Shown here piece by piece: positions 1 through 64,000 of a stretch of DNA of 64,000 bases; the stretch's first letter is position 1; each line of letters begins with the position of its first letter. The stretch is taken from assembly GCA_963732355.1 (NCBI GenBank), contig CAVSZD010000011.1:1645-65644 (forward strand), read 5' to 3'. The notes below the pieces were generated by a model, which made no database searches, was not told the origin of the DNA, and was given only the letters and a program-made list of their open reading frames with translations. The stretch comes from an uncultured Actinomycetota bacterium. GTDB taxonomy: Bacteria; Actinomycetota; Actinomycetes; S36-B12; UBA10799. Made by a program: the position numbers and the translations under genes.

Positions 1-303
1 CTTCCACTTCACGACGTACTTGGTGGGAGCCTCACCGAAGGAGCCATCAATGAACCCACGCAGTTTCCCGTCGCGGATCTTGCCCCGGAAGCAGACGTAC
101 TCGCTGCTGAAGGCGCCGAGCGCACCGACGACCTTCCTGCCGGTCTTGCGCAATGCGGCGAACTCGCCCACGTACAAGCCGTCATCGATGTACTCGACGT
201 TCTTCACCATGTAGAGGTCGCGGGTCGTGACGGCACTCGCTGCCGGAACGCCGATCCCGGACAGGCCGACCCCACAGGCGACAATCAGTGCCATCTTTCG
301 CAT
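1..303 (-). CDS. Secreted hypothetical protein, 3' end outside window
   Basis: Manual translation from ATG 303 gives MRKMALIVACGVGLSGIGVPAASA-VTTRDLYMVKNVEY..., open to base 1; signal peptide ending A-S-A. Not in the ORF track. Confidence 0.7.
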   Translation of the reverse strand, partial: MRKMALIVACGVGLSGIGVPAASAVTTRDLYMVKNVEYIDDGLYVGEFAALRKTGRKVVGALGAFSSEYVCFRGKIRDGKLRGFIDGSFGEAPTKYVVKWK

Positions 304-447
304 ATGCCCACGGTACGTTCGGGTTCGGCTTGGACCTATAGCCGTTGCCGAGTCGTTACGGGACTGGGCCGGACTTGAGGCCATGGGGTCGATCGGAACG
401 TCAACTCCTGCTAACGCGGGCATTCAAACCCTTGAACATCCCGCGGG

Positions 448-575
448 TCAGAGCACCTTGTCCACCCATCGTGGTGTGTACCAGCCGCCGCGGTGCCAGC
501 CGACCTGGGTCAACCACGGCCACACCTGCTCCGGTGGCGCGTCCAAGGTGGCCGCATGGTGCTCGCGATCATTCA
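448..575 (-). pseudogene. Fragment of SRPBCC-like protein
   Basis: ATLDAPPEQVWPWLTQVGWHRGGWYTPRWVD resembles the N-terminal motif of actinobacterial SRPBCC proteins, but a stop follows almost immediately. Confidence 0.55.
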
Positions 576-736
576 TCGCCTGGGAGGTGCCGGGTCCGCT
601 CGGCTCTGGTTGATCCAGAAGTGCGGCCAAGGCGATAACCGACTCCGTAACCGGCCACAACCCCGCCGATCAGCAGCGGCGCGACCGAACGCCGATCCCA
701 ATTCACGCCGCCATGATAGGAATCTCGGGAGGCGAA

Positions 737-1537
737 TCAGCCAGCGAGTGTGCCGGCGAAAACCTGCCAGGCCAACAACGACTTCGCGACCAGGCTCAAC
801 GTGATGTACGTACGTTCCCCGGCAAGGTAGTCAGCCCAGCGCCCGACCTGCTTGTACTGCAGGTACTGGACCAGGGCGAAGACATTGAAGAAGAGGAACA
901 GCGACACGATGATCCCGTAGACGAAGCCTGGCGGTTCGGCTGAGGACGTCGAACCGGGAGCGACTACGAAGAACGCGATGATCAGCCACGGGACGATCCC
1001 CACCATGGATCCGAAGATGAACGGCAGGAACCCGCCGCCAGGCCTTTCGTAGTCCTCCTGCAACCAGCCGAAGAAGATCATCGCCGCGTTCACCGCGAAG
1101 ATCGCCGCGAGGGCAGCAACGTCGGTCAGACCCGTGATTTGGGCGATCAGCACGATCATCATCGACGAGGTGAGGGCGTACTCGACCCAGCGGGCGCGGT
1201 TGCGCTGACGTGCCAGATCCGCGGCATACCCCTTAGACCAGATCGTTGCGACGATCAGCAGCGCGATCCCGGACAGGGCCAGGAACCCAGCCACTCCCAG
1301 CCCGATCGGGGTATCCAGCAACGTGACCGGCGCACCCGGGGTGGTCCCGGGGGGTCCCTCGAGATAGGAGGCGGTGACCGGCAGGGTGAAGTCGTTGGAG
1401 AGCGCGAACACCGCCACCGCCTGTACGAGCAGGATCAGCCCGACCACGATGTTGTAGCGGCGTAGACGGGTCAATCGGCCTGGCTCGACGGCTTCAGGGG
1501 CTGGCGCGCCAGCGGTTGAGGTGCTCATGATCTCCAC
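737..1537 (-). CDS. heR: Heliorhodopsin (start may be ATG 1528)
   Basis: Seven hydrophobic segments; NDFTLPVTASYLEGPPG loop, RWVEY (counterion Glu), FGWLQE, GERTYITLSLVAK (retinal-binding Lys). Confidence 0.95.
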   Translation of the reverse strand: MEIMSTSTAGAPAPEAVEPGRLTRLRRYNIVVGLILLVQAVAVFALSNDFTLPVTASYLEGPPGTTPGAPVTLLDTPIGLGVAGFLALSGIALLIVATIWSKGYAADLARQRNRARWVEYALTSSMMIVLIAQITGLTDVAALAAIFAVNAAMIFFGWLQEDYERPGGGFLPFIFGSMVGIVPWLIIAFFVVAPGSTSSAEPPGFVYGIIVSLFLFFNVFALVQYLQYKQVGRWADYLAGERTYITLSLVAKSLLAWQVFAGTLAG

Positions 1538-1598
1538 GTTAGCCGCCCAGTGGACGCCAACGCCCTGACCGACTCGCGGCTACGATGCGGCCAAGGAT

Positions 1599-2615
1599 GT
1601 GAGGAGGCTGCCGGTGCCCGATCGAACCCGCCGCCGCGGCGTCGGCGCGCACAAGATCAGGATCCCACTGCGCGGCATCGACCAAGGGCTCGTCCTCCAA
1701 TGCCAGCACCCGGATCGACCGGTCCTGCTGTTCATCCACGGCGGACCCGGTATGCCGGAGTTCTGGCTGACGCAGCGATACCCGACACGCCTTGACCAGT
1801 CCTTCACCGTCGCTTGGTGGGATCAACGCGGGGCCGGCCTGTCCTTCGACCCGACCATCGCGGCGAAGACGATGACCGTGGAGCAGTTGGTGGCCGACAC
1901 GCTCGCGGTCAGCCGGTGGCTGCAAGGCCGATTCAGGACAGAGAAGATCTACGTGCTAGCCCATTCGTGGGGCAGCTTCATCGGTCTGCAGGCCGCCGCG
2001 CAGTCGCCCGAACTCTTCCACGCATACATCGGTATGGGCCAGATCACCCACCAGATCGAGTCGGAGCGAGAAGCCTATGCGTACATGCTGGAGAGGTATC
2101 GCACGAACGGCGACCGACGTATGGTTCGACGGCTGGAGAAGGCACCGATCGGTCCTCAGCCACCGCTGCCCCGCGCATACATGGCATTGCGTGACCCAGC
2201 CATGCACCGACTCGGAGTCGGTACGACACACGACATGCGATCGGTGGTGACCGGGCTGTTCCTAACGTCGTTGCGGTTCTCCGGGTACACGTGGCAGGAG
2301 AAGGTGAATCTGTGGCGGGGCAAGCGGTTCTCCGGCAGGTTCGGCCTCTGGGACGAGATGTTGGCCACTGACCTCGCCGCGCTGATTCCAGAGTTGCAGA
2401 TTCCCGCGTACTTCTTGCACGGCGTCCACGACCGCACCGTTTCCTACAGTCAGGCCAAGGCCTACGCCCACAGCCTTCGGGCACCCCAAGTCGGCTTCTA
2501 CAGCTTCGAGGAATCGGCTCACAGTCCGGTGTTCGAGGAACCGGAGCGAACCGCGCAGATCCTCGAACACGACGTGCTCACCGGCAGAACGGACCTCGCC
2601 GACGCCACTTCCTGA
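1599..2615 (+). CDS. Alpha/beta hydrolase (proline iminopeptidase-like)
   Basis: HGGPG, WDQRGAG, AHSWGS nucleophile elbow, catalytic D (HDRT) and H (SAHSP); start uncertain. Confidence 0.85.
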   Translation: MRRLPVPDRTRRRGVGAHKIRIPLRGIDQGLVLQCQHPDRPVLLFIHGGPGMPEFWLTQRYPTRLDQSFTVAWWDQRGAGLSFDPTIAAKTMTVEQLVADTLAVSRWLQGRFRTEKIYVLAHSWGSFIGLQAAAQSPELFHAYIGMGQITHQIESEREAYAYMLERYRTNGDRRMVRRLEKAPIGPQPPLPRAYMALRDPAMHRLGVGTTHDMRSVVTGLFLTSLRFSGYTWQEKVNLWRGKRFSGRFGLWDEMLATDLAALIPELQIPAYFLHGVHDRTVSYSQAKAYAHSLRAPQVGFYSFEESAHSPVFEEPERTAQILEHDVLTGRTDLADATS

Positions 2616-2741
2616 CGCCGACCGTGTCAACCGGTCAGGTCTCCTCGCCCGTGTTGATCGGCAGCGGCTTGTGCAGAAAACTCATGATCCACAGACCTCA
2701 CCTCCGCGTTGGCACGAGTCCTAAGCCCTGCGCTACTGCTG

Positions 2742-3179
2742 CTACGCGGCCTCGGCAAGGGCTTTGAAGTTGGCCAATAGGGTCTCGAGGAACCCCTCGT
2801 GACTCTTGGCCATCCAGCCCTCCAGGGTCTTGCCCACAGCAGGTGCTTTGACATGCCACTCCCCCTGGCCGGTCATGATCGTGGCGCCATCAGCGGCCTT
2901 GAACGTGAATATCCACACCGGCTTCTCTGGACCGAATACGACCTGGGCAACGATCTTCTCCGGCGGGATCACCTCTGTGTACTCGATGTGTCCCTGGAAA
3001 TGCACACCCAGACCATGCGTCCAGATCTCAGCACTGGTCCCCACGCCGTCCCGCTTCAACTGCACGTCCCTGAGCGCCACCTCGGGCGAGCAGGCCCAGA
3101 ACTTCCCCACGTCCATCGCGAGGTCGAACACCTTGTCCACCGGTGCCTTGATCGTGATGCTGCGCGTCAACGTCGCCAT
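2742..3179 (-). CDS. SRPBCC / polyketide cyclase-dehydrase family protein
   Basis: LTRSITIKAPVDKVFD N-terminal motif, C-terminal helix LANFKALAE; GAGGGGG SD upstream. Confidence 0.8.
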   Translation of the reverse strand: MATLTRSITIKAPVDKVFDLAMDVGKFWACSPEVALRDVQLKRDGVGTSAEIWTHGLGVHFQGHIEYTEVIPPEKIVAQVVFGPEKPVWIFTFKAADGATIMTGQGEWHVKAPAVGKTLEGWMAKSHEGFLETLLANFKALAEAA

Positions 3180-3366
3180 GATCGATCCCCCTCTCGAACT
3201 TCAACAGGAGGGAATTTCCCCACTTCCATTGTACCTTCGGGGGCTGAGATACAGTCCGTGACAAGGCATCAAAATACCTGATCAGAGCCCGAGTTCGACC
3301 GGGGTTTGTCCTGGCTCGCGGCGCTGGGACTGTGATCTGCCACAGCCGGGCTGACAGACTGGACGC

Positions 3367-4038
3367 ATGGCCCTGGCAGAGGCGTTCTCCTTCGACGATG
3401 TGGCTTTGGAACGTGACGGCCACCGCATCGTCGACGGAGTCAGTGACCACATCCACAAGGGCGCCACCACAGCAATCATCGGTGCCAGCGGCTCGGGCAA
3501 GTCCACCTTCCTGCGCCTGCTCAACCGCTTCGAGGAACCCACCGAGGGCAGGATCCGGCTGGATGGGCGCCCCCTGGAGTCCTACGACGTCCACGCCCTG
3601 CGCCGCCGGGTCGGTCTTGTGGCGCAACGACCGACAATGCTCACGCCCAGCGTCGGCCAGGAGGTTCGCGTCGCCTGTCCCGACCTCACCGATGCCGCAG
3701 TGCTGCAACTGCTGCAGCGGGTGGCGTTGCAGGACGTAGCGCTGGATCGAGCAACAACGACACTGTCCGGCGGTGAGCAGCAGCGCCTGGCCCTCGCCCG
3801 GTCACTGGCGGTCGCTCCGGACGTTCTGCTGCTGGACGAGCCCACGAGCGCATTGGATGAGCACTCGGCAGAGGCCGTGGACGACGTCATCCGATCGCTG
3901 GTCACAGAAGACCTGACTGTTGTTCTAGTCAGCCATGACCTGAACCGCGTTGTGGAGCTCGCTGACAAGGTTCTGGTCCTCGAAAGCGGCCGGTTGGTCG
4001 AACGCGGCGAGCCGGGAGACGTGCGGTATCTGCGATGA
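3367..4038 (+). CDS. ABC transporter ATP-binding protein (FetA/YbbL-like)
   Basis: Walker A GASGSGKS, LSGGEQQR signature, LLLDEPT Walker B; ATGA-coupled to permease. Confidence 0.9.
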   Translation: MALAEAFSFDDVALERDGHRIVDGVSDHIHKGATTAIIGASGSGKSTFLRLLNRFEEPTEGRIRLDGRPLESYDVHALRRRVGLVAQRPTMLTPSVGQEVRVACPDLTDAAVLQLLQRVALQDVALDRATTTLSGGEQQRLALARSLAVAPDVLLLDEPTSALDEHSAEAVDDVIRSLVTEDLTVVLVSHDLNRVVELADKVLVLESGRLVERGEPGDVRYLR

Positions 4039-4817
4039 CTGCCTCCCCTCAGATCCCCGACTGGCTCGGAGTCGCCGCATCAGTGCTGCTGGTGGGCATT
4101 GCCGTGCTGGCATCGTCCTGGGCCCGGTTGGGCCTCACGCGCGATCTCGTCTGGGCAGCCTTGCGCGCATTCGTCCAACTTCTCGCTGTCGGCGCTCTGC
4201 TCACGATCCTGTTCGATCGCGCCGGGCTACTCGGGGCCTTGGCCTGGGTGACAGGGATGGTCGTGATCGCAGGATTCGTTGCCGCCGGACGGTCCCCCGA
4301 ACTACCTCGGCGACGCCCCACCGCCTGGATCGCCGTGGGCGCCGGCGTGGCGACCACGTTGGGTGTCCTGCTGGTACTGGGCGTCATCGAGCCGACACCT
4401 TCGGTGGTGGTACCGGTCGGGGGCATGGTCGTCAGCGGCTCTATGACTGCCACCAACCTGACGATGCGACGACTGGCCGACATCGCCCACCAGCAGCGTC
4501 CCGACATCGAAGCGCGCCTGGCCCTGGGTATGACCGCGAGCGAGGCGATGACCCCGCACCTGCGGCAGGGCGTCAAGACCGCCCTTCTGCCCGCGATCGA
4601 CTCCACCAAGGTCGTTGGCCTTATCGCCCTGCCGGGAGCGATGACGGGACTGATCCTGGCTGGCGTGGAACCCATCGTCGCGATCCGCTACCAGATCGTC
4701 GTCATGTACATGCTCCTCGCGGCTGCGGCTGTGAGCGCGATTGTGGCGGCGCACCTGACCCGCAGGGCGCTGTTCGATAACGCCGACCGCCTTTGCCGGG
4801 TCGCTGCCCCCAAGTAG
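4035..4817 (+). CDS. fetB: ABC transporter permease, FetB/UPF0014 family
   Basis: RAFVQLLAVG, IEARLALG, GLIALPGAMTGLILAG, AIRYQIVVM motifs. Confidence 0.85.
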   Translation: MTASPQIPDWLGVAASVLLVGIAVLASSWARLGLTRDLVWAALRAFVQLLAVGALLTILFDRAGLLGALAWVTGMVVIAGFVAAGRSPELPRRRPTAWIAVGAGVATTLGVLLVLGVIEPTPSVVVPVGGMVVSGSMTATNLTMRRLADIAHQQRPDIEARLALGMTASEAMTPHLRQGVKTALLPAIDSTKVVGLIALPGAMTGLILAGVEPIVAIRYQIVVMYMLLAAAAVSAIVAAHLTRRALFDNADRLCRVAAPK

Positions 4818-4859
4818 GTCACTTATCCTCAGGTGGATTCTGTCGGTCCCCGGCTGCAA

Positions 4860-6524
4860 TCAGCCCTCGGGGAACGCCTCGCTGGGTTCGCGGTAGGCCA
4901 GCAGTTGCTCCCTGCGCTCAGGCGTGAAGTACTCGTCGAAGCGGCGTTGAGCGTCCTCGCCGAACAGCAACTCGCACGCCTCGTGAATCCCGTCGGCGTC
5001 GCGCACCTCATCGTGGTCGAGCACGAGGGCGATCTTGCTGCGCCGGCGTAGGAAGTCGTCGAGCTTGGTGATCATCTCGGTCTTCGCCGCGTAGTGCAGC
5101 TCCACCCGCACGTAGTCGGCGTCCTCGATGACGTCGTCGGCCATCGACGGGTCGTCGCGCATGGCTTCCAACATGGCGAAGGCGCGCAAACCGTAGCGCC
5201 GCCACAAACGCGTCGACAGCGTCTCGAAACTGGCCCGCGTGGTGATGTGATCCAGCCCCATCAACCGGGCCTGCCGCAGGAACTCCTCACGGGTGGCCTT
5301 CGGGGGCTCGCCGTACCAGGACTTCCTGTCCTTGGTCAGCGGGATGCCGAGCTTCTTGACCAACGCACTGACCTCGTTGCCGATGTTCACGCAGTCCGTG
5401 AGCTTGCCGCCGAAGACCGTCACCCACGAACGGGCCGCATCAACCTCGAGCGCGTGTTTACGCGACAGCGAGGTCCAGTCCGTCTGCTCGGAGGTGGTGT
5501 TGTCGGTCTCGACCACCAAAGGACGCACCCCACACCGGGTCGAGATGATGTCGCGCGGCGAGAGCGGCGTCTGCAGGTCCAAGCGCTCGTTGATCTGGTT
5601 GAGCAGGAAGTCGCGGTCCTCGTCGGTCACGTCGGTGACAGGGTCGACCACCCGGTCGTCGGTCGTGCCGATCATGGAACGGGTGCCCATCGGGATCACG
5701 TAGAACAGCCGCTGGGTGTCGTCGAAGAACGCGAGCACCCGCTCCTGTTTGGCCAGCCGCGGGACGATCAGGTGGATGCCCTTGGAGAAGACGATCTTGT
5801 GCTTGGTGCGGATTCCATGGGCCTCGTTGATCGGATCGACGAAGGGACCGGCAGCGTTGACGATGATCTTCGCCGTGGCTGCGAACTCAGCTCCGGTGTC
5901 CACGTCGCGCATCTGCACGCGCCAGCGGTCACCGTCGCGCTCAGCCGATTCGAAGGAGACGTAATTAGCGCAGGTCGCTCCGGAATTGAGCGCCGAACGA
6001 ATGAACCCGAACACGAACCGGGAGTCGTTGTCGACGATGTAGGCGTCGGAGTACTCGATCCCACCGAGCAGGTTGTCGGTGCGCACGATGGGCTCGCGCT
6101 CGCGGATCTTGTCAGTGCTCAACACCTTGGGTGGCTTGGTGAAGCCGTTGCCGATGACCCAATAGGCAGTGGCCCCAAGCCCCGCGAATGGGGGCGAGTA
6201 CGGCGAGTTCTCGTCCAGCGCCGCCATGAACCGGATCTCCTTGAGATTCTCCGGGTAGGCCTTGATCAGGTGGTTGCGCGACTTGCACAGATCGCGCACC
6301 AGTTTGATCTCGTAGTTCTCGAGGTACTTGAAGCCGCCCCACACGAGATTGCTCGACTGCATCGAGGTGAATGCTGCAAAGTCACCCTTGTCGATCACGG
6401 CAACCCGCGCACCCCTCGATGCCAGGGCCGCGGCTGAAACCGCACCGTTGATCCCGCCCCCGACGATCAATACGTCGAAGATGCCGCCGTCAAGTTGGTC
6501 GATATTGGATTCGCGTAGTCCCAC
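4860..6524 (-). CDS. glpD: FAD-dependent glycerol-3-phosphate dehydrogenase/oxidase
   Basis: DVLIVGGGING, TSMQSSNLVWGG, VNAAGPF, GVRPL, GGKLT; TAGGAT 6 nt before GTG (leaderless). Confidence 0.85.
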   Translation of the reverse strand: MGLRESNIDQLDGGIFDVLIVGGGINGAVSAAALASRGARVAVIDKGDFAAFTSMQSSNLVWGGFKYLENYEIKLVRDLCKSRNHLIKAYPENLKEIRFMAALDENSPYSPPFAGLGATAYWVIGNGFTKPPKVLSTDKIREREPIVRTDNLLGGIEYSDAYIVDNDSRFVFGFIRSALNSGATCANYVSFESAERDGDRWRVQMRDVDTGAEFAATAKIIVNAAGPFVDPINEAHGIRTKHKIVFSKGIHLIVPRLAKQERVLAFFDDTQRLFYVIPMGTRSMIGTTDDRVVDPVTDVTDEDRDFLLNQINERLDLQTPLSPRDIISTRCGVRPLVVETDNTTSEQTDWTSLSRKHALEVDAARSWVTVFGGKLTDCVNIGNEVSALVKKLGIPLTKDRKSWYGEPPKATREEFLRQARLMGLDHITTRASFETLSTRLWRRYGLRAFAMLEAMRDDPSMADDVIEDADYVRVELHYAAKTEMITKLDDFLRRRSKIALVLDHDEVRDADGIHEACELLFGEDAQRRFDEYFTPERREQLLAYREPSEAFPEG

Positions 6525-6641
6525 ACTTCGATCCTAGGCGCCGCGACCGCCGGACATGGCGGCCATGCTTTGGATCACTGCCGTGACAGCGCCACTACAA
6601 GCAGGTGTTCCGGGTCGATCAGGTGACTGAAGTCCTAACTC

Positions 6642-6793
6642 GTCGCGGAGTAGCCCGAACTCATACAGGTGACCGTTGGCACGCCCGGCTGAGGATCTCA
6701 AGGCGCATCCGGCCAGGAGCGGTCGCGCAGTAGCCCGAACTCATACAGGTGACCGTTGGCACGCCTGGCTGAGGATCTCAAGGCGCATCCGGC
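6642..6793. repeat. Intergenic tandem duplication, 2 x 72 bp, 80-bp period
   Basis: 6642-6713 versus 6722-6793, 2 mismatches. Confidence 0.95.
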
Positions 6794-6847
6794 ACGAGCG
6801 CTTCCCAGGGATGGCGCCACAGGCACCGGTGCGCCTACCCTCGAGCC

Positions 6848-7396
6848 ATGATCAAGCCAACCGCCGTGCTCGTGTTCGCGATGTCCCTGACGCTGGCACC
6901 CGCCGCCGCAGCCAAGAGCAACCCCGAGAACGACAAGCTTCCCCCCACCGCGAACGCGGGGTACTTCCTCGGCTATCCCAGCCCCACCTATTCCTGGCAC
7001 GGCTGCACGAAGACCGCAACGGCACGGACAGCGTCTTCCACCCCCATCGCTGGCGAGCCGGACCTCATCAAGGGCAGCAAGCAGAAGGCGGTCACGTTCA
7101 CGATTCGCACCACCGCGCCTTACGTGTCGTGGCAGGTCAAGGACGGCTGGAGGATCTGCGGGGTGCAGGTGAGCGCGGTCTTGAATAACGACAATGTCAG
7201 TTCGATGCTGCTGGCCGAAGCCGGCTACACCTCAGGGCCGAAGAAGGGCTCGACGTCGAAGTCGGGAACCGAGACGATCCAGGTGACCATCCCGACTAAG
7301 GGGATCGGCAGTGCGGGCTTCGAGGAGTTCGAAGGGCAGACCTTCTCCATGCGCTCCATCCGTCAGGTCGCCGTGTTCGTCAGGAAGGCGAACTGA
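6848..7396 (+). CDS. Secreted hypothetical protein
   Basis: Signal peptide MIKPTAVLVFAMSLTLAPAAAA; beta-rich mature part with two Cys; typical codon usage. Confidence 0.75.
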   Translation: MIKPTAVLVFAMSLTLAPAAAAKSNPENDKLPPTANAGYFLGYPSPTYSWHGCTKTATARTASSTPIAGEPDLIKGSKQKAVTFTIRTTAPYVSWQVKDGWRICGVQVSAVLNNDNVSSMLLAEAGYTSGPKKGSTSKSGTETIQVTIPTKGIGSAGFEEFEGQTFSMRSIRQVAVFVRKAN

Positions 7397-7621
7397 ACCT
7401 CGCCGATCGATAGGGCATCAGCGGCTCAGACACCCTCACCCAGGATGAACTCAGCGAATTCCTGGGTACGGCACGGAGTTGGCGTTTGGTCGCCCATTGT
7501 TGCGAAGTCACTGGGACAGGCTGTGCGGACCTGTTCATCACTCTTAAGGCGGGTCAAAATCGATCCGATGCACCCCGCGGCGAAACCGGCACTCGCGCGT
7601 CCGGAGGCGTAGCCTGCCAGA

Positions 7622-9353
7622 ATGACGCCGCCACCGGACGCCGACCGCGGACTGCGCTCAGTTGTGCGCCGCGCCGCCGAGGGCGCACGCGACGTCGCCG
7701 ATAGTGCTTTCGACGCAACGGTGGGCCGTGTCGGTCATTCCGTGGGCGAGGTGGCCCTTGAGGCGACAAATGCGACCGCGCAGCAGGTCATCGAGGACCT
7801 TGAGCCGTACCTGATCGCAGAAGCGATTCCCAGAATCGTGGAGGGCATCACCCCTTACCTCACTGACGAACTGGTTCCCGAAGTCCTGGACGGTCTCACC
7901 AAGCACCTGACAACGGTGACCGTCCCTGTGGTGGTGGACGGTGTGTCTGAGCACCTGGTTGAAGTCACGGTGCCCGAGGTCGTCGCAGGGGTCACGCCTC
8001 GACTCGTGGATGACTTGTTGCCCCGTCTGCTGAGCGACATGCAGCCGTACCTGCAGCAACAACTCGTGCCGCAGATTGTGGACGGCTTGACTCCGTATCT
8101 CGAGCAGACGATCGCACCCCAACTCGTCGACGCCCTCATGCCCAAGATCCGCGACCAAGTCGCCCCCGACCTGCTCGACGCCCTCATGCCCCGCATCGAG
8201 AACGACATCGCACCCCAACTCGTCGACGCCCTCATGCCCAAGATCCGCGACCAAGTCGCCCCCGACCTACTCGACGCCCTCATGCCCCGCATCCAAGAAC
8301 GACATCGCACCCCAACTCGTCGACGCCCTCATGCCCAAGATCCGCGACCAAGTCGCCCCCGACCTGCTCGACGCGCTCATGCCCCGCATCCAGAACGACA
8401 TCGCACCCCAACTCGTCGACGCCCTCATGCCCAAGATCCGCGACCAAGTCGCCCCCGACCTGCTCGACGCCCTCATGCCCCGCATCGAGAACGACATCGC
8501 ACCCCAACTCGTCGACGCCCTCATGCCCAAGATCCGCCAGGAGGTTGTGCCGCAGGTACTTGACGACATCGTGGACGACCCGCGTATCCGGGATCTGATC
8601 CGGGAGCAGAGCCAGGGCCTCTTCCTCGACGCGATCGAGGGATTCCGTGGGACCTTGGCGGGTGTCGATTCGCTGGTGGACGGCGTGGGACGACGTGTGC
8701 TGCGACGGCCGCCGCGTCCCGTGGCTGAGACTGCCCTGGAACTCGTACTCGCCGAAACATCCCCTGATGACACCAAGCCCGTGCGACTGGCCCTGGATGA
8801 CCTGTCGAATCAACGGGCCATTTGGCGGGCCTTGCCCGCGCCACCCGCTCCGCCCGGGCGGAGTTTCACCTACGCCGGAGCTGTGACTCGGCTATTGGGC
8901 TTGGGGATTGATCTTCTCGTCGTGGGCTACCTCAACACGGTCCTCTTTTCAACGATTGCCGGCGTGCTGGATTCGTTGTTCTCGGGGTCGCCGCCGGCAT
9001 GGCTGGCGCTCACCCTCGTCACCATTGCCGCTGCGGTCATACCCACCTACCTGGGTTTCTGTTACTGGGCGCTCGGCAGGTCTTTGGGAATGGGCATCGT
9101 GGGGATCCGCGTGTGCACCCCGGATGGGAGACGGCCCGGATTTGTGCGAGCAATGGTGCGCGCTTGGGTGGGGATGATCGGGCTGGTCTTCTGGATCGTG
9201 ACGGGTGCTGTCTCACTCTTCGACGCCAAACGACGCAGCCTCTGGGACATGCTGGTGCACACCGAGGTGCGCTACTCCGTTCCGGAGACCCAGCAGCGCC
9301 GCCATGTCCGTGACGCCGTCCAAGAACAGCGAGAAGCTGCCGGGGCCTCGTAG
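7622..9353 (+). CDS. RDD-family membrane protein with long N-terminal 16-aa repeat region (frameshift ~8296)
   Basis: ORFs 7622-8563 and 8331-9353 join if the extra A in ATCCAAGAAC is removed (other copy ATCCAGAAC); RDD motifs YAGAVTRLLGLGID, GRSLGMGIVGIRV, RRSLWDMLVHTEV. Confidence 0.8.
8111..8540 (+). repeat. Coding tandem repeat, 96-bp unit x ~4.5
   Basis: Units start at 8111, 8207, 8304, 8400, 8496; encode IAPQLVDALMPKIRDQ-VAPDLLDALMPRIEND. Confidence 0.95.
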
Positions 9354-9357
9354 CCGT

Positions 9358-9429
9358 TGGTTAGAGGTTGTGCTGTTGGTTAGAGAATCCACGCGTTGTT
9401 TCTCTAACCAACAGCACAACCTCTAACCA
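9358..9429. repeat. REP/REPIN-like palindrome, copy 1
   Basis: Perfect 30-bp inverted repeat TGGTTAGAGGTTGTGCTGTTGGTTAGAGAA with 12-nt loop; second copy at 28368. Confidence 0.9.
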
Positions 9430-9651
9430 GGACGGCGGGCCGCGCGGCCGGGACCAGAACGACGACCAACTCGGCCCTCCCTTCGACATCACCGACGACG
9501 AGCAGTCCCGCCTTCCAGCGTGGCGCGTCCGACGACCGGGCCGGATCCCGTGCCGGTGGCGTCGGTATCCGTGTTGGGAAGGACGGCTCCACCTAAGGGG
9601 GGTGTTCCATGCGCATCACATCATCACTGGGTCTTCCCAATGGCTGTCAGC

Positions 9652-9684
9652 GACAGGTGACCCGCGGGTCGAGGGTCACCTGTC
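9652..9684 (-). terminator. Hairpin, probable terminator of 9699-10259
   Basis: 12-bp perfect stem GACAGGTGACCC/GGGTCACCTGTC about 15 nt past the stop; no U-tract. Confidence 0.55.
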
Positions 9685-9698
9685 CCTGGAAAGGCCGG

Positions 9699-10259
9699 TC
9701 AGCAGCCGTCCAGCGACCAACTCTTGATTGGCTTCTTGATGCTCTTGGCACGCACCGCGAACCACGAGATGGTCTTGTTCACGCTGTCCACGTACACGTC
9801 GAGCCAGCCAGCCTTTCCGCGAGTCGAGTAGATCCGCCAGCCCTTGCCGGGCAGGTAGGGATTGGCCAAGAAAGAGGTCCTCTCGAGGCCGGGATAGTTC
9901 GCCTTGGCAGCCGTGAAGGAGTCCTCCGTGCGCAAACCCTTGGTGGTCACTCTGCCCTGCCATGCGACGACCTTGCGGTCCTTGCGCCGCCAATCGGGGC
10001 CGGCACCGACTGCGTCCACTCGGCCGCCGCACGCCGGGTTCTTCGCCAAGTAGTTCAGGGAGCGCGCTCGCGCGACGGTGGTCTTGCCCATCGTCAAGGG
10101 GCCGACGCGGCCCGGCGACAGCACAGCCTCACATGAGTCCGACCATTGTGGGTACCCGTCCGGGTTGTATGCGTACGTACATTCGGTGGCACTCGCGGGC
10201 GCCCCCGAGAGCAAGCCCATTGCGAATGCGGCAGTGGCTACGCAGACAACGGTGTTCAT
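9699..10259 (-). CDS. Secreted hypothetical protein (basic, Cys-containing)
   Basis: SD GAGGGAGAGG, signal peptide ending PASA; K/R-rich mature region. Confidence 0.75.
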   Translation of the reverse strand: MNTVVCVATAAFAMGLLSGAPASATECTYAYNPDGYPQWSDSCEAVLSPGRVGPLTMGKTTVARARSLNYLAKNPACGGRVDAVGAGPDWRRKDRKVVAWQGRVTTKGLRTEDSFTAAKANYPGLERTSFLANPYLPGKGWRIYSTRGKAGWLDVYVDSVNKTISWFAVRAKSIKKPIKSWSLDGC

Positions 10260-10363
10260 CGCCTCTCCCTCACGCGACAAACCCTACGGCACCCTCTGCG
10301 GCTCAACGATCGCTGCTCACGACCTCAACCAGCGCAGGGTGGCGTGATCCCCTAACGGCCTGT

Positions 10364-12523
<2,160 letters not shown>

Positions 12524-12650
12524 TGGCGCTTCATGATTAGCAGGGTGGTTGTCGCGTGGCCCCGGGCAGGCACGAGGTTAGAGACTTGCCGTGACGGCGT
12601 CGCCCCCCAACCGACCTTCACGAGGCGACTAGCCCTACACCCCAGATGCC

Positions 12651-13917
12651 TCAGCCGCTCGGTGTCGCCCCGGTCGGCGCCCCCGCGGGGTCACCGCCGG
12701 GTACCGCCGAAGCTCCGTACAGAGCGGCGATCACTGTCTTGCCAAGGACCACTGCGGCGTTCTCGCCATCCACCGGCGAGGCGGACAGGTTGGCGAAGAT
12801 GATGATCGTGTTCTGGTCCTCGGAGTCGCGCGCCATGAACGATGAGAAGCCGGGTAGTTGCCCATCGTGGCCGAACAGGTTCGGGGCGAACTGCGCGATA
12901 CCCAAGCCATAACTCACCGGTGCTCCCGGAGCGATCGGTTGAATGCTATCCATCCGGGTTTTCTGCATCTCTGCATCCAGCAGGCCGCCGTCGACAAGCG
13001 CGTCAACGTAGGTGGCCAACTCGTCGGCCGTCGAGATCGCGCCGCCCGCGGTCCATGCCCAGGAAGGGTTGGCATCGGTGTAGTCGATCGGCTTCAGCGA
13101 GCCGTCCAGCGCCGCCGACAAATCAGCCTTCGGCACCGCATACGACTCGATGGTTTCCACGTTCGTGCCGAACTGGTATCCCTGCGGGTGGGGATCGGGC
13201 AAGCGTCGACTCGTCGGGCAGCGGCAGCGCTGTGCGGGTCAGGCCCAGCGGCTTGTAGATCCGTTCCTCGAAGGCCTGCGTGGCCGACATCCCGGTGAGC
13301 TTCTCGATGACCACGCCCAGAAGGACGATGTTGGTGTTGGAGTAGTCGTACTCCTGGCCGGGCTTCCCGTTCTGCTTCTGCGAGAACGCGATGTCCAACA
13401 GTTCCTGTGGCGTCCAGGCCTTCTGCGGCTCTTTGTCCAGCGTCTCGTTGAACTTCTTGTCAAAGGTGTAGCTGAACAAGCCGCTGCGCATCTCCGACAG
13501 GTTCGCGATGGTGATCTCGTCGCCGTTGGGCACACCTTTCACGTACTTCGAGATCGGGTCGTCGAGGGCGAGCTTGCCCTCTTGGGCCAATTGCAGGATC
13601 ACGGTCGAGGTCATGGTCTTGGTGTTGCTGCCGATCCGGAAGGTGTCGTCCAGGCTCACCGGAACCTCCTGCTCCAGATCCGCGGTCCCGAATGTCGCCT
13701 GCCAGTCCCCTTGGTCGCGCGACCTGATGAGGATGCCGACCCCTGGGATCGCGTTGGCCTTCATGACCTCGGGGATCTGCTGTTCGAGGCTGGCCTGATA
13801 CGCCGGAGCGGACGCGGCCGGCGAGGCCGACGCATCCGGGTCACTGCCCGAGGAGCACCCCGCCACCACGGCCAACGCAACGAACGCTCCAACGATGATC
13901 GAGTGCTTGCGACGCAT
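12651..13917 (-). CDS. Serine hydrolase (beta-lactamase/DD-peptidase family) lipoprotein (frameshift ~13200)
   Basis: Lipobox VAGC; SxxK (GSNTK), YSN, GHDG motifs split across ORFs 13123-13968 and 12651-13202. Confidence 0.85.
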
Positions 13918-13991
13918 GTAGAACCTCACATTTATGGCGGATGAGACCGAAGTGGTGAGTCTATCCACACGGATTCGTCAGGAGACAACTC

Positions 13992-14014
13992 TTGTCATAC
14001 CCCCGTTCTAACGT
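13992..14014 (+). promoter_or_regulatory. RecA-NDp/PafBC-type DNA-damage promoter, leaderless
   Basis: TTGTCAtac-N8-TAacgT, ending 6 nt before ATG 14021; fits the tTGTCRgtg-N8-TAnnnT consensus. Confidence 0.6.
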
Positions 14015-14020
14015 GTCGTT

Positions 14021-15124
14021 ATGAATCAGGTGGTGGTCGAAGCTGTGGAGGTGATGCAGCACGCCGATGCCGACCCTTTGCTGGTCGCCAGGGCGTGTGA
14101 GACGGTGATCGCACATGCCCACGCCCGCCAGTTGGCCGCCATCCAGCAGGTGTGCGAAGAGCTCCCGGCAGTATTCGACCCCCGCGGACAACTATGCGAC
14201 CCCGCCCCCGCCGAGATCGCCTGCGCCCTGTCCTGGACCCCGGCCACCGCCTCGCGGCGGGTGGACCTGGCCCATGACCTGCACGACAACCTGCCCGACG
14301 TGCTGACCGCGATGGCCGACGGGATCATCGACCTCGGCAAGGCCCAGGAGATCGCAAACGGCAGCTGTGGGCTGCGCGATGAACTTCGCACGATGCTGGC
14401 CGAGATGGCCGTCGACTACGCGGCAAACCACACACGCGGCCAGTTGCGCGCATGGCTTGCCCGCCAGGTGGCCCGACTCGATGAGCAGGCCGCCGCAAAA
14501 CGCCGACGGGTCGCCCGCACCAACCGGCGGGTCTGGATACAGCCCGAGGCCGATGGCATGGCCACCCTCGGGGCCTACCTCACCGCAGAGGAAGCCCGCG
14601 CCTGCCTCGACGCACTCAACACCAACCTGATCCAGCACGAAGACGGCATCGACGCCGCCCGGGCCGACGCGCTGGTCGCCAGGATCACCGGCACTCTGCC
14701 CGGGCAGGCGGTGCCCGTGCAGGTGCTGATCACCGCAAACGGGCCGGAACTAGCCGGCTATGGGCCGCTGTCGGCCGAGCACGCGACCGACCTGTGCGAC
14801 GGCGCCCCCCACACGATCCTCCGCCCACCGCCGGCCGCGCGGATCGCCTACCGTCCCGGCATCGGGCTGACCCGCTGGGTGAAGACCCGGGACCGTCACT
14901 GCCGCTTCCCGGGATGCCGGCGCCCCGCAGCCAACTGCGACCTCGACCACCTGATCCCCCACCCCGTCGGTGCCACGACAGACACCAACCTTGCCTGTCT
15001 GTGCCGCTATCACCACCGCCTGAAGACCCACACCACCTGGAAGGTCCGCGCCGGGCCAAACGCGGCCCTGGAGTGGACCAGTCCCCGCGGCCACAAGTAC
15101 AGAACCACCCTCGAGGACCCGTAG
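14021..15124 (+). CDS. DUF222-HNH endonuclease (13E12-repeat/Rv1128c-like family)
   Basis: AEIACALSWT, RADAL; C-terminal RDRHCRFPGC...CDLDHLIPH...TNLACLCRYHHRLKT. Confidence 0.9.
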   Translation: MNQVVVEAVEVMQHADADPLLVARACETVIAHAHARQLAAIQQVCEELPAVFDPRGQLCDPAPAEIACALSWTPATASRRVDLAHDLHDNLPDVLTAMADGIIDLGKAQEIANGSCGLRDELRTMLAEMAVDYAANHTRGQLRAWLARQVARLDEQAAAKRRRVARTNRRVWIQPEADGMATLGAYLTAEEARACLDALNTNLIQHEDGIDAARADALVARITGTLPGQAVPVQVLITANGPELAGYGPLSAEHATDLCDGAPHTILRPPPAARIAYRPGIGLTRWVKTRDRHCRFPGCRRPAANCDLDHLIPHPVGATTDTNLACLCRYHHRLKTHTTWKVRAGPNAALEWTSPRGHKYRTTLEDP

Positions 15125-15201
15125 AGATCCTGGGCTTCGGAAGGCCCCGTTTCCTGCCGACAAATAGTGCAGAGCCATCCGCGCGGCGTCCGGGGGTACA
15201 A

Positions 15202-17340
15202 ATGACAAGAGTCCGGTTCGTGTTGACCGGGTTCCTCGGCGTGCTCGGTCTGCTGTTCGCCACTCTGTCCGCGCCCAGCCAGACCCAAGGCTCAGAACCG
15301 CGCAAGGCTCTGGTGCTCTACGACTCCAGCGGAGCCTGGGGCCACCTCGGCGAGTTGTACGCCCAGATGGTGGGCAACTTGACCACGCACTTCGGTGAGT
15401 TCGAAGCGATGCCGGTGACCGACTACGAGGCGGGGCGGATGGCGGCCCACAGCGGGGTCGTCTACATCGGCAGCAGCCACGGCGAACCTCTGCCGCAAGC
15501 CTTCCTTGACGATGTGCTGGCCGACACCACCCGGGTCCTATGGCTGGGCGACAACCTCCCGCAGTTGCATGACCGGGCGGCGGTCGACGCCATACCCGGC
15601 TTCTTCGTCCACCAGTACGGCTGGCAGTACCGGGCATTCGACAATCGTCCGGTCAGCTCCGTGACATACAAAGGGCGCAGCCTGGACCGGGACACCACCC
15701 ACAACATAGGCAGTGTCATGGACCTGATCGTGGAGCCCTCCGGCAAGGCGACGGTCGTGGCGCAGGGCAACCGTAGCGACGGGACTTCGTTTCCTTGGGC
15801 CATCAGGTCCGGGCACTTGACCTATGTCGGTGAGGTGCCGCTGACCCACATCGACGAGTCCGACCGTTACCTGATCCTCGGCGACCTCTTGTTCGACCTG
15901 CTGGACCCCGGCGCCCAGGAGCGACACCGCGCGATGGTGCGGATCGAAGATGTCTCACCGATGGCCGATCCAGCCCACCTCCGCGCAATTGCTGACCTGC
16001 TGCATGGTCGCGGCATCGCGTTCAGCGTTGGCGTCATCCCCGTGTTCGTCGATCCAGGTCAGGCCAAACGGGTCACGCTGGCCGAACGACCAGATGTGGT
16101 CGCTGCATTGAAGTACATGGTCGAGCACGGTGCCACGCTGATCCAGCACGGGTACACCCACCAGTTCGGCACCCATCCGAATCCCTACAACGGGGTCACC
16201 GGCGAGGATTTCGAGTTCTTCGCCGCATATGTTGATCAAGGAACCGACGATGTGATCATGACTGGGCCTGTGGCCGGCGATTCCGAACCGTGGGCACTCC
16301 AGCGAATGCAGGCCGGGGGTGAAGCGATGCTGGCCGCGGGCCTGCCGGTCCCAGGGGTCTTCGAGTTCCCGCACTACGCCGCGTCGACGCCGGACTACGC
16401 CGCTGCTACGCATTACGCAGCACGCTACGAGCGAGGTCTCTACTTCGCCGGTTACACGGGAACGGGGCCGGACCATGCACGGTTCGCTGGGCAGTTCTTC
16501 CCCTACGAGGTCACCGATGTGTACGGCTCGCGCATCATCCCCGAGAACCTCGGCAACGTGCGCCTGACCACCTCGAACAACCATCCCCCGATCCTGCCCA
16601 CCGAGATCATCGACCGGGCCGCCAAGAACCTGGTGGTGCGTGACGGTTATGCCTCCTTCTTCTTCCACGCCTTCCTTGACCCCGCCTTGCTGGCCGAGAC
16701 TGTGGATGGCATTACCGCTCTCGGGTACGACTTCGTGAGTCCGGGTGAAGTACTCGCACAGTTCCCGGGGAATCCCGTCAGACTCCCGCTGGCACCACTG
16801 GACGTCCGGGTCCGCACTAGCGGTGACTCGGTTCAGGTACAGGTCATCACGGACCCGATTGAGACGGTGCGGCCTCAAGCGTTCCGGTACACCCTCGACG
16901 ACGGCGCATGGACCGAGGTGGCCGCAAGCCCCGACCAGACGTTCACGTTGACCGGACTCAGCGCCACCACCCACCGCCTGACCGTGGCGGCGGTCAATGT
17001 TGTCGGTACAGGTCCGTCCTTGGGTCCGGTTTCCTTCAGCCTCGCGCCCACGACAACCGCACCGCCGCCCATCCCAGCCACGCTCCAACGGCCCGCGGGA
17101 CTGCGAGTCAAGGCCACCAGGAAGGCACTCAAGGCGAAGTGGCGTTCTGTCGCAGGCGCTGAGCGCTACCGCGTCCGGGTCGCCATCCGCAGCGGTCGCT
17201 CCAAACACTCCAGCGTGCAAGCCACCAACGCCCGGTTCACCGGTCGGTTCGCCAAGGGTTCGCGAGTGCGATTGTGCGTGTGGGCAGTGAATCCAGTCAG
17301 TACTTCGGGCCCCACGTGCGTGACCAAACGGGTTCGCTAG
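15202..17340 (+). CDS. Secreted polysaccharide-deacetylase-like protein (DUF2334) with C-terminal FN3-like domains
   Basis: Signal peptide; VRIEDVSP, QHGYTHQ, FEFPHY, IIPENLG, ASFFFH; C-terminal FN3-type VAAVNVVG and VWAVN. Confidence 0.8.
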   Translation: MTRVRFVLTGFLGVLGLLFATLSAPSQTQGSEPRKALVLYDSSGAWGHLGELYAQMVGNLTTHFGEFEAMPVTDYEAGRMAAHSGVVYIGSSHGEPLPQAFLDDVLADTTRVLWLGDNLPQLHDRAAVDAIPGFFVHQYGWQYRAFDNRPVSSVTYKGRSLDRDTTHNIGSVMDLIVEPSGKATVVAQGNRSDGTSFPWAIRSGHLTYVGEVPLTHIDESDRYLILGDLLFDLLDPGAQERHRAMVRIEDVSPMADPAHLRAIADLLHGRGIAFSVGVIPVFVDPGQAKRVTLAERPDVVAALKYMVEHGATLIQHGYTHQFGTHPNPYNGVTGEDFEFFAAYVDQGTDDVIMTGPVAGDSEPWALQRMQAGGEAMLAAGLPVPGVFEFPHYAASTPDYAAATHYAARYERGLYFAGYTGTGPDHARFAGQFFPYEVTDVYGSRIIPENLGNVRLTTSNNHPPILPTEIIDRAAKNLVVRDGYASFFFHAFLDPALLAETVDGITALGYDFVSPGEVLAQFPGNPVRLPLAPLDVRVRTSGDSVQVQVITDPIETVRPQAFRYTLDDGAWTEVAASPDQTFTLTGLSATTHRLTVAAVNVVGTGPSLGPVSFSLAPTTTAPPPIPATLQRPAGLRVKATRKALKAKWRSVAGAERYRVRVAIRSGRSKHSSVQATNARFTGRFAKGSRVRLCVWAVNPVSTSGPTCVTKRVR

Positions 17341-18125
17341 CTGGAGCGGGCGACGATCGCCCCCAGCATGCGTGTGGTGACATCTGACGGCTCGACCCCG
17401 AGATCCCTGCGCAAGGCGGTCCGGCAGGCCAGGTAGGCCCTGCGGGCTTCTGAGGCGTTGCCCTCCGCGAGGTGGATCCGCATGATCGTGCGGTAGGCGC
17501 TCTCTCGGACGGGGTCAGCGACGAGAGCCGTCAAGGCGGCGTCCAGAGCCAGTGCGTAGTTCCGCGCCCGGGCGAGGCGTTCTGCCTGCTCCTCCAGCAT
17601 GTGCAGGCGCAGTTGACGCAGGCGTTCCCGGTCTGCCAGAAGCCAGTCATCGTCCCAGTCCGGCAGCAGTTCGCCGCCATGCCCGAGAGCGCCCAAGGCA
17701 TCAGTGGCCGGCGTAGTGCTGCCGGAGTCCAGGGCGCTGGTCGCCATGTGGACGTATCGCTGCACATCCACCTCGACTTCCGGGCGCACGTCGAGTGTGA
17801 ACCGCGTCGCGGCGATGAGTCCGCTGGCCGCGCGGTTCACACGCCAGACCCCGGAGCGCAAGCAGGCCGACGCACGACGTTGCGATGAGTCCGGCCACAG
17901 TGTGCCTGCGACCCGTGAACGGCTGGAACGACCGGCGAGAGCCAGCAGCGCCACTAGTCGTTCGGTGACCGGAGTGAGTTCAACAGCCCGGTCGTCGACC
18001 GTGAGCGAGAAGCCCCCGAGCAGCGTCAGCAACGTGCGCCCGGACGGTTGCGAGACGGGAAGGAAGGCCCGCAATGAGGGGTCACTGCCGTCGTCGGGGA
18101 ACGTTCCCGTTGCGCTGTGTGCCAC
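17337..18125 (-). CDS. SARP-family (BTAD) transcriptional regulator
   Basis: LTLLGGFSL, SRSRVAGTLWPD, GELLPDWDDDWLLADRERLR, DPVRESAYRTIMRIHLAEGN, LGVEPS. Confidence 0.9.
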   Translation of the reverse strand: MAHSATGTFPDDGSDPSLRAFLPVSQPSGRTLLTLLGGFSLTVDDRAVELTPVTERLVALLALAGRSSRSRVAGTLWPDSSQRRASACLRSGVWRVNRAASGLIAATRFTLDVRPEVEVDVQRYVHMATSALDSGSTTPATDALGALGHGGELLPDWDDDWLLADRERLRQLRLHMLEEQAERLARARNYALALDAALTALVADPVRESAYRTIMRIHLAEGNASEARRAYLACRTALRRDLGVEPSDVTTRMLGAIVARSS

Positions 18126-18215
18126 CTTGGCACCCCCTGATCGGCCACCCCCATCGTGCGTCGACGTCCGGTTGAACGCATCCCACGTTCGGTCCGGACT
18201 TCCTCAGCCGAGTCG

Positions 18216-18258
18216 GTGACAACGGCGTGACGCGGCCGTGACGGTCCTTGGCAAGGCT
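18216..18258 (+). promoter_or_regulatory. Putative SARP operator: three GTGAC repeats at 11-bp spacing plus -10-like AAGGCT
   Basis: GTGAC at 18216, 18227, 18238; AAGGCT at 18253, 8 nt after the last heptamer. Confidence 0.6.
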
Positions 18259-18308
18259 GCCCTTACCGCCGTCACCCGACGGTGGAACCACGTACAAGGT
18301 AGGCACTC

Positions 18309-18864
18309 ATGTTCGACAAACTCTCGAAACTCCGGCCATCCCCGGCGTTGGTGGTCTCGTTCGCCGCGCTCACCATAGTTGCCGGCGGTACAGCGATGGC
18401 CGCGCCCGACGGTCCCGATTCCAGTCTCCAAGCCCTGAGCAAGTCAAAGGTCCGCAAGATCGCGACGAACCAGGCGAACAAGGCGATCACGGACAGGGCC
18501 CCGACCCTCGAAGTCCTCTTGGCACAGTCAGTGGCGGACAACGCGATCACCACTGCCAAGATCGCCGAGGCGCGGTTACGAGTCCCAAGATCGCCGAAGA
18601 CGCGTGAAGGCCAAGCAACTGGGACCAACTCAGACCGTCACCAACGGCGCCGGGATCGCGAACAACACCACAGCCAGCGTTGCTGTCGTGTGCCCGACCG
18701 GCACTCAGATGCTCAGCGGCGGCGGCACCACGACACTGGGTGGCAATGATCTGAACCTGTTGGTGCGGTCCTTGCCCGCCGGCAACGGTTGGGACGTCAC
18801 CTACCGAAACGTCTCTGGAGCGGCACAAACGATCACAGCAGTGGCCACCTGCCTGTCTGCCTGA
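18309..18864 (+). CDS. Small secreted protein with A(I/V)TxxKIA repeats (two -1 frameshifts, ~18570 and ~18604)
   Basis: Signal RPSPALVVSFAALTIVAGGTAMA; restored read NAITTAKIAE-GAVTSPKIAED-AVKAKQL; C-terminal CPTGTQMLSGGG...W...ATCL domain. Confidence 0.7.
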
Positions 18865-18870
18865 TCGGCG

Positions 18871-19212
18871 CTACCCCACGAGCTCGTATATGTACGCATC
18901 GACCGGTCCATCCTTGGTGCGCACAGAGGTGACCGTGCGCCTGTAGGCCTCACCCTCGAACTCGTCGAGCCGTGCCCAGTGTGCCGACAACTCGTCCGAT
19001 TCGAGGACCTGCACCTCGACGATCGGTCCATCGGGGTCCAGGGTGATCGCCGGGTATCCAAGCGCGGAACCCCACCCGCCCTCCACGAGATGGCCCCGGA
19101 CTTGGCCTGACACCCAGTGCCCGGCCAAGTCCGCGAGGTGGTGATGGTTCACGCGTCCGGGTGCCAATGTCCCGTAGACCGCGAGACGCTGCAACCCGCT
19201 CGACTCGGTCAC
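18871..19212 (-). CDS. Gamma-glutamylcyclotransferase (AIG2-like) protein
   Basis: AVYGTL, LDEFEGEAYRR; GTGA overlap with the upstream gene's stop. Confidence 0.85.
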   Translation of the reverse strand: MTESSGLQRLAVYGTLAPGRVNHHHLADLAGHWVSGQVRGHLVEGGWGSALGYPAITLDPDGPIVEVQVLESDELSAHWARLDEFEGEAYRRTVTSVRTKDGPVDAYIYELVG

Positions 19213-21587
19213 GACTCGACGTACGCCGCGAGATGTTGACCGGTCAGTGTCGATCGATCGGCGATGAGGGCGGCGGGCGTGCCTTCGAAAACTATCCGTC
19301 CGCCGTCATGTCCGGCGCCCGGACCGAGGTCGATGATCCAGTCGGCGTGGGCCATCACAGCTTGGTGGTGTTCGATGACGATGACGGACTTGCCGGAGTC
19401 GACCAGCCGGTCGAGAAGTCCAAGCAGTTGTTCGACGTCGGCCAGGTGAAGACCGATCGTCGGTTCGTCGAGAACGTAGACCCCACCCTTTTCGCCCATG
19501 CGGGTGGCGAGTTTCAGCCGCTGCCGTTCGCCCCCGGACAAGGTTGTGAGCGGCTGGCCCAATGTGAGGTACCCCAGGCCGACATCGGCGAGCCGTTCAA
19601 GAATCTTGTGTGCGGCCGGCGTGCGCGCCTCCCCTGCTTCGAAGTAGTCGAGTGCTCCGGTCACTGGCAGCGCGAGCACTTCCGCGATGTTCAAGCCTCC
19701 CAGCCTGTACTCGAGCACGGACGCTTGGAACCGCTTGCCCTCACATTCCTCACAGGTCGATTCGACCGTGGCCATGACACCGAGTTCGGTGTAGATGACC
19801 CCCGCCCCGTTGCAGGTTGGACACGCTCCCTCGGAGTTGGAACTGAAGAGTGCCGGCTTCACACCATTGGCCTTGGCGAACGCCTTGCGGATCGGGTCCA
19901 ACAGTCCCGTGTAGGTGGCGGGATTGCTGCGCCGGGAACCCTTGATCGCCGACTGGTCGACGGTCACCACGTCCTCGCGCTTGGCCATGGAACCATGGAT
20001 GAGCGAACTCTTCCCCGAACCTGCCACGCCGGTGATCACGCACAGCACACCCAGCGGGATGTCCACGTCGACATCGGCGAGGTTGTTCGTGTTCGCACCG
20101 CGGATCTCGAGCGCGGCGGTGGCTGGACGCACCGCATCCTTCAGGTGCGCCCGGTCATCCAGGTGGCATCCCGTGATCGTGCCGCTGGCCCGCAGGCCCT
20201 CCACTGAGCCCTCGAAGCACACGGTCCCGCCGCCGGTCCCCGCACCGGGACCAAGATCCACCACATGATCGGCGATGGCGATGGTCTCCGGCTTGTGTTC
20301 GACGACCAGCACCGTGTTGCCCTTGTCCCGCAGTCGTAACAGCAAGCCGTTCATCTGCTGGATGTCGTGCGGGTGCAGCCCGATTGTCGGCTCGTCGAAG
20401 ACGTAGGTGACATCGGTCAGCGAGGACCCGAGATGGCGAATCATCTTGGTCCGCTGCGCCTCGCCGCCGGACAATGTGCCTGCCGGCCTGTCCAGGGACA
20501 GGTAGCCCAGACCGATCTCGGTGAAGGAGTCGAGCAGGTGCTGCAGTCCGATAAGCAAAGGTGCGACGGACGGCTCATCCAAGCCCCGCACCCATGTGGC
20601 CAAATCACTGATCTGCATCCGGCACGCGTCGGCGATGCTGATGCCCTTGATCTTCGAGGAACGAGCACCCTCACTCAGTCTCGTCCCGCCACACTCGGGG
20701 CAGACCGTGAACGTGATAGCCCGCTCGACGAACGCGCGGATGTGCGGCTGCATGGCGTCGACATCCTTGGACAGGAAGGACTTCTGGATCTTCGGGATCA
20801 GACCTTCGTAGGTGACGTTGACCCCTTCGACCTTGATCTTGGTCGGCTCCTTGTAGAGCAGGTCCTGCAGCTGGCGCTTGGTGAACTCGGAGATCGGCTT
20901 GTCCGCGTCGAAGAAGCCGCACCCACGGAAGATCCGTCCGTACCAGCCCTCCATGCTGTAGCCGGGGATCTTGAGGGCGCCTTCATTCAGCGACAGGCTG
21001 TCGTCGTAGAGCGCGGTGAGGTCGAAGTCGGTGACCGAACCCATCCCCTCGCAACGCGGGCACATCCCACCGAGTCTGGTGAAGCTGGCCTTCTCTGTGC
21101 GGGTCTTGCCCTCGCCTCGTTCAACCGTGATGGCGCCGCTGGCCCGCACCGACGGAATGTTGAACGAGTAGGCGTTCGGCGGGCCGATGTGGGGCTGCCC
21201 GAGTCGGCTGAACAGAATGCGCAGCATCGCATTGGCGTCGGTCACCGTTCCGGCTGTCGACCGCGGGTTCGAACCCATCCGCTCCTGGTCCACGATGATC
21301 GCCGTGGTCAAACCTTCGAGGAGGTCCACTTCGGGACGGGACAGGCTGGGCATGAATCCCTGCAGGAACGCGCTGTACGTCTCGTTGATCAACCTCTGCG
21401 ACTCCGCGGCGATGGTGCCGAAGACCAGCGAACTCTTTCCCGAGCCCGAGACGCCGGTGAACACGGTCAGCCGCCGCTTGGGGATCTCAAGGTCGACGTT
21501 CTTGAGGTTGTTCTCACGCGCCCCGCGCACGCGGATCAGGTCGTGACTGTCAGCCTCAGTCAGCGCATCGGAGTTGGTGCCGCTCAT
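19209..21587 (-). CDS. UvrA-like ABC ATPase (class II / DrrC type)
   Basis: GARENNLK, two Walker A motifs (GVSGSGKSS, GVAGSGKSS), LSGGEAQR/LSGGERQR, CxxC Zn fingers; 792 aa, shorter than canonical UvrA. Confidence 0.9.
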   Translation of the reverse strand: MSGTNSDALTEADSHDLIRVRGARENNLKNVDLEIPKRRLTVFTGVSGSGKSSLVFGTIAAESQRLINETYSAFLQGFMPSLSRPEVDLLEGLTTAIIVDQERMGSNPRSTAGTVTDANAMLRILFSRLGQPHIGPPNAYSFNIPSVRASGAITVERGEGKTRTEKASFTRLGGMCPRCEGMGSVTDFDLTALYDDSLSLNEGALKIPGYSMEGWYGRIFRGCGFFDADKPISEFTKRQLQDLLYKEPTKIKVEGVNVTYEGLIPKIQKSFLSKDVDAMQPHIRAFVERAITFTVCPECGGTRLSEGARSSKIKGISIADACRMQISDLATWVRGLDEPSVAPLLIGLQHLLDSFTEIGLGYLSLDRPAGTLSGGEAQRTKMIRHLGSSLTDVTYVFDEPTIGLHPHDIQQMNGLLLRLRDKGNTVLVVEHKPETIAIADHVVDLGPGAGTGGGTVCFEGSVEGLRASGTITGCHLDDRAHLKDAVRPATAALEIRGANTNNLADVDVDIPLGVLCVITGVAGSGKSSLIHGSMAKREDVVTVDQSAIKGSRRSNPATYTGLLDPIRKAFAKANGVKPALFSSNSEGACPTCNGAGVIYTELGVMATVESTCEECEGKRFQASVLEYRLGGLNIAEVLALPVTGALDYFEAGEARTPAAHKILERLADVGLGYLTLGQPLTTLSGGERQRLKLATRMGEKGGVYVLDEPTIGLHLADVEQLLGLLDRLVDSGKSVIVIEHHQAVMAHADWIIDLGPGAGHDGGRIVFEGTPAALIADRSTLTGQHLAAYVES

Positions 21588-21652
21588 GGATCTCCGTCTT
21601 CTCAGACCGGGAGGGGCTGCCTACCGGCTGCCGCAGGGGCGTTGCCCCCCAA

Positions 21653-21940
21653 CTAGACGGTCTTCCAGGTCACATTGCCCTGATCGTCGGTCTGCGTCAC
21701 CTCGACGTTGACGGACTCACCGTCGAGTTCGGCCGTGCAGGTCGAGACCTTGCCTGTCTCGATCGGGATCGGGTTCGGACAGGTCACGGTGGGAGCCGCC
21801 GACAGGTCGAGTTGACTCTGCATCTCCGTGGAGATGGTGCTCTGCAGTTTGTCGACATCAAGCTCTGAGGCGGAGCAAGCAGAAAGGGAGGCCGACGCAA
21901 CCAGGGCACCGGCCGCCAGAAGGATCATCTTTGAGCGCAT
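21653..21940 (-). CDS. DUF4333-like lipoprotein
   Basis: Lipobox LSAC; VTCP...TCTA..., TDDQGNVTW; leaderless TACAGT. Confidence 0.75.
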   Translation of the reverse strand: MRSKMILLAAGALVASASLSACSASELDVDKLQSTISTEMQSQLDLSAAPTVTCPNPIPIETGKVSTCTAELDGESVNVEVTQTDDQGNVTWKTV

Positions 21941-22000
21941 TGCCGCACTGTATACCCGCTGCGACCCACACGGCGCCTCCAACTCGGCTCACCGCTCGCC

Positions 22001-23138
22001 TCAAGCAGTGACTTTGAAGACGACCATCTTGGTCTTCTTGGCGCGCGTGACCTTGAGTTTGCAGCGACCATTTCGCAGCACCTTCACCTTGGTCTTCTTG
22101 CCCTTGCCGACGATCTTGCACACCTTCGGCGACTTGGATACGACCTTTTGGGCGCCCTTCGCCTTGGCCGGGAGCGCGATGACCCGGGTCACGCTGGCCT
22201 TGGATGCTTGGGCTGCGGACCACGAGGGCGACGAACCGCCGGGGACCAGCAGTTGCGGCTGCGCATCGCCAGCGAACGTGCACATGCCGTCCGGAGTCAC
22301 GCCATCTGGCTTGGCGCTGAAAGCCACGCCGTCGGAGTTCTCCCACACGAAGATACGCCCCATCTGGCGAGAAGGACGGGCTCTGCGGTTTGCTAGCAGG
22401 CACCGTGCACTGACCCGTCGGCTTCACCGTCAGGGAGTTCCCGGACCGGGCCAACGGCACCCAGTCGAGGTAGTCGTCGGTAGTGGTCGACCCGACCACG
22501 AGCATGGCGTCACCTGCCCTGGTCACCTCCCCAGCGGTCCACGACAAGTCCCCATCGTGAAGCAGGATCACGGTCGGCCCGGATGCTGACATCGGGTCAG
22601 CGATTCCCACATCTCGGCCGTTGGAGACGATCAACATCTCATTCCACCAATTCGGACTGAACAACCCACACCAGTTGCGCAGGTTGACCGTGGCGCCGGG
22701 CACGGTGATGCCGACGCACGTACCGGTGGTCCAACTCGGGTAGCCCGAGAACGTGAGGTACGAGTACGCGATCTGGTTGCCTGCCGGATTGGCCACAACC
22801 TCCGCCAGCCCCGATGGCAGCCCACCTCGGTCCATGTAAGGGATGCCGCTGTTCAGCAGTTTCCCCGACTTTGGGTCGTACTGCTGAGCCGTGCTGGCAG
22901 GACCTCGCACCGTGAGCAGGCTCCCCGCGTCATTGAGCGACGGGCTGCCGTAGTTGGACTCCGGCGTCCCGTTGGCAGTGAGTTGGCGGGGACCCGAGGA
23001 CCCATCGGCCGGAATTGCCGACACCGTGAGGTCCTTGGTGTAGACGATGGTGCCGGAAGGCCCACCGTCGGCGGCCTGGACAGGTGCGCCCACTCCGGCG
23101 ATGACAACCGCGACGACCCCGATGATCATCGACTTCAT
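22001..23138 (-). CDS. Secreted TolB/PD40-like beta-propeller protein with basic C-terminal domain (frameshift ~22355)
   Basis: Signal ending VQA; GPRQLT, SPSFSPDG, SSPSWS repeats; ORFs 21858-23162 and 22001-22363 join. Confidence 0.7.
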
Positions 23139-23273
23139 TGCATCCCTCCCCAATCGCACCATTGGCAGGCACGCGAGGACTTCAACTATGGCCTACGAAC
23201 CGCCCGATCATGATCATCTTTTCGGACCAATTCGCGCCAGAGGCGCGCTCAGCGCAAGCGCGCGTCAGGCGCT

Positions 23274-23669
23274 CTAGGCCACAGCGGTGGCCTCGATCTC
23301 GACCAGCATCTCGGGGAACGCCAACCGCTGAACACCGATCAGCGACCCGGCGTACCGGCACCCGCCGTCCGCGAGACGGCCGGTGAACGCGTCGTAGTTC
23401 TCCAGGAAACTGTCAACGTCGGTGGTGAAGATGCTCAGCCGAACGATGTCGGCCAAGGTGAATCCGGCTTCACCGAGGACGGCCTCGAGATTGTCCAGGG
23501 CCAAACCGATCTGGCCGCGCATATCACCAGCCATCACCGCCGCGCCCCGCTCATCGTTGGCGGCCTGCCCGGAACAGTAGAGCGTGCGCTGAACACCGCT
23601 CACCTCGTTCGCCTGGACGTATCCGAATCGGTCCTGCCAGGTCCAGGGGTTGATGATCCTTCGCCGCAT
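23274..23669 (-). CDS. RidA/YjgF family protein
   Basis: LYCSGQ, ALDNLEAVL, LAFPEMLVEIEATA. Confidence 0.9.
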   Translation of the reverse strand: MRRRIINPWTWQDRFGYVQANEVSGVQRTLYCSGQAANDERGAAVMAGDMRGQIGLALDNLEAVLGEAGFTLADIVRLSIFTTDVDSFLENYDAFTGRLADGGCRYAGSLIGVQRLAFPEMLVEIEATAVA

Positions 23670-23688
23670 GTGTCCTCTCCGAACGTCT

Positions 23689-24513
23689 TCAGGAAGTGAC
23701 CTGGCCAGACCTGCTGGCAGGCTCGGCGACGGCCCCGACCGGCGAGCCGAGGTTCAGCCGCGACTGGAAGTCATGGGTGGTCAATAGGCTCAACGGCCGC
23801 GCACCGTCCATCCCAAGCCGGCGCAGGGTCTGGGCCATGGGGTGTTGGCCATCGCCGATCCTCAACGCGACCCCACCCCCTGCGCGCAGGGAGTTGCCGC
23901 CTCGGACGTTGACCGTGGTCCGCAACATCGCATCGTGTAATTCCGAATACAGGACGATGGGCAAGCTGGGCGCCGGCACCCCGATCCCAGCCCGGCCGGA
24001 CAGCTCCATGATGGGTTCACCGCCCGTAGGGTCGTCGACTCGCACAAGCACGTCGCGCCCGGAGTGCCTGACGTCCATCGACGTCACAAACTTGGGCAGC
24101 CCCCAGACCTCACGGCCCGCTGCGTTCGCCGCCGCGGTGGACACGGGCAGGTGCAATACGTGGTAACCGAGGTCGCGCCCCTTACTGTCCACATCGCGCA
24201 GCACCTGTGGCCAGCGGTTCCCGGACGGAGCATCGGCGGGCACGACGGGAATGGCGATACCCACTTCGAAGTACGGACCGATCGAGGTCACGCGGTAGTC
24301 GTACCCCGCGATGAACGCCACCGAACTCCCACCCCTGGTCATCGCCAGCCGCAGCCCTTGGTCGCGTACCTCAGCGTCGGCGGCGTCGCGGTCCACCATG
24401 AACAGGGCAACGACAACGCTGGTGTCGTAGTAGAGGATGGGGAACTCCGCAGGACCCTCACTGGTCTCAAGGGTCGTGCGCGGAACAGCGAAGAACGGTC
24501 CCTTTTCCTTCAT
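23689..24513 (-). CDS. Acetoacetate decarboxylase-like family protein
   Basis: YDYRVTSIGPYFEVGI, LPVS, GREVWGLPK (Schiff-base Lys motif). Confidence 0.85.
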   Translation of the reverse strand: MKEKGPFFAVPRTTLETSEGPAEFPILYYDTSVVVALFMVDRDAADAEVRDQGLRLAMTRGGSSVAFIAGYDYRVTSIGPYFEVGIAIPVVPADAPSGNRWPQVLRDVDSKGRDLGYHVLHLPVSTAAANAAGREVWGLPKFVTSMDVRHSGRDVLVRVDDPTGGEPIMELSGRAGIGVPAPSLPIVLYSELHDAMLRTTVNVRGGNSLRAGGGVALRIGDGQHPMAQTLRRLGMDGARPLSLLTTHDFQSRLNLGSPVGAVAEPASRSGQVTS

Positions 24514-27041
24514 CGTGGCCTCCCTGGCTCAGCGGATCGATCGAACCGGTCCTGGATGTCCTCCATCAGGGCCAAGCGGTTGATCTGGTTTGTGCCTTCA
24601 AAGATCTGCGTCAGGCGAGCATCCCGCCACACCTTCTCGAGGCTGTTGCCGTGCAACAGGCCGTTCGGACCCAGCAGGTCAAGACACTGGTCGATGACCT
24701 GCATGGCGGTATCGGTGGCATGGAACTTGTTCATAGCCGAGACGCCCTGGCTGACCTTCCAGGTCCCCGCGGACTGCCAGACCTGAGCCCGGATGCTGCT
24801 TGTGGCGGCTATCGCATCGGCGAGCGCCAACTGGACACTCTGCTGGCCGATGATGGCCCGACCGCCCGTAGTTGTGCGCAAGGCGTAGTCCATCGCGATA
24901 TCGCACGCCGCCTGGGCGAAACCCACGGCCATCGCTGCCACCGGCAGACGCGAGAGATTCAGGGTTTGCCGATTCAACGCCCAGCCCCCGCGGACCCGTC
25001 CCACGACATCGGCGTCGGGGACGAACACGTCCACGAACTCGAGTTCAGCCGCTCCAGAGGCGCGCATGCCCATCTTCAACTCGGTGCGCACCGGACCGAA
25101 ACCTGCGGCGTCGCGCTCGACGAAGAAGCAGGTCCATGACTCGAAGCCCTCGCCCTCAAGTGCGGCGAACACCGTGTACCCCTGCGCAATATCGCCGCCG
25201 CTGATGTACACCTTGCGACCGTTCAGGACCCAACCACCGGGCGCCCTGCGCGCGATGACCCCGGGTTTGGCCAGCGACGCCCCATGGCCCTCCTCAACAT
25301 CGGAGCCGGCGCCGGGTTCGGTGATGGCGAAGGCGAACACGTACGGATCGCCGGACATGCTGCGACGTATCCCGGGCAGCAGACGACGGGAGATGATGCG
25401 CGGGTCGGCGCTGAGAATGAGAGGCGCCTGACCGAGCATGTTGGCCGACAGCAGAAGCATCAGACCACCGTCGACGCGGGCGAATTCCTCGACCTTGAGG
25501 CTGGCCGCAAACGGCAGCGGGTGCCGGGCGACCATGGGCGACCCGGAACCGATCGGCTTGGGCAGGATGTCCGAGAGCCACCCACCTCGCCCTGCCGTCT
25601 TTAACAGCCGTTCAAGCGGCGGCGGTGTCTGCCCGACCGGCCAGTGGGGCAGACGGTCCATCTCCAGTGCCAGAGGGGTCAACTGCGTGCGCGCGAACGT
25701 ACGGGCCCGCCGGCGCAATGCCTGCAGACCGCGGGGAAGTCGGCGGGTCTGCGCCTCCCACAGAGTCGCCGACGAATCGGCAAAGATGGCGTGCAGAGTC
25801 TTGGGCAGCCCGGCATCGACCGAACGGATGGACAGCGGGTGCCCGACGGGAAGTGCACCGTTCTTGGCCGAAGCAGTATCGCCGCCGGTCGGGTCGTCGA
25901 GCTCCGCACAGCGCAAAGTGAGCTCTGGCGGCGATCCGGCCAGCCGCCTAAGCGAGTTCAGGTCGCGTTGGTCGCGCTCCACACCGACATCACGCATGTA
26001 ACCCAGGCCCCCGAAGACCTGCAGCGCGTCATTGCCGGCAGCGGTCAGCAGCGGGTGGCATTGTGCGCGGGCACGCCAGACAGCAAGCAGCCGCGGCAGC
26101 CCGGAATCCATGCCCGCTGCATGGTCCAGCAGCGCCTGCGTGGTGACCACGGCGTTTTCTGCTCGCGAGAGAAGCTGCGCTACCGCGTCATGACGCCCGA
26201 TCAGCTCGCCCCCCTGCCGCCGGGTCTGCGCGAAAGTGCGAGCCCGAGCGATGCTGCGGCGTGCGGTTGCGGCCGCGATCGTCAATAGCCCCAGCGCGTG
26301 GACAGTGAGAGTGTCCACCAGCGGCACCGCAGTCTGAGAGCTGTCGCCTTTGGCGGTGCAAAGCGAGGTCTCCAACTCGTCGAAGCCATGGCTGTCCGGC
26401 GCCGGCTGCACCAACAACTCAGCTCGGGCGGTCCGGACCAGTTGAAAGCCCTGGCTGGACCACTGCAACCACCACACGGCATCCCACCGTCCGGGGGCGA
26501 TCAGCAGCCGCGGGCTTTTCGCAGGCGCGCCCCAGACGTCCTTCAGAAGACTGACGTCGTCGGCGCCGAGATTCCGGCCGGCCAGGACCGCGCCCATCGG
26601 TCGCGCTGCAACACCGGGACCGCCCTCCAGCGTGATCACGCTCTGTTGACCGATGACGCCCACCTGGCGGTCAAGCCCACCTGCCACCGCGCGCACATGG
26701 GCGGCCAACGCAAGGCCCGGCGAATCCTCGGCCACAACCGCGAGCTGGTCCATTGACAGCCGGCACGAGGCGGGGTCGTGCGGGTCGTCCCACAGACCGA
26801 GGCCGGGGTCGCCGTCCCCAGTGAGCAGCCCGAGCTCGCCCATCTGATCAAGCAGGGTGTCCACCGTGCCGACGGGGAGCGGGCTCTCCGGCCGTTCCAC
26901 CAATGGGCGGACCTGGCCATGCGAGAAGTCACGCACCGCATCGAGCAGTGCATGCAGTTCAACCGCATCGGTCTGCGCCAGAGGACTTCGCTGCTGGTTG
27001 GTCCGCATCACCGCTGGTCCTGCCCCTGTCGTCATCTCCAC
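24510..27041 (-). CDS. Double-module acyl-CoA dehydrogenase (degenerate N-module plus complete C-module)
   Basis: N-module RRQGG, LQVFGGLGY; C-module FAITEPGAGSD, LNGRKVYISGG, KMGMRAS, RDARLTQIFEGTNQI. Confidence 0.85.
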   Translation of the reverse strand: MEMTTGAGPAVMRTNQQRSPLAQTDAVELHALLDAVRDFSHGQVRPLVERPESPLPVGTVDTLLDQMGELGLLTGDGDPGLGLWDDPHDPASCRLSMDQLAVVAEDSPGLALAAHVRAVAGGLDRQVGVIGQQSVITLEGGPGVAARPMGAVLAGRNLGADDVSLLKDVWGAPAKSPRLLIAPGRWDAVWWLQWSSQGFQLVRTARAELLVQPAPDSHGFDELETSLCTAKGDSSQTAVPLVDTLTVHALGLLTIAAATARRSIARARTFAQTRRQGGELIGRHDAVAQLLSRAENAVVTTQALLDHAAGMDSGLPRLLAVWRARAQCHPLLTAAGNDALQVFGGLGYMRDVGVERDQRDLNSLRRLAGSPPELTLRCAELDDPTGGDTASAKNGALPVGHPLSIRSVDAGLPKTLHAIFADSSATLWEAQTRRLPRGLQALRRRARTFARTQLTPLALEMDRLPHWPVGQTPPPLERLLKTAGRGGWLSDILPKPIGSGSPMVARHPLPFAASLKVEEFARVDGGLMLLLSANMLGQAPLILSADPRIISRRLLPGIRRSMSGDPYVFAFAITEPGAGSDVEEGHGASLAKPGVIARRAPGGWVLNGRKVYISGGDIAQGYTVFAALEGEGFESWTCFFVERDAAGFGPVRTELKMGMRASGAAELEFVDVFVPDADVVGRVRGGWALNRQTLNLSRLPVAAMAVGFAQAACDIAMDYALRTTTGGRAIIGQQSVQLALADAIAATSSIRAQVWQSAGTWKVSQGVSAMNKFHATDTAMQVIDQCLDLLGPNGLLHGNSLEKVWRDARLTQIFEGTNQINRLALMEDIQDRFDRSAEPGRPR

Positions 27042-27110
27042 CGCAGATCATGTCACCTATAGAGTCGTTAGGTCGCGGTATTGCGGCAACCGCTGTGCGG
27101 GAGGTTCTTG

Positions 27111-28326
27111 ATGAGCGCGATCGTGGTTCTGGGCGGTTGCGGCGGGATCGGAAGCGTCGCATCCCGCGCCCTCGCGGCCGCCGGTGAGGACGTTCTGATC
27201 GCCGACCTCGACCTGGGACGTGCGCAGGCGCTCGCCGACGAACTCGACAGTACGTGCCGTCGCGGTCGACGCGACCTCCCGCGAGTCCCTCGCCGGAGCG
27301 ATGCAAGGCGCGGCCGTGGTGGTCAATTGCATCGGGCCCTTCTACCGGTTCGGGCCGCCCATTCTGGCCGCCGCGATCGAGGCCGGCGTGGACTACGTCG
27401 ACGTCTGCGACGACCTCGCACCCACCCGGTTGATGCTCGAGATGGACGACGCCGCTCGCGCTGCCGGCGTCACCGCGCTGCTTGGCATGGGCAACTCCCC
27501 CGGCATCGCCAACGTGTTCGTTCGACTGTGCGCGGATCAGTTGCTCGACCAAGTCGAGACCGTCGACATCATGCATGTGCATGGCGGCGAACCCGAAGAG
27601 GGTGCCGCAGTGCTGAAGCACCGGATCCACGCGATGGTCAATCCGGTACCGCTGTTCGTGGACGGCGCGTTTCTGGAGGTTCGGCAACTCCATCCGGACG
27701 GTCAAGCCTTCGTGCGCGAGTTCGACTTCCGTGACGTGGGGACCATGCCGGTCTTCCCTTACCCGCATCCCGAGACCATCACCCTCCCGCGGGCTTTCCC
27801 CGGGTTGCGCCGTGCCACGAACCTGGGGGTGATCTTCCCCTTGGCCTACTTCGAGCGCACCCAGGATCTGGTCCGGGCCGGCACCTGCAGTGAGCAGCCG
27901 CTGTCGGTGGCAGGCACCGAGGTCGTACCGCTCGACCTCAGCGTGGCACTGCTGCAACAGCAGCGTCCGGGGTTTCTCGAGGCCGCCGGCGTCACTGGGC
28001 CGGCCGGGTGCCTGGCAGTTGAGGTGGGCGGGGTCAAGGACGGCGAACAGCACCGCTTCGTCTTCCAACTGTCCTCGCGCGCCGCAGGCGCCGGGGAAGG
28101 CACCGGGATCCCCGCGGCAGTCGGAGCGCTGCTCATGAAACGGGGCAAGGTTGCCGGACCTGGTGTGGTGCCGCCAGAAGCGGGCGTGGACCCCGTGGAC
28201 TTCCTGCCGCTGGCATTCGAGACCATGGCCCGGCTTAACGTCAGCGCAGGCGGGGAGTCCGGGATCGTGCACCTGGAGCATTTCGGTCCGGACGGGTCGC
28301 GGGACGTGATCCCGCTAGGACTGTGA
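27111..28326 (+). CDS. Saccharopine dehydrogenase-family oxidoreductase (frameshift ~27250)
   Basis: IVVLGGCGGIG Rossmann motif, VVNCIGPFY, YVDVCDD, GMGNSPGIAN, HPETITLP, TGIPAA. Confidence 0.85.
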
Positions 28327-28367
28327 CTCGCGCCGGCCGACGACGACGCCGCCGCGGATTCGTCCTG

Positions 28368-28435
28368 GTTAGAGGTTGTGCTGTTGGTTAGCGAATCCAC
28401 GCGTGTTTTTGCTAACCAACAGCGCAACCTCTAAC
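28368..28435. repeat. REP/REPIN-like palindrome, copy 2
   Basis: 28-bp arms with two G-T wobbles and a 12-nt loop; homologous to 9358-9429. Confidence 0.9.
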
Positions 28436-28442
28436 GGGGGCA

Positions 28443-28850
28443 CTACTGGGCACTCGCGGCCTGCGCCCGCCTCGCGCGCCAACCGGACCACGCCCCCGTG
28501 CACCACAATGCCCACACCACGAGCACGGGCTGGAACAACAACCGGAGCGCCCGCGCCGCATCACTGTCCAGACCGAAGGCGTCCGTGCCAGTCAGGAACT
28601 GGGAGATGTTGCCGGGGAAGATCACGATGAAGAACCCGGCCAGCAACCAACCAACCGGTTCGCGCCAGCGCGGAACAAACACCAGCGCCGCGGCGAAAGC
28701 CAGTTCGATCACCCCCGATACCGCGATCACAAGTTCAGGAGCAGGCATCCAGGTCGGCACTTGTGCCCGGAAGGTGTCGGCCGCAGCGAAGTGGCCCACC
28801 CCGGCCACCGCCAGGAATGCCGCAAGCACCCAGCGCGCGACAGCACGCAC
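28443..28850 (-). CDS. DoxX-like membrane protein
   Basis: AGVGHF, VPTWMP, SGVIEL, IFPGNI, RLLFQP. Confidence 0.8.
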   Translation of the reverse strand: MRAVARWVLAAFLAVAGVGHFAAADTFRAQVPTWMPAPELVIAVSGVIELAFAAALVFVPRWREPVGWLLAGFFIVIFPGNISQFLTGTDAFGLDSDAARALRLLFQPVLVVWALWCTGAWSGWRARRAQAASAQ

Positions 28851-28855
28851 CCTAC

Positions 28856-30400
28856 TCAGCCACCGTCATAGGTCGGCAGGTTGAGCTTGATCTTCGAGAA
28901 CCGCACCGATCCACTCTTCGGGAACACGTTGTAGGCGCTGCTCTGTGCCACGATCTGCAGCGTGAGGCGTTGCCCCTTGCGGATGTCGAGACTCACCGCC
29001 TCCAGCGGGATCGTGATGGAGCGCCGCTTCCCATCCAGGATCACCGGGACCGGTGTGATCTGGTTGCCGACCACCTTGTCCCGATCAACCAACTGGGCCA
29101 GGACCCGTACCTTCTTACTCGGCGAAGTCCCCTTGTACACCAGCCGCAACTTCGGCGTTCCCACAACTACCGCGGCACGTTTCGCACGCACCGTGACATC
29201 TACTGCGCGCTTGGCGGACGCCGGGATGGTGGGACGCAGGACCAGGGAGAACGTCGGCGAGACCGATGACGGCAGCTCGCCGGTGTAGGGCCCGGAGCCG
29301 CCCTTGTCGCTCAGCTTGAGCCGACCCTTACCTTGCACCTGAAGTTTGCCTGTGGGGACCGGGTACTCGGCTGCGCTGCGGTAACGGCCGCGCTGGTCGA
29401 CCCACGTGAAGCCGGGGCCTGTGTCCACCGAGGTGTCGCCCTTGAGGTACTTGCTGAGCCACAACCAGGTCTGCTGAACTGGCAGGTTCTGGTCACCGGC
29501 CTCGGTCAGGCAGATCCCGTGCCCCCCGCAGAACCACACCATCTTCAGCGGCACCCCGTTGGCCTGAAGTGCCTTGTAGTTGGCGATCGCCTCTGAGGGT
29601 GGGAAGAGATTGTCGACCGTGCCCTGCAGGATCAACGTCGGGATCTTGATCTGGGACAGAACCTGGTCGGGTCCGGCAGCCTTCGCGAAGTTGATGACTT
29701 CGGGGCTGAATGTCGAACCCTTACGGGACTGGGTACGGCCCTTGAGGATGGACGGGCTGAACGTGTTGCCCGGACGCGTGGCCCCGACCATGAGCGCGTT
29801 GACCCAAGAGGTCTTGATCGTGTCGTTCTTGTACAAGCTGGTCTGCAACGAGTTCCACGCGATCACCGGGACGATGACGTCGACGCGTGTGTCGATTCCC
29901 GCCGTGGAGAACTGGATCCCGCCACCGTAGGAACCACCGGTCATCCCGACCCGCGGATCACCTGGTGCGTCGAGCTGCGCCTGCGACTGCTCGGCCACCC
30001 AGCTGATCAGCGCCGAGACGTCGCGGCCCTCGTAGTCGGGGTTGTTGAGTTGGGCCTGGCCTCCCGACGGAGAGATACCGCGGGGGTTCCAAGTCAGAAC
30101 GTTGTATCCGGCCTGGCGCAGATCGCCGACACCCGGGATAGACCCGCCGCCCTTGGCATCCGGGTTACTCTGCGCCTGACCACCGAATCCGGGACCCTGC
30201 AACACCGTCGGAGCGCTCTGCCCATTGGCCAGCCCGATCGCCGGGAACCAGTAGAAGGTGATGGGTGTCCCGTCGAACGAGGTGATCGTGTTGTAGTCCT
30301 GCGCCTGCGCCGGAGTGGACACCAGCACTGCGGTGGCTGCGACAAGCCCACCCGCGACAACCCCCGCGAGTACGCGGGGCATCAATCCTTGAACTGCCAT
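28856..30400 (-). CDS. Secreted CocE/NonD (peptidase S15-like) hydrolase
   Basis: Signal ending AQA; TSFDGTPI, WNPRG, GGSYGGG, QGTVDNLF, WFCGGHG; SD GAGGAAGG before ATG 30400. Confidence 0.85.
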   Translation of the reverse strand: MAVQGLMPRVLAGVVAGGLVAATAVLVSTPAQAQDYNTITSFDGTPITFYWFPAIGLANGQSAPTVLQGPGFGGQAQSNPDAKGGGSIPGVGDLRQAGYNVLTWNPRGISPSGGQAQLNNPDYEGRDVSALISWVAEQSQAQLDAPGDPRVGMTGGSYGGGIQFSTAGIDTRVDVIVPVIAWNSLQTSLYKNDTIKTSWVNALMVGATRPGNTFSPSILKGRTQSRKGSTFSPEVINFAKAAGPDQVLSQIKIPTLILQGTVDNLFPPSEAIANYKALQANGVPLKMVWFCGGHGICLTEAGDQNLPVQQTWLWLSKYLKGDTSVDTGPGFTWVDQRGRYRSAAEYPVPTGKLQVQGKGRLKLSDKGGSGPYTGELPSSVSPTFSLVLRPTIPASAKRAVDVTVRAKRAAVVVGTPKLRLVYKGTSPSKKVRVLAQLVDRDKVVGNQITPVPVILDGKRRSITIPLEAVSLDIRKGQRLTLQIVAQSSAYNVFPKSGSVRFSKIKLNLPTYDGG

Positions 30401-30549
30401 TGACTGGGACCTTCCTCGTCTGTCGCAGCGCTGACCGCGATCACTGTTCCAGAGTCCTTTTGGGTACGACGTCTTGAAGAACGGAATGGATCCCCACAAT
30501 GCGCTCCGGGGAGTAGCGTTGATGCTATCCCCGCCTGCCGGGAGGCGCA

Positions 30550-31434
30550 ATGGCTCAGCATTCACGCTCCGCTCGCGCGATGGTCGGCATCGTGCTGGCG
30601 CTGTGGGGGATCACGATCGCGATCTTCACCTTCACTTTCTTGACCGGCAATGCAGGTCTGCAGATGCGTGTTGCAGGGATGGGCAGCATGGCTCTGTATG
30701 CCATCTGCGTGTGGCACTGCGTCGTCGTCCGCGGACCGAGAGCAACGGTCGGCTTCTTCTCCCTGACAGCCGTCCTGGCGTTCGTTGCGGAGTACCTCGG
30801 CGACAACTACGGATTGATCTTCGGCGCCTACCACTACACCAGCGGTTTGGGGCCAAGGGTTGGTGGCGTCCCGATACTGATCGTGTTCGTCTGGGGAACG
30901 GTTGTCTACAGCGCCTTCGCCATGGTCGACTGGCTCGCCGGCGGTCGGGGCAGGTTGAACCGGTTGCTCGACGCGCTGCTGCTCGGTTTGGCGACCGGGC
31001 TGGTCACCGCCGCCTGGGACCTGATGGCCGACCCGTTGTCCGTGTCGGGAGTCTGGAAAGAGGTCCTGGACAGGCAAGCCTGGTGGTGGTGGGTCGACGG
31101 CGGCCCATACCTGCCCGACCTGCAGGTATGGCAAGGCGGACAAGGCATCCCGCTGCAGAACTTTGTGGGCTGGGTCCTCGTGCCAGCAGTTATTGTCGCG
31201 GCATTCGCGCTCTTGTTCCCGGCTCCGGCCGAGCTCGGAGGCCGGGCGATCACCGCAGTTCCCGTGCTCATCTACGGGTTCCTCTTCATAACCCTGGCCT
31301 TCGGCCTGGTCGAGATGGCGTGGTTCGATCCCGGCCTGACCCAGGCCTTGCTGATCGGCACGTTCACGATGGGGCCGATCCTCATGGTCGCGCTGCTGGC
31401 GCTCTTCCGCCGGCAACCAAGCCTGCGCGACTAG
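30550..31434 (+). CDS. Carotenoid biosynthesis membrane protein (CruF-like family)
   Basis: AEYLG...FGAYHYT..LGPRVGGVP, WDLMADP, GIPLQNFVGW; SD GGAGG. Confidence 0.75.
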   Translation: MAQHSRSARAMVGIVLALWGITIAIFTFTFLTGNAGLQMRVAGMGSMALYAICVWHCVVVRGPRATVGFFSLTAVLAFVAEYLGDNYGLIFGAYHYTSGLGPRVGGVPILIVFVWGTVVYSAFAMVDWLAGGRGRLNRLLDALLLGLATGLVTAAWDLMADPLSVSGVWKEVLDRQAWWWWVDGGPYLPDLQVWQGGQGIPLQNFVGWVLVPAVIVAAFALLFPAPAELGGRAITAVPVLIYGFLFITLAFGLVEMAWFDPGLTQALLIGTFTMGPILMVALLALFRRQPSLRD

Positions 31435-31619
31435 CCGCCGAGAGTCTTGAACACCTCGTACACCATGAAGGCGGGCCAGAAGATCCCCTGGAAGAAGGCC
31501 CACACGTACTCCCAGAATGCGTCCGCCTGCTGGAAGAAGAACACCCAGGCCCCGAAGATCCCTAAACCGTAGATCGCGCCGCCACCAGCGGCCCCTGCGT
31601 TGGAATTCTTGCTGCTCAT
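31431..31619 (-). CDS. Small membrane protein (62 aa)
   Basis: SD GGAG; GGGAIYGLGIFGAWVFFFQQA...QGIFWPAFMVYEVF; good codon usage. Confidence 0.75.
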   Translation of the reverse strand: MSSKNSNAGAAGGGAIYGLGIFGAWVFFFQQADAFWEYVWAFFQGIFWPAFMVYEVFKTLGG

Positions 31620-31816
31620 GGCAACTCCCTGTCCACCTCCACCGTACGCCCGTATGTACCGCCTGCGAATCGCCCACGACACCACCTCACCTGAATCTGA
31701 AGACGACGCTGCGACAATCACTGAGAGGTGTGACATCTGCTCAGAGATATCCACAGGATCCTTATACATTTCCCCGAGCAGGCCGAAACTAGAAGTGAAC
31801 GGAAAGGAGGCCCGCC

Positions 31817-31963
31817 ATGGGGATCAGCCCGCAACTAGCCCTTTTCGTCCTCTTCATGTTCGCGGTCGTCCAAGCGACCCGGATCGACGAAGCCCGACAG
31901 AAGCGCCAGCACCAGCGCGCGACCACAGCCACGAAGCAAGAAGTTCCTCGCGAGTCCCTTTGA
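31817..31963 (+). CDS. Putative 48-aa single-TM small protein
   Basis: AAGGAGG SD 6 nt before ATG; MGISPQLALFVLFMFAVVQATRIDEARQKRQHQRATTATKQEVPRESL. Confidence 0.5.
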   Translation: MGISPQLALFVLFMFAVVQATRIDEARQKRQHQRATTATKQEVPRESL

Positions 31964-31990
31964 GGCTGCCCCTTCCCTGAAGACCCCATT

Positions 31991-32019
31991 TTGTATACAC
32001 TTTGGCTACCTGTATACAA
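31991..32019. promoter_or_regulatory. Putative GntR operator (two TGTATACA palindromes)
   Basis: TTGTATACA-N11-TGTATACAA directly upstream of an operon containing a GntR gene. Confidence 0.65.
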
Positions 32020-32031
32020 GGAGTCCTCATC

Positions 32032-33198
32032 ATGCCCACCGCTCCCCTGGATCTGTTCGCGATCGACACGTTGCTGTCCGAGGAAGAGATCGCAATGCGC
32101 GATGTCGTTCGCAGCTACGTCGACAAGCGGATCAAGCCCGACGTGGGCGACTGGTTCGACACCGGCGCACTGCCCGTCCGGGAGTTGGCCCAGGAACTCG
32201 GTGATCTCGGGGTTCTGGGCATGCACCTCGAGGGTTACGGATGCGCCGGGACATCGGCCGTGGCCTACGGCTTGGCTTGCACTGAGCTAGAGGCCGGGGA
32301 CTCCGGGATCCGGTCTTTGGTCAGCGTGCAGGGGTCACTGGCGATGTTCGCCATCCACCACTTCGGCTCGCAGGAGCAGAAGCAGCGGTGGTTGCCGGAG
32401 ATGGCCGCGGGCCGCGCCATCGGCTGCTTCGGGCTGACTGAGGCCGACTTCGGCTCCAACCCCAGCGGCATGCGCACCCAGGCCCGTCGTGACGGCGATG
32501 ACTGGGTCCTCAACGGCTCCAAGATGTGGATCACCAACGGCAACGTGGCCGATGTCGCAGTCGTCTGGGCGCAGACCGACGCGGGGATCCGCGGCTTCGT
32601 GGTACCCACCGACACGCCTGGCTTCACCGCCAACGAGATCCACAAGAAGATGTCGCTGCGGGCGTCAGTGACCAGCGAGCTCGTTCTGCAAGACGTTCGA
32701 CTGCCGGCCAGCGCGATCTTGCCCGAGGCGAAGGGCCTGCGCGGCCCGCTCTCCTGCCTCAACGAGGCACGCTTCGGCATCGCGTTCGGAACAGTGGGCG
32801 CCGCCCGCGACTGCCTGGAGACGACCATCGCGTACTCCGTTGATCGTGTGCAGTTCGACAGGCCGATCGCCGGCTACCAGCTCACGCAGAAGAAGCTCGC
32901 CGACATGGCGCTCGAACTCGGCAAGGCGATGCTGCTGGCCTTGCACCTTGGGCGACTGAAGGACCAGCACCAGATCAGCTCCGAGCAGGTCAGCCTGGGC
33001 AAACTCAACAACGCCCGGGAGGCTCTTAACATCGCGCGGGAGTGCCGCGGCATCCTCGGCGGCAACGGCATCACTTTGGAATACCCCATCATCCGGCACA
33101 TGAACAACCTGGAGTCCGTGTACACCTACGAGGGGACCAACGAGATGCACACGTTGGTGATCGGTCAAGCACTGACGGGTCTGCCCGCGTTCCGATGA
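32032..33198 (+). CDS. Glutaryl-CoA dehydrogenase-like acyl-CoA dehydrogenase
   Basis: ELEAGDSGIRSLVSVQGSL, CFGLTEADFGSNP, GSKMWITN, NLESVYTYEGT; SD AAGGAG. Confidence 0.9.
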   Translation: MPTAPLDLFAIDTLLSEEEIAMRDVVRSYVDKRIKPDVGDWFDTGALPVRELAQELGDLGVLGMHLEGYGCAGTSAVAYGLACTELEAGDSGIRSLVSVQGSLAMFAIHHFGSQEQKQRWLPEMAAGRAIGCFGLTEADFGSNPSGMRTQARRDGDDWVLNGSKMWITNGNVADVAVVWAQTDAGIRGFVVPTDTPGFTANEIHKKMSLRASVTSELVLQDVRLPASAILPEAKGLRGPLSCLNEARFGIAFGTVGAARDCLETTIAYSVDRVQFDRPIAGYQLTQKKLADMALELGKAMLLALHLGRLKDQHQISSEQVSLGKLNNAREALNIARECRGILGGNGITLEYPIIRHMNNLESVYTYEGTNEMHTLVIGQALTGLPAFR

Positions 33199-33818
33199 CG
33201 CACATCGCCGATCGCATCCGCACGGACCTGCTCACCGGCGATCTCGTGTCAGGTCAGAAGATCGTGCAGGAGTCACTGGCCGCGCACTACGGGGTCAGCC
33301 GGATCCCTTTGCGCGAGGCCCTCAACGAACTGGCCGCCGAGGGCCTAGTGGTGCACGAGCCCAACCGCGGCTACTTCGTCGCTCGCTTGAGCGCCGCGGA
33401 CATGCGGGAGGTCTACCGCCTGCGGCAACTGCTGGAGGATGAGGCAATCGCATTGGCCTGCCCGCAACTGAGCGATGCTGACATCGACCGGATCGCGGCA
33501 TTGGCGCAGGACTGCGAGGCAGCGATGGCCGACGGTGACCTGTCGACCATCGCCGCCACCAATAGGGCCTTCCACTTCGCGGTATTCGACGCGGCCGGGA
33601 TGCCCCGGCTCAGTCGCCTGCTCGGCAGCCTGTGGGACGCGACCCAGGCGTATAGACGCCTGTACTTCCTGCAGGAGGCCAACCACACCCACATCGGCCG
33701 GGAGCACCAGGAGTTGGTGTCCGCACTACGCCGCCGTGACGTGCGGGCAGCAGTGGCCGCGCAGGCCGAACACCGTGAACGGTCACTGGCGCAAGTCGGC
33801 GTACGGCTGGCCGGCTAG
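33195..33818 (+). CDS. GntR-family regulator (FCD domain)
   Basis: LAAHYGVSRIPLREAL HTH, NRAFH, EHQELV; ATGA overlap. Confidence 0.9.
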   Translation: MTHIADRIRTDLLTGDLVSGQKIVQESLAAHYGVSRIPLREALNELAAEGLVVHEPNRGYFVARLSAADMREVYRLRQLLEDEAIALACPQLSDADIDRIAALAQDCEAAMADGDLSTIAATNRAFHFAVFDAAGMPRLSRLLGSLWDATQAYRRLYFLQEANHTHIGREHQELVSALRRRDVRAAVAAQAEHRERSLAQVGVRLAG

Positions 33819-33912
33819 CGATGCCTGCCGCTCGTCTGCTCACACCTGCCGTTCGTCCACCCCGGCGTCGCACGTGGTTCCAACTCCTGGGATCACCCAC
33901 CAAACTGATCGC

Positions 33913-35787
33913 ATGGGTGACTACCGGAGCACATATGAAAGAAGCCTTGCCGACCCCGATGCCTTCTGGGCCCAGGCGGCCGAGGAGATCACCTGGTCAC
34001 ACAAACCGACTGTGATCCTGGATCGGACCCATGAGCCGCTGTACCGATGGTTCTCCGACGGCACACTGAACACCTGCTACAACGCGGTCGACCGCCATGT
34101 CGAGGCGGGACGCGGAGAACAGCCCGCGATCCACTACGTCAGCCCGGTTACGCAGACCGACCGGACCTTGACCTACTCGCAGTTGCAGGACGAGGTTGCC
34201 CGGTTCGCTGGCGTATTGGCCGGCCTCGGAGTCGTGGCTGGGGATCGTGTGGTGCTGTCGATGCCGATGATTCCGCAGGCCGTCGTCGCCATGCTGGCCT
34301 GCGCCCGTCTGGGTGCTGTGCATTCAGTGGTCTTCGGTGGGTTCGCAGCCCATGAACTCGCCGCCCGCATCGACGACGCCGAACCGAAGGTGATCTTGTC
34401 GGCCTCGTGCGGCATCGAGCCGTCGCGGATCGTGCCCTACAAGCCCCTATTGGACGAAGCTCTCGAACTGTCCAGCCACTCCCCGGAGGCCTGCGTGATC
34501 CTGCAGCGCCCGCAACTACTGGCGCAGATGGGCGAGAAGGACCACAACTGGGACGGCTTGCTCGCAGCCGCGCAGCCGGTCGGGTGCACAACCGTCGCCG
34601 CAACAGATCCGCTCTACATCCTCTACACCTCCGGGACGACCGGGAAACCCAAAGGCGTGGTGCGCGACAACGGCGGACACGCAGTCGCGCTGTCCTGGTC
34701 GATGGCCAACATCTACGACATCGGCCCGGGTGACACGTGGTGGGCGGCCTCGGACGTGGGCTGGGTCGTCGGGCACTCCTACATCGTTTACGCACCTCTG
34801 CTCGTCGGCGCCACGACGGTGCTCTACGAAGGCAAGCCTGTGGGTACCCCCGATGCGGGCGCGTTCTGGAAGGTGATCGCCCAACACGGGGTGAAGGCGC
34901 TGTTCACCGCGCCCACCGCCATCCGTGCCATCCGCAAGGAGGACCCGCAAGGGTCACTCATCGCCGACCACGAAACCAGCAGTCTGCGCGCGCTCTTCCT
35001 GGCCGGCGAACGACTCGACCCCGACACCTATCACTGGGCCACCGAAGCACTCGGCGTGCCCGTGGTCGACAACTGGTGGCAGACCGAGACGGGCTGGCCG
35101 ATCGCGGCCAACCCTCGGGGACTGCAGCCATTGCCGCTCAAGGAGGGATCGCCGTCGGTTCCGGTGCCGGGCTACGACGTGCAGGTGCTCGACGGCGAGG
35201 GGCACCCCGTCCCGGCAGGCACGGAAGGCAACATCGTCATCAAACTCCCACTGCCCCCCGGAACGCTGCCGACTCTATGGAACGCCGACACCCGGTATGT
35301 CAACGGATACCTGTCAGCCTTTCCCGGTTACTACACGACCGGCGATGGCGGCTACATCGACGACGATGGCTACCTCTACGTGCTCGGCCGCACCGACGAT
35401 GTGATCAACGTTGCCGGCCACCGCCTGTCTACCGGCGTCATCGAAGCCGCGATCGCCACCCACCCCGCCGTCGCCGAGTGCGCCGTGATCGGTGTGCACG
35501 ACGCCATGAAAGGTCAGATCCCGCGCGCGTTCGTCGTGCTCAAGTCCGGGGTAGACGCCGACCCCGGCGCGTTGTCCCGCGAAGTGGTGGCAACTGTCCG
35601 CGACCAGGTCGGGCCGGTTGCGGCGCTCAAGGAGGTCGTCATCGTGCCGGGCCTGCCCAAGACCCGGTCCGGCAAGATCCTGCGCCGCACCATGCGCGGC
35701 ATCGCTGACGGCCGCGACGAGCCAGTTCCGTCGACGATCGAAGATATCCACGTACTCGAGGACATCACGCCATTCCTGAAAGGATGA
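33913..35787 (+). CDS. prpE: Propionyl-CoA synthetase
   Basis: LNTCYNAVDRH, YTSGTTGKPKG, DNWWQTETG, GRTDDVINVAGHRLS, PKTRSGK. Confidence 0.85.
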   Translation: MGDYRSTYERSLADPDAFWAQAAEEITWSHKPTVILDRTHEPLYRWFSDGTLNTCYNAVDRHVEAGRGEQPAIHYVSPVTQTDRTLTYSQLQDEVARFAGVLAGLGVVAGDRVVLSMPMIPQAVVAMLACARLGAVHSVVFGGFAAHELAARIDDAEPKVILSASCGIEPSRIVPYKPLLDEALELSSHSPEACVILQRPQLLAQMGEKDHNWDGLLAAAQPVGCTTVAATDPLYILYTSGTTGKPKGVVRDNGGHAVALSWSMANIYDIGPGDTWWAASDVGWVVGHSYIVYAPLLVGATTVLYEGKPVGTPDAGAFWKVIAQHGVKALFTAPTAIRAIRKEDPQGSLIADHETSSLRALFLAGERLDPDTYHWATEALGVPVVDNWWQTETGWPIAANPRGLQPLPLKEGSPSVPVPGYDVQVLDGEGHPVPAGTEGNIVIKLPLPPGTLPTLWNADTRYVNGYLSAFPGYYTTGDGGYIDDDGYLYVLGRTDDVINVAGHRLSTGVIEAAIATHPAVAECAVIGVHDAMKGQIPRAFVVLKSGVDADPGALSREVVATVRDQVGPVAALKEVVIVPGLPKTRSGKILRRTMRGIADGRDEPVPSTIEDIHVLEDITPFLKG

Positions 35788-35828
35788 TTCGGTCGACACC
35801 GCGTCCGGCCAGCGCCTACGTTGGTCGA

Positions 35829-37046
35829 ATGAGTACCACGTCGAAACTTGTCTGCACGTTGTCCGCGGCTGCCTTGGTAGGTGCTGGGGTGATCGCATCT
35901 CCGGCAACCGCGGCAGCACCGAGCAAGCCACTACCGGACTCCGCGATGAAGGTCATGACCCTCAACCTCTACCTCGGAGGTTCTTTGGGCGACGCGATCA
36001 CCGCGGCCACGAAGGGCATCATCGAGTTCCTGCCCGCAGCTGCGAAGGTCTACGACACAGCCGTCAAGACCGACTTCCCGCTGCGAGCACAGTGGATCGC
36101 CAAGACCATCAAGAAGCAGGACCCCGACGTCATCACACTCAACGAGGTGACCGAGTGGCTCGCGAGCAGCAGCACGGGCGTCGCGCTGCCGAGTTACGAG
36201 TTCCTCAGCATCCTGAAGGACGCCCTGATGGCCGAAGGTCTGTCCTTCGAGGTGGCCAGCATCAGCGACAACGCCGACATCGGCTACTCCCCCACCTTGG
36301 GCATCCCGTACTACAAGCCGAGCCTTCCCGGGTGCGACAAGATCCTGCCCCTCGAGGATGCCTTCCGTTGCCAGGTGCGGCTCAAGGACCGCGACGTGAT
36401 CATGTACAACACAGCGAGCACGGACCTGACCTTCAGCGGCACGGCGGACCACGGCAACTTCCAGAAGCAGACCACCTTCACCGTGGCCGACGCGAAGTTG
36501 TCCTTCGAACGTGGATGGGCCTCAGCGGCCTTCGTCTGGCGGGGCAAGCCCGTCAGCGTGGTCACCTCCCACCTCGAGGTCGAGTCCCAGGACAAGAAGG
36601 GCAAGAAGGGCGCTTACGGGCCCCGCAACTGGCCCTCGAAGGTGCAGGTCGCACAGGGCAAGGAACTTCTTGCCATCTCCAAGCAGAAGGCCAGCCAGAC
36701 TCAAGGCCGCGTCATCCTCGCCGGCGACCTGAACAGCGACGCGAACGGCTACTACAGCCCGACCTACCGCAACCTGACCCGCAAGTACTTCAAGGACTCC
36801 TGGAAACAGGCCGGAGGCAAGTTCGGCAAGGCCGTGGGCGCGACCTGCTGCCAGACCGGCACCCTGAAGAGCAGTAAGCGTCTGGACTCCGGCGACCCAG
36901 TGATCCCCACGCGCATCGATCTGGTCCTGACCCGCAAGGCAAAGGCGGTCTGGACGAAGATCGATGGCACCAAGCTGATGCAGAAGAAGCAGCCGAAGTG
37001 GCAGTCGGACCACTACTTCTACGCCGCTGCGGTCAACCTGAAGTAG
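35829..37046 (+). CDS. Secreted endonuclease/exonuclease/phosphatase-family protein
   Basis: Signal peptide; VMTLNL, PDVITLNE, SHLE, AGDLNS, RIDLV, SDH. Confidence 0.85.
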   Translation: MSTTSKLVCTLSAAALVGAGVIASPATAAAPSKPLPDSAMKVMTLNLYLGGSLGDAITAATKGIIEFLPAAAKVYDTAVKTDFPLRAQWIAKTIKKQDPDVITLNEVTEWLASSSTGVALPSYEFLSILKDALMAEGLSFEVASISDNADIGYSPTLGIPYYKPSLPGCDKILPLEDAFRCQVRLKDRDVIMYNTASTDLTFSGTADHGNFQKQTTFTVADAKLSFERGWASAAFVWRGKPVSVVTSHLEVESQDKKGKKGAYGPRNWPSKVQVAQGKELLAISKQKASQTQGRVILAGDLNSDANGYYSPTYRNLTRKYFKDSWKQAGGKFGKAVGATCCQTGTLKSSKRLDSGDPVIPTRIDLVLTRKAKAVWTKIDGTKLMQKKQPKWQSDHYFYAAAVNLK

Positions 37047-37144
37047 GCAGCAGCGAAACAATCAACCGGGACAAAACACGACATTTGTCGTTCGAGTCAC
37101 AGGTGAACCGAACATGAATCGGTGGTGAACGCTACTCTTCCCCC

Positions 37145-38774
37145 GTGGCGGCAGACTCAGAGCTCATCGCGGAGACCAAGAGTTCCATCTTCGCGACGAG
37201 GAACGTCATCGCAGGCATCTCGGTGGGCGCCTACCTGATCCCACAGGCGATGGCCTACGGCTCGCTGGCCGGCGTCACGCCATCGGCAAGCCTCACGATC
37301 TCGATCGTGCCGCTGGTGGTCTACATGCTTCTGGGCCGCAACCCCTACATGTCGCTGGGTCCGGAGTCGACCGTGGCGCTGATGGCCGCCGCGGCGGTCG
37401 GACCAGTCGCAGCAGCGAACAACATCCCCTGGACCAGTGCGCTGGCCATCACGACAACCCTTGTCGGCGTGATCCTTGGGATCGGCTGGCTCTTGCGGGC
37501 GTCCTTCCTCGCGGATCTGCTGTCGAACCCGATTCTGATCGGATACCTCACAGGCGTCGCGGTGTTGATGATCATGTCGCAGTTGTCCAAGATCCTTGGC
37601 TACGACGTCGATGGCGACTCGCTTGGCGGCCTGTTTGCGACGGACTGGCAGATGCCGAACTGGCAAACGGTAGCCGTGGCAGCAGTGGTGGTCGCGGTGG
37701 CGTTCGGCTGTCGTGCGATCTCCCCCCGCATACCGGGACCGCTTTTCGGGCTGATCGCAGCCACCATCGTCGGGGTCTTCATGGACATCCCCAATGTTGG
37801 TCCCGTCAGCCTCTCCATGCCTGAGATCGGGCTGTCGGGGCAATCGCTGGATGTCGTGGCCGCGCTGGCGCTGCCCGCCTTGAGTATCGCCGTGGTGGCC
37901 TTCACCGACGTGATGGTGACCTCCCGTGCCTTCGCCGGTGATGCCCAGCCGGACGCTCGTCGCGAGATGAAGGCGTTGGCCGGCACCCAACTGGCCAGCG
38001 GGCTTGCCGGTGGCTATCCGATGTCGGCGTCCTCGTCACGAACGGCTCTGGCCTACGCCTCCGGCTCAACCACCCGGTTCTACTCGATTTTCGTGATCGC
38101 GGTGATTCTGGCCGGGCCGCTTGCTGATCCCCGGGGTCATCGGTGCGGTTCCCAACGCCGCCCTCGCCGGCGTTATCGTGTACGCGGCCCTGACGTTGAT
38201 AGACATCGGTGCCTGGAGCGCACTGGCCCACTTCCGCCTGGCAGAGGTCTCCATCGCTGCTGCCTGCGCGATCAGCGTGGTGGTCTTCGGGATTCTCCCC
38301 GGTGTACTCATCTCCATCGTGCTGTCCATTGTTGAGTTCATCGCCCGGCTGGCCCGGCCGCACGACGGGGTACTCGGATTCGTAGAGAATCTGCCCGGAA
38401 TGCACGACGTCGACGACTACGACAGCCCCTCGACGATCCCGGGCCTGGTGGTGTTCCGGTACGACGCTCCCCTGTTCTTCATGAACGCTTACGACTTCTT
38501 CTACAAGGTCAACGATGCAGTCGAGCCCGACACTGAAGTGATCATCCTCAATATGGAAGCAAACGTGGAACTGGACACCACTGCTCTGAACGTTCTGGCG
38601 GATCTGCACAACTCATTGGACGACCGGGGCATCGAACTCTGGCTGGCACGGGTCAAGAACGACGTCCTCATCCCGATGCAGGACCACGGAGTAGCCGAAC
38701 TCATCGGCGAGAACCACATGTACCCAACGCTGCCGACCGCGGTTGAGGCCTACCGCAGCCTTCACGCCGACTGA
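37145..38774 (+). CDS. SulP-family anion transporter with STAS domain (frameshift ~38120)
   Basis: IPQAMAYGSLAG, GPES, SASSSRT; STAS FRYDAPLFFMN, ELDTTA. Confidence 0.9.
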
Positions 38775-38776
38775 AC

Positions 38777-39511
38777 TCAGACCCGCGCCACCCGAGCCAG
38801 GAAGGTCCGGGTCTGTTCGCATGACGGCTGACCGAACAGCTGCGCGGGCGGGGCCTGCTCCAGCACCCGGCCGTCATGAAGGAAACAGACCTGATCCGCG
38901 ACCTCCTGAGCGAAGGCCATTTCGTGAGTGGCCATCACGATGGTCATTCCCTCGGCCTTCAACTCACGGATGACGTCGAGTACCTCACCTACGAGTAGCG
39001 GGTCAAGAGCCGACGTGACCTCGTCGAAGAGCATGACCTCGGGTTTCATCGCAAGAGCCCGCACGATCGCCACCCGTTGTTGCTGGCCGCCTGAGAGCCG
39101 GTCGGGGTAATCGTCGGCCTTGCCGGCCAGACCGAACCTGCCGAGCAGTTCGCGCGCCTGCTCCTCTGCGGCCGCACGCGGCAGTCTCAGAACCTTGCGA
39201 GGCCCAAGGGTCACGTTGTCGAGCACGGACATGTGGGGAAACAGGTTGAACTGCTGAAAGACGATACCCACCCTGCGCCGCACCTGGTCGAGATCCACGC
39301 GGGGGGCTGTGACCTCGATCTGGTCAACCGAGATCTCCCCTGCGTCCACGGTCTCAAGGCCGTTGATGCAACGCAGCAACGTCGACTTGCCCGAGCCGGA
39401 GGCTCCGATCAGCACGACCACTTCATGTGAGTCCACCACGAGATCCAGGCCGCGCAACACACACAGGTCACCGAACGACTTGTGCACGCCGGACACTTCG
39501 ACAAGGCTCAC
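38777..39511 (-). CDS. Amino-acid ABC transporter ATP-binding protein
   Basis: GASGSGKST, FNLFPH, LSGGQQQR, FDEVTSALDP, THEM. Confidence 0.92.
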   Translation of the reverse strand: MSLVEVSGVHKSFGDLCVLRGLDLVVDSHEVVVLIGASGSGKSTLLRCINGLETVDAGEISVDQIEVTAPRVDLDQVRRRVGIVFQQFNLFPHMSVLDNVTLGPRKVLRLPRAAAEEQARELLGRFGLAGKADDYPDRLSGGQQQRVAIVRALAMKPEVMLFDEVTSALDPLLVGEVLDVIRELKAEGMTIVMATHEMAFAQEVADQVCFLHDGRVLEQAPPAQLFGQPSCEQTRTFLARVARV

Positions 39512-40380
39512 AGCGCACCTGCCATCCGGCGTCGGATGTCACGGCGCTGCAGCCAGTCCGTGAACCTGGTGAGCGGCAAGGTGATGGCCACGAACATCAG
39601 TGCGGCCACGACGTACGCGGTGTAGTTGAAGTTCGATGACGCGCTGATCTGCGCGGCGCGCAGCACCTCGATCGGACCGAGCAGCGAGACTAGTGCCGTC
39701 TCCTTCTGCAGGGCGATGAAGTCGTTGAGCAACGGCGGCGTGACGCGGCGCACCGCTTGGGGAAGGACGACGTAGCGGGTGGTCTGCAGCGACGACAGTC
39801 CCAGCGATCGAGCGGCCGCGCGCTGCGACGGGTGGATGGATTCGATGCCAGCCCGGTAGACCTCTGCCACATATGCCGTGTAGCTCAAGATGAGGGCCAC
39901 AGTCCCCCAAACCACCGGGGAGTTGGTCAGGCCCTTGAGTTGAAGGGCGGGGACCCCGAACCCGAGCAGCAGGATCACCAGGATCGTGGGCACACCGCGG
40001 AAGAAGTCGACGTAGGCCGTGGCGATGATCCGCAGCGGCAGCGCAGCAGGGGCCCGCAGGCCACGTCCGAGGGCAATGAGCAGGGCAAGGATCAGGATGA
40101 AGAATTCGGCGACCAAGAAGATCTTGATGTTGAGAACGAAGGCACTGATCAGGGTCGGCCAGGCCGCGACGGCTTCATCCCAGTTGAAGAACGTCTCCTG
40201 GACCTTCGGCCACCCAGGCGAAGACGTAATGAGGTAGCCCAGAATCGCAAACACCAGAACCGTCGAGACGCTGGCGATAAGAGCATCCCGTCGGGACCTC
40301 GATCTCGAACGGGCTCGTCTGGCCGGATCGACGTAGGGCAAGTCGGGCGCCTCCAAGGGCGCTTCGGCGGGTGTGGTCAT
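39508..40380 (-). CDS. Amino-acid ABC transporter permease
   Basis: YVDFFRGVP, AYVAEVYRAGIESI, LPQAVRR. Confidence 0.92.
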   Translation of the reverse strand: MTTPAEAPLEAPDLPYVDPARRARSRSRSRRDALIASVSTVLVFAILGYLITSSPGWPKVQETFFNWDEAVAAWPTLISAFVLNIKIFLVAEFFILILALLIALGRGLRAPAALPLRIIATAYVDFFRGVPTILVILLLGFGVPALQLKGLTNSPVVWGTVALILSYTAYVAEVYRAGIESIHPSQRAAARSLGLSSLQTTRYVVLPQAVRRVTPPLLNDFIALQKETALVSLLGPIEVLRAAQISASSNFNYTAYVVAALMFVAITLPLTRFTDWLQRRDIRRRMAGAL

Positions 40381-40383
40381 CTG

Positions 40384-41250
40384 CTACTCGGTGAAGTAAG
40401 GGGCATCCTTACCCACGAGCCACTCATCCTGGATCGCCTGGAGTTCCCCGGACTCATCCAGTGAGGTGATCGCCTGGTTGATGCACGGGACGAGCGGGCT
40501 GCCCTTGGCCATCAACAGACCGAACTGTTCGCCGCCGTCCTGAGCCGGGAACTGACCGACGATCTTGGCATTGTCGAACTCGGCAGCCGTCACGTAGTAA
40601 GCAGTCGGAAGGTCGACCACGATCCCATCGATCTGGCCGGCCTCCAGCGCGCTCTTGGCGTCGTTGGTGTCGTTGTAGACCATCGGCTGCTGGGTCGGCT
40701 GGATCTGGTCGTTGATGAAGTCGAGGCTGGTCGTGCCGACCTGTGCGCCGAGCTTGGCGTCCTGCAGTTCGGCAAGGGTGGTCGCGTCGGCGATCGGTGA
40801 GTCCTCCAGCGCCACCACGGCCTGATTTACCGTGTAGTACCCCTCGGAGAAGTCCACCGCCTTCTGGCGCTTCGGCGTGATCGAGATCTGATTGATGTCG
40901 AAGTCGAAGTCCTTGGCCCCCGGCGCGTAGGACTTGTTGAAGGGAACGGTCACCCATGTGACCTGCTCCTGGGTGAATCCGAGGTTCTCCGCCACGGCGT
41001 AGGCCACGGCGGACTCGAAGCCCTTGCCATTGCTCGGGTCGTCGTCCTCGAAGTAGGGCGGGTAGGCCGGGGTATCGGTGCCGATCGTCAGCGTCCCCGG
41101 GGTCAGGGTCTGTAGAGCCTCGGGCGAGCAGTCAAGGTCGGCCGCCGGACTGGCCGACGGGCTGGAGGTCGCGGTGTCGGCCTCGCTGGCACAGCCGCAG
41201 AGCACAAGGGCTGCCACTGCGGCCACGGGCAGGAACAGGGAACGGCGCAT
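40384..41250 (-). CDS. Amino-acid ABC transporter substrate-binding lipoprotein
   Basis: Lipobox LCGC; YPPY, GFES, ISITPKRQKAVDFS, GAQVGTT. Confidence 0.9.
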   Translation of the reverse strand: MRRSLFLPVAAVAALVLCGCASEADTATSSPSASPAADLDCSPEALQTLTPGTLTIGTDTPAYPPYFEDDDPSNGKGFESAVAYAVAENLGFTQEQVTWVTVPFNKSYAPGAKDFDFDINQISITPKRQKAVDFSEGYYTVNQAVVALEDSPIADATTLAELQDAKLGAQVGTTSLDFINDQIQPTQQPMVYNDTNDAKSALEAGQIDGIVVDLPTAYYVTAAEFDNAKIVGQFPAQDGGEQFGLLMAKGSPLVPCINQAITSLDESGELQAIQDEWLVGKDAPYFTE

Positions 41251-41327
41251 GAGGATTCCTATCGACTTCGGTGAGACCATCGTGCCGCATGCCTCCCGCT
41301 GGTGGCACAAGCCCCGCTGCTTTGCGC

Positions 41328-43727
41328 CTAGTCGGCGACAATCACGGCGTCGCGGCCGGCGGCTTTGGCCCGATAGAGGGACTCGTCGGCCCGGTCCAAT
41401 GCACTGGCGGCCTCCTCGCTCCTGGCGACAAGAGCAGCCCCGAAACTGGCCGACACCGGGATCCGCCGGCCGTGGACGACGACAGATCCAGCAACGCTCA
41501 CGCGCAGCTTCTCAGCCACGGCGCGCAGATCCTCCCGCGACGTGATCCGATCGAGCAGCACAACGAACTCGTCTCCCCCGATTCGTCCCACATCGTCGTA
41601 ACTGCGGATGGCGAGCGCGAGCCGCTCGGCGACCGCCGTCAGCACTGCGTCGCCTGCTGCGTGACCATAGGTGTCGTTGATCGCCTTCAGCCCGTCGACG
41701 TCACAGAAGACAATGCCCATGCTCACCTCCGATGCGTCTGCCATCGTCGCGAACCGGTCCAGGACCTGGCGCCGGTTCGCGACGCCGGTCAGGCCGTCGT
41801 GAGTGGCCAGATGAGCAAGCTCATCACGAAGTCGCCGGCTGCCGGTCACATCTGCGAGCAGATGGACCTGGTAGTCACCAATGTCGCCGCCGGGTGGGAC
41901 CCGGTTCACAGCGTGGGAGACCCATCGCGAGCCGGTGTCGGTGGAGATCTGGTGTTCGTGACGCAGGTCCGGCGTGCACGGGTCGCTACTGGCGGCTCGC
42001 AGGACCACCTGGATGTTGGTCCCGGTCAGCGCCGGCTCGGCGCGACCCAGCAGTCGACAGAACTCCTGGTTGACGTCGATGAGGAAGTCGTCAGCATCGG
42101 TGATGGCCAACCCGGCCGGCGCCGCGTCCACAGCCAGTCGCAGGCGGGCCTGCAATTGGGCCAGTGCGTCCTGGGCGACGACCTCAGCGGAGATGTCCCG
42201 AAGTCCGATGATTGCCCCGGTGAAGCGGCCATCGGGGTCGGTGACTGGTCTGGCCAGTACCGACATCCACGCAGGAACCCCTGCCGCTGTCCGGTACGGC
42301 ATGCGCTGGTTGTCAACGGAGTAGCCCTCGACGAGTCGGGCCAAACTGCTCGGTTCGGAGTCCTGTTCGAACAGGTCTGCCACGGACCGACCTATCAGAG
42401 TCTCCGGTCTCCAGCCCAAGACGTTCTGGACCGATGGCGACACCCACAGGATCGCGAACTCATGGTCGAGTTCGAACACGACGTCTGTGGCATTCTCGGC
42501 CAACAGCCGGAACCGTCTGACCGTTCGTTCGAGGGCGTCGGCATACTCGACCTCGGCGCTCACATCGATCATTTGCGCCACAAAGTGGTCGATCGCCGCC
42601 TCTTTGGTACGAGCGACTCCCACCGCCAGATCAATCCATAGCGTGGTGCCCGAGGACGTGACATACCGCTTGCGCAGGCTCACGTGACTCGTTTCCCCAC
42701 CGATCAGTCGCTGAAGCAGAGCCGCGCTGGCGTCCTGATCGTCAGGGTGTGTGATGTCCTGGAAGGACATCCCCACCATCTGATCCTGGGGATAACCGAC
42801 CATCTCGGCCAGCGCAGGATTGACCGACTCGAACACACCTTGCGGGCTGACGATGGCCACTCCGATTGCCGCTGCGTCCATGGACAGTTGCAGGCGCGCC
42901 GCCCTGAGTCGTTCCTGCTCGGCGAGCTCCTGTTCGGCCAGCAGAGCGGTGATGTCTTTGAGCCCGACCAGCAGCCCGCCGGTCGGTTCTCCTTCGGTGT
43001 CCACATCACGTGCCACTGTGGCCGACATCGCGATCGTCTCACCGGTCTTCGTGCGCAGCAAGAAGACCTCGTCGGGGTTCGGAACCGGATCGGTGTCGTT
43101 GGCGTAGAAGGCCGCCCGTTCCGTGCGCCTGCGGGCCTCAACCTCTTCGGACTCCGCACTCAGGTCCAGAATCGTTCGACCGACAAGTTCGGCCGGGGTC
43201 CAACCCAGGACTCTCTGCGCGCTTGGCGAGACCCAGGTCATCACCCCGGAGGAATCCGTGCGGTAGGCCATGTCAGTGGTGGCGTCGGCCAATGCCCGGA
43301 AGTTGCGCTCCGCCGTGCGCAACTCATCAAGCATGATTTCCCTGTCTGTGACGTCCCGCCATGTGTAGATGAGGTCATCCCCCGACGGGACTCCCCGGAT
43401 GTCGAAGTGCCGCTCCTGTCCGCCGTGCAACTCCACCTTGTAGACGAAATCGTCGAGAACCAGCGGCTCCCCCGTCTCGATCACCTTCCGGTACTTGTCC
43501 ATGAGGCCACTGCTGGCATGCCCGGGAAGAAGGCCCAGCAACCTGCTTCCGATCAGTTCGTCATAGGACCGACCGTTGTACACGCACGCCGCGGCGTTGG
43601 CATCTGTGTACTCAAAATCGACGATCTCACCGCGTTCATCGCGCATCGCCGTCAGCACGACGTGCGGATCCAGCAAACTGTCGAGCGTTGCGCGCAGCCG
43701 GTCTGCAGTGTCCCCTGGATGTGTCAT
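41328..43727 (-). CDS. Multi-PAS diguanylate cyclase
   Basis: Several PAS/PAC units; HDGLTGVANRR, DVDGLKAINDTYGH, RSYD I-site, GGDEF. Confidence 0.92.
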   Translation of the reverse strand: MTHPGDTADRLRATLDSLLDPHVVLTAMRDERGEIVDFEYTDANAAACVYNGRSYDELIGSRLLGLLPGHASSGLMDKYRKVIETGEPLVLDDFVYKVELHGGQERHFDIRGVPSGDDLIYTWRDVTDREIMLDELRTAERNFRALADATTDMAYRTDSSGVMTWVSPSAQRVLGWTPAELVGRTILDLSAESEEVEARRRTERAAFYANDTDPVPNPDEVFLLRTKTGETIAMSATVARDVDTEGEPTGGLLVGLKDITALLAEQELAEQERLRAARLQLSMDAAAIGVAIVSPQGVFESVNPALAEMVGYPQDQMVGMSFQDITHPDDQDASAALLQRLIGGETSHVSLRKRYVTSSGTTLWIDLAVGVARTKEAAIDHFVAQMIDVSAEVEYADALERTVRRFRLLAENATDVVFELDHEFAILWVSPSVQNVLGWRPETLIGRSVADLFEQDSEPSSLARLVEGYSVDNQRMPYRTAAGVPAWMSVLARPVTDPDGRFTGAIIGLRDISAEVVAQDALAQLQARLRLAVDAAPAGLAITDADDFLIDVNQEFCRLLGRAEPALTGTNIQVVLRAASSDPCTPDLRHEHQISTDTGSRWVSHAVNRVPPGGDIGDYQVHLLADVTGSRRLRDELAHLATHDGLTGVANRRQVLDRFATMADASEVSMGIVFCDVDGLKAINDTYGHAAGDAVLTAVAERLALAIRSYDDVGRIGGDEFVVLLDRITSREDLRAVAEKLRVSVAGSVVVHGRRIPVSASFGAALVARSEEAASALDRADESLYRAKAAGRDAVIVAD

Positions 43728-43755
43728 CGACCGAGCCGCCTCCGCGCAGTCGTCG

Positions 43756-44151
43756 CTACTCGGTGACTGTGATCTTGTACTCGAGGGCGTCCTCGCCCTT
43801 GGTGTCGACAAGGGTCACAGTGGCCTCGCCGACCTTCAGCGCCTCCGCGCCGGGGTTGAACGTCGCCCCGTCGCGTTCGCCTCCTTGAACCACCGCGACG
43901 ATCGACTCGTCGCTGCTGCCGATGTTCCACTGCCCCGGATCGGCTCCCACGTTGAACACGATCGAGCGCCCTACAGTCGCCTCCACCTCGGTCTGGCCGG
44001 CCTCGACCATGATGGGCCCGATCATGCCCGGGTCTGAGCTTGTGGCCGCAGCCGAACTCACTGGAGGGCTCGGCGTGCTCGACTCCGAGGATGAGCACCC
44101 GGCCAGGAGAAGGGCGGCTGCGGCTGGAATCACGAAGAAAGTCGCTCTCAT
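43756..44151 (-). CDS. Lipoprotein, small Ig-like domain
   Basis: Lipobox LAGC, S/P-rich linker, beta-rich C-terminus; leaderless TACCGT. Confidence 0.7.
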   Translation of the reverse strand: MRATFFVIPAAAALLLAGCSSSESSTPSPPVSSAAATSSDPGMIGPIMVEAGQTEVEATVGRSIVFNVGADPGQWNIGSSDESIVAVVQGGERDGATFNPGAEALKVGEATVTLVDTKGEDALEYKITVTE

Positions 44152-44225
44152 ACCTGGGACGGTATCGTTTCGGCGCGCCCCGAACGCGCCCGCCGCGACG
44201 ACGCACCGCAGACCTGCGCTGGCGG

Positions 44226-44882
44226 CTACTTTCCGTGATCGCCCCCGGTGACTACGGCCCAGTTGAACTTGGCCGATCCCAGGGCACTCATCAGGTTCAA
44301 CCACATCGGGAGCATCATCTCGACCCCCCGGGCCGTCGCGATACCACCCAGATCGATGATCTGCTCCCAGCCGAAGCCCTCAAGCAGTTCTCGTACCTGC
44401 TGCTTGGCCTGCGGGTGATCACCGGAGAGGAACAGCGCAGTGGACCCGGCGAGCAGGGACGGGTCAACCATCACCTCCGCGGTGAGCGTGTTGAGCGTCT
44501 TGACTACGTGGGCTGCTGGGAATGCCCGCTGGATCTGCTCGCCCAGGGAGTCAGTGTCTTTGACGAACAGAGACGGCGGGAAGCCATGGGAGAAGTCCAA
44601 GGGGTTCGACACATCGATGAGCGTCTTGCCTGCCAGGTTGGCTGCACCGGCGGCCTCAAGCGCGGCCATCGAAGCCGCGCCGCTGACAGCGTTGACCACC
44701 AACTGCGCACCTTCAGCGGCCTGGGAGTAGGGCAGCAGGGTCAGGCTGGCAACATCACCCTCGCTGCGATTGCGGGTGGCGGCCACATCCCGGGTTCCGA
44801 CGCTCACGTCATGACCCAGACCCACAAGGGCCAATGCCAACGTGCGTCCGACCGTGCCAGTGCCCAGAACCGCGATCCTCAT
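44226..44882 (-). CDS. NADPH-dependent F420 reductase-family oxidoreductase
   Basis: IAVLGTGTVG, IDVSNPL, VVKTLNT, DLGGI. Confidence 0.85.
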   Translation of the reverse strand: MRIAVLGTGTVGRTLALALVGLGHDVSVGTRDVAATRNRSEGDVASLTLLPYSQAAEGAQLVVNAVSGAASMAALEAAGAANLAGKTLIDVSNPLDFSHGFPPSLFVKDTDSLGEQIQRAFPAAHVVKTLNTLTAEVMVDPSLLAGSTALFLSGDHPQAKQQVRELLEGFGWEQIIDLGGIATARGVEMMLPMWLNLMSALGSAKFNWAVVTGGDHGK

Positions 44883-44924
44883 GCCGCGATCCTCCCCCGC
44901 CGAGGCTCGTTAGTCCAGCACGCC

Positions 44925-45758
44925 TCAGATACCCGCAGGCGCCGGAGGGAGGTCTTCGTAGTTGGCCGGGCGCTTCTGCGCCTTGGCACCAAAGGACTCC
45001 ATCATGTCCGCCGGCTGGAAAGCGCCGGTCTGCCACAGCGAAATCTGGTGCAGGGCGTCGGGCACGCCGTGATCGCGGGCGTAGACGAGAGCCTCCTTGG
45101 CCCCCCACAGCGTCAGCGGGCTCTTGGTCGCGATCTCCGCGGCGATCTCCAGCACCCCGGCCACCAGCGCGTCGTGGTCCTCGAACACCTCGTTGACCAA
45201 ACCCACCTCTGCGGCGCGTGCGGCACTCATCCGCCGGCCGGTGTAGACCAGTTCCCGGGCCACCCCGTCCGGAATCAACTTGGGCAGCCGCTGCAGGGTG
45301 CCGACATCGGCGGTCATCCCGATGTTCGTCTCCTGCACCTGGAAGTAGGCGTCGGCCGTGGCGTAGCGCATGTCCGCCGCGCACACCATGTCGACGGCCC
45401 CGCCGATGCAGCCGCCCTGAATGGCCACGAGCACCGGAACCCGCGCCTGCTCCAAGGCAGTGAAACTCTGCTGAAGCCGCTTGACCAGGAGCATGAACGT
45501 GGCGTTGCGCCGACCCGGTTCTCCGTCCATCGACAAGCCGCTGCTGGTGAAGACCGACAGATCCATACCCGCGCTGAAGTGCTTGCCCGTTGAACTGATG
45601 ACGATGGCGCGCACCTCGCCGGAATCGCTGAGTTCCCCGATCAGCCGGGGCAGCTCCGCCCAGAAGGCGGGGACCATCGTGTTGAGGGCATCGGGACGGT
45701 TCAGCCTGACGTGGGCAACCTTGTCCGCGACCAGTACATCGAAACAACTCAGTTCCAT
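44925..45758 (-). CDS. Enoyl-CoA hydratase/isomerase (crotonase) family protein
   Basis: LNRPDALN, FSAGMDL, GGCIGG, ADVGTLQRLPKLI. Confidence 0.9.
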   Translation of the reverse strand: MELSCFDVLVADKVAHVRLNRPDALNTMVPAFWAELPRLIGELSDSGEVRAIVISSTGKHFSAGMDLSVFTSSGLSMDGEPGRRNATFMLLVKRLQQSFTALEQARVPVLVAIQGGCIGGAVDMVCAADMRYATADAYFQVQETNIGMTADVGTLQRLPKLIPDGVARELVYTGRRMSAARAAEVGLVNEVFEDHDALVAGVLEIAAEIATKSPLTLWGAKEALVYARDHGVPDALHQISLWQTGAFQPADMMESFGAKAQKRPANYEDLPPAPAGI

Positions 45759-45857
45759 GGCATTACCTCCTGCTGTGAGGATGGCATGCAGTCATTCCGG
45801 GCCGCAGGGACCCCCACACGACTAGTCTGGCCGGGTGCCCGCAACCGCCGGCCCATC

Positions 45858-48647
45858 ATGACCGGTTTCCTGTACCGACTCGGCCGCCGAAGCGCTGAGC
45901 GCGGCTGGCGGGTGATCGGCATCTGGTTGGCCGTGGCCCTGGTCGTCATGGGGGCCAACCGCATTTTCGGGGGTGACTCCACCGACTCATTCATCCTCAA
46001 AGGGACCGACTCCTCAGCGGCCCAGGACCTGCTGAACAGGGCCTTCCCCGGGTCCTCGGCGGAGGCCACGCCGATCGTCCTGAATGATCCCGATGTCGAT
46101 CTCGGTACCGGTGCGGGCGAACAGTTGGTCGCGGACGTCGCTGACCAGGTCGCGGCACTTCCCCAAATCTCCAGTGTGACCGCACCCAGCGATCGCGCCG
46201 ACCTGCTCAGCGACGATGGCCACACGGCCATCATCTCGGTGGTCGTCAACGAGCGTTACGCCACCGACGTCGGGGTGGCACAAGAGTTGCTGTCCACCGC
46301 GCAGGCGGCCGCAGGTGATGTCGATGTGGCGCTCGGCGGGTTCCTGGCCCGGCAGTTGGCACAACCGGAAACCCACCAGAGTGAGGCACTTGGCCTCATC
46401 TCCGCGGTCTTGATCCTCTTCCTGACACTGCGGCGCTGGGGGGCGACCTTCGTGCCGCTGGTGAGCGCGATGTTCGCAGTGGGCCTGGGACTTGCTCTCG
46501 TGGGTCTACTCAGCGGACTCGTCTTCATCCCCGACGTCGCCCCGACGCTGGGCACCATGCTCGGTCTGGGAGTGGGGATCGACTATGCCCTTTTCCTGCT
46601 CATACGCCACAGAACCCTGCTCAACCAGGGCTATGACGTCCCCGATGCGGTCGGGCGCACCGCCGGTACGGCTGGGGCAGGCATGGTGTTCGCCGGCAGC
46701 ACGCTCATCGCCGCGGTGTGCGGGTTGGTGCTGACCGGGATCTCCTTCCTGGCCTGGTTGGGCTATGCGGCGGCCATCGTGGTGGCGATCGCGGTGCTCG
46801 CCTCGGTCACGCTGGTCCCGGCGATCCTGGGGGTCATGAAACACCGGGTCATGCCCAAGAAGGGCTTGAAGGCGCAGACCGACGAGGACCTCGATCACAC
46901 CGGCTGGGGTCGCCTCGCCGACGCGGTAACCACCAAACCCTGGCGCTACGCGATTGGATCGACGGTCGTACTGCTCGCGATGGCCGCTCCCACATTGACG
47001 CTGACCCTGGGGCACAGCGATGCCGGCATCCTGCCCGAGTCGACTTCCGCGAGACAGGCGTTCGATCTGATCGAACAAGGTTTCGGACCAGGCCAGAACG
47101 GCCCCTTCGCGGTAGTCACCCAGATGCACGCAATCGCCGAGGCGCCCGAAGACGCGGAGACCCAGAACGGGACCGATCCGCGTATCCAGGACCCGCGTCT
47201 GCAGGACCTTCAGCAGCAGCTGGCTGCCGCACCGGGGGTGGCGTCGGCCGATGAGCCGATCGTGAGCCCCGACGGCGGGGTTGCCGTGGTGCGGGTCGTG
47301 CCCGAATGGGGACCGGCCGACCCGCTCACCGAGGACCTGGTGCACCAACTGCGCGACGACGTCCTTCCGAACGCCGTTCCCGGTGGCAGTTCGCACCTAG
47401 GTGGCGTCACCGCTGCCACCACGGACTTCTCGGAGATCATCGCGTCTCGCACGCCGTACTTCATCGCAGGGGTCGTCACCTTGTCCTTCCTGCTGCTGAT
47501 GCTGGCCTACCGGTCCCTGCTCATCCCGTTCAAAGCCGCCTGTATGAACCTCATCTCGATCGCCGCCGCGTACGGGGTGGTAACGGTGATCTTCCAATGG
47601 GGCTGGGGTGCCCAGTTGATCGGCTTGGAGGGACCCGTCCCGATCGAGTCCTATGTGCCGATGATGATGTTCGCAGTGCTGTTCGGCCTGTCCATGGACT
47701 ACGAGGTCTTCTTGCTCACAGCGTTTCGCGAGCACTGGGAACGCACCGGTGACATGACCGTGGCCGTGCGCCGTGGGCTCGCCGACACCGGCCGGCTCGT
47801 GACCGCTGCGGCATTGATCATGGTCGTTGTCTTCGCGAGCTTCATCCTCTCCGACAACGCGATCGTGAAGATGTTCGGCGTGGGCCTGTCCACCGCAGTG
47901 GCCGTGGACGCGACGATCGTGCGTTGCCTGCTCGTGCCGGCGATCATGGTCCTCGCGCAGAAGGGCACATGGTGGCTGCCCGACTGGCTCGACCGGCTGC
48001 TGCCGACCTTGCACGTGGAGGGTGACCCGAGGGCGCTGGATGCTGCGGCAGCCAGCCGGACCCGGCCGCGATCCAGTCGCACGCCACTGGCTCTCTACCG
48101 GCCGGCTCCGGTGATCGGGGCGGTGCTGGGAGTGACTGTCTCCTGGGTGCTGACCTCGCGACTGGACTTCATCCCCGAAGTCACGTCGACCTCGGTGGCA
48201 ATGAGCGCGGTGCTCGGTGCGGTGCTCGGCCTCCTGCCCCGATCCGTGGGTGGAGGCCGCGGTACTTACATGATCCGGGCGGCAAGTTACGCCCTCGGCG
48301 TCCTCCTGGCGCTGATCGTCGTCTCGATACTCGAAGCGCTCGTGCCACCGGCCCAGGCCCTCAGCGCCCCGGTGACAGCGTGGGCGATCGTCGGCACCGC
48401 ACTGCTCGCCGTGCTGGTCGTCGGGCGCAGTGTCGCGCTACCCATGGTTCTGGGAGCGGTGGCGATGGCCGTGAGCTACTTGCTGACCGGCCCTGGATCG
48501 GGTCTGGACTCGCTGTTCGGCGCGAGCTTGCTGCCCGCATTGGTCACCATCCTGGTGATCAGCGTGTTCGACAACCTTTTCCCGGACCGACCCGCCACGA
48601 TGGAAGAACCCGAAGAAGCCGAGCCGATCCGAGTCGGGAGTCCATGA
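45858..48647 (+). CDS. MMPL-family transporter with extra C-terminal membrane domain
   Basis: GLGVGIDYALF, FGPGQNGP, FGLSMDYEVFL, VDATIVR, WWLP; ~200 additional hydrophobic residues. Confidence 0.9.
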   Translation: MTGFLYRLGRRSAERGWRVIGIWLAVALVVMGANRIFGGDSTDSFILKGTDSSAAQDLLNRAFPGSSAEATPIVLNDPDVDLGTGAGEQLVADVADQVAALPQISSVTAPSDRADLLSDDGHTAIISVVVNERYATDVGVAQELLSTAQAAAGDVDVALGGFLARQLAQPETHQSEALGLISAVLILFLTLRRWGATFVPLVSAMFAVGLGLALVGLLSGLVFIPDVAPTLGTMLGLGVGIDYALFLLIRHRTLLNQGYDVPDAVGRTAGTAGAGMVFAGSTLIAAVCGLVLTGISFLAWLGYAAAIVVAIAVLASVTLVPAILGVMKHRVMPKKGLKAQTDEDLDHTGWGRLADAVTTKPWRYAIGSTVVLLAMAAPTLTLTLGHSDAGILPESTSARQAFDLIEQGFGPGQNGPFAVVTQMHAIAEAPEDAETQNGTDPRIQDPRLQDLQQQLAAAPGVASADEPIVSPDGGVAVVRVVPEWGPADPLTEDLVHQLRDDVLPNAVPGGSSHLGGVTAATTDFSEIIASRTPYFIAGVVTLSFLLLMLAYRSLLIPFKAACMNLISIAAAYGVVTVIFQWGWGAQLIGLEGPVPIESYVPMMMFAVLFGLSMDYEVFLLTAFREHWERTGDMTVAVRRGLADTGRLVTAAALIMVVVFASFILSDNAIVKMFGVGLSTAVAVDATIVRCLLVPAIMVLAQKGTWWLPDWLDRLLPTLHVEGDPRALDAAAASRTRPRSSRTPLALYRPAPVIGAVLGVTVSWVLTSRLDFIPEVTSTSVAMSAVLGAVLGLLPRSVGGGRGTYMIRAASYALGVLLALIVVSILEALVPPAQALSAPVTAWAIVGTALLAVLVVGRSVALPMVLGAVAMAVSYLLTGPGSGLDSLFGASLLPALVTILVISVFDNLFPDRPATMEEPEEAEPIRVGSP

Positions 48648-51128
48648 TGCGCCTGAAACCGCTGATGGCATCTGCCGTCGGTGGTGTGCTCATCTCGGCC
48701 TCATTCCCGGTTCAAGCGGCATCGCCTGAGCCGCCGCTGGTGAACGAGGAACTCGTGGTGGCCGATGTGGACGCCTCGGGCCTGCCAGTGGATGCCACCC
48801 TCTACAGCCGCGTCGTGGCCCGGAACTACCCCAAAGGGCTGGTGCGGGACCCGTCTTCAACCAAAGACCTCGTCTATATGGACCGCCGCGGAGCGCCCGC
48901 GGTCGAGGGTCAGGACGCGGTCATCGAGATCGGGGGCGCCGGTCAGACGACAGTCACGACGCGGGCGAGCTTCGACAAACCGCTACCGGTGGCACTGCAT
49001 GCCGAGTACCGGCAGGGACCGACCGTGCTGGCGCCGGACAGCGTCGAGCAGGCCAGCGGAGAGATGACCGTCGTCTACACGGTCACCAACACCACAGCTG
49101 AGCAGACGACCATCCGATACCGCGACGCCTCGGGCAAGTGGACCGTCGAGAAGCAGCCGGTGTTCGCCCCGTTCGTCGCAACGCTGGTGGCCACCCTGCC
49201 GGAGGGTTTGACACTTGAGCAGGCGCCCCGGGCAATCCGCAACACCACCAGCGACGGCCGCACGCAGTTGCAGTGGAACCTGGTGCTCTACCCGCCGATG
49301 GGCAACTACCAGCAAGAAGCGCGAATGGTTGTCTCCGGCGACCCACTGGCCATCCCGGGGCTCACCGTCCAGGTGCTGCCTGTCAAGTCGTCGCAGGACC
49401 CCACCCTGGGGTTCAGTTCCGATCTTCTGGCCTCCAGTGTTGAAGGCAACGAGGTTCTGGCCGAAGGCCTGGTCCAGCTCGACGAGTCGGCGACGACGCT
49501 CGCGTCGGGGGCGGCAGACCTGGGCCGGGGTCTGCTGGAACTCGGCGAGGGAACCTCCGAACTCAGCAACGGGGTCAACGGAAAACTCGTGCCAGGCTCG
49601 CGCCAACTCGCCCAGGGCGCTGACAAGCTCGCCGACGGCCAGGGAGAACTGGCAGGCGGCGCCAACAAACTCGCCAAGGGTCAACGCAAGGCAGCAAAGG
49701 GCACAAAGTCGGCCTACGACGGGGCGAAGTCCCTGGAGGATGGCGCCGAGAAACTCGGGGAGGGGCTGCTGAGCCTGTACGACGGGATCCAGGAACTACT
49801 CAAGCCCGATGCCCTGCCCAAGGCCCGCGACAGTTCCGATCAACTGGCCCAGGCGGTGCTGCGACTGCACGACGTGATCGGCTCCCCCTCGGATCCTGAC
49901 ATCGGATTCCCGCCGACCCAGGCCAGTACCCTGATCCAAGCCGTAAGGGCGCTGCAGAAGACAGCCGGCCTGACTTCGGCCGGGGCAGTTGTGATCAAGA
50001 ACGATCTCAAGGACATCGCGACCAAACTGGCGTCCCTGGCCGCGGACAGTGGGCAGGCAGCAGTGGCCGCAGGAAGTGCCGAGTCCCAGGCCGGACTGGT
50101 CTATCAGCAGGCATGCGTGGATGCGGTGATCCTCAATCCCGTCCAGTGCGCGACCTTGCAGCAGGCCGTCACCGACGCGGGCACGGCGGCGCCAGAAGTC
50201 CACGGATGTCAGTGTGGGCCTGGGCGTGCAATCGACCCGCACAGCGGCGCAGGCGATCGCGGTGGCAGCGGTCGCCTTGGCGCTGCAGGGGATCACGGCG
50301 GCGCTGGGTGCGGTCGATCAGGCCCTGACCCAGATTTCGGTGTCCCTGGCCAGCGGCAACACGGACGCACCCGGCGTTTACGAGGGGCTGAATGCGCTGA
50401 CAGACGGGCTGACCGCCACGATCAACGGCCTGGTCAAACTATCCAACGGGTCTGCGCAGTCCGCCGGCGGTGCTGAGCAACTCACGGTCGGCTCTCAGGA
50501 TCTGGCCGATGGCCTAAACGACCTCGCAGACGGAGCCGAGGACCTCGCCCAGGGTTCGGCCGACTTGGCAGAAGGCACTGAAGAGTTGGCCGACGGTGGG
50601 CGCGAACTGGCTGAAGGAACGTCCCAGCAGGCAGAGGCCACCCGTGCTGTCGGAGATGCCCTCAGCCAGGTGGACGCAGGCGTGGACAGCGCCGCCGGCG
50701 GTGCAGACCAACTCGCGGACGGGGCGGATCAACTGCAGGAGCAGGGCACGGCGGAGGTTCTCAACAAGGTGATCAAGGCCTCCAAGGACCCTGCCCTGGC
50801 CAAGGCGTATCTGGCCGCGAGCCAGGAACGCGCCGCCGATGCGCTGCCGTACGGCGCACCTGACGGGGCGGCCGGGCGGGTGGCATACATCTACACGATG
50901 CCCGGCTCGCAGCAGTCCGGCACAGCAAGCAGCCTGGCCGGTTGGGGTCTTCTGGCCGTCATCGCCGCGGCTGCGGTTGCGGTGGCCTGGCGACGCTTGC
51001 ATCCCGTCGAGGCCGCAGCACCGGCAGTTGAGGCAGCAACGGTCGATGCCCCACCGATCCCCGACACCCCACCGGCCGACCTGCCGCCTGTCGGCACGGA
51101 CGACGACTGGCCGTTCCGCCCTCAGTGA
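48644..51128 (+). CDS. YhgE/Pip-like X-X-X-L-X-X-G heptad-repeat protein (frameshift ~50192)
   Basis: Signal ending VQA; repeats LADGxxx; C-terminal TM then P-rich tail; ATGA-coupled to MMPL. Confidence 0.75.
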
Positions 51129-51150
51129 GAACGCCCACTAGGCTGTGCGC

Positions 51151-51717
51151 GTGACGAACAACCCGGGTGACCGCCTCGTTTGGCTGGACTGCGAGATGAC
51201 CGGCCTGGACCTCGAAGCCGATGAACTTGTCGAGATCGCCTGTGTGGTGACCGAGGCCGACCTCACACCTCTGGATGAGGGCGTGACTTTGGTGATTCGG
51301 CCGTCGGAACAGGCCTTGGCGCATATGCCGGAGATCGTGCGCACGATGCACACCGAGTCGGGGCTGTTGCCGGAGATCCCCGGCGGGGTGGATGTGCAGG
51401 AGGCCCAGCGCGCCGTCCTCGACTATGTGAAATCGCATATCGCGACTGCCCGCAAGGCGCCCCTGTGCGGGTCCAGCATCTACGTCGACCGCAGTTTCCT
51501 GGCACGCTTCATGCCCGATCTCGACGCCTACCTGCACTACCGCGTGGTGGATGTGTCCTCGATCAAGGAACTCGTGCGTCGCTGGTACCCCAAGGCCTAC
51601 TACAGCGCGCCGCGTAAGACCGGGAATCACCGTGCGCTCGGGGACACTCTGGATTCGATCGCAGAACTGGCCTACTACCGGGAGTCGGTCATGATCAGCA
51701 CCGACCCGCAGACCTAG
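51151..51717 (+). CDS. orn: Oligoribonuclease
   Basis: LVWLDCEMTGL, MHTESGL, HYRVVDVSSIKEL, HRALGD; TAGGCT 6 nt before GTG. Confidence 0.95.
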   Translation: MTNNPGDRLVWLDCEMTGLDLEADELVEIACVVTEADLTPLDEGVTLVIRPSEQALAHMPEIVRTMHTESGLLPEIPGGVDVQEAQRAVLDYVKSHIATARKAPLCGSSIYVDRSFLARFMPDLDAYLHYRVVDVSSIKELVRRWYPKAYYSAPRKTGNHRALGDTLDSIAELAYYRESVMISTDPQT

Positions 51718-51956
51718 CCGATCGCCTTCATCCGGCGCCCAATCTGTAGGGCACCTCCAGAGGCTCCGATCGAGAGCACCGAGCCGGTCGAGCCGATGCT
51801 GAGTACCGACCCGCTCGAGCCGATGCTGAGAAACGAACCAGCCGAGGCGATTGATGCCACGCTGCCGGCGCTGAGCACGCTGAGCGCGGACGCGACCGAG
51901 AGAGCCGACAACACCGACCAGGGCGACGCGATACTTCGCCACGAGGCTTCCATCAT
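51714..51956 (-). CDS. Small Ser-periodic hypothetical protein
   Basis: S-x-x period with SVLSIGSxG nonamers. Confidence 0.6.
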   Translation of the reverse strand: MMEASWRSIASPWSVLSALSVASALSVLSAGSVASIASAGSFLSIGSSGSVLSIGSTGSVLSIGASGGALQIGRRMKAIG

Positions 51957-52082
51957 CTACCCAGCCTGCCAGACGCCGGCCAGGCTGGCCCGTTCGCTGC
52001 GCAAGGGTGCGGCAGATCGGCTTGCCCTGCCCCACCACCAACAGTCGTACCCCTGACCGGGCACTCGTGGAAGGATCAGAGC

Positions 52083-53126
52083 ATGGCTCCTCTGGATCAG
52101 TACGTACCCGACCCGAACCGCTACGACGGGCGCATGCCACAACGCCGGTGCGGACAATCCGGGCTGACCCTGCCCGCCATCACGCTGGGCTTCTGGCACA
52201 ACTTCGGGGACACCACCCCGATCGCCACCCAGCGAGCCATCATGCGAGCGGCATTCGACGCAGGGATCACGCATTTCGACCTCGCCAACAACTACGGACC
52301 GCCGCACGGCAGCACGGAGACCAACGTCGGGCGCATCTTGCGCGAGGACTTCAGCACACTTCGAAACGAGTTGATCATCTCAACCAAGGCCGGATGGGAC
52401 ATGTGGCCCGGGCCATACGGTTTCCTCGGGTCACGCAAGTACTTGCTCGCGAGTCTGGACGACAGCCTCGAACGGCTCGGCCTTGACTACGTGGACATCT
52501 TCTACAGCCACCGCGCCGACGGGGACACCCCCCTGGAGGAGACCATGGGCGCCCTGGCCTCCGCGGTTCACCAGGGCAAAGCCCTCTACGCAGGCATCTC
52601 CTCCTACTCGCCGTCACGGACGCGCCGAGCCGCGCAGATCCTGTCCGAGATGGGTGTGCCGCTGCTGATCCACCAGCCTTCCTACTCGATGCTCAATCGC
52701 TGGATCGAGGATGGACTGATCGACACCTTGGGCGAACTCGGCGTGGGGTGCATCGGTTTCAGTCCACTGGCCCAAGGGATGCTCACGACCAGATACCTCG
52801 ACGGCATCCCGGCCGATTCCCGGGCGTCGCGCGACGCCTCACTGGATCCCGCCTGGCTGACTGATTCCTACCGCGACTCGGTGCGTGGGTTGGCCAAGAT
52901 CGCGCAGGCGCGGGGGCAGACGCTGGCACAGATGGCAGTGGCATGGACGCTGCGCGATGACCGGATGACGACGACGCTGATCGGCGCGAGCAGTGTCGAG
53001 CAGCTGCAGGAAACACTCGCAGCCGTGCAGAACACCGCGTTCAGCCAGGAGGAACTCGCGGCCATCGATCAGTTCGCCGCCGACGCAGGCATCAACATCT
53101 GGGAGGATTCGTCCCGGCTTCCCTGA
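52083..53126 (+). CDS. Aldo/keto reductase (L-glyceraldehyde-3-phosphate reductase, YghZ/MgrA type)
   Basis: LGFWHNFG, HFDLANNYGPP, ISTKAG, DIFYSHR, HQPSYS, FSPLAQG. Confidence 0.9.
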   Translation: MAPLDQYVPDPNRYDGRMPQRRCGQSGLTLPAITLGFWHNFGDTTPIATQRAIMRAAFDAGITHFDLANNYGPPHGSTETNVGRILREDFSTLRNELIISTKAGWDMWPGPYGFLGSRKYLLASLDDSLERLGLDYVDIFYSHRADGDTPLEETMGALASAVHQGKALYAGISSYSPSRTRRAAQILSEMGVPLLIHQPSYSMLNRWIEDGLIDTLGELGVGCIGFSPLAQGMLTTRYLDGIPADSRASRDASLDPAWLTDSYRDSVRGLAKIAQARGQTLAQMAVAWTLRDDRMTTTLIGASSVEQLQETLAAVQNTAFSQEELAAIDQFAADAGINIWEDSSRLP

Positions 53127-53166
53127 GCCGCCGATCGGGTCTGCGTGGTGCAAGGGATTCTCGCCA

Positions 53167-53844
53167 CTACGTGGATTGCTCTGGAGGAACGCCCTTGATG
53201 AGCAGCCAGAACCCGAGGCCGACCTCGGCGATGAAGCCGATCGCCCAGGATGGGTAACTGATCGCGGGGTATCCGGGCGCGAGGAGTGCCTGCAGGAACC
53301 AGACGAGGACCGCGACGCCGTCGAGCAGCAGGAGCCAACCGAGGAACCGAGGCAGGAACCCCGAACGGAGGACGAGCCAGCCCAGAGGGAACAGCCATGC
53401 GGAGAAGAACACCTGCGCCATGATGAAACTGGTCTGGTGGGTGGTGACCGACAACATCGCCAGAGAGTCGAGTTGCGGACCGGTGAGCCCCACAGCGTCA
53501 CTGTGCGCGAGAACGGTGAAGAGGGGCAGGTAGCTCGCACACTGCACCGCCACTCCGATCGCGTTGAGCACGAGCAGGAGCAGGGCAAGCGGTTCGTTGA
53601 CTGGGCGAAGAAGCACATACAGCGCCCAGGCGGTGAGGACGAACAGCAGCGCAGAGCCGATCGCTGAGACCAGCCCCAGCCGGAACAGAGCCTCGCTGTC
53701 TGTGATGGTCGCGCGCAGCGTGTCCGCGTCGCTGAGCCCGATGTGCCCGAGTTGGCTGGCGAGTACGTTCGCCAGGACGTAGGCCAGATACAGGCCACCC
53801 GCCCAGCGAGCGACTGCGGTCCGTGGCCATGCTGTTCCGATCAC
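53167..53844 (-). CDS. DUF4386-like membrane protein
   Basis: ARWAGGLYL, ALYVLLRPVN, RSGFLPRFLG, EVGLGFWLLIKG; SD GGAGGGG, GTGA overlap. Confidence 0.75.
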   Translation of the reverse strand: MIGTAWPRTAVARWAGGLYLAYVLANVLASQLGHIGLSDADTLRATITDSEALFRLGLVSAIGSALLFVLTAWALYVLLRPVNEPLALLLLVLNAIGVAVQCASYLPLFTVLAHSDAVGLTGPQLDSLAMLSVTTHQTSFIMAQVFFSAWLFPLGWLVLRSGFLPRFLGWLLLLDGVAVLVWFLQALLAPGYPAISYPSWAIGFIAEVGLGFWLLIKGVPPEQST

Positions 53845-54362
53845 GGCAGCACCCCTCCTTCTGTCACCCTTGCCTGACAATCCGCTTCAGCCTGCCCTGC
53901 CCGGGTGACCAGCCCGACTGCCAGTCCGAGGGCCATTACGCGGATCACGTTGAACACCGTGGCCACGAACAACCAGTGGCCGGGGTCCGACACTCCCGAT
54001 CCCAGCTTCGAAGGCACCTCGACCAACAGGGTGAGCAGGACGACGGCGGCCGCGCTGAGCCACAGCGCTTGGCTCAGCGGATCGCTTCCGGGGACCCTCC
54101 GCGGGTATCGCATGAGCACCAGAGCCACGACGCTGGCGATGAGCAGCCCCCCGACCGCCGCCTGCACAAGCATCGGCACATAACTGATCGACAATGCGGA
54201 CCGGTACGCCGCGGCGATCGGGGTCAACGAGATAACGAGGTTGGCTGACCAGAACGCGAACGCTCCGGCTATGGCCGGTCTGCGCCAGCCACTCCGGGGT
54301 GACCCCGCGGGCTTCGCATTCCGGGGACCGGACGAGGGCACCTCGAAGGCTTCCATCATCAC
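53841..54362 (-). CDS. Hypothetical membrane protein
   Basis: Four hydrophobic segments; stop coupled to the next gene. Confidence 0.6.
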   Translation of the reverse strand: MMMEAFEVPSSGPRNAKPAGSPRSGWRRPAIAGAFAFWSANLVISLTPIAAAYRSALSISYVPMLVQAAVGGLLIASVVALVLMRYPRRVPGSDPLSQALWLSAAAVVLLTLLVEVPSKLGSGVSDPGHWLFVATVFNVIRVMALGLAVGLVTRAGQAEADCQARVTEGGVLP

Positions 54363-54398
54363 TCCCAGGGGCCAGACCCACGACCCGACCCGACTCCA

Positions 54399-54518
54399 TC
54401 ATCGCGCCGATTGGGTCGGATTGCGAGGAGTCTGCAACACCTCGCGAAAAGCGGCATTGACCTGTACGGGCCACTCGAGATTGCTCATGTGGCCAGCCCC
54501 AACGATCACGACGAGCTC
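54399..54518 (-). pseudogene. C-terminal relic of an alpha/beta hydrolase
   Basis: ELVVIVGAGHMSNLEWPVQVNAAFREVL (catalytic-His segment), preceded by an in-frame TAG. Confidence 0.6.
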
Positions 54519-54532
54519 CTAGTCAGGGACGA

Positions 54533-54741
54533 CCTCCGGCGACCTCCTCCCAAGTCCCGCAGTACCCCTCCAAATGAAATACGGACCCGGCAAGCGTGCC
54601 AGGTCCGTATTTCATGGGGTGAGTGACGGGAGCCGTCGGCCGCCTCCGGCGACCTCCTCCCAAGTCCCGCAGTACCCCTCCAAATGAAATACGGACCCGG
54701 CAAGCGTGCCAGGTCCGTATTTCATGGGGTGAGTGACGGGA
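54533..54741. repeat. Direct repeat 2 x 99 bp (110-bp period) containing tRNA-His 3' 17 nt plus terminator
   Basis: 54533-54631 identical to 54643-54741. Confidence 0.95.
54684..54725 (-). terminator. Hairpin terminator after tRNA-His (second copy 54574-54615)
   Basis: ATGAAATACGGACC/GGTCCGTATTTCAT 14-bp perfect stem with extended inner pairing, followed by TT on the minus strand. Confidence 0.75.
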
Positions 54742-54800
54742 CTTGAACCCGCGACCCCCTGGACCACAACCAGGTGCTCTACCGGCTGAGCTACACCCAC
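54725..54800 (-). tRNA. tRNA-His (GTG)
   Basis: 76-nt cloverleaf GTGGGTG...TTGTGGT...TTCAAGT...CACTCAC-C-CCA; encoded CCA, C discriminator, G-1 at 54801. Confidence 0.97.
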
Positions 54801-54855
54801 CAAAAGACCCCGCCAGTTGCGGAGTCTCCAACATTCTAGCGATACGGTTCTACGC

Positions 54856-55509
54856 GTGGTCGAGCCCATCCGCAGCTACCACGCGCGGCGAGGACGTCTG
54901 TCCGCCAATCAACGCACCGCCCTGGAAAGGCACGCCGGTCTGGACCTCGCCACGTGGCCGGATCCGATCGATCTGGACGCGGCGTTCGGCCGCTCTGCTA
55001 CGAGGGTCCTGGAGATCGGCAGCGGAGTCGGCGACACCGTTCTCCAACTTGCGGCCGAAAATCCGCACACCGACTACATCGCAGCCGACGTGCACACCAA
55101 GGGAATCGCCCGGACACTGCTGCAGATGGAAGCCCGCGCCATCAGCAACGTCCGGGTGTTGCACGGCGACGCATTGGCCTTCCTGTCCCAGCTGCCGGAC
55201 GGCTGCCTGGCCCAGATCCTGGTCTTCTTTCCAGACCCATGGCCGAAGGCCCGACACCATAAACGGCGCCTCATCCGGCGCGAGTTCACCCAGGCCGCCG
55301 GCAGTGCACTCGAACCCGGCGGCACCTTGCACGTAGCCACGGACATCCCCGAGTACGCCGAGCACACCCGTCACGTGCTGTCTCGGGATGCGCGCTTCGA
55401 GAAACAGCACGACGGGGCGCGGGTTGCGCAGCGCCCCCGGACCAAGTATGAAATCGCCGGCGAGCGGCACGGCCGCCGGGCGATCGACCTCGTGTACGCA
55501 CGTCGGTGA
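54856..55509 (+). CDS. trmB: tRNA (guanine-N7)-methyltransferase
   Basis: LEIGSGVG, FFPDPWPKARHHKRRL, ATDIPEYA, TKYE. Confidence 0.93.
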   Translation: MVEPIRSYHARRGRLSANQRTALERHAGLDLATWPDPIDLDAAFGRSATRVLEIGSGVGDTVLQLAAENPHTDYIAADVHTKGIARTLLQMEARAISNVRVLHGDALAFLSQLPDGCLAQILVFFPDPWPKARHHKRRLIRREFTQAAGSALEPGGTLHVATDIPEYAEHTRHVLSRDARFEKQHDGARVAQRPRTKYEIAGERHGRRAIDLVYARR

Positions 55510-55555
55510 CCAATTGGCCCTTGATCTGGGCCCAGGATGCGGCACGATCGCAGTT

Positions 55556-56302
55556 GTGAGGACGATCGATCTCAACGCCGATGTCGGGGAGATGGCCCCG
55601 GACCTCGACGAGGCGATCATCGAGGTGGTCACCAGTGTCAACATCGCTTGCGGAGGTCACGCTGGCGATGACCAGAGCATGACCCGGGTCGCGACCCTGG
55701 CTGCATCGCAGCGGGTGCGCATCGGGGCTCATCCCTCCTACCTGGATCGGGACGGATTCGGCCGCACTCGCCAGGATGTCGATCCCACGGTTCTCAGCGC
55801 ACAGGTTCGCGACCAGATCCTCCGGCTCGCCTCGTGCAGCCGCGCGCCCGTCGAGTACGTCAAACCCCACGGCGCTCTGTATCACGCTGGTGCCACCGAC
55901 CCGTTCGTCGCTGAAGCGATCGTGGCAGCGGTCGTCGACGCCAGCCAACAACTGGGCAACCGCCTGGCGTTGATGGGCCAGCCCGGCTCACTTTTCCTCA
56001 AACTCGCCGGGAGAGAGGGCCTCACAGCGATCACCGAAGGCTTCGCCGACCGCGCCTACCGCGGCGATGGCGAGCTGGTACCCCGCCATGAGCCCGGCGC
56101 GGTTCTGACGCAGGGCGACGCGGTGATCGACCAAGTCGTCGCCCTGGCCCGGGGAGAGGTCGTCACGGCCGACGGGCGGCTCATCGCGATGCGCGCGGAA
56201 TCTGTTTGTCTGCATTCCGACACCGCCGGTGCCGCCGAGTTGGCCCACCGCATCCGGACACATCTGGATGCAACTGGCGTGCGTGTACAGGCCGGCCCAT
56301 GA
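55556..56302 (+). CDS. pxpA: 5-oxoprolinase subunit A (LamB/YcsF)
   Basis: IDLNADVGE, NIACGGHAGD, GAHPSY, YVKPHGALY, EGFADRAY, CLHSDT. Confidence 0.92.
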   Translation: MRTIDLNADVGEMAPDLDEAIIEVVTSVNIACGGHAGDDQSMTRVATLAASQRVRIGAHPSYLDRDGFGRTRQDVDPTVLSAQVRDQILRLASCSRAPVEYVKPHGALYHAGATDPFVAEAIVAAVVDASQQLGNRLALMGQPGSLFLKLAGREGLTAITEGFADRAYRGDGELVPRHEPGAVLTQGDAVIDQVVALARGEVVTADGRLIAMRAESVCLHSDTAGAAELAHRIRTHLDATGVRVQAGP

Positions 56303-56869
56303 AGGTCGTCCGCTTCGGCGAAGACGGTTGGCTTCTCAGCACGCAGGATCCGATCGCTCTGGCAGCGGTCATCGATGCCCGCCGCCTTGACGATGTGGTG
56401 CCCGGACAGCAACATGTCCTTCTGCGGGGCACAGATGCGGCTGTCGAGGACGTCCTGCGCAACCTGCCCGAGGTCCTGCATCGGCGACCCACACGTCGAT
56501 CCGCTGATACTTCCCGCGCAGTGGGACGGCCCGGATCTGGACGAGGTGGCCCGGTCCGCCGGGATGTCCTCGGTGGAGGTGATCGCCACGCTGAAGGCCA
56601 CCACTCTCACGGTGGCGTTCATCGGATTCGCACCCGGTTTCGGATACCTGACCGGACTGGACGAGCGCCTACATCTGCCGCGCCGGGATAGGCCGCGGGC
56701 AAGCGTGCCTGCAGGCTCGATCGCCATCGCTGCCGGGTACTGCGCGGTCTACCCGAATGCCTCGCCAGGCGGCTGGCACCTGGTCGGCCGTTGCGCAAAG
56801 CGGTTGTTCTCCCCGGACCAGGATCCGCCGTCCCTGCTGCAGCCCGGCGACACCGTGAGATTCACGTGA
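56299..56869 (+). CDS. pxpB: 5-oxoprolinase subunit B (frameshift ~56475)
   Basis: MKVVRFGED...DVVPG, then GPDLDEVA, GFAPGFGYL, VPAGSIAIA, YPNASPGGW. Confidence 0.85.
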
Positions 56870-57702
56870 GCGAGGCGCTGCGGGTTCTTGAGACCGGGCC
56901 CTTGACGACGAGTCAAGACCTAGGGAGAGCGGGCTACGCGCACCTCGGGGTCGGACGGGCTGGCGCATTCGACAAACGGGCTTGGCGTCTGGCCAACCGC
57001 CTGGTGGGCAATGTGCCGGACGCTGCGGGTCTGGAGTGCCTCGGCGGCGGACTGACAACCACTGCTCTGCGTCATCTCACCATCGCGATCACCGGCGCGA
57101 TCGGCCCGGTGATCGTTAATGGCCGGCCCCACTCAACCAACACACCGCTGCACCTGGCCACCGGCGACGTGGTCCGGCTCGGCCCACCACGTCTGGGCAT
57201 TCGCTACTACCTGGCGATGTCCGGCGGCCTGAGCACATCGCCGGTCCTGGGCTCTCGGTCCTACGACACGCTCGGCCGGATCGGACCTCCCCCCTTGGCG
57301 GTCGGTGACATTCTGCGAAGCGGGCGTGAACGCAGCAGGCATCCGCACGTCGATCACGTGGCACCGATCGAGCCGGGGCGCGAGTTCGAGATCCTGCCGG
57401 GCCCGGACGGCGACGAGTTGGTGTTGGCCGCCCTGTCGAATCAGCCCTGGGACCTCGACCCGCAGTCGGACCGCATCGGCGTGCGACTGGCGGGCAGTCC
57501 GCTGCCGGTGGCCGTGTCGAACTTGCCCAGCAAACCGATGGTGCTGGGCGCCCTCCAGTTGCCTCCCAACGGTCTGCCGATCATCCTTGGACCCGACCAC
57601 CCCACCACCGGCGGTTACCCGGTAATCGCGGTCGTGACCGTCGCAAGTATGTGTGATGTCGCACAATGGTCCGGCGGACCGCGCCGGTTTCGCCGTGCTT
57701 AG
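56866..57702 (+). CDS. pxpC: 5-oxoprolinase subunit C
   Basis: QDLGRAG, ANRLVGN, LGSRS, SDRIGVRL, DHPTTGGYP. Confidence 0.9.
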   Translation: MSEALRVLETGPLTTSQDLGRAGYAHLGVGRAGAFDKRAWRLANRLVGNVPDAAGLECLGGGLTTTALRHLTIAITGAIGPVIVNGRPHSTNTPLHLATGDVVRLGPPRLGIRYYLAMSGGLSTSPVLGSRSYDTLGRIGPPPLAVGDILRSGRERSRHPHVDHVAPIEPGREFEILPGPDGDELVLAALSNQPWDLDPQSDRIGVRLAGSPLPVAVSNLPSKPMVLGALQLPPNGLPIILGPDHPTTGGYPVIAVVTVASMCDVAQWSGGPRRFRRA

Positions 57703-57710
57703 GTGAGAAC

Positions 57711-58637
57711 GTGAGCCTGCGCACTAACGAAAGCACCGGAACCGACCATTGGGTCGACATCGACGGCCCCGTTCACTACCGCGACTACGGCGGCCCCGAC
57801 GGCGGCCCCCTGATCGTGTGCATTCACGGCCTGGGTGGCTCAGCACTCAACTGGGACCTAATCGCGCCGCACCTGACACACCGCTGCCGGGTCGTCGCGC
57901 TCGACCTACCCGGCCACGGCCTGACCGAGGCGGGCCGCCGCTCGACCAGCGTGCATGCCAACCAGCACATCATTCACCGGTTCTTGACGGAGGTGACCGG
58001 CTCGCCTGCTGTGCTGATGGGCAACTCGATGGGCGGGCTGCTGGCCGTCGTGCAGGCCACCTCCGCCCCGCGCACGGCTGCGGGAGTTGTGCTCATCGCG
58101 CCCGCGCTGCCCGCGGCGGGTCTGATGGTCGGCGACCTTCGGATGGTTCTTGAATTCGCCGTGCTCTCGACCCCGGGAGTCGGTGCCATGATCGTCAATC
58201 TGTGGACCCGCTTGGCCTCAGCCGAGGCGCAAGTCGCCCGGATGCTGGCGGTGGTCAGCGTGGACCCGACCCGCCTGCCCAAGGAGGCCTTCGATGCCGC
58301 CGTCGCACAGGCCCAGATACGCAAGCAGTTCGGTGGCACTGCCCGCCACCTCGTGGAGGCCGCCCGGTCGGTGGTGTTGATGAGCCAGGGGCGCAACTAC
58401 GTGCGTCGCCTGCGTGACTTGGAAATGCCGGTGCTGCTCATCCATGGCGGCCAGGATCGTGTGGTCTCTGCCCGGTCGGCGGTGGCAACGGCTGCCAGAC
58501 GCCCAGAGTGGACCTTCCGGCTGATCGAGGAGGTCGGACATGCCCCGCAGATCCAGGAACCCGAGATGACCGCCGAGACGATTCTGCAATGGATGGATGC
58601 CAACCCAGAAGTGGCCACTGCCGCCGCGCTTGCCTGA
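57711..58637 (+). CDS. Alpha/beta hydrolase (lipase/esterase-like)
   Basis: HGLGGS, DLPGHG, GNSMGG, HGGQD, GHAPQ. Confidence 0.88.
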   Translation: MSLRTNESTGTDHWVDIDGPVHYRDYGGPDGGPLIVCIHGLGGSALNWDLIAPHLTHRCRVVALDLPGHGLTEAGRRSTSVHANQHIIHRFLTEVTGSPAVLMGNSMGGLLAVVQATSAPRTAAGVVLIAPALPAAGLMVGDLRMVLEFAVLSTPGVGAMIVNLWTRLASAEAQVARMLAVVSVDPTRLPKEAFDAAVAQAQIRKQFGGTARHLVEAARSVVLMSQGRNYVRRLRDLEMPVLLIHGGQDRVVSARSAVATAARRPEWTFRLIEEVGHAPQIQEPEMTAETILQWMDANPEVATAAALA

Positions 58638-58671
58638 ACTACGCTGGGGCCGCGCCCCACATGGAGGTTTG

Positions 58672-60051
58672 ATGCCTGATCGCCTGACCCCGCTCGACAC
58701 GACGTTCCTGCTGCTGGAACGTGACGGACAGCCGATGCACATCGGGGGGTTGATGGTCTTCGAGGGCCCGGCACCCTCCTACGACCAGTTGTGCGCCTAC
58801 CTTGATTCCCGCTTGGACCAGGTACCGAGGTACCGCCAGCGGATCCAATCTGTGCCGCTGGACCTGGGTCAGCCGGTCTGGGTGGACGACGAGAACTTCG
58901 AGATGGAGTTCCACGTCCGGCATACCGCAGTACCAAAGCCGGGCAAGGCCGAGCAGGTGGAACGGCTTGCCAGTCGGCTTCTGTCCCAGCGCCTCGATCT
59001 GGATCGTCCGCTGTGGGAGATGTGGTTGGTCGAGGGTCTGGCCAAGGGACGGTGGGCGCTGATCAACAAGGCCCATCACGCGATGATCGATGGACTCTCC
59101 GGCCACGACATCATGGAGGTCATTCTCGACACCGACGCGGAAGAGCGCGTGAATGCTGCGAGCACTTGGACCCCGGATCCCTCACCGGGCACCGTCGAGT
59201 TGTTGACCGACGCGATGGTGGACTCGGTTCGGCGGCCCGGTGTGCACCTCGGCCGGATCCTGGGCCGACTGGGCAGCCCGCGGGAGTTGGCCGAGCACCT
59301 CGGAGCCCGCGCGATGGGCAGCACCAACCTCGGCAGCCGGCTGATTTCAACCGACACGGCCATGGGCGGTCCCATCGGGCCGCATCGACGGTGGGCGTGG
59401 GCAGCCGGCGACCTCTCCACACTCAAGGCGGCCAAGAACCGCTTCGGGGGCACGGTCAATGACGTGATCCTTACTGCTGTCAGTGGAGGTTTCCGCGAAC
59501 TGCTGCTGGAGCGCGGCACCGACCCGCAGACGGTGGAGATCCAGACGATGATCCCGGTGTCCATGCGCCGGCCCGGGGACTCCAGTGGCGGCAACGAGGT
59601 CTCAGCCATGTTCGCCCAACTTCCGGTCGGGGTCGCTGACCCGGTCGAGCGACTCGTGGCCATGACCCGCCAGATGGACCGGGTCAAGCGCAGCGGGACC
59701 CCCCTGACCGTGGACTCGATCATCGGGCTGGCCGACTTCGTCCCACCGATGCTGTTCGCAGCCGCGGGGCGAGTGGCTGCCAATGTCGACCTGCGCGCGT
59801 TCGACACCGTGACCACCAATGTCCCGGGGCCTCAGATCCCCCTGTACCTACTGGGCCGACAGCTGCGAACACTCGTGCCGTTCGTTCCCCTCGGCCCAGG
59901 CGTGCGTATCTCCACCGCGATCGTCTCGTACAACGGCATCATCAACTTCGGAGTGACCGCCGACTACGACACGGTGCGCGACCTGCCCGCGTTCATCCAG
60001 GGAATCGAGCGCACGCTGGAGGGACTCGGCGACGCACTTCTGGATGAGTAG
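58672..60051 (+). CDS. Wax ester synthase / diacylglycerol acyltransferase
   Basis: PMHIGG, LDLDRPLWE, HHAMIDG, TVNDV, TNVPGP. Confidence 0.93.
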   Translation: MPDRLTPLDTTFLLLERDGQPMHIGGLMVFEGPAPSYDQLCAYLDSRLDQVPRYRQRIQSVPLDLGQPVWVDDENFEMEFHVRHTAVPKPGKAEQVERLASRLLSQRLDLDRPLWEMWLVEGLAKGRWALINKAHHAMIDGLSGHDIMEVILDTDAEERVNAASTWTPDPSPGTVELLTDAMVDSVRRPGVHLGRILGRLGSPRELAEHLGARAMGSTNLGSRLISTDTAMGGPIGPHRRWAWAAGDLSTLKAAKNRFGGTVNDVILTAVSGGFRELLLERGTDPQTVEIQTMIPVSMRRPGDSSGGNEVSAMFAQLPVGVADPVERLVAMTRQMDRVKRSGTPLTVDSIIGLADFVPPMLFAAAGRVAANVDLRAFDTVTTNVPGPQIPLYLLGRQLRTLVPFVPLGPGVRISTAIVSYNGIINFGVTADYDTVRDLPAFIQGIERTLEGLGDALLDE

Positions 60052-60160
60052 CGGTCCGTTTCCAAGGACCAACTCGATGGGCCGGGAGAGTGGGGCTCAT
60101 GGCCGCCCAGAGGGCCAAGGGAAGGACCTGAATAAGCAGGCTCAACGACCGGTTCACGCC

Positions 60161-61021
60161 TCAGTGCACTATGGCCACGCTGCAGGGTGCATGGTGCAGG
60201 ACCTTGTGACTCACCGATCCCAGCACAAGCGCCTTGAAGCCCCCACGCCCGCGCGATCCGACGACCAGCATCTGGGCACCGGCTGCGGCATCCACGAGGA
60301 CCCGGGGGGCCGGACCACGCTCGATCACCGACTCCACCTCGACGTCGGGGTAACGCGCACGGTGACCAGCCAACACCTCGGCACCGAGGCGCGTTTCAAC
60401 ATCGCGGATGTCGTCCAGGATCCCGCCGTGCGGGTAGGTGGAATCCTCGACGTCGAAGCCGATCACCGAGACATCCCAGGCATGGACCGCCTTCAGCGCC
60501 CATGCCCGCCGACTGGCTTCGTCGAAGGCGAAGTCGAGAGCTCGAGCCGACTGTGGGGACCCGTCGATGCCCACCACCAGCAAGCCTGTATCCGGGGCCG
60601 GCTCACGCGTGCAGATCACTGGGCAAACTGCATGGGCGGCCACCTGCTGCGATGTGGCCCCTGCGAGCAGTTCGCCCATGACCCCGTGATCAGTGGCACC
60701 CACCACGACAAGGTCAGCGTCGATGCTGCGCTGCACCAGTGCGGCCGCGGCCGGACCGGGCGCTCCTTGCCCTGCTGCTTGAACCTTCATTCCCAGCAGT
60801 TCCGCAGCCGCTCCAGCAGCCATCTGCGCGGCCCGCTCCTGCAGGATCTGCGCCATCCGGGGATCGACGGCGGCACCCATCCCCATGCCGATGTCGACAG
60901 TGGGCTGTTCCCAGGCGGTGACAACGTCCACATCCAGGCCTCGCAGCCGCGCTTCCTCGGCGGCCAGCATGAGAGCCGCCCGCGAAGCCGGTGAACCGTC
61001 GTACCCCACCACCACTGACAT
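60161..61021 (-). CDS. Universal stress protein (tandem USP domains)
   Basis: VVVGYDGS / VVGIDGS, VVGSRGRGG...LGSVS. Confidence 0.92.
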   Translation of the reverse strand: MSVVVGYDGSPASRAALMLAAEEARLRGLDVDVVTAWEQPTVDIGMGMGAAVDPRMAQILQERAAQMAAGAAAELLGMKVQAAGQGAPGPAAAALVQRSIDADLVVVGATDHGVMGELLAGATSQQVAAHAVCPVICTREPAPDTGLLVVGIDGSPQSARALDFAFDEASRRAWALKAVHAWDVSVIGFDVEDSTYPHGGILDDIRDVETRLGAEVLAGHRARYPDVEVESVIERGPAPRVLVDAAAGAQMLVVGSRGRGGFKALVLGSVSHKVLHHAPCSVAIVH

Positions 61022-61101
61022 ATCCACAACCTCCTGCGGGCCAAGCCTAGCCGCGGGGTACAGTTTGGGCAGCCAACTGTCGCTTCCGGGGGGAATCGTC
61101 G

Positions 61102-61626
61102 ATGTCGCGTCTTCCTTCGAGCCCACCTCGCGGCAACGCCCGCATCCGCATCCTCGGCGTGGAGCCTGCCACGCCGGCCAAAAGTCCGGTTCGTCGCGTG
61201 CGAATCCTGCCCGCTTTCGGGATCGCTCTGCTCGTCGCCCTGGGGATAACCGTGGTCGTACGCCCAGATCATCCACAGGTCTCGCAACCACCCGTTCGCG
61301 TGTCAGACCAGCCGCCCAGGATTGTGCTCATGGCAACCGCAGAACACGCAGCCTTCGTGCCACGACCGCGCGTGACCCATGTCATGGTGGCCGCGACACG
61401 GGCCAACCTCGACTCGGCCGCGCGCCACGCTGCACGGACAGTTGACACCCCCGCCTCCCAGGACTGGATCGCGACTGCAACCAATCCGTCCGCGACGTCC
61501 ACGACCACGACCACGACCACAACGGTTCCGGCCCCGGCACCCGAGTCCGAGCCAGCCACCCAGAACCCAGTCGGACCCGAAATACCACCCAACCCCGTTT
61601 CTCCCACACAGATTGATGCGCCATGA
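61102..61626 (+). CDS. Hypothetical membrane-anchored protein with Thr/Pro-rich tail (start uncertain)
   Basis: One TM segment, poly-Thr, ATGA overlap with the next gene. Confidence 0.45.
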   Translation: MSRLPSSPPRGNARIRILGVEPATPAKSPVRRVRILPAFGIALLVALGITVVVRPDHPQVSQPPVRVSDQPPRIVLMATAEHAAFVPRPRVTHVMVAATRANLDSAARHAARTVDTPASQDWIATATNPSATSTTTTTTTTVPAPAPESEPATQNPVGPEIPPNPVSPTQIDAP

Positions 61627-63369
61627 CGACCTTCCCCATCGGCACTCGTCTCTGGACGGTTCTCACCCTGCTCCTCGCCATCTGCCTACTGCCACTGAGC
61701 GCTGTTCAAGCTGTCGGTACCGGCACGCTCGGGGTTCAGGTGGATGCCCATTGGATCGCAGGCAACACCACGGCCCTTGCTGGAGCGACGGTCACCGCTG
61801 AGAACGTTCAGACGGGCGCCACAGTGTTGCTGTCCCCCTACGGCAACCCAGCCACCTCGAACTACTACCAGGCTCTCGGGTCTGCCTTACGGGCGCTACG
61901 TGATCCGGGCAGAGCGATCCGGATTCACCCCGGAGTACTGGCCGAGCCAATACGTTGCCAGCAACGCCGCCCAAGTCCAATTCGGGGACGCCCCGGGATG
62001 TAACCCCGCAGACGCTGCGACCTGCGATGTCCACCTTCTGGGCCTGCAACTGGACCAGGCCACGACACTGACGGGATCTGTGCGCCGCCGCAACGGGGCA
62101 CCGGTCCCGGCTGCCCTCGTGACAGCTCGTCGTGACGCTGAACCCGGTTATGCCCCCGGTGTGCAGACAGATGCGGAGGGCAAGTTCGCCCTGCAGGTGC
62201 CGCCAGGCGGGTATTCGGTGAGCACTGCCAACGGTAATACGACCGCGGAGGCCGCAGTCGTGTTGTCGGGTCCCGCGGTGCGGGATCTGACACTGCTGGA
62301 CCCACCGTCGGCCCCGCGCGAGGTAACGGCCACATCCGGCAACCGAAGCGCTCTAGTGGGATGGTCGTGGCCGGACAGTGACGGGGGCACACCGATCACC
62401 GGATTCGTGGTCACGGCCTCGCCGGGGGCAGCGACGTGTGCCACCACAGGGACCAGTTGCACCGTGACCGGCTTGGACAACGGCGTCGGGTACCGCTTCA
62501 CGGTTGCGGCGACAAATCGCGTGGGTACCAGCCCTGTCGCCGCTCCGAGTCAACAGGTGAGCCCGTCGGCAGCCACACCGGCGCCGGTCTCCAATGTGCG
62601 GGTGGCCCGGGGCGACCGGTCCGTGGACGCGACCTGGTCGGCGTCGGTGACTGAGGATGTTGTCGAGTACACAGCCACCGCGCGGCCCGGCGGTCTCAGC
62701 TGTTCGACCGCTGACCTGGGATGCACGATTCCACGACTGCGCAACGGCACTCAGTACACGGTTTCGGTGGTTGCCCGGTCGAGCGCAGGCCCCAGTACTG
62801 CCTCGGCTCCTTCGCGCACCGTCACACCCGCAGGGCTGCCGAGCGCCCCGAGGGCACTGCGGGTGAAAGCGCGACCCTCCAGCCTTCGCGTCACTTGGGC
62901 ACCACCGCTCGACGACGGCGGGGCACAAGTGAAGCAGTACGTCGCAACTGCCTGGCCGGGAGGAAGAACGTGTGCCACGGCATCGACGTCATGCTTGATT
63001 CGCGGGTTGAAGCCCGGCACCGATTACAGCGTGACGCTGCGAGCCACTAACACAATCGGCACTGGTGCCATGTCCCCAGGTTCGGCACCCGTGAGCCCTC
63101 AACCAGGTGCTGCCCCAGCGGCACTGAAGGGCCTGCGGATAGTGACGGCGGACGGCCAGATCAAGGTGCGATGGAAACCCGTGCCCAAGGCCTCGGCCTA
63201 CTGGGTTCGTCTGCGCCGGGCAGGGCAGAAACCCGGTGAATGGCTGGTCGTCACCAAACCCGCAGCCGTGTTCGCCGTGCGGCCAGGCCGACAGTCGGTT
63301 CAGATCCGGGTGGTCGGCCAGGGCGTGACCAGCCCTGTAACCACCAGGACGGTCACAGTGAGTCGGTGA
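61623..63369 (+). CDS. Secreted protein: carboxypeptidase-regulatory-like domains plus FN3 repeats (frameshift ~61878)
   Basis: Signal ending VQA; TDAEGKF; three PSAP...W..P..DGG...Y FN3-type units and a basic terminal domain. Confidence 0.8.
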
Positions 63370-64000
63370 GCATCTCCGCAGCCCGGTAGGGGTCGATCCC
63401 TCCGGCCAGAACAGCCCGGGCGAGTTCCTCGGCATTCCCGAGCCGTTCTCGAAGCTTGTCGACCGCGAGGGCCTCGATCTCACGGACCACCCGCTGCAGT
63501 CGACGCTGCTCCAGGTCTCCGGACGAGCGCGCCCACTGGCGATGCTCATCTACGACGGTGAGCAGTTCCGGGATCCCCTCCGCCCGTGTCGCCACCGCGG
63601 GGAGGACCCGCGGCATCCACGCCTCTGGGTGCCGGTGACCCAATGCGATCATGGCCCGCAGTTCCCGGGCGGTGGCTGGCGCTCCCTCCCGGTCGGCCTT
63701 GTTCACCACAAAGACGTCCCCGATCTCCAGGATTCCGGCTTTGGCCGCCTGGACACCGTCACCCATGCCAGGTGCCACAAGTACGACGATCGTGTCGGCC
63801 TGGCCAACCACCTCGACCTCGGACTGGCCGACCCCCACGGTTTCGAGAAGCACGACATCGAATCCGCAGGCATCCAGCACCCGAAGCGCCTGCGGTGTCG
63901 CGGCCGACAGCCCTCCGAGATGCCCGCGTGATGCCATCGAGCGGATGAAGACCCCGTCATCAGTGGCATGACTCTGCATCCGGACACGGTCACCGAGCAG
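63353..64000 (-). CDS. meaB: Methylmalonyl-CoA mutase-associated GTPase, 5' end outside window
   Basis: LLGDRVRM, FIRSMASRGHLGGL, ETVGVGQSE, KAGILE, NKAD. Confidence 0.93.
   Translation of the reverse strand: MLGDRVRMQSHATDDGVFIRSMASRGHLGGLSAATPQALRVLDACGFDVVLLETVGVGQSEVEVVGQADTIVVLVAPGMGDGVQAAKAGILEIGDVFVVNKADREGAPATARELRAMIALGHRHPEAWMPRVLPAVATRAEGIPELLTVVDEHRQWARSSGDLEQRRLQRVVREIEALAVDKLRERLGNAEELARAVLAGGIDPYRAAEMLTDSL

Follow-up and report, generated by a model that had tools for sequence, protein, structure and literature searches.

His23 and His80 are central to the current QM/MM and crystallographic mechanistic models of heliorhodopsins. In the available text of PMC7049168, the pair is described as highly conserved and as lining the water-filled Schiff-base cavity of 48C12, where it matters for proton transfer without being the sole acceptor, and Ser111 is reported to stabilise the counterion. 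According to the accessible portion of Chazan et al. (10.1101/2021.02.16.431466), the natural protein HULAa30F3 from a Dehalococcoidia fosmid carries H25L/H81L (562 nm), accumulates little M, forms a large and long-lived O, and behaves like the H23F/H82F mutant of TaHeR, for whose reduced M accumulation the same source cites Shihoya et al. (2019). A Geodermatophilaceae preprint from 2024, in the part available, still cites HULAa30F3 as its example with leucine at both sites (10.1101/2024.05.16.594530), and these were the only reports of Leu/Leu heliorhodopsins that we found in the open literature. The original prediction for the gene studied here had listed a common and already characterised double-leucine subfamily among the outcomes that would count against it, and as to characterisation it is largely overtaken by the published HULAa30F3 measurements. 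The subtype is thus already known, and it is the particular actinobacterial Leu/Leu clade that appears new: in the open literature including the main texts of preprints (excluding subscription journals and preprint supplements), we found no description of such a clade, of co-switching at position 19, or of the recurrence of the leucine pair.

The gene lies in the window, the 64,000-nucleotide stretch of an uncultured Actinomycetota genome that was analysed here, and its key codons are listed in Table 1. The genome (3.53 Mb in 17 contigs, 97% complete) encodes one heliorhodopsin, and its reading frame is uninterrupted. Gene callers begin the protein at the ATG at 1528 (residue 4), yielding the 263-aa form P0002, and this ATG is likely the true start. 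The open reading frame matched the Pfam Heliorhodopsin profile PF18761 from position 1 to 242 of 242 (E = 2.4e-94; 315.6 bits against a cut-off of 26.7), and in a phmmer search against PDB chains its residues 22 to 264 aligned to 48C12 (6su3; E = 8.1e-91). Across query residues 22 to 98, which span both histidine sites, the alignment has no gap, so that Leu36 corresponds to His23 and Leu93 to His80 of 48C12. The motifs RWVEY (E119, equivalent to E107), GER (E241, equivalent to E230), and SLVAK (K252, equivalent to K241) are intact, and YALTS stands in place of the YSLSS of 48C12 (A121 for S109 and T123 for S111).

These results agree with the original prediction, which had identified the open reading frame as a heliorhodopsin having leucine in place of the two conserved histidines, had named the same intact motifs and the YALTS change, and had pointed out that two CTG codons are not single-base errors. 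It had also raised the possibility that the histidines align elsewhere, and the gap-free pairing with 48C12 settles this in favour of the two leucines. By every sequence criterion applied, the window protein is a heliorhodopsin, and since it resembles 48C12 closely along its full length (E = 8e-91), the inverted topology with a cytoplasmic N-terminus is predicted for it as well. Close relatives are already annotated as “heliorhodopsin HeR” in public records, and for genome annotation the gene is an ordinary one. That both leucines stem from misalignment or from a sequencing or assembly artefact has a negligible probability: besides the gap-free alignment over both sites and the two base changes that would turn a histidine codon into CTG, 65 independent clusters and the genomes of 21 species show the same residues, and we found no evidence in favour of an artefact, which is thereby refuted. 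A scan of positions 400 to 1800 returned no promoter-like sites and two terminator-like sites, both inside coding sequence and at chance level, and a search of sequencing runs listed no RNA run and no run with at least half of the sampled words.

Table 1. Positions in the window of the heliorhodopsin gene, its key codons, and the neighbouring transporter pair
Feature	Position	Strand	Remarks
Heliorhodopsin gene	737..1537	(-)	266 aa from GTG at 1537; stop codon 737-739
Leu36, codon CTG	1430..1432 (+ strand 'cag')	(-)	His23 of 48C12, helix A; codon read and alignment
Leu93, codon CTG	1259..1261 (+ strand 'cag')	(-)	His80 of 48C12, helix B; codon read and alignment
Val32, codon GTC	1442..1444	(-)	Ala19 of 48C12; co-switches with the Leu pair family-wide
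Gly90, codon GGG	1268..1270	(-)	Ala77 of 48C12; clade-fixed
Gly103, codon GGG	1229..1231	(-)	Arg91 of 48C12, adjoins Tyr92 (own Tyr104); clade-fixed
Thr123, codon ACC	1169..1171	(-)	Ser111 of 48C12; clade-fixed
Glu119, codon GAG	1181..1183	(-)	Schiff-base counterion, Glu107 of 48C12; kept
Lys252, codon AAG	782..784	(-)	Retinal-binding lysine, Lys241 of 48C12; kept
ABC ATPase and UPF0014 permease (FetA/FetB-like pair)	3367-4817	(+)	1.8 kb from the heliorhodopsin gene

Leucine at both positions is a fixed trait of the actinobacterial clade around the window protein. We sampled the 120 closest 90%-identity clusters to the query, and all 65 clusters that were at least 75% identical to it and had both sites aligned were Leu/Leu. 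Two more matches at this level of identity (≥75%) were N-terminally truncated and had leucine at the second site, and the other 53 clusters, all at 71% identity or less, were His/His. Species-representative genomes gave the same picture, with 21 Leu/Leu and 58 His/His proteins among 80 loci and one frameshifted copy of the Leu/Leu type (L061); the Leu/Leu relatives are labelled as uncultured Actinomycetes, “Candidatus Nanopelagicales,” or Dermatophilaceae MAGs. The leucine codons vary synonymously across 22 clade genes (CTG in 17, CTC in 4, and TTG in 1 at site 23; CTG in 19, CTA in 2, and CTT in 1 at site 80). Together with pairwise dN/dS values that have a median of 0.128 and a maximum of 0.275 (231 of 231 pairs), this variation indicates that the gene and both leucines are old and under purifying selection.

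The same values speak against a decaying or retinal-free relic that lost its histidines under relaxed selection, as do the intact frame of the window gene and the invariance of the retinal lysine, the counterion, and 19 further functional positions in all 64 of 64 clade members. Some relatives do carry damaged Leu/Leu-type genes, which are frameshifted, split, or interrupted by TGA (L061; G037:C3:338985-339788; G018:C6:179400-180186), and the variable gene contexts would also suit a gene in decay. The broken copies reflect either fairly frequent gene loss or indel errors in long-read assemblies, and they indicate that the gene is dispensable in some lineages. Based on the selection estimates and the invariant sites, we regard a relic as very improbable.

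The columns that cleanly separate the 65 clade members from the 53 His/His neighbours are A19V, H23L, A77G, H80L, R91G, S111T, and V114M, with further separating columns at 9, 102, 168, 175, and 214 (48C12 numbering). Invariant in all 64 members are N16, Q26, S76, Y92, N101, R104, W105, E107, Y108, S112, N138, E149, Q213, Q216, Y226, E230, S237, K241, S242, W246, and Q247; roles for such residues (Schiff-base region, cavity, Glu149 region, and the Gln26/Ser242/Trp246 cluster) were taken from the available text of PMC7049168. By helical periodicity, residue 19 probably shares a face of helix A with Asn16 and His23, in which case the cavity wall would be hydrophobic on one side, with the remaining network retained. 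The original prediction had spoken of a subtype with a rewired network and possibly a different signalling output. Its first part stands, since the subtype is real and the change coordinated (A19V, A77G, R91G, and S111T are fixed together with the leucine pair), but the second finds no backing in a clade with no neighbour gene conserved across it and with its other functional residues invariant.

Leu/Leu heliorhodopsins are, moreover, a natural and common subtype of the family. Among 150 representatives at 50% identity, His/His was found in 73, Leu/Leu in 6, Phe/His in 8, Tyr/His in 5, and Leu/His in 4, the rest being gapped or singletons. When one of the Leu/Leu representatives served as the seed of a search, all 119 of 119 matches were Leu/Leu with Val19, together with Ala77 and Ser111, and the named members of this group are Chloroflexota, Dehalococcoidia, or Dehalococcoidales. 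A third seed also gave 119 matches, with Leu/Leu in 64 (52 Val/Leu/Leu, 11 Thr/Leu/Leu, and 1 Ala/Leu/Leu at residues 19/23/80), many of which also have Gly77 and Thr111, and with 47 Met/His/His, 3 Val/His/His, 2 Ala/His/His, 2 Val/Phe/His, and 1 partial protein as the remainder; because such samples were seeded by similarity to Leu/Leu proteins, they show breadth and not frequency. The original prediction had listed a common double-leucine variant as an outcome that would count against it, and these counts largely bear that outcome out. Over 408 rows, 243 were Leu/Leu, 146 His/His, and 19 other, mostly with Phe, Tyr, or Leu at 23 and His80 kept, and leucine at 80 without leucine at 23 occurred in none of the 408. 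The histidine pair is conserved, yet it is no defining feature of heliorhodopsins.

Two of three trees placed the window clade and the Dehalococcoidia Leu/Leu group apart. In a quick IQ-TREE of 98 rows, His/His actinobacterial proteins and the window clade came together under a starred node (98), and the Dehalococcoidia Leu/Leu group formed a separate starred clade. After removal of the trait columns, a tree of 50 rows recovered both clades (support 98 and 100) and did not recover their mutual relation, and on this 50-row subset a single Leu/Leu clade was not rejected by the AU test (log-likelihood difference, 4.1; p = 0.379). We also built a FastTree from 408 full-length rows, out of 432 of suitable length, leaving out columns 19, 23, 77, 80, and 111. 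At least 7 changes of the Leu/Leu label are required on this tree, the window clade (64 rows, support 98) is nested among His/His rows (support 85 and 96), and the Dehalococcoidia group is sister to the whole 122-row set that holds the window clade (support 97). An independent origin of leucine at both sites in the window clade is likely, although not proven, and the recurrence of the pair in the family as a whole has good support on the fast tree only.

Position 19 changes along with the pair. Across six independent pairs on starred branches, it co-switched in a mean of 5.7 (median sign-test p = 0.031), and Thr111 and Gly77 did so in means of 4.3 and 3.3; the linked change at position 19 makes a concrete prediction for mutagenesis. 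A tentative reading, to which we give somewhat less than even credence, is that the cavity wall exists in two discrete and repeatedly interconverted states, one polar (Ala or Met at 19, His23, and His80) and one hydrophobic (Val or Thr at 19, Leu23, and Leu80, often with Gly77 and Thr111). Switches between them would number at least six or seven, with the hydrophobic form moving between actinobacterial families and substituting for the canonical gene from other loci. The switch appears nearly all-or-none, given that Leu80 was never found without Leu23. If this reading is true, heliorhodopsins would have two selected photochemical modes, M-forming and M-poor, as opposed to one mechanism with rare exceptions, and the window clade would be an independent natural replicate.

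We sampled 201 genomes evenly across the order, and a heliorhodopsin matched in 133 of them at E ≤ 1e-20. Matches at 76% identity or more occurred in three families, and all 17 of the 17 that we fetched were Val/Leu/Leu/Thr. Thirteen other genomes of the window's genus comprised 4 with an intact Leu/Leu gene, 1 with a broken gene of this type, 3 with His/His, and 5 with no match, and the window's own genome is the fifth in the genus with an intact Leu/Leu gene. The His/His proteins of the genus (3 genomes) have the canonical Ala/His/His/Ser and are 59 to 63% identical to the query. Their three loci (L107, L108, and L109, compared with the window) are mutually syntenic and mark a conserved locus, and the Leu/Leu genes of the genus are found in three other contexts that show no synteny with it. 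Identity to the query does not follow genus boundaries, being 84% for one same-genus genome and 88 to 91% for members of another family, which is compatible with lateral movement of the Leu/Leu gene. Separately, one genome of the order has, as its second heliorhodopsin, a protein (L112; G154:C4:37830-38780) with glycine in place of the counterion (RWVGY versus RWVEY) that keeps His23, His80, and the retinal lysine.

The neighbours of the gene in the window are an alpha/beta hydrolase in divergent transcription, an SRPBCC protein, the FetA/FetB-like ABC pair, and GlpD, and the only relatives that share them are the two nearest ones, at 97% and 95% identity. Of these two, L002 keeps the ABC pair beside the heliorhodopsin, and L001 shows neither of its genes. 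Across 22 clade loci, with the heliorhodopsin and overlapping frames set aside, no ORF family was found in more than 4, and with no neighbour conserved across the clade we rejected the gene neighbourhood as evidence on function. Immediately downstream of the heliorhodopsin gene are a 70-aa ORF (window 448-660, minus strand) and one of 178 aa that includes a signal-peptide-like stretch (L086 1531-2067, minus strand), both without a Pfam match and found only in the closest relatives. A PIN-domain (VapC-like) gene lies at the start of the contig, upstream of the window and 1.7 kb from the heliorhodopsin (L086 187-642, plus strand). Elsewhere in the window, a beta-lactamase-family (PF00144) gene (12651-13968, minus strand) appears split into two overlapping ORFs, 13123-13968 covering profile positions 2-189 and 12651-13202 covering 208-321, probably through a frameshift or an assembly error.

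The distribution of the gene bears on whether the Leu/Leu clade has taken on another molecular function, with a different partner or a transport activity, to which its six coordinated changes would be adapted. Joint fixation of six positions around the cavity and counterion could be understood in this way, and the repeated appearance of the leucine pair, at least seven times on the 408-row tree, points to selection for a state of its own. In a sister family, two genomes (G026 and G186) have a Leu/Leu-type gene alongside a second, distant His/His heliorhodopsin (47% identity to the query), as would fit non-redundant roles, but in the window's genus the two types occur in separate genomes and in none of those sampled together, which fits interchangeable ones. 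The 22 clade loci indicate no partner, every other residue of 48C12 with an assigned role is invariant in the clade, and HULAa30F3, in the accessible portion of its report, keeps the long-lived O typical of sensor-like heliorhodopsins. Based on these observations, we consider a different function unlikely and a light-sensing heliorhodopsin the better reading.

The genome offers a possible source of chromophore. A carotenoid cluster (L114, G000:C10:314000-330000; about 6958-12810) encodes crtE (polyprenyl synthetase), a crtI-like phytoene-desaturase-like amine oxidase, and crtB (phytoene synthase), as well as two small adjacent ORFs with lycopene-cyclase domains that scored 25.7 and 26.6 bits, just below the 27-bit cut-off. 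Two RPE65-family carotenoid oxygenases are encoded on contig C6. Profile searches for Blh (PF15461) and type-1 rhodopsin (PF01036) had no matches in this genome, and control genomes were equally silent. It is plausible that the chromophore is supplied from the organism's own genome.

Taking the evidence together, we think that the window gene probably encodes a functional, histidine-less heliorhodopsin photoreceptor of an actinobacterial clade, poor in M and with a long-lived O. It would be an inverted seven-helix retinal protein in which the cavity face formed by Ala19, His23, and His80 is replaced by Val/Leu/Leu, with Gly77, Gly91, and Thr111 in addition. Lys252 is predicted to bind retinal through a protonated Schiff base whose counterion is Glu119. 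After light absorption, the Schiff-base proton would have no histidine pair to receive it and may stay on Glu119 or a nearby water. With the pair missing as a proton destination, the deprotonated M would be expected to accumulate little, and by analogy with HULAa30F3 and TaHeR H23F/H82F a long-lived O would dominate the photocycle; the absorption maximum is probably red-shifted, as the HULAa30F3 analogy suggests. The protein would act as a light sensor. Should the window clade also prove to have a long-lived O and little M, the signalling state does not depend on the histidine pair.

Compared with 48C12 (PDB 6su3, 6su4, 6uh3, and 9ljj; subfamily 1/branch A), the query has the same length and loops and keeps N16, S76, Y92, N101, R104, E107, Y108, E149, E230, S237, and K241. 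The residues Ala19, His23, Ala77, His80, Arg91, and Ser111 of 48C12 are replaced in the query by Val, Leu, Gly, Leu, Gly, and Thr. TaHeR H23F/H82F resembles the query in having hydrophobic residues for both histidines, but the mutant, as described in the accessible portion of Chazan et al., is engineered and archaeal, has phenylalanine and not leucine, and lacks compensating changes at 19, 77, 91, and 111.

The nearest counterpart is HULAa30F3, which in the accessible portion of its report is, like the query, natural and has leucine for both conserved histidines. On taxonomy and numbering it would belong to the Dehalococcoidia Leu/Leu group, in which 101 rows have the two leucines at positions 25 and 81 of their own numbering, the H25 and H81 of the paper. 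This group shares with the query Val19 and the retention of all other cavity residues, and a member is 61% identical to it. The group has Ala77, Trp91, Ser111, and Phe109, whereas the window clade has Gly77, Gly91, Thr111, and Ala109, as well as M114, which is absent from the Dehalococcoidia group. Since residue 111 touches the counterion, the spectrum and kinetics could differ from those of HULAa30F3, and Thr123 at the counterion and Gly103 beside Tyr104 could shift colour and kinetics away from it. By its residue pattern, the window clade can be classed with HULAa30F3, which alone among Leu/Leu heliorhodopsins has been characterised, and it forms a second natural lineage, well populated and probably independent, without the histidine pair and with compensating changes of its own.
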